Notes under the pieces: model-generated | Seen by the model: the letters and a program-made list of their open reading frames with translations, nothing else | The model's database searches: none | Told to the model about the DNA's origin: nothing | Made by a program: the position numbers and the translations under genes | Assembly (NCBI RefSeq): GCF_000150275.1 | Contig: NW_002060949.1 | Location: 2,477,836 to 2,541,835, forward strand | From: Trichoplax adhaerens | Lineage: Eukaryota; Animalia; Placozoa | DNA length: 64,000 nucleotides | Direction: 5' to 3' | Part shown: piece by piece, positions 1 through 64,000 of the stretch | How the letters are laid out: every line of letters begins with the position of its first letter | Position numbering within the stretch: the stretch's first letter is position 1

Positions 1-254
1 AACATCATACAAATCTCATTTCATCATGAAATAGAATAAATTTTGCATATTACCATTCTAGCCAAACAAAATTTAATTTTACAATTACTATGTCATACTG
101 CGTAATTATAGATTTGCATAAGAGTATGCTACTCCTTATAAAGAAAACTTTGATTTAGTGTAGAAGTCTATAACAGTTGCAGTTACATCTTTCCTAATTT
201 CCCGTTTAACATGAAGTCAATTCGATAAAAATAACTTAAGATTCAAGATAAAAT

Positions 255-6423
<6,169 letters not shown>

Positions 6424-6558
6424 TTCTTTCAAGGTGGTTGAATTTAGTATCTTTCACTTCACAGTATCAATTTCGAATTCACTTTTGCTGCCAGAACTAG
6501 ATTTCAACTTGTACCTAACAGGCCAAAGGCAAAAGTGGTTTTGCTTGACTACACTGGA

Positions 6559-7367
6559 GTATTTTACGGACTGTTTAGGTAGAGTACTGTACAGTACAGT
6601 GATAAGAGTTTAGAACTGGCTCACACCGTAGTGTTGGGCAACAACCGGCTAGAGGATTCGGCGATTTTGGGTGTAGAGTACTGTAGACTACAGTGTCTTT
6701 AAGCGCACCGTGAGCATGTGTAGTCGTGACATGTAGCGTCTGCGCTTGTGCGAGAATCTGTTTCCAACGTATTTTACGGATTGTGGAGGTAGAGTACAAC
6801 ACAGTGTACAGTGATAAGAGTTTAGTATGTACTGTACACTGTACACTGTTAGGCAACAACCGGCTAGAGGATTCGGTGATTTTGGGTGAACAGTACACAT
6901 TACTGTACTGTACTGTATGTACAGTACACTACTGTATTCGTGAAACGACATGCAGTATACTGTACGGTACTGTACTGTACAGTACATTGGAAAAATTCTT
7001 TCACTTTTCTCCTGCAGACCTATACGGTACGATATGAGCCAGTTCTCTTTAGAGTGCTATTGGGCAAAATTAATTGTAGCAAAGCTGCAAAATTTGCCTA
7101 CAATTCTATACATAGTTATTCAGCTTTATATTCGTATAATTTTATCACATTTCTATTCACTCTCGTGATTTTAGGGCACCTTAAAGTACTCTGATTCGAA
7201 CTGGTTCACACTGCAGTACACAGTACAGTCCGTACAGTACAATCACTACAGTATCACAATTGTACTGTACACTGTACAGTACACTACTGTGCCTTTTACG
7301 CGCACCGTGAGCATGTGTAGTCGCGACATGTAGCGTCTGCGCTTGTGCAAAAATCTGTTTCCAACGT
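6559..7367. repeat. Duplicated ~210-bp block in the CARM1/NKAPD1 divergent promoter. Copy 1 is 6559-6768; copy 2 is split into 6769-6888 and about 7300-7367 by ~400 bp of TACAG-rich sequence
   Basis: GTATTTTACGGA..GGTAGAGTAC..GTGATAAGAGTTTAG..GGCAACAACCGGCTAGAGGATTCGG recurs at a spacing of about 210 bp. GCGCACCGTGAGCATGTGTAGTCG..AATCTGTTTCCAACGT occurs at both 6703 and 7300. Confidence 0.9.
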
Positions 7368-7582
7368 AAGAGCGTGACTTCACATTCTATTGTAATGAAT
7401 TAAATTTACAGTTAATTCCATTTCAATAGGTAGCACAGGATCTTGGCGGCCTTCTATGGAAATTAATAAGAATTTAAATTTTGATTTTGCTTTTACCCTA
7501 CGGCCTACCAAAGTAGCTACCTTACTGTATTTATTTTTGAAGAGCTTGTCTCAATTAGACGTATTCTTGAGCTGCTAACAAT

Positions 7583-9105
7583 ATGGCCGATCAACCATCC
7601 AGTAGCAGCAGCAATATTTTGAAAGTCAGCGTGAATAAGTCACTGTTTAAGAATGTCATCAAGCATACTGAAGCTCATAACAAGGTTAGACGGATTGTGG
7701 ATTGCTCATATGCTATAGCTTCAGGATAAATCTATTCGAATTCATCCCTATCCCATTAATATGACAAAATTAAAATTCACTACAGTTGGTAGTAAGAACA
7801 ATTAAGCTCGCTGCTATGCCATGGCGTAAAATCTGATGTAGACCTAATGTACTCGTACAGCACAGTATTTACCTAGCGTGTCTGCAAAATTGAGCAATGC
7901 AGATAAGGGAGTACCTACTGGATTGTGGTAATGCTGTGACGATTCCTATTTTACTGTTTCTATGTACTATGCGATCCATTATCTTGCTAGCTTGCATTTT
8001 ACAATAAGTATCTTTCTTAACCTCTTGACGAAAGTAATTATTAATTAAGATTATGTTGCTGCAATAGTATGTGTCTTGTAAAGTAATGATACTGTCATGG
8101 AAAGAAAACAGTACGTATATGGAATAGACGAGTATGGACGTGTATCACAAAATTTTTACTGTAGTAACTGCTACCTACGCTCATGCTTACTAAAATTAAT
8201 TTACCTACATTGCATTGCTTTCTTGCAGGTCCAAGAAGTAAATGAAATGTGGCGGCAGCACAAGGTTAGCAGTAAAGTAAAATCGAAGGATAGCACTAAG
8301 CGGAAAAGGTAAGAATTCGATTTCAATTTGCAATCACAACACTAGATTGATAGTGCAACGCGGGTCTATTGTATATGTACATTTTATCTTACCCACTCTG
8401 TTAGAATAGGCAATACAATATTGTGTTTATACGAGTAGATGAATAACTCTTGCATAGCGACACTTAGAATTGAGTGTTTGCTCTAAAATAGGAGTAAATT
8501 ATACGAAACTTTTAACAGGGATTCAGAACGTCCAAAGAGGAGCAAAATAGCTAAGCCTGAAAGTACGTATTGGACAAAGCAGTTACTCAATGTTGAAGAA
8601 GCAGATCCTGACAGGTAAATCGTTCACTTTTTGTTGCGATAAAAAGACTATCGACGGTACCGTATTAATCAAACATACATAGACTGTTTTATCTGTCCAA
8701 TTGACTGTAACGAAGTTGCACAATCACAAGTCATTAGATTTGTAACATATTTTAGTTCATTAATTCATCAGGTGGGGTCATGCCGGATATAAGGAGTTAT
8801 ATCCTGAAGAATTTACTCCTTCTCCGATATCGCTTACATCCAGCAGTAGTATAGACAGCAGTGTTGACAACAGAAAGAGAAAGAAAACAAGTAACGGGAA
8901 AAAAAAGTATAGCAACCATATATATATATATATGTATATACTACATATATAAGTTTTATTCTTGCACAGGTAATGCCTGTCGTAAGATAGATACGCCTAT
9001 ACTAACTGCATTTGGGCCGTATTTGACTATAGAAAGTCCAAGAAAAAAAAGAAGAAAGAGTCTAAAAAAAGAAAAAAAAGAAACTATGATAGCCAGGAAA
9101 GATGA
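7583..9105 (+). CDS. NKAPD1: NKAP domain-containing protein 1 (C11orf57-like). Exons 7583-7684, 8229-8308, 8519-8614, 8772-8906, 9033-9105; an alternative donor at 8891 would end the CDS at 9127
   Basis: The spliced translation has LFKNVIKHTEAHNKVQEVNEMW and ADPDRWGHAGYKELYPEEF, matching the two conserved NKAPD1 blocks, followed by a Lys-rich tail. Confidence 0.88.
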
Positions 9106-10256
9106 CATCAACATCAATCAGAAATAACAATATGCGTAGAAGACAGTGAATAATGTGAAATCAGCCTTAAATCCTGGCTATTACTGCAATGTATATATAT
9201 ATATATATGTGTATGTGTACTGTACATATGTATTACATGTTAATTAACATTGATTTGTAGTTTTGCTACTGTATCAAATCAAAGCAATTATGTATAATTA
9301 ATGAATGAAATACTGTACGCGCAGTATATGTATGTTCATCGTACTGTGGTATTACAAGGATTTTACTGTTATACAGTAAAAGGTATACCACATTTTAGGT
9401 ATGATAATTGTTATTGTGACTATTATGTGAATATGACAATAGCAAACTATACCTCAAACCGAAAATTGCAAAATAGTTATATAATTATTGAAACTGTAAG
9501 TCAAGATTCAACTTTTTTTATATGTAATATATTCTCGTATTACGAAGCACTAACATATTATCTACGGTAATAATCTACATCTTATTTAGTTAGTACTAAA
9601 TACAGTGTAAGTCTTAGAGATGATATGGCCATCGTTATCTTAAATAAATATTACTCGTATATTGATAGAATAGACGTAGATAGCCTTTTACCTTTAATGC
9701 TGGATGTTGGCACAAACTAAGCGGCCATCAAAAAGAAGCTGTAATTGGATTGACGAGATGTACTGTGTCTATGCAACTATTTTACGGTCCAAAGAATGCA
9801 GTATACGGGTGTAATAAATAGAGTTATTTATTATTGGAATGTGCTAATATAAAAGTTTCTTAATTATATTTATGGATCATGATTATGAGTTAGTGAATGG
9901 GTGGAAAATGTCAATGCAGAGAGCAGAAAAAGACCCTAACTAAAAATTCCTACACCTGATCGAACTGAAATATTACTTATTTACGGTGCATATACGTATA
10001 ATGTAACCATTTTGCATCAATTACTTTGTACACTATCAGTAGGGCAGCTTAATTAAACGAAGTATCCAAATTAATTTATGCCAAATGGCTAGGGCTAATA
10101 TACACTGTACATTGTACAGTATAGCAGCGGAAGGTCATGATGTAGTACGAGTACAGTATATACGAACGAAAGTGTGCAAAAATAAACTGTCGCGTCCTTT
10201 ACCTTCTCCTCTTCAGTAGCGCATAGAAAGGTAGGAGCAAAGCGATGAAAATGACT

Positions 10257-10858
10257 ACAGTTTATTTTACATCCATACTGGTTAGTTTTATAAAGGTGCA
10301 GTGCTAAATTACCTGCTACTAGGTAACTAGACTGTACACTAAGTACTTTATTATTCTTTTAACCCTTTATATCCATATTCCAGTGGTTTATGAGTATACT
10401 GTCATTAACAGATACAGGATGGTACAATGAATAGTAAGTACAAAAAACCCAGAAAAAGGACGACAGTTTATTGTACATCCATAACTGGTTAATTTTATAA
10501 AGGTGCAGTGCTAAATTACCTGCTACTAGGTAACTAGACTGTACACTAAGTACTTTATTATTCTTTTAACCCTTTATATCCATATTCCAGTGGTTTATGA
10601 GTATACTGTCATTAACAGGTACAGGATGGTACAATGAATAGTAAGTACAAAAAACCCAGAAAAAGGACGACAGTTTATTGTACATCCATAACTGGTTAAT
10701 TTTATAAAGGTGCAGTGCTAAATTACCTGCTACTAGGTAACTAGACTGTACACTAAGTACTTTATTATTCTTTTTTTAACCCTTTATATCCATATTACAG
10801 TAGTTTATGAGTATGCTGTCATTAACAGGTACAGGATGGTACAATGAATAGTAAGTAC
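10257..10858. repeat. Tandem repeat, 207-bp unit, about 2.9 near-identical copies
   Basis: TAAAGGTGCAGTGCTAAATTACCTGCTACTAGG starts at 10291, 10498 and 10705. The units differ by only a few substitutions and indels. Confidence 0.97.
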
Positions 10859-11072
10859 TGTTCTATTCTCCATAACGTAGTATAATTAATTCAATTTTGA
10901 TACATCGTCACTACATACTGTATCATCAACATCAGTATAAATTAATTAATAAATAAAAAAATGTTAATTACGGTTTCATACACTACTATCCTGTCTTGTA
11001 TACTGTATTGCAATATCTAGGCAACACAATGAGAACATTATGTGTTGGTAATATATCAATTAACTTAAATAG

Positions 11073-14000
11073 ATGCATTTATGCATATCATCATTGTCGT
11101 CATCAACTACTAGTTTACTGATGCCATCGCCGACTCTAGACTATTTAACATTAATAATATTTTCCTTGATAACAGCTTTTACACTATCGATTTTATGCTC
11201 AGTTTTGAATCGAAAAAAGAAGATGTATAACCTAACGAATATGAAAGGTCGTGTTACCATCTACTCTACCACTGGTTGCCCACATTGCAAGCATGCTAAA
11301 AGTGCCCTTAACGAGTTGGGAATTCCCTTTGTAGATGTTAACTTAGATAACTATCCGCAAGCAAGGAAAGAAATGGAAGAGAAAACCAATCGACGTACTG
11401 TACCTCAAATCTTTTTTAATAATATCCACGTCGGTGGTAACGATGAATTTTCTAAATTGGTGAGCAATCATTTAGCTAGATGCCCCTTACAGCCCTAGTA
11501 CAGTAGTAGGCGTAATATTGAGGCGATTTTCACATGCCTTTGCGCTTGTAAATGGTTCTCTTTTTAGACGATAGTCGTACAGCTTACGATTTGTACCACC
11601 ATGATTGAGCAAATTTATACCACATCACTATGATTTAGAAAATTGAAAATTTACTTTTTCTGAATAGTTAAATGCAATCGTTGTTGGAATTGTTTAAAAA
11701 AACTACTGTACCAGAGCCCTGCCATTGCTATATTTTCTTTGCCCTGACCTACCCTTGCCGAAGTGAACTGTACTGAATAAGAATCATTTAAAGTATCTAG
11801 TTACTGCTTACTCAGAGTAAAGTACAGCACAGTAGTTCTGGCCAACTTATGGCAGTAATCGCTATTTCTTTAGTGATACCATACTGTTGATAAATCTATA
11901 AAATCATACTGTATACTGTACTCGTAAAACAGACGTAAGCCAAAACTAAAATATATCAATGATTAATTACAAGTATCAGTACCCAGTAAATAGTAATTGG
12001 ATTGTTGATCATTCCTCAAAGACGTGTTGATGAAAACTACATTTTTAAATTGGTTCTATCGGTAGTCACTGCTCTTATTTGGTGTGCGTACATTTTTTTA
12101 CTGGCTCCAGCATGTCTTCAGATACGGTACAGTAAAAAAAGAGACTTCTAGGGTAAAATTCGGGACTGGAAGTAGCTCTTCAGTGCAATAAATGCAGTTG
12201 CGTATTCTTCCCAATATACACGTACAGTATATAAGTATATGATTATAAAACATGGATAGTGGTTTCGTTAGCAGAAATAGGCCAAATAGCTGCCTTGTAT
12301 CATAAGATGGCAATTTTAAAATATACGTTATTGTATTATACTATGCAGTATCTAACTGGCATACAGCAGGTAGCAATTTGCATAAAGAAAACAAATTTAT
12401 TTCAAAATGGTGGATTTCTCAATGCTTAATCGGTAATCGATGAGTCAGGCCAGCTATTTCGTCAATCATCTCTTGAAAGAATTTTAAGACTAGTAGTCCC
12501 TGATCTTGCAGTCCACATTTAGTTTAGTCTTACCGATCTTACGTATTCTACGATGTGGTATCGGAATGACAATCATCGTATTTCTTGACCTACGTATCAT
12601 TTTTTAATCAATAATATCTCAATCTGCAGTACTGTACACTACACCTCTTGCACTTGAAACTTGGATGCGAAGTTCCTTGGTATCAATTATTTATTTCATT
12701 TCTTGATAATCTGCCAATACTTAAAGATAATCTTGCTCGCATTAGTCAATACTGTCAACAGCATCTCATTAATTTTTCGAGGGTACTTATGGATGATAGT
12801 AAGAGTCTACTCGTATTAAATTGTATTATGTTCTAACTATGAGAAATCTATTTGATCTCTCTGCTTACACCCGGTAGATTACTAAAATACAGTACGTATA
12901 GTCAATTTGATTTTGATTAATTAATTCATGTACAGGAGAAAGACCGATTGCAAGAATTAGTGAATGAGGTAACAAATAATGAACCTCCCGCAGATGCTCC
13001 CCAAATACCGGATCCCTCGACTGCCGTACAAAGTAAGTTAACCTTAATGAGGAATTTCAGTTATTACAGCGTATAGTAAGTCTATTCTAGCTCTTAGGAG
13101 AAACAAATACGAGTATGCAGTTGACCTCAATTTTTTAAAGTATCATGATTTAGTTGCTGATTTTGCAAAATTTCTGCTCATGATGCTGCATGGATTTGTC
13201 GCTTGTGTAGTATCAAATGGCACTAAAACTGGTGGCTAATATTTACCCATATATCCTACAGTACTGTACATTGTATAATAAAGTACAGTATATGTTATAA
13301 CCATATTCCCGTATATTACATTAATCAAGAAGTTTTCATCCATTTTGGTTAATGAACATGAAAAATAATTGTATTGAAAATGGCTCATTAATAAATAAGT
13401 GAACCATGCATGACCGAATTCACTCTGCCTGTACTGTACTAAGTTAAAAGCGAGTGAGATATTCATGGCGATAATATTGCACTACTGCATATTACAAACA
13501 CTATAGGTGATGTACGGTTTTGTACACATAATCTGTCTGTAGAAGGTTGTACGCTCGAAAATAAAATACGCATTTACATAAGTAAAATCCAAAGAATATT
13601 CTCGTAACGGCGGAGGTAAAGACTAATATCGCTGACCTTGGCATGGATACTTTTAATTATAGGTGATGTCAGCAGTGACATAAAGTGTGAACCTGATGAA
13701 TATGCTGTTTTAGCGAAAGCCCTCCGCGAGAGTGGTCTTGTCTCAAATCACAGGAAAAATTTAAAGTGGCATAAAAAAACTATCATAGGTAGTGAGGCGA
13801 CGGAATGGCTAGCCAAACATAAGAATATAGGTAGTGTAAATACATCTTTACTATTATGATAAATTTCTGGCAATGACCCGCTGTCCCTATGTCATGGTTA
13901 GATTTCAGAAATCATGATAATATACAAAACTTATATGCTTAAAGTTAAACATTTTATTACCTACTAGATATTGATGAAGCCTTAAAGCTTGGACAAGAGT

Positions 14001-15470
14001 TAATTGATCGTTACTTCCTCCATCCCATTCACGGAGATAGAAAATTTGAAAATGGTAGTTCTTATTATAGATTCTTGGAAGATGATGACGATAAAGCTTT
14101 AAATATGGAATTTACTTCCGAGTGCGAGCCAAGATCAGGTTAGTTGCTTGTGATAATTCAATAAATTCGTTACTACACAAAAATTGATGACCATGTACTT
14201 TAATATGTATAGCTTCCGAAGTAGGAGAAGATTTAAGACGTCTAATTTTGAAAACATATAGCAAATATTTATCGAATGATGGCAAGGTAATACTATACTC
14301 AACACTGCTGATAGTACACTTGTACGTACATCCCGCAATATCCCGTCTAGAATTTACATACGGAATGCAATAATATACATTACTGAACTAAGACTATTAT
14401 ATTCTTTAGAAAATTGACTACAAAGGCATTGCAGAAAGCCAAGAATTTCAAGAATATAGACGAGCTGCTGCAGAATTGCAACGTGTTAACGTTGCAACTT
14501 TAAGTAAAGAAGAAAAGCTAGCATTCTTTATTAATATTTACAATGCTCTAATCGTACATGCTAATATTACCGTTGGCCCACCAGTAACAGTATGGCAACG
14601 TTATCGCGTACGTCTTCATTAACCTTTAATGACTTATGCAACCTGCTGCTTAATTGCCGTTAAATTTAAATATACTGTATTTCAGTACTTCAATACGGTC
14701 AGCTACAAGATTGGCGGTTATAATTACACGCTGAATGAAATCGAAAATGGCCTGCTGCGGGGTAACCGAAAAGCGGTGGGATCCTTTAGGAAACCATTCT
14801 CTAAAGATGATCCTCGTCTTCCAATAGCACTTACGGAGCTAGACTCGCGAGTACACTTTGCTCTCGTTTGCGGAGCCCGTAGTTGTCCCCCTGTCAAAAC
14901 TTATTCATCTAAGGTCATTACTATTAATGTAGCATAATTATGCTGCGTATTGACTTATGTATTGAATAGATCTTCTATCAAGAGGAGGTTCACAACTTGT
15001 ATGTGACGAAGTTTGGTTTTTAATATAACTCATACTAGTTTGGATCTATTGTGTTTAGGAGATTTATGAGCAGCTTCAATCCGCCGGTGAAGCATTTCTC
15101 GAAGGCGATGAAGCTTTACAAATTGGCGAAAAGGAAGTAAGTACAAGAGAAATTAAGTGTCTATTTGTAGTTAGCGCATTATTTCACCAATGGGTCATTA
15201 ATGGGGAAAAGTCAAACGTAGTAGTAGGTTATTTACCTGTCTGATGTTAACGACCAAAATGGGCTTTCTATTCTATTTTAGGTCAAAGTTAGTGAAATAT
15301 TCAAGTGGTATCGGGTTGATTTTGGTACTACAGATGAGCAGGTAATCCAACGGATATTTGAACATACGGGACCTGGTAGCAAACGCAACAAGTTACAGAC
15401 TCTACTTGAGAACAAATCTAGCGTAAAGCTTTCGTATCTCCCATACAATTGGGATCTAAATTCAAATTAA
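11073..15470 (+). CDS. Glutaredoxin-DEP-DUF547 multidomain protein. Exons 11073(or 11121/11223/11241)-11459, 12936-13032, 13663-13830, 13968-14138, 14213-14286, 14410-14607, 14686-14913, 15059-15136, 15282-15470
   Basis: Grx domain: CPHC active site, TVPQIF and GG motifs. DEP-like segment: GSEATEWL..EALKLGQEL..F....YYRF. DUF547: EKLAFFINIYNAL, TLNEIENGLLRGN, DSRVHFALVCGARSCPP, SEIFKWYRVDFG, YNWDLN. All junctions are in phase; the start codon is uncertain. Confidence 0.92.
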
Positions 15471-17024
15471 CTCTAATGCTTACCGCCCTTTTAATCAGGT
15501 TTATTTCATTAAATGTTTTTTGTACCTATACGACTTGATGTAATAATTTCAGAATGTAACCTAAAGGGAATCTCCGTATGTAAATTATTTTGACATACCG
15601 TGACTGATATCGAGTATCTACCTATATTCATGGAAGTAATTTAAGAGGATAGGCTTGCTTAACGGCTTGTGGATTCTATAGACATACAGTATCTGGAGTT
15701 GCGATAACTATACGAGTAGTATAGGTATAAATATTTTCGCTATAAATAAACGATAAATACGGTATATACAATTAATAAGCCTTGTTAGCGAAAATGACGT
15801 AATAATGTAGCTATTATTCTCCAAATTTGCATGTGCTATGAGTATTGACGGATTTTAGTATATTTATAGCATAAATTGGAGCAGTGTAGTCTGATAGAAT
15901 AGCGATAAAGCCCCTGTCTACGTTGGAGCGTGGCATCTAAAGCAGGACTACTAAATCTTAAATTTTCAGGATGAAATAGAATACTCCAGATTAATTTTTT
16001 ATAAGCTGTGCAGTAGTAAACCATCATCTGTATCAGTATAAATAGTATGGGTTGTGTAACTTAAATGCTTTTATTTGCTATGTCGTATCTTATAACATTG
16101 TTTTAATAAATGAACTATAGCTTAAGAATGGTGCTGAAATGCTATGGAGGTGTATACCGTAATTCGTATCTATCTTTACCGTTGGTGATTCAACTTTAGC
16201 AGAAGCCCTTGCACTTTTATTAGCAGCTAACAAAAGTTTTGGAATCTTAGTAATTCTTTAAATAAGGATCTAAAAAATTTTATTAATCCGTGATATATAC
16301 ATGGTAGATTATTCATATTAAGAATGGACTATCGCAGCCGTCAGCATTTAGTCAAGGGGAGTAAAGTTTTATGGCTTAGCATCTAGGTTTAGCCGTGGCT
16401 TAACGTGCCTTTCATAGAGTGACTGAGGTTTTAGCCATTAAAATGACTCTCCAAGACATCGAGGCTAAGTGTCTACAGAATACGTACTAGTTTTTGCTAT
16501 TTTCAATGCTTTTTAACGAGTCATTTAAGAGCTGGAAGCTAAAACGTTATCCATTTGAATGTTAAATATTTCTTATTTATTAATTAATAAGCAAGATGAT
16601 TGCAGTCATACAGTGAAATAACATAAAAAATTTTATGTACAGCATCATAATTAAAATGTTTACGTTAATACTCTGTATTTACTGTATGTACATTGTGAAA
16701 CAGCCATGATACGTATATAAACGCAGGTATGGTTGTCATAAGCGCATAAGGCATAACCGTCAAAATTAGATTTCTTCCTGGGTATATATTGTAAGAGTGG
16801 GGAGTTGAGGCATAGAGTTCATGCGTGAGTAAGTTTATATGTGTATGTTCCATTGAAATCTTTGATAAATATAGGTCCAATCTCTATAGATATATCGCTT
16901 AACTATTAGTAAGAAATTGTCATATGCCAATACGGTCTTTGCGAGCATAGCAACAGTGTATCATCAATGGCTATCTTCAGGGGTTTTCGCGTAGGACAGT
17001 TAAGATTGCACAATCGTATAAATT

Positions 17025-17429
17025 TTAGGTTATATCAGCGTCACGATTTCTCTTTCTTTCTTTCAATTTGGCAAGCTCCTGTTCTAGGGCATCTATTATC
17101 TGCTTCTAAAATATTCAAAATCGATTGCTGTGAAATTCAAAATATGACTTATCCATATTTTCGGTATTTCAAGTGTGTACGAGTAATGATGTTAGGTAAA
17201 CAGTTAAAATAAATCGGTGCAGGAATGATACGTCCGTATACTCGTATCATGTTCAACGATTACCGATGTTATGAAATTAATGGAGCTGTCATTTCATTCA
17301 TAGTTCAAATACCTTTTCTTTAGTTTCGATGCGATACTGGAAGTAATAGCCCACAGCACCACCCAAAAATCCACCGATGCAAATTGCGAAGAAATTACCA
17401 GTTTTAGTGCCTGATGCTACGAGTTTCAT
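17025..17429 (-). CDS. Putative 65-aa single-pass membrane microprotein. Coding exons 17313-17429 and 17025-17105: MKLVASGTKTGNFFAICIGGFLGGAVGYYFQYRIETKEKKQIIDALEQELAKLKERKRNRDADIT
   Basis: GCC-ATG start, AAG|GTATTT donor and TTTTAG acceptor in phase 0. A Gly-rich hydrophobic helix is followed by a coiled-coil-like charged tail. An upstream non-coding exon has a GTAAGT donor at 17580 and an acceptor at 17466. Missed by the ORF track because it is split. Confidence 0.72.
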
Positions 17430-17938
17430 GGCAATCAGGTGGTATTCAACAAGACTTTGTAAAAGCTGAAGGCAAGTGTACTATTGAGTTAATTTCCAAT
17501 TCGCAACAACTAATACACCAAGTGTACTTATCACTCTCAGTGAGTCGATATTCTAGTAGATGCATCGATATTGTACTTACCGTATTTAATGGAGACGTCA
17601 AAATTGGGAATCTATTATAGTGTAGCTAGAGATCCATTGCTGGAGATCTTGTCAGCCATAGAAAGTGCAGAGACGCCTTGGATCAATGAATAATATGGCG
17701 CTTTCTTTCCCATGTACAGTAGTGTACAGTCAGTTAGTACTGCATATACTGTACACTTGTACAGTAGGGCAGTCACTGCAGGCATTCGGTACTGTAAGCG
17801 TGTACTGTATGAAGTCAGCACTAAGCCCCGGCTGACATCATGGCCCATGGACATGAGATCGTTTGGGAGTACTGTACACTGTACACTGTGCACTGTACAC
17901 TGTACACTGTACAATACACCCTTTACAGTACGTATAAT

Positions 17939-18604
17939 AAACCCCATTGTCACCCCCTGAGTACAGTAGAGTAGGTAGAGTAGAGTAGAGTAGAGTACAG
18001 TACAAACCAAACTCACTACAGTACTTTACACTGTACAGTGTACAGTACAGTACAAGCTTTCGGGGGGTGACAAAATTGGGTTTGTACAGTACAAACCCAA
18101 TTGTCACCCCCTGAGTAGAGTAGAGTACAGCAGAGTACTGTAGAGTACTGTACATGTACAGTACAGTACTGTAGAAGAGTAGAGTAGAGTAGAATAGAGT
18201 ACAGAAGAGTACAGTACAGTACTGTACAGTACAGTACTGTAGAGTAACAGTACAGTACTGTAGAGTACAGTACAAACCAAACTCGCTACAGTACATACTT
18301 TCAGGGGGTGATTTTCGGATCGGATTTCGGATTTTATGTAGCACTTTCAATCGGATTAAATGTTTAGTCGTAGTGGGGTTACAATACACTACCCCTGAGT
18401 AGAGTACAGTACAGTACAGTAGAGTACAGTACAGTACAAACCAAACTCGCTACAGTACATACTTTCAGGGGGTGACAATTGGGTTTGTACAGTATAAACC
18501 CAATTGTCACCCCCTGAGAAGAGTAGAGTAGAGTAGAGTACAGTACAGTACAGTACAAACCAAACTCGCTACAGTACATACTTTCAGGGGTGACAATTGG
18601 GTTT
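17939..18604. mobile_element. Tandem array of four short inverted-repeat (MITE-like) units with internal (AGTAC/AGTAG)n microsatellite
   Basis: Left arm AAACCCAATTGTCACCCCCTGA at 17939 (variant), 18093, 18496 and partially at 18391. Its reverse complement TCAGGGGG(G)TGACAATTGGGTTT ends at 18083, 18486, 18604 and partially at 18311. The internal motif TACAAACCAAACTC(G/A)CTACAGTAC is present in all four units. Mobility is inferred, not shown. Confidence 0.6.
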
Positions 18605-18925
18605 GTAAGGGTTGTACAGATAACTGGAACGAAAAGCCGTATGGGTTGAAGCTTTCGCTTTTTTTTCTCTTGCCATACTGTATCAGATCTGGTACGGATG
18701 CAACAGCAACCGCTATAGGCCACAGTGTATCAGTTAGACCTGCCGTCAGTAGCCACAATGGTGGATAGGATTGCATCCGTAGCAAGAACCAAGGCCCACC
18801 GTCACTGGCGTACTACGCTTGCGCGAAGGACAGGAAATCAACCGATTACAGTACTGTACTTGCGATCCGTGGCGTTGGAGTTGGATATTTGATGCCTTGT
18901 TGAAAATCGACAATCGACCATTTTG

Positions 18926-21900
18926 ATGGCAACTCGGGCAGAAAGGGATAAGAAAAAGCAAAATGAACAGCACCATCGAATATTAACGGACTTGTTACGC
19001 GAACAGTGCAATAAAATATGCGCTGATTGTGAAGCGAAAGGTAAAAAAACAGATCTATTTTTATACATGGAGTTGTGCTAATGGATAGACATACGCGCAC
19101 TATAGACTGAGGTGCAACTTGTATAGTAGAGTGACTGGCTTCTCCTCGCTGATACAGACTGTAGTTCAACTGCTAGCCGTCAAGTTGGAATGATTCAGTG
19201 AAATATTGCATATCGAAATAAGTGTAAATTATACAAGAATCAACCATCCTAGACATTATTCCACATTGCTGGATACTTTGGTTGATCCTAGTCAATGATC
19301 GTAGCATCTATTTATGTCAAGATAGCAATGCAGGAGTAGTTTTACACTGAAAATAAACTGTCCATCCTTTCTGACTTGGAGAACAGTACCAGTACTCGCG
19401 TCATACCAATGTATCATACGAGTGGATAGCCTAATGAATTATAGACGCACAGTAGACTGTATATAACCATTTATGAACAAATGGTTTTTAGAATGATCAA
19501 GTTAATCGCAATTTTCATCTCTACAACTTTAGTTAATGTACAGTTGATCTTTTCATTGACCATTTAACCGTCCTTTCGTACAACACTTCCTCAGTGGATT
19601 TGTCTGATTTTTGAACTTACTGCTGTTATAATGACTGTAAGCATTGACTGTATACGACTTGGCGTCAATATCATAGCCCTATATGGACTTGACGATACTT
19701 TCGATACATTCTGACAAAGTGGATCGTTTTTACTTTCTTAAAATTGCTCGAAGAAACTTGATTCATCTACTGATGACGATGAGTCAAAAGTCAAGGCTCA
19801 AAACTGTGAATGATTGCTTGTTCAATCTTAAGCTGAATGAATTTCCCATGATAGTACAGAATGTTACACCGTGTACGTATGGTACGACCACCATAGAGTT
19901 TACCGTAGGATCGCTCTGATCGAGATCGATTGGCAGGTGTCACAATCTTGCGCTTTTTCGGACTAGCTAATCAATGGATGAAATCAATTTATTGTCGGTT
20001 AAAATTGACTATAGAATTGGTATCGACCAATGTAGTCCATGGATTAGCTCGACTACAGTACATTATTAGTAATTGATCATGGATCGATCGATTATAAACA
20101 TCATGACAAGTACAGTAAAATAGAAACTTGTCGAGAAGGAGTATAGGCTGTGAACAACATCCTTCCAGTTCAAGAATCATCCAATCTAACACTGCATTGC
20201 GGTGGACGATTACCACTGTACGCGTATGCATTTCTTTCATAAGTATCGTTCGTTTGTTTTTGTTTTACACGAATAGAAAGATACGATACTGCAGCCATGG
20301 TACAGCGTAATACGTGTGCAAGCTAGAAGAGTGTAGTACTAGCTAGTATCTACTACAGTGATACTAATGTACATCTATCGACGTGTACAAGCTTGAAAAA
20401 TTGAGCAGATAGTCTGCATAATTCGTTTACTCGATAACACCAAGGCTATCTCAAATAGTGGATAATTCTTTATTTTTAAAGTAATGATTTTTACTTATAG
20501 CAGGATCAAGCAGAGCACTCATATCTTACTATTGTAATTAACATTACATAAATGAATTACAATCCTTTCAAAAAGTGCTAACGATGTGAAATTCGAGGAA
20601 TAATAGAAATATGATGAAACTTGGTAAAATGCATCGTCATGCATTCATCTAGGAATAGTTCCTATCTATAGCAAATGTATTAGTGTTTGGTTAATGTTAA
20701 CAGCCTTTATAATACACCATCAAAAAACATCGTGTTGGTGTTGTACGCAATACTTGTAGTTCTGCGAATGTACAGAATTATAATAGCTACGTTATTCTTC
20801 AACTAAGACTCATTTATACTTTGCTACTAATTATAACTGACTCACGTGACAAAATAACCCAAGAAAATATTTCTCGTACGCGTAAAGTATACTACGAAGA
20901 TACGGTCAATAATAACAGAATGGTTAAGGAAATGATGATTAAAATATCGGCTGATTAATAATTACTTGTACGAATAATATAATGAATGAATTAATTCAGT
21001 TATGATAACTAGTCAATGTAAATTTCCAGCAATTTATTCCTTATATACAGTAGTGTATGTCAAGACGACTGTTGATTGTCAGTTTAAGACGATAGTAAAG
21101 TGTAGATTAACTACCTAAATTAAACATTGTACTAATTAACTAATAAGTAACTATAGTTTACGTTATTTTTAAAACGATTCTGATTAAAAATTGATACATT
21201 GTTTAATTAGGTCCAAGATGGGCGTCGTGGAATATTGGTGCTTTCATATGTATCCGTTGTGCCGGTATTCATCGTAACCTCGGTGTTCATATTAGCAAGG
21301 TGAAATCGGTAAACTTAGATTCATGGACTTCAGAGCAAGTTGCTGTAAGTAGAAAAATTTAGAATATTTTATCACCGCACCTAAAGAGGCTTCTATATTT
21401 TTATAATTAACCTACTTACTTTGTTCATCGAAATTTTTAGAATGTAGTTATCTCGTAGTAATAATCTATTTTCTATTTGTTATTATAATACAATATTGAA
21501 TGAGTGTGATATTCTTACTGGCCATTATCATTCCTAAAATTTCAATTTAGCAGTCTTAAGTATAGAGACAGTTATGCCTAAAACGCAATATTTTAAAGTT
21601 GAAATGTTAGATAGGCTTACTACAGTACTTTGTGGCAATATAAATTGTAGTGATTTTCATGGCTAGATCATTCATATTGTCTTCTAACATTTCCCCATAC
21701 ATACATTGTATAGAATATGGTAGAATGGGGTAACAGGCGTGTCAACAGATACTACGAAGCGAATATACCGTCTACGTTCACCCGGCCTTCATCAGACCAG
21801 TTGCGTATTATTGTTAATTTTATTTATCAATTAGCTATTTAAATTCATTTTATAAGGTCATCCATATGCATACTGTAAATAAATAATAGAGATGAGTTTA

Positions 21901-23337
21901 AATGAGACACTAAGTATCGCCAAATTTAGGTAATAGACGCGTATATTTTATTGCAGGGCGGCAGAAAATTTTATCCGCGCAAAATATGTTAGCAAACAGT
22001 ACGCTGGGCAAAAGTTACCAGAAGAAAATAAACCAAAGGTATCAATGAAAATTGCGCCTTCTGAATAAATATGATACCAGTTACTGTCATTGATCCACCA
22101 ATGATAATACATTTGCATAATTTTTGCTTGTATTTTTGGTATAGGCTACAAGTAAGACTGGGAAAACTACTAACCAGGTAAACTGACCTTCAGTATCTTA
22201 TATGTTGTTGTTTAATTTGAGAGCTATTACGGAACCGGCTATTATTCTTTTTTGAGATATCATACTTTGATGAAAATAACAGAGTGTAATAATCTATGAA
22301 ATTACTTTCTATTGCATTATTTAGAATACTCCAGCTGCTGTAGCGCAACATAAATCACGCCAAAGTTCCTCATCATCATCGTCTTCTGTTCAAGAACGAC
22401 AATCACCTGCCAAACGAGCAACTCCAGTACAATCTCAGAGTCCTGCCCCTAAGCCGCAGCAACAGTCCGCAATTGCTGATCTTTTGAGCTTAGATACACC
22501 AGTTCAGCAAGCACCAGTTCAACAATCTCAAGTAGTAAATGCACCTCCCCAGCAGGTACCTTCTAATACTCAACAGGCAATCCCATCGCAAATACCACAA
22601 CAGCCTCAAAATCAGCAACAAAATCTAATAAGTGAAGCAGCTTTATTCGGAACAAACGAACAGAAAGCAAGCATTGATAAGGACTCTATTTTATCTCTGT
22701 ATGGTAAAAATACTCAAACACCAGCCTATGGTGTTCCAGGTAAAATTTCTGTTCTGTTCACTAGCAATGTAACATTATACTGTATTGCTACGACTGTTTT
22801 CTACTATAGTAATATAACAATTATTTTATCTTAGGTGGTATAATAATGAGTCGGCCGCAAGTCAGTAATACAAACATGGTACAACAAGGACCTGGTATGA
22901 TGTATCAAGGTCAAGGTGGAATGCAGCAAATGCAGTATGGTAACAGGATGCAACAATTCCAGCCCATGTCTCAGGGTATGGGTCAAGTAAATCAAATTAC
23001 ACAAGGTATGAATCAAATGTCCGTAACTGGAGGAGCTGGTTTACCAAATCAACAAGCTATGTATAATACCCCCTCTGGAGGTGGTAACTTTAATATGCCT
23101 CAACAAAATCAATTTAATATGATGCGACAGCAACAACCAATGCAACAACAGTTTCAGCAAAATTTTATGGGACAATATCAGCAAAACCCCACTATGCAGC
23201 AGGCTCCGCTAATGCAAGGAAATCAGAGACCACAAGTGTACAATCAACAATTTGCAACAAACAACCAGGGTGGTATGTATGCTGGAAATCAGCAAATGAC
23301 TCAAGGGCAGACTTTAAACAATCAACTATGGAATTAA
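18926..23337 (+). CDS. SMAP1: Stromal membrane-associated protein (SMAP1/2-type ArfGAP). Exons 18926-19040, 21211-21344, 21714-21799, 21957-22038, 22145-22177, 22325-22739, 22835-23337
   Basis: [20 protein letters not shown] start; ArfGAP zinc finger [44 protein letters not shown]; clathrin box DLLSLD; KDSILSLYG motif; Q/M-rich tail ending TLNNQLWN. Probably co-orthologous to SMAP1 and SMAP2. Confidence 0.95.
19761..19842 (+). ncRNA. Candidate orphan box C/D snoRNA in SMAP intron 1
   Basis: Box C (C)TGATGA at 19770-19776, box D CTGA at 19833-19836, closed by a 6-bp terminal stem ATTCAT/ATGAAT. Length 82 nt; no target recognised. Confidence 0.3.
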
Positions 23338-24951
23338 ACTACTATTGCATCGCTATACTATTGCAATGATTGTTGTTACAGTATAAGTCCTTACTATCTT
23401 TAGTTAGAGCGAAAGATATTTACTGCATACAATTTTATCATTGTATTATTAGCTTCGTAATAATTAGGTAACATTTGATATCTTCACATGTACCGCCTCA
23501 TAAGTAATAGGGAATTTTAGGTTTCAATTGCCCGTAGGCTTTAGCTAATGCGAATAAAAATAAGTAGTGTAGCATACCATTACGTATCACGTATTTTGTA
23601 AATTGTTATATCTCTTTGTTGATATTCTGGTTGTGTTGTCCATAGTAATCATTTCAATTATTATACATTTATTAGTAAAGAAAAATTTTAGATAGCTCGC
23701 CTGCTACTAAAGTATCGTGATTTGAGAATTTTTACACTTTTCGTGATAGCGTGATAGTAGACATTCAGTTGGCTATTCTATTTTCACTGCACAGTGACCG
23801 ATACTATGTACGATTGTATTTTACGCTTCTTGAATTCCTAAGTATGATATGTTAGACAATTCAAATCTTAAAGAGGTATGTAACTGTAAGCCATCTGCTA
23901 AATTCGGTTTTTCTGATTTATTCAACTTGTAACCCATTCATCGTTGCTCAGTTCGTTGTCGATCAACCGATAATACACGATGCAAATCCTACTTGTGAAA
24001 AAATAATTGCCATTCAAGATGTACACATGTACAGCATTATATTTTTCATTGTCTTACAAGTCATTGTGCAGTTTATAATAAACTGGACGATGTAGTAGAA
24101 AAGGTATACTCTACGTATACAAAACAGTATATCATCTTAAATAAATTTAGCAAGCTACTTCATGTTCTCATGGGATATAATGTTATGTGTACGTTAAATT
24201 TTTAAGCTACCGTCATACTATAATTATAGGAAAAAGTTCAGAACGAAACAGTTGATTATTGATGTAACCACATTGTAAGATTCGGAAGATTTAAACATTG
24301 TTCATATAAATTTGAACTGATGCATAAAGCGATATGTTGATGAATTCACCCAGTGATTACATCATATGAATATTACTTACAACTGATGAAGGTCCGCGAA
24401 AATTACAGTTATAGTTTTAATAAAAACGAGTGGCATACCCATTTCATTTCTACAACCGTAATTAAATATAATTTAATCAAAGCTTGAATATTAATGCAAA
24501 ACTCGAACTACTCATTCTGTGATCTCTCTGAAGGCGTTCAAGACCAAAGAATCAAACATTTTCATGAGAATTTTATTTCTGAAAGTATCAATATATAATA
24601 ATAATAATCTATGCTCTTAAAAGAAAACTAATCAGATAAGAGCATAAAAATTAATTATAAATACATATATTTTAGCGGCAATTTATAATCTAATAGTGAA
24701 TATACTTTTAAAACGTTCATAAGAAATTATTGATTTATGGCTAGAATACGGTAATTGCTAATAGTATAACGGCAAAGAGCAGAGTTAAATATACATTTAT
24801 GTATGGATGTACGTATATATATACATATCATGGTTTATTAAATTCAAGCTTAACTTTTTTATAAAAATATTCCACGCGCTTTTTACATGGTGTATCTGAT
24901 AGTTTATGAGACCTCTTGAAAATGCAAGCAGCCGAAAATATACGTTCAGTA

Positions 24952-27900
24952 TTATAAAAGTGTCACCCCTTTGCTATGATTAGTATTAACCATGGACCTT
25001 TCCTGTGATATTTGCTCGGCTTTGAAGGCAACTTTTGTCGATTTCTTCTGTTGCCGTCTTACCTAATGGGGAAATAACATGTGGATATTATCGTAATTGA
25101 ATAGCCGGGGGGTATTAAGATAGCTGCAAAGGCTAACCTTTTTTTGTCCTTTAACTTCCAATTTTCTTCGTCGTTTCTCCTCCTTTGTCTCATTCTTACT
25201 TCTGGTAATATTTGTCTTGACTGTTATGATTTAAAAAGGCATATTAAAAGTACTCGTAAGTTAATATTACTAACAATTAATAAAACAAAATCAGTGTCAA
25301 TAGAGTTAATATCAACAATTTAATTTGCAAACAGTACCTGATACTACTTTCTCTTTAGGTGATTTTCCAGGTAAAACTCCTAATGGTATTCCAGTCTTTT
25401 TCGATAATATTATCTGAGGTTTATCAGATATTTTCTAAGTAAATAAAGTTAACCGTTACGGGAATTTATGTTTACATTTTTACAATATGCCATACGCAAT
25501 ATCAAAAAATACCGTACGTTTGCGTTCTTTTTAGGCGGGTTTGCAATTATTTTGGGGTGATTGTAAGCAGTTGAACGGGTTTCTAGTATCGATTCACAAT
25601 CCCATAGTTCACGTTTTTCTTCAACCTCTACCAATTCAGTTGATTCCTCACTATCTGACTCTGTACTTTCGGTTTCATTGTCATCATCTAGATCGATTTG
25701 ACTTTCTTCCATTATATCACGTGGTTCGGCGTTAGTTGGCTTTTTTGCATTAAGTGGACGACTTTATATTGTAAATAAAGTAAAAGCAAACTTTTAATCC
25801 ACTTAGTATGGTTTATAAATTGGCATGTTAATTAATCATACATTTAGGTATGAGCAAGGCTTAATTTTGTCATAGCCAACTTACTATGAATTATCCATTA
25901 GAGACACTTGTTCTTCAATTAATCTACTCAAATGTTGTTCAACTAATTCTCGCCTTTCATCACCAGAAATATTATCACCACTATCATCAGGAGCACCGAT
26001 TTCATTGTCTTCATATTCCTCCAGTATCTGCGAGAAAAGGTTTAAATGCGTCAAATCTGGAACAGCTGCTATTATCAATACTTATTCTATAATAACACTA
26101 ATAGCGCTAATATTGCAAATTTAAAGTACACATAAAAGAGCTTACGATCTCAATAAGTATACTCGTATATAAAATCAAAGGATTTCTACCTTGTCAAATC
26201 TGTCATCTAAATGAGTTAAACCTATAATTATAGATTAAAACACATTCAGGCGGTTATATATTTATTTAGGCCATCGAAAGACTTTTGAAAACATGTATTT
26301 TGGCAATGATCAGCTTATTAACAGTATGTCCTAACCTTCTCCTCGTCTTACAACAGATGATGTCAATGATAATCCGGTAAATTGTGAGACGTTATCGTCA
26401 TCAGCCATGGAATTCATACATTCGTCACTACCAAATGAATCATTTCTGTATCTTGACATATCATTTTCATTATCATCGTATCCCCCTTCGTCCGCGTCAT
26501 ATTCCGCTTCATCTACAACATCGGCCTATTTGTTAAAAAAATAAAGAATTCGATATACGTGTGGTTAGAAAGATGATATAAGTACATGACGTTAATGCTT
26601 TTTACAATATAGGATGTTTCTATTTTAAGTTCTAAATGTAATTTACTTTTCGCATGAAATCATCTTCCAATATGTTATCTGGATCATCGAGATCAAGAGC
26701 ATCATCTAACGCGGCTACAATATCTGGATCCCATTCTGGATGAAGTCCTGTTATAATTTAATGTTTATATATAGTAGGGCAATTTAATGATACATACGCG
26801 AATTACGATACTTATTTGATTTATCAAAATATATGACAATGAAAACTCTCACAAGGCCGACTAATAATATCACTAAGTTAGTAATTACGAATAGACTGAA
26901 TAGTAAAGGCTACGTACTCAGATTATCATTAAGAAGACATTTTCTAACTTCTAGTTACTACCTAGCAATGATATTGTAATCATAAGTTACCTTGCGATTC
27001 AAGACCACGATTCAGAAGACCGACATCATCTTCACGTTGCGACGGAAAGGCATTTGCCGGTAACTTTATTTTTGACTAACAGGGTAATGATTAATATTCC
27101 AATACGGCATAAGGTTAAATGCACGATATTCATTACAATCTAGCCATTAAATCTACTAGTAATAAGTCAAGCTCAACTAACCTTATTGGAACCGATGTAA
27201 ACAAAATCAACATTGTCACTTGAGGTTGTGGCTTTATCATGGCGTTCTTTAAGGTGCTGCATGTAGTTGTAATCGTCATCAAAATAGACACCATACTTCT
27301 CCTGTTCGTATACCCGAGCTTGATAATCATCCTGTAATAATAAACTTGAGGCATTAAAAACTATTAAGGCAAGATTAGTGCAGTATAGGAATAAATTAAT
27401 CCATCTATAAAACTTTGATCGATATGCCTTCTAGAATATTGGTCAATAACTAATAGCAATGATCATGTAGCAGGCAGTACTTTAAGTTCTCAACGACATC
27501 ATTTGACTCACTTATTACTATCATATAGTCAGTATACTACTGATGTATTCAGATTGCTGTAAAGGACGATAATGCAAAATTCAGCTAGTGCTTTTGGTAA
27601 TCTCATCAACAATTAGAGAATACACTGTACTTTGAGCTTTAACTATAGCAGGCTGCTAAACTGGTCGATCTCATTTGTAAAGATAGTAGTAGGAAATATG
27701 CAGCGATCTTGTAGGGTACTACAGGTTGTAATCAACAAGCAGCATGTGCACTTGTGCAGCCTATTTAGAATGCTACTCCTCATATTCGGTCGAGTACAGT
27801 ACTGCTATTACTAGATATAATTCTGCCAAATTCACTTTCGCCTCCAGATACAAAGAATCTACTGTACTGTAGTCAATACTTTAAGTAAATATGTTACTTG

Positions 27901-28364
27901 TATTGATTGATAGTGGAGATTGCTATACGAGTATATTATCATCCTATGGGCCTTCGCTGTATTTAAGTTTGGTGCATGTAATATTCAAATTCGATTCGAT
28001 ATAGTGTCGATGATCATGTTACTAGAACGCCGAGTTACCTCCTCCATCTTTGGCTGTCTTGTTTCTTCATTCTTGTCTGTATCAAACGGGTGTAAAACAT
28101 ATTGCGGTGCTTGATCATCGGCAATAAGTGGATCTCGCTGACTTCGATGAACAAGTTGGAATCGATAACCTTCTTTCTTGCCAATAAATGGCTTCTTCTT
28201 GCGACCCTATTTGAAATGATCGACATTTTGTTATGTCCTTCGATTACGCTTGTACATTCGACGCTTACAGTATATACCGGATAAAAGTTGCTACACTTGG
28301 AAAAGTACAATCGCATAGTATTCTACTTGGATATCAAGTCATCTATCTTAGATATACATACCAT
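24952..28364 (-). CDS. LTV1: Pre-40S assembly factor LTV1. Exons 28362-28364 (ATG only), 28039-28206, 27182-27331, 26991-27075, 26647-26747, 26336-26525, 26190-26221, 25885-26027, 25518-25761, 25338-25434, 25138-25220, 24952-25062
   Basis: GRKKKPFI..FQLVHRSQRDPL, YGVYFDDDYNYMQHLK, DPDIVAALD..LEDDF, SSVVRR..HLDDRFDK, WDCESILET.STAYNHPKII, LSKKTGIPLGVL and a basic C-terminus ETKEEKRRRK..RRQQKKSTKVAFKAE. Confidence 0.95.
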
Positions 28365-28605
28365 ATTGAACTTTTATAAAGTCTACAATTCTCTAAATCC
28401 CTTCAAAATCGACAACAAGGTGGAAAGTTAATTTCTCCGCATGCGATCCAAGCTGAAGTTTATTTTGTACAGTACAGTACCCACCGTCACCTCACAATTA
28501 ATCACGTCATCCACGTCTGTAACAACAGTACGGGTGACGGTAATGAGGAGTCCGTCAATCGTGGATTGCATCTGTAACTCGGTTAGGCTGACTCGCATAA
28601 AATGT

Positions 28606-29017
28606 CACGTGGTCTTATGCTGGACTTCAATGTGGCCGCAGAATGCCCAAATCTTCAGTACGGTGCTTTACAGTATAACAACTCAAACATGACTTTGCTC
28701 TTGAGTTCGTTTGGTATAACTAGGCATCTGGAATGACTCATCCATCAGCTACAGTACTACGTACTGTCAGGTTCTACAGTACCTTAAAACAGACGACTGT
28801 CAACAGTACTGTACACTGTACAGTATTAGTACAGTTACAGTACGATAGTTACAGTACAGTACTGTACGCGAGAAGGCTAGTCAGCTCATAGCAGGGATAT
28901 CTACTGTACACTGTACAGTATACAGTTTGAGCCAGCTAGGCAAAGGCAAAAGGATCAAATCGAAGGCTGCCAGACCTGAGCACAAGAGCACGTGGAGAAG
29001 AGATTAGTCTTCCCTTT
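28606..29017. promoter_or_regulatory. Bidirectional promoter between LTV1 and the snoRNA host gene: canonical E-boxes CACGTG at 28606-28611 and 28989-28994, and a 5'TOP/TCT-like tract CTTCCCTTT at 29009-29017
   Basis: The motifs are read directly from the sequence. Myc/Max E-boxes are typical of animal ribosome-biogenesis promoters and pyrimidine starts are typical of snoRNA hosts. The TSS itself is inferred. Confidence 0.55.
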
Positions 29018-29302
29018 GGCGTTGATAGTGGCATCGAGAGCATGACAAGTGCGATTATTCAGCACTTGTCGATGTAAAGAGAGTAGATAAAGGACGACTT
29101 AAACTTTTAAATCAACAAACTCCAAATACAGAAGAGAACATGCTTGATTTTTCGCCGTTTTCGATTGGAGAAAGTTGAGAAACACAGATGGGAGGATCTG
29201 CACCATGTTGGTAAGCTTCGGATAAAAGTAGATTACAGATACTGAATTTAGTATCGGCTATTACAAATAGACATGCAAAAGTCATCATACTGGCCTGACA
29301 CT

Positions 29303-29379
29303 TACTAGGATGAGAAGAAAAATAAAATATAACTTTCGTTCTTCTGAATCGAATGATTGTAATTCTTAATTCTGATACT
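29303..29379 (+). ncRNA. SNORD59: Box C/D snoRNA SNORD59 (U59/snR54) homologue; predicted guide for the 18S Am1031-equivalent site
   Basis: ACTTTCGTTCTT lies directly before box D' CTGA (29344-29347) and is complementary to the conserved 18S sequence AAGAACGAAAGU. Degenerate box C AGGATGA at 29307-29313, C'-like ATGATT, box D CTGA at 29372-29375. Confidence 0.85.
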
Positions 29380-29499
29380 TGAGCTTCACAAGGCTATTGC
29401 TAAAAATGGCTGTTTTTATTACCAGTATGGTAGCTATGACACACTCTTCAATTGCATGCTCATGATATTGAATTAATGATCGTAATCGTTTATCTATTG

Positions 29500-29708
29500 T
29501 CGGACTGATGATTTGGAATCCTACGGTAGCAATCACCTGAAGAATAAAGATATCATGGTCTTGTCATCGCTGTTTAATGGATAAACTACTCTTATACTAC
29601 CAACCTATCAACCTGCCAGAAAAACAAGATTGCCCTGCTCTCACATGTCAGATGGCATGACATCGTAGCAAGAGTAAATAATGCGGCACAGTATCGACTG
29701 AAGATAGG
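29500..29708 (+). ncRNA. Candidate long sno/scaRNA with box C/D ends and an internal H/ACA-like hairpin
   Basis: (C)TGATGA at 29505-29511; CTGA at 29537-29540 and 29698-29701; ANANNA box AGAAAA at 29628, then a hairpin (TGCC..ATGTCA/TGACAT..GGCA) and ACA at 29688-29690. Lies inside the snoRNA host; no target recognised. Confidence 0.35.
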
Positions 29709-29922
29709 AATGGGATGGACGATGCACTATACGTCAACATCAAGTTTCTTTCTTTGATTAAGAAAATTTTGGGTAAATTGATTGTTATATACTTTTACAG
29801 TATACTCGTATACTCATAGCCAATCTATCTAGAATTATAATTCTACCGTAGTTATAAACCCGTTCGTAAAAAACATGTATTACTAGTTATTGTAGTTTGT
29901 TTCATAATACAGTACTGTATAT

Positions 29923-30003
29923 CGTTGCTATGATGCAAATGAATTTCTTCACCTGAAGATCACCGTGTCGATTAATAATCGAGCTTTTTAAAACTGAGCA
30001 ACG
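29923..30003 (+). ncRNA. SNORD36: Box C/D snoRNA SNORD36 (U36/snR47) homologue carrying both guides
   Basis: Terminal stem CGTTGC/GCAACG and box C ATGATGC. D' guide GAATTTCTTCAC-CTGA is complementary to 28S GUGAAGAAAUUC; D guide CGAGCTTTTTAA-aa-CTGA is complementary to 18S UUAAAAAGCUCG. Confidence 0.93.
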
Positions 30004-30231
30004 TCGACATTATACATCTACTACGTCAAAAGTGTCAGACTGAAATTACTGGTATGGCTAAAATGTAAATGTATTAATTGCCTATATTTCTCTATATTCA
30101 ACTTTGCTATCATCAGTTAAAAATTACTAAAATGGGTAGGACGTATCCGTACACGCAACACTGTCCAGCCATTAAAAAAATGGTAAGTCTACTGCTTTAA
30201 ATTATTAAAATTAGAGTGAAAACTTTTGGTC

Positions 30232-30306
30232 AAGCTTCATTGATGACATACAGTATATATTAGACAGAATGCTATATGACGATTATTTAAGTCTCTGACG
30301 AAGCTT
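30232..30306 (+). ncRNA. Box C/D snoRNA, family unassigned
   Basis: 7-bp terminal stem AAGCTTC/GAAGCTT, box C TTGATGA at 30240-30246, D' CAGA, C' ATGACGA, box D CTGA at 30295-30298. Sits in the middle of intron 30183-30405. Confidence 0.82.
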
Positions 30307-30584
30307 AGCAGTAAATATATCCAACATCCCAAATGACGGGCCATTGATAACTTTTTACTACTGAATTTTATCCTATAATATACCTGTTTTTATAATTGTT
30401 TGCAGGCTGTAAACGACTGGGCGATTGCGAATGATTTAAAAGCAAGTACAAGTAGCCTTATGATGGTACGTGATACAGTACTCGTTGAACTATTTTAGAT
30501 AAAATCTAAACATATATATATATATATATCAATATTGTATTAGTTATTTCTGAATGTACAGCTTCGTATAGTGTTATCAAAGTG

Positions 30585-30707
30585 AGTGGCTGATGATTTA
30601 GCTTTGGTACTGGGCACGGAGTTGATTTACAACTTGTATCCAGTATCACACTAGTTACATTGAATCGTATCAATGGTGAAATTTCGCTAGGGGCCATCTG
30701 ACACTAT
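30585..30707 (+). ncRNA. SNORD67: Box C/D snoRNA SNORD67 (HBII-166) homologue; predicted guide for U6 snRNA Cm60
   Basis: Box C (C)TGATGA at 30590-30596. TAGGGGCCAT directly precedes box D CTGA (30698-30701) and is complementary to U6 AUGGCCCCUG; the +5 rule selects the first C. Flanking intronic stems ATAGTGT/ACACTAT and TGAATGTAC/GTACATTCA. Confidence 0.88.
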
Positions 30708-30794
30708 CCGTACATTCAATGAATACATTAATGCTTTAGAATTTTGTGTATAAAAGCAATTAACGTACTGCGTGTTTTTAGAAAATTGGAAATA

Positions 30795-30925
30795 TGGCGT
30801 TCCTCGAGCGCGCTGAGACTCTTTCGAAAATGAAAATTCAGTTATGTGATTGAGAGCACTCTGGACTTGTAACTTGATCACCTGTACCTCGGAGGCTCGG
30901 ACATCCATATCGATAGTTTACGCCA
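30795..30925 (+). ncRNA. Candidate box H/ACA snoRNA in the last host intron
   Basis: GC-richer island closed by TGGCGT/ACGCCA, with a hairpin containing a GCTGA/TCAGT stem, an H-box-like AGAGCA at about 30853 and ACA at 30901-30903. Pocket geometry is imperfect. Confidence 0.3.
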
Positions 30926-32066
30926 GCTAATGTGAATTCCTCAAATTTCTTTATAGTTGTCAATAAAACATTTTCTTTATTTCAACAAAACTATTTATTA
31001 TGGAACTTGTGTGAAATCAGTTAACCAGTTAATGAAAATTAGCCAGAATCACAATGGACACTTATTTAATTTATAGAAGATTTTAATGCATGAAAGCGGA
31101 TAAAAGTCATCAATTCATAGATTTTGAAGTAGTTCTAGAAATTTAGACTCTAATTAACATCGTCAGCGGCTATATCAAGTCAGCTCATAGTATGCAGCCT
31201 ATGTATTCAGTAATAAACAGTACTGTAGTTACTTTTTAGATATTCATAAACTCCCAGAATAAATATTCGTAGTATTACCGTACAATATTGTCAATGGCAG
31301 TATCAAGGACTACACTAATGTTGAACATACAACCTTTATGCATTGATGTTAAACTTTGTTCCTCAAGACTTTGAAACTATCGAATACGGTGAAGTAGAAT
31401 TTGATTTATTTATTATCATCGCAGCCCGAAATGATGTAAATTTTATAGTCAATACAGTAGTAAGAAAATGAGATTGCGTTGGTAAAAACACGAAGATCAT
31501 TGAGACACCGATGCACCAATATCAAATACCAATTTTCCATAAAAACCACCGCTGTCTTAAGCATTCTTTAAGTACAATCGTCGGTTATTCTGCCTTAAAG
31601 TTAAAAGAGGTAAAATGCAACCCTGCATGATAGAGGACTTTTTAGAATCATCTCATCGTCTATCGCCGAGATTCGGGCGCGCGGACAGGCAGACACTCAA
31701 TACTGCCTTCCGTCAAACCCTAGCTAGTACGATGGGCTCTATTATGATTATACTGGACAGTGTAAGGTATACTGTATAATTAGTTATGTAATAATAATAA
31801 TAACAATTATACAGTAAATTATTATACGCTCAATCCGAGCGGAAGAAGAAATCTACAATCTAAATAGTTCAATCAGTCCATGTTCAAGGCTAAAAATTGT
31901 GTCTATATTTTAGTGTTCTAACTTGTCATTAGTTACTGATTACCATTACATAAGCGTATGTACAGTATAATATAATAGAGAAAAGTAAGATGTCACTAAA
32001 GAGTTCCGATGAATGCTAATTATGCAGATATCATAAAGCAAAGAAGATAATTCATGATCATTATCT

Positions 32067-35000
32067 ATGGACAGATCAGAATTATGCGATAGAGGTATTG
32101 TACGCGTATATAGTAGAGATTAACAATATAGTCGTCATTGGATGAGTTAGTTTTAAAATTTCATGGCAATGATGTTTTGCGTCTACATAGGGTGTAAACT
32201 GTGTAGTGAATTAATTTCGTGCATCCGACCTTGCATCCGTAAATCAATCTTATGCCATTTGCTATCATCAGCACAATATTATGGGTAGTGTTGTGTAAAA
32301 TGTAAATGCTGTTCACTTACTATTTTATAACACTCTATCTTGTTTACAAAATTCAATCTGGACCTATTCACTATATAATTGAATCGATCTCGATTCTCTT
32401 CTACTGTAAGGTATTACTAGTTTGCGGTAAACTACTGTACCTTGCATAATAGCACTAACAGTACGAGTAATGGCTTGCCAGAATGGACATAGTAAAATCT
32501 GTACCACTAGAAATTAACCTCTGTTCTTGAAACGTACTTGATTTTCGCTAAATTAATACTATACTATTATTATTACGGTAGAAAGCGTAATCAATAAATA
32601 GATTTGATAATTCAACTACCAAAGTAAGTAATCAGCAAGGTCATTGACGATCAAATGAGAAGGAAATTATTAATATCAGTGTATGAAAGCAAGTTAAGTA
32701 AAGCTTTCTCTACCATGTATCTTTATAACCGACAGATAGTCTATTAACGCCTGCGGTTAATAATGCCAGCGTTGGCTTTATTCACTCTCCGGGCTGCTGC
32801 CACTGGATATACAAGTAAGTTTTTATAAAATAAAACACAAATAATTAACATTGGAATAATGGATCTTATTGTTATGATCGCTCAACCGTTAGCTTCCATC
32901 TTGACGTAATTTTAGTAATTTAAGATACTATTCTTCCTATGGGATATAAGAAATAACGATCTAGGTAATGCAGGCCAGAGAGTCATAAAAATGAACATTA
33001 TAAACAAGAATAAAAAAAAAGTATCGTAGAACAAGATACAGTAGTTGAATCATGTAGTAATCACTATATCATCTATGAATAAATAGAATAAATTGAAATA
33101 AGAGTGTAGCACAAGCATTTATACTCAAAACACGCTTATAATGCAATGGTGATGATTAAATATATCCGATGATACATGCAGTAGGTTATTTCATACAATT
33201 CGGTTTAACAGGGGTAAATCTAAGTTCCTGTGATTCGTATAATCATATTACCATAAAGAAAAAATTCTGCAGGTATTGATGAGACGCTATAGCGCCATAA
33301 AATAGTACTAAAATTATCTGCGATTATCGTCAAAGTCCCTTAGGAGATTTATTATTCAGACCGTTACAATTTTCGCGGGTTTGATTAACATGACTTCAAG
33401 AAAACATTAAGATAGCACAGGCAATACTGTAAGCTACATTGCTTAAGTGTTGTATCATCATTGCTGAGTTTAAAGATTGCGGACGAGCTGGTGTAAAATT
33501 GCATGATTAAAATCTGTGATGAATGTAAACATATGTTAATAAGAATATACATACGTAAATCTAATTTAAATCTTATTGTGCTCGTATACAGCAGTGAGCC
33601 ACTTAAATCTCCGTTATTTTAAGTGAGGTATTATTATAAAGTCTATTAAAAGCAAAGCTGATCTTATACTGTGCAAAATCGATAACCCAATCGATCTTCC
33701 CAAGATATCCGTAGCAATTTCAACATTTTTTTACATCACTACTATCCTATACTTAAATAATATCGTGGACCCATGAACTAAATATTTTTATTAAGACTTT
33801 CCAATTGCAAGATTGACTACTTACTTCTTAATTATATTTATTAACAGAGGCACAACGAAAACAGTTTTATGGGCTTCACTCATCTCTGCAATAGGAGGTT
33901 TACTCTTTGGCTATGATATTGGTAAAATTTACTTTTCACCTAAATTTAATTTTAATGAAATTTATTACTCACTACACAATTATGCTAGTACGTGTATTTA
34001 GCAGCGAGAAGGTAATTCATAAATTTTTCAGTAAACAAGTGGATTGGCTAAATTAAAGTATAGCTTGAAAGCGTAAGATTCCTACCATTACTATTTAAAT
34101 TTATATGCTCCATATCACTTCATAATTAGGCGTTATTTCCGGAGCTATTTTGCAGCTACAGAAAGTTTTCAATCTTAACTGCATTGAACGCGAGAGAATT
34201 GTCGGAGTCATGCTAGCCGGTGCTGTTGGTGGTTCTATTGTCGGAGGTGCAGCAACTTTTATTCTGCAGTTAATGAAATTATGTAGCATCTTTTCCTGTT
34301 ATCTTATCGTAGTGACATAGACTATAAAACGTCCAAATTACTGCGATTAGCTCTCGCTGTAAGTGAATGATAAACTTGACAACTGCATCTCCCCATTGAT
34401 AATTTCTAATACGTATCTCGTTCCTTTCTGTAGCGAAAGATCATACGAGCACTAAAGCATTTGCAATCTAGTTATGGTGTCTCCTAGTCTTAGTATACAG
34501 TTTACGGCACATGATTTATCTATTTTGTTCCTAGATAAAGATTGATATGCGTACAGTATATTTGACACTAAATAATGGAATAGATTCATTTTACGATTTG
34601 GAAAGCGTCATCTTGCATGAATAGAATTTTCGTTTTTTCGTCGATTTTTTGACGACCCTGTTCGAAAAGCGTTACGTCGAATTGTATAATTCAATATGTG
34701 ACAGCTTTCTTGTGACAAGCATTATAATTTATGTAATTTTACTGTAAAATCTCTATACTTATTATTACTGTGTATTCAAGTTAGAAACGATATCCTTTTA
34801 CAATCTAGAATGTAACCTCTAATACTGTCTAAAATTCTTTTGCTGACATAGGTTATATGATCGATAAATTAGGACGCTGGACATCGATATTATTAAATTC
34901 AATTGTATTTATAATTGGTGCGTTGGTGATGAGTCTAGCCCATAATTATGCTACTCTGGTACGAAAAAAATTTAATTACTCCACCTCTTCTTTTTCCTCG

Positions 35001-37824
35001 CCTGTTAGGGTTCAACGCTTATTTGTAAAAACTGTTCTTTGCATATATAATGAATCACATTCATCATTATTATAACAGATTGTTGGCCGCATTCTCATCG
35101 GATTTGCTGTGGCTATCTCAGCCATGGCAGAATGTGTATACATAGCAGAAATTGCTCCTAGTGTAAGCACAATAATAATAGTACATTTTTCTTACAGTGG
35201 CTTCTATTATACATTTAAACTTGCTCCTTTGATTATATTATTAGAACCGACGTGGAAGCTTAATTACTCTCAATGAGTTATTCATTACTTTGGGATTACT
35301 TTTGGCGTATTTAATCAACTATATTTTCATTGATGTGGCCAATGGATGGTAAGAAAACTCAATATTTCTAAAACCATGCTTATAATTAATTATTAATTAA
35401 TTTTACTAACTAACGTACCGCATTTGTTCATGTGTTCATTACTGTAGCGATCATGTACTATGTTTTTTTCTAGTAACTATTAATTGCTGTACATATATTA
35501 ACTAAAGCATACCGGCAGTTTTATTATCTATAGTATATAACGGTAGCATAGGATAAATAATTCTCATCAATAGCGAAAGTCAAAAGCTTCATACAACTTG
35601 AACTACAGTATGTATAGGTTTTGTTAAGGGTATAATTATAAATAATGCTAGAATTATCTTGAAGAGGTAGTTTGTTTTTGAGCTTTAAATTAACAATTTT
35701 ATTCTCTATTTCGATATCTTCTTGGCATTTAAGCCATCTAACCTTACAACAACTATGAATTACAAACTTTTAGGCGATTTATGTTTGGTTTATCCGCACT
35801 ACCGGCTGTCTTTTTGGCTGTTTCCACATATTTTTTGCCAAACAGCCCACGCTGGCTTTTGACCCGTGGAAGAGAAAGAGATGTAAGTTATTATGTTTTC
35901 AAGTAGCATACTAGGCATATATGTTCAAAAACTATAATTAACAAAAATTCATGCCTCTAACAGGCTCTTACGACACTACAAAAAATTAGAGAAACAAATG
36001 ATGTTACAACAGAATTTCAACTAATAAAGGAAAGTCTGTCCGCGGAAAATGCAAGTATTGCTACTACAAGATCAAAAAAATCTTTCCGAAATAGTGCTTA
36101 TCTGGCAGTTTGTGCTGACATGATGTTGTTTATTATTATCAATGCAGTCTTACACCTTTCGAAGTTTGTTTAGCTCTCAAGGCAAACTACGTAAACGACT
36201 TGGGATTGTGGTATTACTGGCATTATTTCAGCAGGTATAGCTATATTTTCTTATATTACGATGTGTCACCAGCAATTTTAATGCATATTTTTCGATAATT
36301 GTCCTCACGAGAATTAAAATTTTCGTGTGATCCGTGATGAGCATACTTTAAGGCCTTACTACATAAACTTCACAGCTTACAGGCCAACCAAATATATTAT
36401 ACTACGCTCCCACAATCTTTAAATCTATTGGATTCTCGAATGGTTCTGATGCTACACTTGCCACCGTTGGCTTAGGGATGATCAAGGTAATAATCCATCT
36501 CTTATTTATCAGTTAAAGATTTTACCTTTAGGGATATGACAAACTGTAGCATACTCACATTTTGGGCTTTATTACTAGACGATTTTCACATTTATCGTAC
36601 TGCTTGGAATAGACAAAATAGGTAAGATTTACTCCTAGACTAAGTTAAGGAAGGTACGGTATCTCTGGTCTGCCTTTAATTATCTTACTATTTTATCTAA
36701 GGACGTAGAACCGCCTTAATTGTTGGTTCTTCTGCTATTGCTATAAGCTTAATTGTATTGGGAATTGTATCGAGTTCTTATCCCAACATTCAGAAGCCAT
36801 GTTCTCTTAATGCATCCAGCAATTATTTCATACTACAAGGTTGCAAGTTATATATTAAGCTTTGACAATTGTTAGCAATAACACTTTATCTAAGTAATAT
36901 TTAAATCATATCAGGTAATGGATCGACTTCAGATGGTAATGCGACCTTGGTGGTTAAAATTATGTCGTTTACATCCTTATTAGCTTTTGTAGCTGCGTAT
37001 GCTTTTGGATTCGGACCAGGCAACTATCTCATTACCTTTAATTGTTATCATAGTTTGAGTCATACCACTTAATATATACCTTTATGCTATTTCGTAATTT
37101 ACTTTAGTGACTTGGATCTTGATTAGCGAGTTATTTCCTCCCGGGATTAAAGGACGCGCTTCTTCAGTCGCAAGTTTAACCAATTGGCTAACCAATTTTT
37201 TAATATCTTTCACTTTCTTGGATCTGTCAGGTAATGGTGCATACATAGTGATAGATCTTGCATAAATAAGTCTAAATTGCAACACAAATTATCCAACACG
37301 AATTAATTATTGGCCATAAGTTATTTACTAATCGTAATTTGCATAAAAATTTTTAAATTAATTATACCCGAAATCTCATCGTGTGAAATGTTGGCCTTAA
37401 ATTATCTACAAACGCTAATTTGTATAAACTTGCTTTCGCTTCACTAATTACCCTCCAAAATACTGATAGTAACAGATATTATATATTTAATACAGATTCC
37501 ATAGGACTTTCCGCTTTATTCTTCATATATGGCGGAATTAGCTTTATTTCTGTTGGCTTTATCGTTTCTCAAGTACCTGAAACCAAAAGAAAGACACTAG
37601 AGGAAATATCTACCGATATGACAGCTCCCCATACGATTTCATTTCCATGCTATTGGAGAAAAGGACATGCTGGTCGGCTTCCGCTAGGAAATGAAATTTT
37701 GCTTCAGCACTCTTCATCGTTTGAAAAATACGCTCATTATGAGCCACCTAGCGGTACTCTTGAACTACCCGAATCTCCAACATCTCCATCCCCTAACCCT
37801 ATCAATGACAGCCATTTCGCATAA
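32067..37824 (+). CDS. Class III facilitative glucose transporter (SLC2A10/SLC2A12-like). Exons 32067-32094, 32736-32814, 33848-33921, 34130-34246, 34852-34958, 35079-35162, 35245-35348, 35774-35882, 35964-36050, 36148-36234, 36376-36486, 36579-36621, 36702-36839, 36915-37019, 37108-37230, 37496-37824
   Basis: [67 protein letters not shown] (GLUT10/12 signature), [27 protein letters not shown]. The N-terminal dileucine motif DRDSLL supports the first exon. Confidence 0.93.
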
Positions 37825-40800
37825 AATAAAATAAATTATTTCTCTAGGAATTAAGGACAAAAAGGCTAATATGAAAGATTGGGTTAATTAGCATTATACT
37901 AAATTTATTGCATTTTTGTGATCGCTTCTACTAGGGCATTTTATAAGGCACATCAGGAAAAAAATACTTCCCTGTATATTTATTGCATATTTATTAATCC
38001 CTTGTGTATTATACACGTAAATACATATAGCATTCAAGGATTCATCGACAAGAAAAACACCTTTTGATGTAATTGCTCAAAATTCTATTCATTTATCGAA
38101 CTTGATGTTAAACATATTTATGAAGATGTATGTGCATAGTAGTTTATTCAATTAATGGGCGAACTATTTTGTGATCATATCGCTGAAATACGCGTGTAGC
38201 AGGAAACACTGTGATAAAATTAAAACAAATCGTCCTATGGACTAATATCGTATATACATCTACTTAAATAAATATTAGAGCTTATAATCGTTAGCTCTAC
38301 TATTTTGTTTGCTCCGCATTTTGATGTACCCAATACATATTACAGTCACTATAATGCTGTATGGTAAGACAGTCCTTTCACTCAGTGATATCGTACTCTA
38401 TTGCCAGCGGCAAGGTGGGGCAGTCTCTCCATTCTTCACTCTACAGAAAATGATAATATTATACTACAACATTGAAGCACTGGCTTGAATTGTTTATTCT
38501 CGTAATTTGTATTGAATTCAACAACACTTGTATTCTCTCTTATTTCTTGATCTGCTAATTAAATTAACGTAATGTACGTTAATCCAGCTAGAAGGTACCT
38601 TGGCATTAAAATATTGTCATCTCAAATTACTTTCATCTTTCAACATTTTATCCAAGATGATTTAAGGATACTTCCTCTCCTTCCCCTGGATAAAAAATAG
38701 ACTGGTTTGATCGGTCTACTTTTGTCAATTATGCACCCTAAAAAAATGTCAATGAAACTAAACGTCTATCATGGAAATAATATTAGATCAGCACAGTGAA
38801 GTAATCTTATAGCAGTAACACTTCTTTCATGCTAAAACACTATGCAAAATATCTTGTTGATGTTGCCTGGTCTAGGCGAGCAGCGATGAACTTTTCTAGC
38901 CAGAATAACCTTAAACTACAACATGCTAACATTCTACTGCATCTAAGGTAATACGCACGTAGTCCATACGTATTACGTTCAATAAACGTTTCAACACCTA
39001 TTGGCAACACAGTATTGTCGTCGACTGTATACAGTACAATAGATTGAGTGAAGTACAGTACAATGGATTGAGTGAACCAAATTGTTACTATTCACTTATT
39101 TTACCGTCAAATGGAACGAAGTAAAACAAAAGGAAGAGCGACTGACACCAACTAGATATTCACTCGTTGGGTCTTTTGTTAGATTGCAACATATTATCTA
39201 TAACTAATTCCTTTGTTATCAATCTTAATCAGTTGTACAGTCTTTCCGAAGAAGAATCATCAATCCATTACAGTATTACTGCAACTGGATGCTTTCTCCT
39301 TATTGCTAGTTCTTTAGTAAGCTAGTAATGTGCCTAGAATGTCTAAGAGGAATTTTTTCCACCGGTAGTAAAAGGTAAGACTATCATAACTGAGTGAATG
39401 CATTTAATTGATCTTAACTTCAATTTTTTGCAAGGATTTTCTTTTCATTTCATTTGGTTTGTTACTTGAACAACGTAGTTTACAGTACAGCAATGGATAG
39501 CCGCCAACTGTTTATATTATAGTTTATAGTTTACCGTATACAAATAACTTTACAAAACTGATCCACATTGGAGAGTGGAAACTATTGCAAAAAAAAAACG
39601 TTCACTGCATCCATGTTGATATTTCTGTACATCCGCGGATTCAACAAGTGGCTGCAGTTGTCAACAATGAAATGAACAACATTTTACAATATTTTAAGCA
39701 GAATGCTTACAACGTAAACTTGATTACAATTAACTTTCTACTGTGTATTGCAGGACTTCTTGCGCTTGATTTTACCTAATCAGCACTTACTTTATCGTTT
39801 GATCGTTTTAATCGTACTGTAATTCAAGCTATTTGTTACTTAACAATTTGATACGATAATGAACCAATTAAGAACTTAGCAGACCAATTTTCTATGAGAA
39901 GGACAGTATTATTTCCATTATCATTAATAGGTCATACAGTAACAAGACTTTATGCCTTAAGTTTAGCAAACGCAATGTCTTCTAAGTTACAGTACTAGTA
40001 TACGAATATACAGTATAGTAACTAAAAGGTCGAATACATATATGCATTTCAATCGTACAGTCTTAAACTACATATCGTCTACTCTAAATTGCATCATAAA
40101 TAACAAACAGTTATAGTCAACCAGGGGTAGCGAAGACTTAAATAATCCTTAATACTGTACGTGTAAATCAGTTTGGCACAGCTTTAAACTGGCATTGAAA
40201 ATAGACAAACGTGCTCTTACGATAACAGTTATTAATTTAAAAGTTTCATAACAACGGCTCATAAATAAATCGATTAGATGAATCCAGATAGATGATTTGT
40301 ATATTTTAAATTTTAAGGTATATAGAATCTGTTTTGAGATGCCCTACTATATTCTACGTGTATCGCTCTGGTGACTGAGTATATCAGCCAATAAAAATGT
40401 TAGATAGGAACATCATCCTCAACAGTTAATGAATTGTATAATTTGTTCATAGATTATAAATTTACTATACTTAGTGTACAGTACTGTACCATTTCAAAGA
40501 CCAGGCTGACTGTTGTTTCAATTCCCAATAGAATATTTAATGGCAAACATTGATAATTGATATATGCTGCAACACTTTTGGCGTATAATACAATGTAAAA
40601 TGTACTGCGCAATCGGTACAGTAAGAATAAAGTATCATGTACATGTCTATTAGAATAGACTATAAATGGCACGCATTTATATAGTGCACCTAAATTGAAA
40701 GAACAGTCGTAGATTAAGACTCTAATGCCAACTGCTCCTAATCAGACGTGTCTGACAGGTTGGGTGTTTAATATACTGTGTCGAAAATATAATCAACTCA

Positions 40801-41140
40801 TACTGTATCAATATACATTACTGACACGCACAGTATACGGTTATTGCTTTACTCTTTATATTTATTTGTCTTATTTTATATCGTCCCAGAATCATAGCAG
40901 CGTCAAATTTTTGTTTTTATGAAAATTTATTACCTGTCGAACAGTTACTACTCATGATGATGATTATTTTTACCGTATCGTATAACACGTACGAATTATA
41001 TAATTTATAATTGACGTAATCTATGGAGTGGATAGTCCATTTCGTCACGTTATATATATATGTTGCCCAATTTCTTACATTGCCCGTAACCTATGTTGTT
41101 GTCACGCTCGCGAATCGCATATAATTAATGTAAGAAAATT

Positions 41141-41294
41141 TACTTTTTGCGCTGTACTGTATAGTGTATGCTTTGGTGAGAGAAAGTACTAAAATTGGTG
41201 GTATAATAATTATAATTAATCTAAGATAGTTTACTCTTTGTACTGTACTGTATAGTGTATGCTTTGGCGTAGAGAAAGTACTAGAATTGGTGGT
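41141..41294. repeat. Imperfect direct duplication of about 62 bp (41141-41202 and 41232-41294)
   Basis: CTGTACTGTATAGTGTATGCTTTGG..AGAGAAAGTACTA.AATTGGTGGT occurs twice, about 91 bp apart. Confidence 0.85.
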
Positions 41295-42430
41295 TTCTTC
41301 CCACAGTTCTGTATTATGCTACCAACTCCGATGCCCCTAAGCGAACAGTACACTGTACATGAATAACTCATGACAGTCTAGTGCAAAACGCAAACTTGAA
41401 ATTGTACATGGAAATACGCCCAGTAAAGTCAATACGTACAGTGTATGCAGTACAGTATCTGATTAAACTTAGTCTAGGACGTAAAATGATCCTTCTTCAG
41501 AATAGTGCTATGTGTCAAATAGGCACATACGCATACCGATAAATATAGCTTACAATACGTAATACAATATAACACGTATATGTTATGGCAACGTATAGCT
41601 AGTTGTTGGAAACCGGCTGATATTGTATAATATTCTACTTGGTCTTGAATTTACTTGTATTTTGTACAATAAAATCCTGCAAATTTCCAATTTTTCCTAA
41701 AATCCATGTGAAAATTAAATTTCCTTAGCGACGGAATCCTTTTCAGCCCTGCTCCTATGTAGTTTCTCCGTCTCCAAAGTGATATACTATACAATGTACA
41801 GTATGGTACTGTTACAGTGCAGTATTGTATTGTAATTAGTATACTAATAAGTTCCAAGTTCAAAGGTTGTATCGTCACATTAGGAACAAGGTATAGTAGA
41901 GTAAAAGGAAATAATAACAAATCTAACTTTAAAAGTTAATAACCGCGTGTACTGTATCGGTATATAACAGGTATATATATATATATATAGTATCGGTACA
42001 ACTAGAAAGCCAGTTAACTATGTAAATATATACAGTACAGAGAAAACACTGTCATAATCGATTCCCAGTGAATTACCGACGTTGTCACTCCATTACCATA
42101 TATTTATTTGCAAGGATAGTGAGAAAGACTGCATTGGATTGAGACGAGTTTAAAAAGCGCAGAGACGGCCATATAGCGCTGCTACTACGGATAATCATTT
42201 AACAAATATTAGAAAACTTAGACCTTGTAATAATCATAGGATGCAGATGTATTGGTATTGTACAATGAACAGAAATTAGCATCAAGTTTAGAACTTCAAA
42301 TGAAATTGCTATTTTTCACGTTTTTTTACTGAAGGAAATAGATTTCAACTTGAATGTAATTCAATTTAATATAATTTAATTTAAACTTTACAGAGTACCA
42401 TCGCAACAAAAATCTGACCAGTGTTGTGGG

Positions 42431-45400
42431 ATGATGGTTTCTTCGCTTGCTAAACTGTTTAAAAAGGTATGAAATGCTTAAATATCTTATTAAGATATAT
42501 CAATATATATAGGGAAGATATTTCATTCCAATCTACAGTTTTTAAAATCGAGGGGTTTTTTTCTTTGCTCCAATACAGTAACAGTCTACCGTAACCATAC
42601 TATCATACGTACATAAAAGCGTACTTTTTACGCATCACTTCCGTTATCACTGTAGTTTCGAGTTTCGTCTTTCAGGTTATGTTGAAATTAAATAAATTGT
42701 ATAGTAAAAATATGTGCTATTGTAGTATTAAAGTAGCTTAAGTATCATCGTAATAATATTTATAAACGCCTCGCAACTACGACATGATCGAACAGAGTGA
42801 TTAATGTTAAATTGATTTTGATCAGTACGACGACATCCTACTCTGTACGTGTAAGCATGCCACGGCTGGACGGTAAATGGACACTTGTTGCTTTCAATGA
42901 TGATTTTGACTTACAACAAATTAGTTCTAGTTAACCAAGATCGTCATTCGTACCCTTCGTTATCAATTAAAGTGGTTATTTTAGCTTTTAATTTTGTATC
43001 AGTATGCAGTAATAAAATAAGAAGAAGCACTGCAATTGATTTTTTTTGCTGATTATTTGAAATGATAAGTCTTCACGTTTATTAAGCACTAGACTTACAG
43101 TAGTTACTAATGGAATTAATATTGCATCAATTAATATTGCATCTACAGTAATCATGCAGTATTCTTTTTCTCTTGATTTAATGAACCTACATCATTACTG
43201 CGTTGTATCATTTTTGTTCGGATAAAGTATCATCACACATCAGAAATATCGATTTTTACGTTTTGTTTAGTCTCACGTATATTCAAAATCTTAGCTATCT
43301 CACTCTATGTGCGACATGTAGGTGTACAGCATACGATAAATTTAGATATACTAATACAGTACATAGATGACGATAGAACTTTCCTCGAACGATCATATTC
43401 AGGTTAAATCAAATAAACGCAATTTTAAACTGTTTGGTTCGCGTAACTCGGAACAGTATGCGCTCGTAAATACTGTGGTAAGACTTCAAAAAGTGTGAAA
43501 TAATCACTTGAAAACTTGAAGTATTAATAAGACCGCGTTCGCATTGTGAATTGGCATCATTCAACTACACACTATCGCAGTAGCAATTCGTTTCAAACTA
43601 CAGTACAGTGCACCATTTACGATAACTGGCTAACTAATAGAGCCTGTAGTATTTGGTATTGTTAAATGAACATGTTTTGGTAGCTATGCATGCTACTGTA
43701 TGTTTTAATGATTGATAACTGTTTACAGTTTACTTCAAACACTCGGTAAACAGTTACACCCATCACGGTAATATTTTTTAGAATTTTTTTGTTACTGACT
43801 ATACAGGTTCCGTAGCGGTATGCTGTTTGTTTGCCCAGACACAGATATGTTGTACTGAGCTTATATAAAGTTTACTGTATTGCACCTTTATCTTCATTAA
43901 ATTATCCAATTAAATCAAATCAATTCTGGGCAGTCCGAACTTCAAATTAGAACATCATTAACTTGGATTAATTCACTTACGTAACTGTATAGACGTATGT
44001 ACTTTTATACTAATACTATTTACTGTACTGGACATCTACGCATATTATTAAATACGATATTTTTAAATATAAACTTTTTTCTTTTTATATGTAAAGCGCA
44101 CAGCACCGTACGAGACTACGAGTCCAGTATATTGATTCATTGATTTTATAAAGCTTGAACACTGTTTAAGTACTTTTGAGATTCAGATTAAATTTAAGTA
44201 AGATACCATTATTTTTTATTTGTATTAAAGCAACCAGCTATTCAGCTAAATCATTTCTTTCCAAATTATACAGTCACTCAACCGTGAAATCTGATAGGAT
44301 TGCATAAGTTTTTCGTCATTACCTTTTATACTCTAATTACAGTGCTTATCTTGAGAGCTTAACTTGGAATTTTTAAACAGCAGTCATCTTATTTTCGATC
44401 CATACGACTTACATATCTGCTGATTGATAAACTGCTAAATGCAGTACTAACAGTGGTATTATTTTGCACTTGTTACGAACAAAAAATGTGATACTCGATA
44501 GTAGTTCATTGTTAATTCATAAATTTTGTAAAGGTCGTTAAGGACAACCACTGTATGAAATTATTAAGTACGACTTATCCAACAAATAATATATAACTTT
44601 TAGAAGGCTCGACCGATTATATCTAGAAGAAATACTGAGCAAGAAAATGTGCTTGAAAAAGAAATTCCGTACATAACGCCAGATTTATCACATTTAACTG
44701 TTCATGAACTAAAAATACTTAAGGAAGTATTAGAGAAGCAAAGTAAATTTGAAGCCGATACCGACGAATTTAAAAGGTTCTTACTTAGCACTACTGCAGA
44801 TTACTAATAAAATTATAGGCACCTGTAAGGAGTAACACGTATATGCATTGATTAATTATTATCATATATAAACTAAATGGAGAATTAGTTACTATGGTAT
44901 TGTGAATAATTAATTATTTTTAGGCAACTAAACGATAAAGTACGAGATTGGGATAAAAGACTAACTGCTCCTGGTAAAGATCGCAATCGCTGCCAAAATT
45001 GCTATACTACAAAGTTTGTAGATGGTCATGGTCGTATCTGCCATAACTGTAAATCAACAATCTGCGGGCGATGTGGCCTGTATACTCCATCGTCGCCTGA
45101 TCCTAAGGTAACTTATTGTAATCCATATGTGAAGATTAAACTTCAGTATCTAATGACTCGTTGTATAAGAAAATATATACCTTACCATATGCCTAATAGT
45201 CCTATAAGTTTGGTGATAAATAAGCATTGCTTAAAAAATCATTCTAATTGCAATACTAACTTTATATTGAAAATAGCAAAGTAAAACAGCATGGAGATGT
45301 AAAGTCTGTTGGTATAATATGGAATTCTATCACAAGACAGGATTTTGGTATCATGGTAGTCGCTCTGAACTAGTAGTTAATCGTAGGGAACTAATGGGTT

Positions 45401-48400
45401 CGGTCATGGAAAATTTAAAATCGGGTTTATCTAGCGTAAGTAAACTAATTTTTAATTATAAACTGAAAGTTAAACATAGGTCGTCGAGATACAGACTCAT
45501 TATACAGTTATACGAGTACAGGAAATTAATCTTAATTTTTAATATCTATCGTTTAGAAGGATGATATCAATCATGAATCGAAATTACCTGGACTTGATGA
45601 CGAATCAAAATGGATTTTATTACGACATAATGATAATCATCGACCTTACCGTAATTACACAATGCCATTCGCATAGGATTCTAATCTAAAATTAATTTAC
45701 AAGCATAATGTTACTAATATATGTTGTGTACTCAGCTAATAATTATGCTTACATTTTTTACTGATATATTTTAGCTTGGTGTATGGGAATACTCATCCTA
45801 GGTGGTGTTCTTGTTGGTAAAGATACTACCTATGCCGTTATCGATAATATGGAAAGAGAAACGGAGTTAGAATATGAGTCGAAAATGACAATCGGTAACG
45901 CGATAACAATAAAACTTTTACCTTGTATAAGCTGGAAGCCTTAATACTGTTTACTGCATACACTGTATCAAATTGTAGGTGATATCGTCATATCATGGGA
46001 TGGTCATACTCTAATAAACAAGTCCTTTGAGGAAGTAAGGAGTATTGTATCGACGACTGCTGATGCAGTTTGTATTCGTGTTTGCCGAGCAACAGAAAGG
46101 TCAGTTTCAGATAATACTTGTAACATCACTGTTTCTCCAGTTATAATTATCAATGCAGTTTTACGATATATTTGATACTATTTGATAATGCACATTAGAA
46201 TATCAAAATTTAATACTTCTATTGATCAATTCATTCATGACTAAATAAATCTAAGCATGACTGTCTTTGGAATTTAGTGCTTTTGTTCAAGACTTACGAA
46301 TGATACCGGATACAATGACTGGTGAAAATAACTTTATCAAAATAGTACTTAGCAGTAGCTGGGAGACCTTCAACATGGAGGATACTCGTAAAGTGTCGAC
46401 AGAAAATACTAAAAAGACCTTACTTTCTGTTCAAGATACTAGTGGTAATTATTTTCTTGTATCGTATATTTATAAATTAATTCGAAGTTTAACGGTGTTG
46501 TTAACACCTATTACTGTACTTACTATTTACTATTCATATTTCTGTAGCAGACGACATGGAAAGTTCTCAGGAAATAACTCAAGAGGTACGTGTATCTACT
46601 AAATTATATAGAGTTAACTGTTAAATAGGCGTCATAATTATTTAACGAAGACTTCAAATTACTAGCTATTCCTAGAAATATCATCGTATACTAATTAGGA
46701 TTTATCTTAATTATCCCTACAAAGGCATTCAATGATAATCCCCGTAATGGTAGAATCAAGGTAAGGCAGTTTTTAAAAATTTCCGACGGTTTTACAATGG
46801 CTAAATGATCATGACGCTATCTTTTTAGCTTAGTGTTAAATATCATGATTCTGGAAGACTGGAAGTTTATATCGCGGAAGCAGCGGATATAAACCCCGAT
46901 GAAATTACTAGCGATTCCATTTTTTATGTTCAGCTGTGCTTTATAACGCAAGATGGGTAATTCTAATTACAGTCTATGCATTTATAAGTGCAAATTTCAA
47001 TTTCAAAAATTTAACGAGTTTTATTGGTTATAGCGAAATAAGTGAAGTTTGGACGTCTTTGTCTATGGACGATTCTAAATCCACAAAACTCGAATGGAAC
47101 CAGTTATATTCTTGTACAATAAATCATAATGAAGTAAGTAGCGTGGGTATTTAAAACTTTAAATTAAGTTAATGTAGTTGTTTACAGGCTAAATTGAACA
47201 GAAAGTGCAATTAATCAATAGAAACTTAATCCACTCTATATCGTTTTACAGCTATTGAAGACATCCCTTGCTGTTATTTTATGGCAACTGAGTAGTAATA
47301 TTACGAAAGTGCGAGAAGTAAGCCGTCGATCCTTGCTACAATATATTTGTAAATATACATTTATTCTTCAACTTACGATATCTGTTGGATCAGGTTATAG
47401 TTAATCCTGAACGAGCTGCCCTCGAAGTAGAGCCTCAATGGTATCAATTATATCCCCACGATGACAACTTTTTCGAACTTCCATCGCCTCCATGCTCCGA
47501 GAAAGTTCACGAACCTGAAATGATGAACATTCAACATGCTATTCCTGAAGCTATTGTTCAAGACAACGATTTGACAGATCACCCTGAGCAAGTGCAAAAA
47601 GTAGATGTGAAAGGTAAGTTGTAGATGCAACTGTATTCTATCTTTCTTCAGGTTATTGATACTCACTAACCTATATGATCCATATGACGTCAGCTTCAGC
47701 TAAATTACGCGAAGTAATCGCTGTTAAGACACTCCGTAAGGCCTCAAATCTTGCATCATCCAGCCAAGGTATGACACGAAATCCTGGTGAAGATCCGCAA
47801 TATAAGAAAGATTTGTTCCAGAGACGCAGGTCTAGTCTCGATGGAGTAGCTTGCAAAGACGTTAGTGAAACTCTCGCATTATCGTATAATGATGCACAAC
47901 GAGCAGATCGAACTGATAGTGCAAATATATCCGAATCGGGCATTATGGAAAACTACTGCTTTAGTGGAATCAGGTCAACGAGTCACGTAGTTCCTCGAAG
48001 TGACTCTGTATCTAGTTTTTGTAGTTATCAAGATATGACCTCTACAACGGATTATAGCGATACTGAAGTAAAGAAGCAAGAAAGTACCAGTGGAACAAGA
48101 TTTAGAAAGAAGAGAGGCAGAACCAATTCTAAATCTTCATTGCTAGAAAGACTCTTGCTGAAAGGTCGATTAACAGAAAACAACGATAAAATATTTAGTT
48201 GCCCGCCAAGTCCAAATTCTGAGCGTTATAGACGTACTAGCAAAAATTCCGGTAATATTAATTTATGCATACTAAGTAAAAATTGGTCCTAAAATACAAA
48301 TAATATTAGAAATGTTTCAAGTATAGGCTTGCATATGAGTAGTATCTAAGGATTTCGTATATATACGGTGATTTAGTAGATAATAGTCCAATCCCAGGTG

Positions 48401-49808
48401 ATGCTACTCCAGTGCGGACACGTTGGCAGCTCAATTCAGAGGTAATTGAAGATAGATTGGAAGCTATAAGTCAACAAAACCTTGGACCTGGACAAATAGC
48501 TGCAAATTCTGGTCAATTTGGAGGTACTTTTAATATCGACTATATCAAATTCATCTAGTTTAGGAGATTTGAAGGACGTGATATGTATTATTTGTAGCAA
48601 TTAAACAATTAGGTATATCAACAATCATGTTAATAACTTTATTTCATATCAGTAAATATCAGTCGAAACGTCGGTGCTCTTCAGCTGACCATACGAGAAG
48701 TCGAAAATAGCTTACAACTCCATATCATTAGAGCAGTTAATTTAATGGCAACTGTAGTATTACCAGGTATGCTTATTTGGTTCAATTATCTTGCACTAAG
48801 TATGTAACTATGTATGTTGTCTCATTATGGTATACAGCGTATTATAATTATATGATATAATTTACACTCTATTTAGTAATTTAATATCAAAACTTTAAAT
48901 GTACCTACTATTTCTAGCGTTGATCTTACAAAAATGTAATTACCCTTACTTGCTTTATATATTATAGATACCTTTGTAAAGATTTATTTAATGGAAGGTG
49001 GAATACACAATATCAAAAATAAAAAGCGGAATATCGTGCACAAAGCTAAGAGTCGATCAGTTAAAAACACAAAGAGTCCAATCTACGATTTCATGCTATC
49101 ATTTTCGAATTATAAGAAATCTCAAGTTCTATATGTAAGTTACATTGATATCAGAGAAAATACAACTATAGCATCTAGACCTTAGGGTGCCATACTGAAA
49201 TTTAAATTATTTCTTAAATTTAGTTGACTGTCTGGTCTATGGAATCTAGCAATCGCAGCAAAAAGCGACTTATCGGAGATATTACCATCGCTCTGGATTT
49301 AGTCGACCTCCAATACTGTGTAAATAGATGGTACTGCTTGATGTCACAGCAAACGACTGAAAAACCTATACCACACACGAGGCCTCGTTTATCTATCGCT
49401 TCAACGAATTCTATGTCGTCTATTGATGCGCCTGTGCATAGTGATATCTTTCCTACCCGAGATCAGAGGAAGCAGAAGCTTAAGCAGCAAAGAGATCGAT
49501 ATAGAACGAAAGCTTCATCTCTTAGTGAACCACGAACATCACAAACTATCGACAATCAAGGAAAAGATTCTGCGGAAACATCAGAAGCTGACAAAATATC
49601 TGCAATGGAAAGTGATAACTCTTACCTTGAACGGGATTTGTACATGCTGCAATCGACTGGTGCCACTGCAGATACTACAGAAGTTAGCGTTCATGAACAA
49701 GAAGACAAAATATCTGCAGCATCTGAGACAGAGTTCGTTCTGCCGCCTCGGTCTTCTTCAGAAACACTACCAGCCAATGCTACTACAGACGACGAACAAT
49801 GGTTCTAG
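42431..49808 (+). CDS. RIM (Rab3-interacting molecule/UNC-10)-family scaffold with Rab-binding helix, zinc finger, PDZ, C2A and C2B. Exons about 42431-42466, 44604-44776, 44924-45107, 45277-45435, 45557-45650, 45775-45894, 45979-46099, 46278-46444, 46548-46585, 46725-46760, 46829-46956, 47034-47133, 47252-47317, 47394-47613, 47694-48251, 48377-48523, 48653-48766, 48968-49134, 49224-49808
   Basis: PDLSHLTVHELKILKEVLEKQ; CQNCYTTKFVDGHGRICHNCKSTICGRCG..WRCKVC..TGFWYHG; PDZ MGILILGG..IGDIVISWDGHTLINKSFEEVRSIV; LGPGQI before C2B; C2B PDTFVKIYL..KSPIY..LTVW..LIGDITIALD..RWYCL. The first exon is less certain. Confidence 0.88.
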
Positions 49809-51017
49809 AAATACGAGCCAATACAGTATAGTATAGTAAATTAAAAATTTCAAATACCTACATTTGCATACTGCTTGAGACAGGTGGCATATGTATACTA
49901 CGTAACTTCCATAATTGATTAAAGCTTACTAGCTTAGACATATATTACAGTCCGAGTATGATTTATTTGTTCTTTGCATATCGCAATTGTAAAAAGTATA
50001 AAAGTATAAAATAATCTCATAACAATACATTTCACTCAACCGATAACTTAAATTTCCGCAATTAATCAATTTCTTCTAATTTAAAAGTAAGCGTATAACT
50101 TCTTCATTTATTATCATTGAAATAACATAATGTTATTTGTATGGTATCACGAATTATTTTTATTTATAAAACTGTGTACAAAGTTTCAATATTCATTTAA
50201 GCTATAAACTATTCTTTACTATCATTATCAAAATCCTTTCTGTCATATACTTGAAAATGTTGAGCTACGACGTTAATTAATTATTTACTTTTTGATGGCG
50301 ATATAAATTTCAAACCAATGCCTCATTTCTCTACGTCATCTACAACCTACTATATATTTATTACGTAAATGGAGCTGCTTTAAGAATTCTTATCTATACT
50401 CTCCTGTTGTAAAATTTATTTCAGCATATTTTGTCTTTGGTATTTTATCCCTCGTCTAAGTAATACTTTACAATTATGATAATATTGAAACCGAAGAAAT
50501 TATCAATTCCTCAGTTCTTGTTGGTTTTAAATGTACTTTGAAAGTATGCTATATTGATTTACCTAGCGACTGCTTGATAATCACTATTTAATCTTGTATA
50601 TATATATATCTACAGTATAATAAGACAATAATTGGGTATTAAAAAAGATCTCCAAAGTATACATACACTTGTGGCTATTAGTAAACTCAATAAAATTATA
50701 CATCATCAACTAAAAGCCTGGCTGCTACTTGACTTTAATTGAGTACAGAATACTTCTAACCTGAAGACTGATAACTTGTTATTAAAGGCTAGCAATGATG
50801 CAATGAAGCTAGTCGAATAGGGTCTAGCAATAACCATCAAAAAATCTGATCAGTTTCATGTTTAATAATGAACTACTTGTGGCCGAATGTAGTGTTGTGT
50901 GCGATCATTTTATATTTAAAATGTTAGTCTAGGGAATATAGAAAATTCACATACAAGAAATAATTTTATTATAATATACAAGTGCTGTAATGTGACAGCG
51001 ATTTAATAAGCTACGTA

Positions 51018-52645
51018 TTAAGGCGTATCAATCGGGCCGTCGTCATTTTTCGGAGTAAGTTTATATACAAATTCGATCCCGATCGACTTTTCCCGGCAAC
51101 TACGAAGCATAGATAAGAGAAAAGTTTAGATAATGGCTCCAATTAGAAATTTTCAAATTTATATTAACAATAACATTATCATATACACCTTACAGTAACT
51201 GTACAGTGTACAATGTATGATATCTACAATATATGCGATATCTAATAATGTGGGAAAAGCCAACGCACTTTATTAGACGGATATAATCAGGATAATATTT
51301 ATAGTAAATTAATTGCTGAAAGAGAACCCTCAATTACTCCCTATATCCGTCATAGCCGTCCATGTGTAGTGAACTACATGTATTGTCCAGTATTCTCGAC
51401 GGGACGCCGCATGTGTGCAGTATAAAATATATTTAATTAAATATATACTTTGTATGTGATAAATTTTAGCAGTTAGCATTTCATTATAATTATTTAAGAA
51501 CACCATCTTTACGAACTGCCGATCGTAAGCAAGATCTTATAAAACTGAAATCGTTATTTTATGGATAAAATTAAGAATTTATTATTACTATCATTATCAA
51601 TACTACATTACTGCACCTGGCCTTGGATTCTTCCTTAAGTCTGTCCCTCCTCCTTTTCTTCTTTAGTTTACGTTTTTGATTTTTTGTTAAGATATTCTGC
51701 TCAGAAACTTGATCATGCACATCATTTCCTTGATCATTCAACGTTATTTCCTTTTTTCCAGGTAACTCCGCAAGATGAATCTTATTTGAGATTTCACCTA
51801 CAGTATACGTATTTATATAATATTGCATTTGCTCATTTTATTTCCAATTAATTACTAACGTTGCATCCTTTTATAACCTGAATGTTCTTTAGGTCATAGC
51901 TAAACATATTCTAGGAAACGCCTAGCTATTATCTCCTCGGAGGTAAGATAACTGCTCTATTACATCGATATTCGTATGTTTTTGCAACATTACAGTATTG
52001 GCTCACTCAATACAGAAATACGAAACGTTCACACTTATGAAGTAGCAAGTGGCAGTACTAACTGAGGGTTCGTACTAAGGAATCATTGATATATGATTCA
52101 TTTTATAATTTTTGTACGGTATGTTGTGCTCGATAAATGAGTTAACGTCTAGTACCCAGTATCACCGTATGAATAAGTAAATCAACTTAGAATAACCGGA
52201 CCGACATTACTGTACAATGTGCATCAGAGTACTGCAAATCACTATTGTACATACCTACATGCTTCTGTATTTTAGTCTTCCGAGGTAATGCGATGTCGTC
52301 AGTATTTGATAAATCATGATCATCATCATCTTTTGCCCAATTATTGTCCATAATTGGAGGCAGAGATTCTGCACCTTCGCTGTTAACTTTGTTTGGATCA
52401 GTCACATCAGTCATATCTTGTGCATCACTAGAGCTAATATTACTTTCAAATAGATTCGGATATAACTTTTCTAGTACGCGCCTCTTGAAATCTGATGAAT
52501 TATAACATTGAAATGGATCGGTTAAAATCTGATAACACAGACTACAGTGTCATTAATTTTACAAGTACAACTAACAGAATTAACCCATTTCTCTGGAAAA
52601 TCTTGCTTCCTCATCCTCACTGGTATCCGATCCCGCATCCTCCAT
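51018..52645 (-). CDS. ERICH1 (glutamate-rich protein 1)-like short protein. Exons 52585-52645, 52255-52491, 51617-51797, 51018-51099
   Basis: FKRRVLEKLYP near the N-terminus, LTKNQKRKLKKKRRRDRLKEE and GIEFVY resemble ERICH1 blocks. Splice phases are consistent. Confidence 0.62.
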
Positions 52646-52849
52646 CTTTAATGCAATGTACAGTATAGCATTAATAATAAATATCCGAACTGTGTTGTGA
52701 ACGAAGACCAAAATGCTGTTCTGTACTGTGCTCAATTACACTTATACTGTATGATACACAACTTGACTGAGTACAGTATACGGTATAAGAGTACTATCGT
52801 AGCGGGGAAGAAGGTCTAACTTGATATACTGTATATAGAAATCACTACC

Positions 52850-52950
52850 CGACCATCAGGCCGTCTGCCTGTATGTCTGTGTCAGGCCCGGCTCGGACTG
52901 CCGGACTGCTATAATATAAGCAGAAAGAGAAGCCAATGACCAATGGCGGT
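52850..52950. promoter_or_regulatory. GC-rich promoter island with tandem CCAAT boxes upstream of the ERICH1-like gene
   Basis: Local GC rise (GGCCCGGCTCGGACTGCCGG) and AGCCAATGACCAATGG at about 52931-52946, 200-300 bp from the ATG. Confidence 0.4.
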
Positions 52951-55900
52951 ACAGAAAGCTTTTTCTTTTACCTATTACAGAGTAATTGCATCGAGCATAT
53001 GCAGTTTTTTTTACTTTTATGATATTGCATGAATAACGGTGTACAATAGCTCTGATTGCTGTATACATGCGCGATATCACTAGTAATATACATATATATG
53101 CGAGTACAATCTACTATTACAGTCATATTTTTTAGATATGGGATTTTCGAGATTTTTACCTATGGCTTTCCATTTTTTTCTTCCCAATTTTGACTGTATA
53201 GCACCGGTATACTACAATATGTTATATACCAGTTGGTAAATTCCCTGCTCGCGATATTTTGCGAGGTTGTTTTTGAACATAATACAGTATTTCAATATAT
53301 GTACTGTATAATTTTACTACATTTCTTTGTGTGGTCTTAATCTCGTGCAACCCAATAATATTTCGTATTTCTTATGTTATGAACGATACTCAGAAATTGT
53401 TGGGACATGTGCTGTTGTGCACTTACACGCAGGCCCTCCGACAATGGTAATATCACACATATCATAGATAATAAATACTTTATAGTAAATATCTAGACTA
53501 ATATTTTGTCAAATGTCATCCTTATTTTCGTTTTAGGCACCTATAAAAGCGTAGTCCTATCATAGATTAACCGATTAAATCGGTTCGCATCTCTTTATCT
53601 GATAGGCCCTAATTTAGAGCAAGTTACTTTTCGATATAGAACAGTGGTACTCTTGCTAAATTATCGACTCAGATGTAATTTCGTCGATCAGATATCTTAC
53701 TATGAGATCATAATTTACAAAAATAATTTATCTTATAACAAAAATAAATTTACTGCATTAATTCTTACTAATCAATCATTCATATTCATTCATTTACACG
53801 CTCTTACAAGCTACGTACAGTAGACGGTATCTGCAGTCTCTACTGTATATAACATCGTGCCCTGGCGTACCGATCAAAATTTTACTTGGTCTACAACGCT
53901 ACACGTGCACAGTATTAGCTTGTGCCATAAGCTTTATGCGCTTATACACAGTACCCGTGCGATAATCTCTCTACCGACAGATTATGACGATCTTAAATGG
54001 ACTATTAAAATTTTGAGAATTTTTCTAGAATATTAGTTTTAACCGATAAAAGCATTATCGAAATTTAAGGTATCCTGAATTAAGTTATGTACACAAATTT
54101 CAAGTTTGACTACAACAATTAATGTCCACCCAGGGGTTACTCAACGATTTTCCCCTCCGGTCCACCTTACTACTATATTACAGTCATCTAAAATGAAAGC
54201 GTTTCAAAGTTGCTGCAATATAGTAAATGACTACGGTATACGAGTATATTTGTACAATACTAATCATTATACGGTTAGCATAGAATATGCATACAGATAG
54301 AACCATATTACATTCTACTATTTTGCTACTTATCCACAGTAATTAGGATATTATAATATTTTTATCATATTTTTTCTTAAAATGAAACTACTGAATTACT
54401 TCATACGTGTAGGTAGATTTAAATTACGTTATTTAAGTAAGTTTACATTTCAATGTAGAAATGTAAACTGGACGCTGTAGCGGATTTAAAAGTGTGTATT
54501 CATCGTTTACTTTAACGGCATATCATGGATTACTAAATTACCGCTTAATCCATAGGGTACCCCTATTACACCAACGTAGTGTACGCATGTACTCGTAGCA
54601 TATTGAACTACATTCATTTTGTTTTAAGCAAGAAAACTTTGATTGCAATTCATTATTATATACTGTACATCTAAATATACATATATAGAGAGAGATATTA
54701 TGCAGCATTTATCAGTACCATAGTATGTTTTTCCTAATTATAATTAGATGGTGATATTATTCGTTAACAAGTTCAAGCAGTCGTAGCACCTAGATTGTAG
54801 CTTAAGTTAAATAACTCATCACGTAACTAATTTAAATACTGTTACATTTAGTTTCACTCTTTGTAAACTCATTTTTTAAATCTGTGTCATATTTGTCAGG
54901 AATGTTAACTTTCATCCATACAATCCATTTTCAAGCGCTACATAATGTAACAGATGAATTGTTCGCTATACTATTCATGAATATATTAAAAATTATTAAA
55001 TAAATCTACCGCTTCTAGTGAGTAGAAATAATCGTTAGCCAATAGCAATTGCCTATGCGGAGAGAAATTCCACCGTATTCTATTCGTTCTTTGCATCTTC
55101 TCCTCCCCTTTTACAAGGACCCAATACTGTATTAATGTAATTCTACAATTAAACAATCATTCCTATCGCAATTCAGTTCTACTGTCTAGATCAATCTTAC
55201 TTTGTAATTTTTTTCATTATCTTAGTAATAATTATATCAAATATGGCTCCGAAGTTGGATTGAGTTGATATCGTTGGCAGACAGCGTTAATTGAAAAAAT
55301 TTCTTAAACAAAGAAAATGATAATAATATCTTACGTCATATCATAAATTTTTAATTACCGAAATGTTGAATATTGGATGAAATGCGTAAAAGCCGTATCT
55401 TTTAATAGCCCTATAAATTACGACAGATTTTTTAACTCCGCTATAATTATCTATTTATAATTTAAATCAAAATTAAGAAGAAACATAACGTGAACGCAGA
55501 TGAAGGCGCTACTTAATTAGATTGCTGACTATATTATTGACATAGTATTGTTACGAACAACGAAGTTCTATTACTTTAATAGAGGTCAAAATAATTGCTA
55601 TGCTTGCTTTGAATTGGGTTGTTGTTTATAATCGCTAGATTACTTCTTGACGGGACAAAAAACACTATTGTTGTCAGCAATTGATATTATCATAGCAATA
55701 GTAGATTAGCCTATAAGGTAGCATTAAAAAGTACACAGTCAACTCGGTCATCAATTACTTTTCTATTGACTAACGATGATTCATAAACTCATCTTTTATA
55801 CGTGCACTGTCGAATAACAAGATAATAAGTAACGCTGACCTTCCACCTTCCACCAAACCCCGTCAGTATTTTAATTATACTATTAGTAAAGCAATATTGA

Positions 55901-56431
55901 CGATATTTTTACCAAATTTGATAGTCTCTTCTCCATTGGACTACAGCTTTAAACCGAATCATTTTGCAAAATTTATCTACAATTATAATTATCTTATTAA
56001 ACTTGATGGATATTAAAAACTTGTTTTTTCTGTAAGCGTCAATGAAATTTTGGATCGTATGGTCATCCTCTTTAGCGAAAAATATCACTCGAAGCCATGC
56101 AATAATCTGTAAGAGTACTTCCTTAATTACCATAGACATCAAGTACTCTAAGATTAGTGTTTATAATTCGGATCTAAAGTAGAGAGCATTTATCTTGATT
56201 CATCACAATTCACTTCAAAAATTTTAATCATACAGTCTAAAAATCGACTTTCTCTTCTTTATCAATCCTTACTGGACATTTCTACATCCTCTGTAACATT
56301 AATTTATTCCCATTAAAAAACAATATCATTCCGAAATCTTCCTAGATGGCGATAAAGCTGTTACTCTAGTATCAAAGTTTGACTAAGTTATTGTTAATGG
56401 CTTCTTAAGTGATCGTGTAACAAAGCAAAAG

Positions 56432-59400
56432 ATGATCAACATTCTCAAATCGAAAAAAGCGACGAATAAGAGCGCGGATCAAGAAGGCAAAAGTAATCAA
56501 CAGAATCAACAGCAAAAAAGCGAAGAAACCAATCACTCTAATGATAACCCTAATCGTGATTTATGTGTCAAAAGTTTATCACTACCGGTGGAATTTATTG
56601 CGCGAAATAGAAGCCAACTTGAATATGGTCTTGAACGAAAATTTCGATGGTCCAAGAAGCGTTGTTTATTCTATATTTTGAGCGAAATCATTTTTATCGC
56701 TAATTTTACCACCGATATTGTTGTTGGCATCGATTATATTTCTTATGGAAGTACAAGCTGGGGCTGGACAATCATTATCCTAGCTATTGCTTGCTTACTG
56801 TTTCAACAGCTCTTTTCCTTAATTTGGTCAATAAAGCTCTGTAGCAAAGATGGCGAAAATAACAATGCTGGAGTTCCCAACGAAAATGTATCGAACCACC
56901 GTTCCTGGAATGCCTGTCAAACAGGCTTTAAACATCTCTTTTGTCTTAGTCGTCTATATAGGTAAGACCAGAATAAGTATTAGACTTGATAAATTATTTG
57001 ATCATGATAAAAAAGAAGCGGAATTCGCTCTCAACTTGTCTGCTTAATATTATCTTATAATGCTATTTATGCTTTAATCATATTCTGAAACGTAACTGTC
57101 ATTGTCAGCCTATGTAAAAAATACTAATAGTAACTAAGTAAATTAAAGATATCGTTGTTAAAGAGTTAAAATTATTCTTTTACTTGAGATGTTATTTTTG
57201 TCTTGGCTGAACAGTCATTTTCTTTTATATCACTTTTTAAAAATAGGATACTAATTACTGTCGTATATTAATCATCGAAACTGATGATACACTTTAGTTA
57301 AGCAATGCTAATTTCAGGTGTTCTGACCTCCATCAACGTTACTAAAACTGGAAACAATTTTAATACCCTCTACTATATACTCTATTCTTTAACATTTGCA
57401 TTTTAAAATTGAGATTAGCGAGGCATCAAATTGAACGTCTATATTCCGATGCCACCATAGAAAAAACTTGCGTCATAGTAAATATCTTTTGATAAATCAA
57501 TTCACAGAATTAAGCTATATTTTGAGCCTTAGCTTTTTACAGCGTAGATGACAGTTGTGGCTTTTTCTCTCATTTACGCAAAGTGATTCAAATATAAAAA
57601 ATTCTACTGCTAAAATTAGTATCAAATACAGTTAGTGTGACAGTTACATTGTATTGGATTCTTCCTTCCATGTAAGCGTAATATTATCGAGTCCTACGTA
57701 ATAATAACATCTTAGGAAGTATTGTATCATCATTACATATTATATGCATTATTTCTGTACAGTAATGCTATAGGTAAGATGGAAGAAAAAGATCTCATAT
57801 GCAATATGTTGCCTTGTTTGCAACGTCCAAGTCGATAAGAAACACTTTACAGTTGCATGATAATGTAGAACTAATTATAATGAATCACTATATAGAAACA
57901 TTCATTAACTAGTCGTCGGTATCATTTCTATTCTGTTGTTAGATAAATCTTTCAGCTGTAGTGCATATTTCAATATTAACAACAAATTAGATATGCAGCC
58001 ATTTCTTGACTATTTAGATTGTATTACCAAACTCTTATTATCTATTTGAAAACAAGCTCCACGTGCAGCATAATAACACAAATCATCAAACTGTAGCGTG
58101 GCTTGTAATGGCATTAATAGGGATTATCCCTGCTGTTACATTATTCTAAAGTCTGCTGTCGTATGGCTTCATATTTTAGCTGCTCTAAGTCAACGGCTAT
58201 ATGAAGCAATCCATCCGAGAATAGATTTAACGCATAATTGGATAAGACACATAAATTGACTTTTAAAGTGTACCATACTATATTATTACAAGAAGGGATC
58301 ACCCCTACTGTTATATAAGTTCATGCCTGTAAATGTAGTCGCTATCTTCAGATGAAAAGAATTTTAAATGAATATCTTTAAATAACTAGTATTTTTGCTA
58401 TCAATAGTAACTGTTTTAAAGTTATTTCGCGTGATTGCTACATCTGAGACTTAAGTATAAATACTTATATAGTCTTTTCTTTTTCGATAAAAACTCTTAG
58501 GTATATTCATTTAATACATCGAGGTAGAAAGGAACATAATAGGAGAGAGGATACGCTGATTGTATTCGAGCTATTAGAAACTACAGTACTAGATGTCATA
58601 GAAGCTGCTGTTACTAGTGCACCGCAGTTAACGATTCAATGTTATTTGATGATAGAATTGTCTGAAGTATCGGTACTTCGAGTTATATCAGTTATCATAT
58701 CGGCGGTAGAGATTAGCTACGCTATTGCACATCATGCCAGAATATTACGTGAATCGGAAAGCCAGTTACGACCTACAGCTAACACACTTTCTAAATCAGG
58801 TTGGTAATAATTTGATAGTATCTTGTATTCTCGAATATAATAATCCTACAGTGTAAATAATGTAAATATAATCGAGGTATAATTACAGAAAAATCATGAG
58901 ATCTTTATGTATTTATGATTATTGCGTTGAAGAAACGGCGCTGATATGTATCTTGTTGATCTACCAGTAATCTTGACTCTAACAGTAATGATAGATGTTT
59001 GAAGTAAAGTCGTAAAATACGTCACGTTAGAGTATTTAGCTAGTAAAATGCTAGGTAGGGCATTGGCTTACAATAATGACATTTAAGCATGGATAACTTA
59101 ACGGCTACTAACAGCAGCCTATGCAGTAAGGCTAAAATTTCGAAGTAACTATAAAAATATCTTCTTTATGTTAGAATACGATCATAAATATGTTTCAACT
59201 AAGATATTATTATTCTAAACATACTGAATTTTTCCATTATTAAATACAAGATTTGCAATTGCAATTTCATAGCTAGCCAAGGCATGCCGTAATTAGTGAA
59301 TAATGAGAAAAATAATTTTTGTTAAAACTAGATTGAATGATGTCGATAGTATAGTCGCGAAAGCTAACTATAGTATGTAATAAGAAATTTACTATCCATC

Positions 59401-60890
59401 ATCAATTACTTAAAATATAGAAAATCAAGATTTATTCAAATATAAGTCTTTTCCTTAATGTTTTATCATGTATGAAACTGTAATACTTCATTGCGCAATT
59501 TATTAAACCTGAGTGTAACTGCAGAAAATAATTTCCTTTTTGATTTTTAAACAGGTTATTTCGTCTATACCATGTGGCGATTCTGCACAGTAGCTTCACG
59601 AATGATTTTCTTAGGTATCTGCGCATATACTATTGGCATTTACATCTTTGTTATGTTTGCATGCCATTGGATTACGGTAGCTATTATCTCACTTTGGGAT
59701 GGAGCTGGAAATTACTTTGCTTCTCCAATCAGAAAGTATACGTTTTGCATTTTGCTTGGCTATATAGATAACTTTTTCTTCCTTAACGTCAAGCAAGGTT
59801 TGTTATTTTACAGTACCATTATTTTAATTTATAAATTCTCTTGCTAGTAAATACATATATTATTGCCTTATTTTTTGTTAACTAGTCTTTTTTAGTGTTC
59901 ATGAGATAATATTTAGATTTAATTTAATTTATTTTTCATGCATGTATCAGCTAATTATTATTTCCTCTATAATGATTTTATTACGTAGGGAGAACTCGAA
60001 TGCGCTATTTGGTCCATTTTTTTTTACTTTTTGTGGAATTAACTAGTGTAGTTCTGTACTGCTTATTAACTAACAAAATATCTCGACCAGTAGTCTTACC
60101 TGTGCTTTTAACAGCTTTATTATTTTACGTTATTGGAGCTGCTTTTATGATCACCTATTACTGTTGTGCGCACCCAACTAAAGATCGACTTTCAACATAT
60201 CTTATGCAGCCACGTTTACCCAAATCAGCAACACGTCAGTCTATTCAACTTTATTATTCTCAAGCTAATTCAAGGAATCCAACACCTAATATCCAAAGAC
60301 GTGGAAACGTCCTATCTCAGCCCGGATCGAGACGTCATAGTATAACAGATAATATTGATAATGCAACCGGCAATCTTCCTGTGTTTAGAAAGAGTATAAC
60401 TGAATTAGGCTCACAAAGAGAAGGCGAATCTAATCAATTCTTACATCCTAATAAAGCCGCCATCATATTTGCTGATCGATTAGCTAAGTTAAACCATGAT
60501 ACAATTGAAGAGGAATCTGCTATTGAACAGACAGTTAGCATAACTATATCGACTGATAGCTATTCTAAACCGAATGAGGTATCAAACGGAGAACTCGATA
60601 TGGCAGAAGTATTTTCAACAAATTCTAGATCAAGTCATGAGGATGATGAAGATATTGCTGCTTCAGATTCCGGTATAGCTATCAGTTCTGGAGGTAATTC
60701 TTACCTATATCGCACTGATATGGTAAGCCAAAGTAAAAGTGTCCAACAAACCATAACGTTGGAAGAAACAAATGGAAATATTGCTATGATTACTTCTTCC
60801 AAGAAATCAGGAAGTACCGATAAGAGTATTGCAGTAATTGATAAAGGTTCATCAAATAAAATATTAAAATACCGCACTACTACTCTATAA
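56432..60890 (+). CDS. XK-related protein (XKR4/6-like scramblase family). Exons 56432-56961, 58501-58799, 59555-59797, 59989-60890
   Basis: TM1 FIANFTTDIVVGIDY..WGWT, IEAAVTSAPQLTIQCY, PWRFCTVASRM, FFFLNVKQGRTRMRY, MITYYCCAHP, and a long low-complexity tail ending YRTTTL. Confidence 0.9.
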
Positions 60891-63621
60891 CTCCATACCT
60901 TCAATATTAACTTTACGGTTGCCAAAGTGATCTAAAACTTGCTAGGCACAAATTTTGTTATAATTTTTTTTAATGCAGAGTTGACTGAAATTGCATCGGT
61001 GTATGAGTTAAAAATGAAGTTTATTTGCAACCCGTATTAATAAGAATCAATACGATAACTTGATAATTCTTATTTCTAATGTAATTAATTTTTTTTAACT
61101 TTATCGTACATTTATGCCTATGTGTTTAACAGTGATCTGTAGGTAGAATACGACACAGTAATGATTATTGAATATAGAAGATATAAACCTGGAGCAATTA
61201 TACGCATTTAAGATTTCTTCCTTCTAATAGCGTCTATGCCACGAGTTTTAAGTATTTGAGGCTAAATGAGACTTTATAGTTTCCTACCGAATATTTAATG
61301 AGATTGATATTACGATCTACAATATCAAACGTTTTTGTACCTACTTAAATTGTTTATTAGGATTAGATGTTTATACAGTATATACAGCATATAAGTAAGC
61401 AATGTAATTGTACCGATGTGGCGTTATAAAAAAATTTTCTATCAACAAGAAAGATAGAAAAGAAATCAAGATACAATTCGTGAAACAGCTATTACTCAAA
61501 GTCCATTGTTGATGCTAAATGACACTCCCGATATGGAAATAAATTCATGTGTTAAGTTCTTCTGCTCTATAAGTCCCCGTTCTTTAATGGAGTAGCTTAA
61601 ATCTGTTAAGTAAAATCCAATCTGTATCATTTCTATTGTATATAGGAGCGATGCTAGTAGTTACTAAACATCACTTCATCAGCTTAGAGTACAACTTTTA
61701 TTATATTACATCTCTTTTAACTTTATATTCAACTGAAGCAGAATCATTATAGTTCTATGACTTCTATTTGAGCTTTTTCCGGTGCTTGCCAATTTTGTTA
61801 TGCTTTTTAATCTATTCATTCAAAGTCAATTTATGTAGACGAATAATTTTGATATACATGCATTGTATTAACACTAATCAAGACTCAAGTAAAAGTGTCT
61901 AAATACACTTTGCACGGTAATAATGAATGATATAATTTTACTTCGTCTCTGAGGCTGTAATTGAGAAAGCAATTTACAAATATCCTTTTAACCGCATATT
62001 CGCCTTAGTTGTGTATATCCTGTAATCATGATAGGCTACAAGTATATTGTGCAATAATTTTAATCTAGTATGTTAGTTTACGTGTATACTTCCAATGTTT
62101 TAAGACAAGAATCTACATCTGCGTTATTTTTAGTTTATTATCGTCAAATTACTGTAAAAACTGTTTTAGAAGAGCAAAATAAAATAAATGAGAATACAAG
62201 GTAAATTCATGCTATTTCAGCAATTTATAATTAGCGTACGTAGGAATACAATGTCATATCTATACAATATATTCGTTTCACTCTAATTATCCAATGATTA
62301 TCTTCCCTTATACAGTAAAATAATAGATGCATCATAATGATGAAGATATCCCACCAGTAATGATGAATTTTAAAATATCATCTCCTGCTAATGTAGTATA
62401 GCAATCTTACATAGACTATGCCTCCAACAGAATGACTGATTATATAATTATTATATAATCAGTCGGCAAGAACACTATTAAATCGGATATTGTTGTTAGC
62501 ATCCTTTCATAAAACGAGGTCTCGATGGCGTGCTACCGTGAATAGAAAATATAGTCATAGTTAATTTAATCTTTGCACGAAGTGTATGTCAAACTCGTAT
62601 ATGCAATATCTCTAAATAGTGGAAATTCCGTATTAGCTATTCATGGAATGACACCGTTTAATTCAGCAAGAGAGGAACTAGTTGATACTAAACATAGTAC
62701 GATTTCGTCTACCTGATGAAATCTTATCATTAATCAATCGATATTCAATTTTTTTGAGCTTTCAAAGAGTATGCAGTTATAAAGAACGGTTTCATTTAAG
62801 CCAAGAAAGAATACTATAAAGTTCAGTTCTGAATAAATGTACAGTACAGTACTATAACATCACAAAATATCCTCTGTGGACGATAGAATTCTAATATTGA
62901 AGTAGAATTCTGGAAAAATAGCCCTGGCCTACAAGTGTACAAGAAACATTTATTCCCTGTTATTCCGATGATACTGCACCGGACGGATGCTAACCGGAGA
63001 GATGGGCGGAAGGAAATGATCACAGGACAGTACAGTACAGGATACTGTACACATTACAGAGTTCATACTGTACTGTACTGCGCAGTACCATACTTTACAC
63101 TATAACTTTCAATCGCAAAACAAACATTTATCGTCCAGCTAAAAAGTTTATCGATCGACCAGTTGGATATAACCTAGGCATGCTTTCAACGTTCACTTCG
63201 GCAATCATGTGCTAGATTGGCTCCATTTTTCCATGTATTTACAGCTATCTTTTAATTAGTGTGTTGGTGCTGTGCTTTGCTTACTGGCTTAGTGGATTCT
63301 CTCAATATTTCAAGCATTCAACGTACATTACTACAAGCAACATACGAGAAATCGCTAACCGAACCGGTGACAGGTCTACTGTACAGTGGACGTTACAGTA
63401 TACAGTTATCTCATCCAATTCTACGCCTAGAATTATTAATTGAATTATTAACAACTAGTTTGAATCAGTAGATGTATTCGATCCTCGACAATACTAATGT
63501 TGACATCGCAAGATTGCTAGCTAACATCCAGATTATAAAAAGGTAGAAAATACACTCATGATTGCGTTATGTCTAGCCATTAACCCCTCCGGCCTCGAAC
63601 GTTACGGTAAATGGTTAAAGG

Positions 63622-64000
63622 ATGCCTGCTAGCATAGATGATACCACAAATAACGAAACTGATGGCGCTGTTCATTCCAGCATCAGTCCTAATCATGGAA
63701 ATCATAATCAGCCCAAAATATATCGATTATCTTTACTAGAATGTGCAACGTGGATATTTTCCATACTGATGTATATTGCAGATTACGTAACTGACTTTGT
63801 CGTTGGATTTTCCTACATCATTGATGGTCACCCATTGTGGGGAACCATGATAATATTATTATCTGTCACTTCGGGCATAGTCGTACAAGGATTCTCTCTT
63901 TACTGGTCTTTTGGTTGCTGCTGGCGCCAGTCTGTGTCTGACAATTCGGATGAGACTAATAATTCGGGCCAATATGATACCAACGATAGCCAAGTCGACC
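63622..64000 (+). CDS. Second XK-related protein, first exon, truncated by the window end
   Basis: ATG follows an in-frame stop and the frame is open to 64000: MPASIDD...WIFSILMYIADYVTDFVVGFSYIIDGHPLWGTMIILLSVTSGIVVQGFSLYWS, collinear with exon 1 of the upstream XK gene. Confidence 0.85.
   Translation, partial: MPASIDDTTNNETDGAVHSSISPNHGNHNQPKIYRLSLLECATWIFSILMYIADYVTDFVVGFSYIIDGHPLWGTMIILLSVTSGIVVQGFSLYWSFGCCWRQSVSDNSDETNNSGQYDTNDSQVD

Follow-up and report, generated by a model that had tools for sequence, protein, structure and literature searches.

Structure of the host gene

Within the window, the 64,000-nt stretch of Trichoplax adhaerens DNA analyzed here, a plus-strand gene of five exons (about 28967 to about 30985) lies head-to-head with LTV1 on the minus strand. 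Four GT..AG introns interrupt it, as found in RNA-derived contigs from three independent studies (runs X6, X7, and X13, the last recorded as RNA), and the plus strand is assigned to the RNA solely because of the GT..AG orientation. Run X5 spans intergenic DNA and has none of the host-gene joints. Exon 1 (28967-29210, with an approximate 5' limit) is covered by contigs at 28967-29210 in X6 and 29034-29210 in X7 and is followed by intron 1 (29211-29529, 319 nt), whose joint (29209/29529) is present in both of these runs. Exon 2 (29530-29772) is likewise seen in X6 and X7 contigs (29529-29771), with joints on both sides, and intron 2 (29773-30116, 344 nt) is joined in X7 and X13 (29771/30116). 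From there on all three runs agree: X6, X7, and X13 each have exon 3 (30117-30182) and exon 4 (30406-30465) flanked by joints, and in each intron 3 (30183-30405, 223 nt; joint 30181/30405) and intron 4 (30466-30781, 316 nt; joint 30464/30781) are spliced. In the last exon, exon 5, contigs extend to 30945 (X13) and 30959 (X6), and the 3' end is placed provisionally at 30985 (30782-30985).

A first-pass annotation of this DNA had predicted splice junctions, a poly(A) signal, and box C/D elements at 29303, 29923, 30232, and 30585. The spliced contigs place one intron around each element, all four elements were recovered at those places, and the signal is an AATAAA at 30962-30967 in exon 5. With a probability of roughly 85%, we read the locus as an RNA polymerase II gene whose useful products are not the spliced RNA but the introns, each with one box C/D snoRNA. 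Like intronic snoRNAs elsewhere, they would be freed when the introns are spliced out and debranched and the ends trimmed by exonucleases; the introns would in this way be processed into discrete small RNAs of 75-125 nt, and the exact host transcript ends are estimates.

Intronic box C/D snoRNAs and their predicted targets

Guides were compared with the rRNA and U6 sequences of the same genome, in their own numbering, and only matches adjacent to a box were counted; unanchored antisense matches of 11 to 13 nt, with G-U pairs allowed, occur throughout the exons and introns. The firmest identification is in intron 2, where SNORD36 (U36; 29925-30002, plus strand) aligns with the full Rfam model RF00049 (positions 1 to 77) and scores 72.9 bits, the cut-off being 30; it is the sole copy in the genome. 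It has a C box AUGAUGC (29930-29936), a D' box (29953-29956), a D box (29994-29997), and a terminal stem of 7 bp. Two guides pair perfectly with their targets: 29940-29952 forms 13 bp with 28S 2321-2333 and predicts Am2325, and 29980-29991 forms 12 bp with 18S 616-627 and predicts Am618. Among random guides, anchored matches of 13 bp were found in 0 of 2000, and those of 12 bp at a frequency of 0.002. In humans, 18S Am668 and a 28S A are assigned to SNORD36 (PMC11550049). The predicted 18S site is homologous to human Am668, which fits the first-pass statement that this RNA guides 18S methylation. U36 has been listed for Trichoplax since 2009, with 18S A615 as its target (Hertel et al., PMC2655684), which agrees with Am618 when a 3-nt offset in the start of numbering is allowed.

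The RNA in intron 1 (29302-29380, plus strand) resembles U59 and snoR23. Its C box is GGAUGA (29308-29313), its D' box lies at 29344-29347, its C' box is UGAUUG (29354-29359), and its D box lies at 29372-29375. In Rfam it stays below threshold, scoring 46.3 bits against a cut-off of 70 for snoR23 (RF01598; E = 9e-4) and 28 against 45 for SNORD59 (RF00273); it is the best SNORD59 match in the genome, yet its genome-wide E value is 0.057. The guide at 29330-29343 forms a perfect duplex of 14 bp with 18S 958-971, a match seen in 0 of 2000 random guides, and predicts Am962; 12 nt at its core are the same as in the Rfam consensus guide. Human 18S Am1031 is assigned to SNORD59 (PMC11550049). As the first-pass annotation had held for U59, the predicted D' guide fits 18S at the site homologous to human Am1031.

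Intron 4 holds a long box C/D RNA of about 125 nt (30583-30707, plus strand), with a C box CUGAUGA (30590-30596), a D box (30698-30701), and an internal hairpin. It has a terminal stem and canonical C and D boxes, and the z score of its fold is -2.1. The D guide, which ends at 30697, forms 9 bp with U6 56-64 of the same genome plus one G-U pair, spanning U6 56-65 overall, so that U6 C60 occupies the fifth position from the D box, the methylation position. Taken alone, a 9-bp match is no rarity (P = 0.08 when all targets are considered), and it gains weight because the pairing lands on a residue known to be methylated. SNORD67 has been shown experimentally to be required for the U6 C60 site in mouse and human cells (PMC12048515). 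Judged from its pairing, the intron 4 RNA is a predicted guide for U6 Cm60. No Rfam family, SNORD67 included, matches it at E ≤ 10. Of the three families expected from the first pass, Rfam accordingly returns SNORD36, leaves SNORD59 below its cut-off, and gives no match to SNORD67.

The RNA in intron 3 (30232-30306, plus strand) has canonical C and D boxes (UGAUGA, 30241-30246, and 30295-30298), a C' box UGACGA (30277-30282), and, in the fold, a 7-bp terminal stem (AAGCUUC/GAAGCUU). It matches no Rfam family at E ≤ 10. When targets were sought in 18S, 28S, the ITS/5.8S stretch, and U1, U2, U4, U5, and U6, the one match was an AU-rich 10-bp duplex between its sole candidate guide (30284-30293) and 28S 3401-3410 (null P = 0.017). 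We know of no organism in which this 28S site is methylated. The intron 3 RNA is left with no firm target.

From complementarity, then, methylation would be expected at 18S Am618 and Am962, 28S Am2325, and U6 Cm60. Two weaker snoRNA candidates had also been put forward, and these were not borne out: the rest of intron 1 has no Rfam match and no box-adjacent pairing with rRNA or snRNA. A second snoRNA in that intron (29426-29529) was rejected, as it has neither an Rfam match nor an anchored guide and folds no better than shuffled sequences. The Rfam scan also gave an H/ACA match resembling snoR83 on the minus strand at 30943-31049, which at E = 1.7 was taken as chance.

LTV1 and the divergent promoter region

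The neighboring gene is identified by its first full coding exon, the second exon overall (28038-28206, minus strand; product beginning GRKKKPF), which is covered at 28038-28205 by contigs of X6, X7, and X13. This exon alone matches the Pfam family LTV (PF04180) over 28042-28206 at 47.1 bits against a threshold of 28 (E = 4e-12); searched singly, the ORFs of the other three LTV1 exons gave no Pfam match. A 55-aa query from the LTV1 exon retrieves LTV1 proteins at about 60% identity, with no placozoan entry recognized among them. Intron 1 (28207-28361; GT..AG on the minus strand, CT..AC on the plus strand) is spliced in all three runs (joint 28205/28361), and the first exon (28362-28468) comprises a 5' leader and the start codon at 28364-28362 on the minus strand, with contigs reaching 28436 (X13) and 28468 (X6) and the frame checked. 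The divergent arrangement proposed at first pass is that of a Pfam-supported LTV gene and the snoRNA host.

Between the transcribed parts of LTV1 and the host lie at most about 500 bp, a shared divergent promoter region at 28469-28966. No unique RNA contig of X6, X7, or X13 falls at 28570-28763, and a palindromic repeat block of the ACAGTACTGT type occupies about 28790-28925. The two CACGTG boxes reported between the starts of the genes were located at 28606 and 28989: one is CACGTGG at 28606-28612 in the promoter region, and the other, at 28989-28994, is in host exon 1. CTTCCCTTT (29009-29017) is also within host exon 1, and its proposed role as the transcription start finds no support, as an X6 RNA contig begins 42 nt upstream at 28967, although contigs do not define starts.

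Co-regulation of the host with LTV1 may be considered, its basis being adjacency and the two E-boxes only. As this is a compact genome with many short divergent promoters, we lean slightly towards an incidental pairing, one that entails neither selected co-regulation nor a functional link. Although the host and LTV1 both serve ribosome production, the cargo is not 40S specific, and the suggestion of a 40S-themed cassette falls short on this point: SNORD36 has a 28S site among its predicted targets, another RNA is directed at U6, and a third lacks a clear target. The two E-boxes share the extended form CACGTGG, which speaks for a shared control, but for two CACGTG in 645 bp the local composition gives P of about 0.02, and across the window CACGTG occurs as often as expected. 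RNA contigs of the host and of LTV1 occur in the same three runs, which again weighs against coincidence; on the other hand, in two other eukaryotic assemblies the 10 kb on either side of LTV1 contain no Rfam snoRNA (two genome loci that are not assignable to placozoans or cnidarians, the other four of the six loci being cDNA-like contigs). Putative snoRNA hosts of Trichoplax are, moreover, not conserved in human (Hertel et al., PMC2655684), in keeping with an incidental arrangement.

We regard it as unlikely that the pair forms a selected, E-box-driven (Myc/Max-type) bidirectional unit for ribosome biogenesis that is conserved across placozoans. If it did, shared promoters would have linked the supply of snoRNAs to 40S assembly factors before bilaterians arose, and the locus would also show a dedicated guide for U6 Cm60 in the ancestor of placozoans and bilaterians.

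Coding capacity of the spliced RNA

Joined across its five exons, the host RNA is 817 nt long and non-coding, with no credible ORF. Its longest ORF (30132-30851, across exons 3 to 5) is 60 aa long and might encode a micropeptide in addition to the snoRNAs. Every exon junction within it falls between codons, the introns all being in phase 0, yet nine upstream ATGs precede it and an ORF of this length is within shuffle expectation, being matched in 16% of shuffles (P = 0.16). Its exon 4 and exon 5 pieces, scanned separately, have no Pfam match. In the sister strain (run X13), base 30146 is A rather than T in a single RNA contig, which turns codon 5 from TAT to TAA. A translated micropeptide is on these grounds highly improbable. 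Host exon 2 has a 1-nt deletion in the same strain, which is one A short at 29763-29766.

That the five exons are leader exons of the next plus-strand gene (first seen exon 31809-32092, transporter-like further on) has next to no probability: that gene does lie downstream on the same strand, and transcript ends are not readable from contigs, but no run has a joint from 30782-30985 to 31809 onwards, depth is zero across 31092-31673 in X6, X7, and X13, and the AATAAA comes just past the contig stops (30945-30959).

Comparison with known snoRNA hosts

With one box C/D snoRNA in each intron and no ORF beyond chance, the locus is a dedicated, spliced, non-coding host of the UHG/GAS5 type, as the first-pass annotation had recognized. 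The vertebrate hosts UHG/SNHG1, GAS5, and other SNHGs are likewise multi-exon spliced genes without a meaningful ORF that carry one box C/D snoRNA per intron, and they also share with the Trichoplax host a poly(A) signal, many upstream ATGs, and strain-variable exons. A start of the 5'TOP type may or may not be shared: host exon 1 contains the pyrimidine tract CTTCCCTTT, yet an RNA contig begins before it, and contigs do not mark starts. Further non-coding snoRNA hosts are the insect dUhg genes and the UHG-like hosts of fungi. To our knowledge, no known host combines the same cargo of a U59-like RNA, U36, the intron 3 RNA, and a U6 C60 guide.

The host next to LTV1 is an ordinary member of a widely known kind of gene, and it involves no new mechanism. 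Its novelty is limited: vertebrates are known to have non-coding snoRNA hosts, and U36 was already in the 2009 list for Trichoplax. This list has about eight snoRNAs; neither U59 nor a U6 guide is among them, and it gives no structure for a host gene (Hertel et al., PMC2655684). What the locus adds to Trichoplax is three unlisted box C/D RNAs and the host structure for the known U36, and it shows that a placozoan makes use of the non-coding type of host, with a snoRNA in every intron. Protein-centered annotation may hide a sizeable share of the snoRNA complement in early-branching animals.

The individual RNAs can be set beside their human counterparts. Human and mouse SNORD67 and the intron 4 RNA are alike in being long, intronic box C/D RNAs whose D guide pairs with U6 so that C60 is fifth from the D box; they differ in that the Trichoplax RNA does not match the Rfam model, forms a duplex of only 9 bp extended by one G-U pair, and has another host, SNORD67 being in an intron of CKAP5. 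Human SNORD36A/B/C and SNORD59A/B have their guide elements in common with the Trichoplax RNAs, are directed at homologous sites, and are also intronic, SNORD36A/B/C in RPL7A and SNORD59A/B in ATP5F1B. Whereas these human hosts are protein-coding, in Trichoplax SNORD36 and the U59-like RNA share one non-coding host.

Host structure and coding capacity

Splicing was compared over 27600-33400 in four sequencing runs from four studies (X5, X6, X7 and X13), seen as assembled contigs, which reveal joints, though neither where a transcript starts or stops, nor its strand, nor discrete small RNAs. As X5 covers intergenic DNA evenly and has no joints, it behaves like DNA. X6, X7 and X13 (the last recorded as RNA) behave like RNA, since they yield no unique contigs over intergenic stretches and the LTV1 intron and one intron of the next gene are visibly spliced. 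Joints in these three runs, with boundaries checked on the sequence, define four + strand GT..AG introns of the host gene at 29211-29529, 29773-30116, 30183-30405 and 30466-30781; each junction is supported by two or three runs, and contigs that overlap one another connect all five exons. Every intron holds exactly one of the four snoRNA elements, with snoRNAs 1 to 4 lying 149, 114, 99 and 74 nt upstream of the 3' splice site (taking 30306 as the end of snoRNA 3). Contigs of unspliced intron occur too, matching the expectation for precursor RNA. The first-pass annotation had described a spliced host gene with box C/D elements; four joints in RNA-like runs and one element per intron confirm that observation, and the core of its interpretation is right.

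The five joined exons give an 817-nt RNA in which nine ATGs precede the longest ORF. This ORF (30132 to 30851) could at most specify a micropeptide of 60 aa, a length matched by 16% of shuffles, and its exon-4 and exon-5 pieces match no Pfam family. In an RNA contig of X13, from the sister strain organism B, a T->A change at base 30146 turns ORF codon 5 from TAT to TAA; exon 2 of the same strain lacks one A at 29763-29766 (seen in X5, implied in X13). We conclude that the spliced host RNA is non-coding, and consider it very improbable that it encodes a micropeptide. Vertebrates have well-known non-coding hosts that carry several snoRNAs, and insects and fungi have such hosts too.

Identity and predicted targets of the snoRNAs

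SNORD36, at 29925-30002 on the + strand, is the sole Rfam match in the 64-kb window when gathering thresholds are applied, and scores 72.9 bits where the cut-off is 30. A permissive Rfam scan of 28300-31300 places snoR23 (46.3 bits, E 9e-4) and SNORD59 (28 bits) on 29302-29380, both below cut-off, and at a limit as loose as E<=10 leaves the elements at 30232 and 30585 without a match. Genome-wide, there is one copy of SNORD36; in the SNORD59 search snoRNA 1 ranks best though weak (E 0.057), and the runner-up lacks its guide.

Guides were compared with 18S, 28S, U1, U2, U4, U5 and U6, all from the same Trichoplax genome, and pairing was counted when anchored immediately upstream of a CUGA box. 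In the assembly, part of the rDNA copies (contig C1377, rDNA loci L003 and L005) are shortened or fragmented, with one 18S copy of 1537 nt and one 28S copy scoring 1235 bits vs 3286.

In snoRNA 1 (29302-29380) the C box is degenerate (GGAUGA), and D', C' and D boxes are also present. Its D' guide forms 14 perfect bp with 18S 958-971 (null frequency 0/2000), and the predicted Am962 is the counterpart of human 18S Am1031, the SNORD59 target (PMC11550049). SnoRNA 2 (29925-30002), with a terminal stem of 7 bp, pairs perfectly through D' over 13 bp with 28S 2321-2333 (predicted Am2325; null frequency 0/2000) and through D over 12 bp with 18S 616-627 (predicted Am618; null frequency 0.002), sites that correspond to human SNORD36 targets, a 28S A and 18S Am668 (PMC11550049).

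SnoRNA 3 (30232-30306) shows a textbook arrangement of 7-bp stem, UGAUGA, C' box UGACGA and CUGA, and its D guide forms an AU-rich 10-bp pairing with 28S 3401-3410 (predicted U3404; null frequency 0.017). We know of no organism in which this 28S site is methylated, and snoRNA 3 is therefore taken to be without an assigned target.

SnoRNA 4 (30583-30707), ~125 nt long, has CUGAUGA and CUGA as boxes, and its fold includes an outer stem as well as a stable hairpin in the interior (fold z = -2.1). Its D guide pairs with U6 56-65 through 9 perfect bp plus one G-U, a length that is not rare (null frequency 0.08 against all targets), yet C60 falls on the methylation position (predicted Cm60). C60 is one of only eight methylated residues in U6, and experiments in mouse and human cells show that its methylation requires SNORD67 (PMC12048515). 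Two bases of snoRNA 4, 30685 and 30708, read differently in an organism-B RNA contig than in the window, one in the distal D guide beyond the 9-bp core and the other immediately 3' of the D box.

The Trichoplax list of Hertel et al. 2009 has U3, U18, U36, U76, U106 and U17, a U71 that is doubtful, and one novel H/ACA RNA; of putative Trichoplax hosts the paper stated only that human does not conserve them (PMC2655684). The published U36, with an 18S target near A615 (PMC2655684), fits the single SNORD36 found here and, because the genome has only one, must be this locus. That list lacks the U59-like RNA, the U6-C60 guide and snoRNA 3, and it gives no host structure.

The region shared with LTV1

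The LTV1 ATG lies at 28364-28362 on the minus strand; after the GT..AG intron that follows (28207-28361) comes an exon scoring 47.1 bits on Pfam LTV. LTV1 RNA contigs extend to 28468 and host contigs start at 28967; the outermost transcribed bases are therefore at most about 500 bp apart. CACGTG occurs at 28606 and 28989, each as CACGTGG. Two within 645 bp has P of about 0.02 under local composition, and the count of six over the whole window matches expectation. The second CACGTG and the CTTCCCTTT tract (29009) fall within an X6 contig; being internal to it, the tract can be regarded only as a putative start, maybe not the sole one, and the TOP start proposed there is unproven. So is the suggested 40S theme, as the snoRNA cargo is not 40S-specific. 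Co-regulation of LTV1 and the host, suggested by adjacency and a shared pathway, is likewise unproven.

Synteny was searched with the 55-aa LTV1 exon, which matched LTV1 proteins at about 60% identity, with no recognisable placozoan entry among the proteins returned. The matches looked up comprised four cDNA-like contigs and two genome loci, and at neither locus is an Rfam snoRNA found within 10 kb of LTV1.

Neighbouring sequence

Against an expectation of 0.1, the window has 11 copies of the 10-nt palindrome ACAGTACTGT, in clusters at 28803-28865 (the LTV1/host divergent promoter) and 18163-18261 and as single sites at 13258, 18848, 29909, 31217 and 40478. Contigs of every run tangle at 28803-28920, RNA runs included, so the palindrome is a high-copy element. 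In X6, the palindromic motif at 29911-29916 in intron 2, just upstream of SNORD36, contains five inserted nucleotides (GTACT) and a T>A substitution.

All runs covering the bases concerned disagree with the assembly, all four at 29429 (G>A), all four at 31981 (A>G) and three at 30840 (A>G), which points to private alleles of the reference strain or assembly errors. Downstream, a + strand gene has exons at 31809-32092 and 32734-32814, with the GT..AG joint 32092/32734 present in X6, X7 and X13, and an ORF near 33813 looks, judged from its translation, like a sugar-transporter N-terminus.
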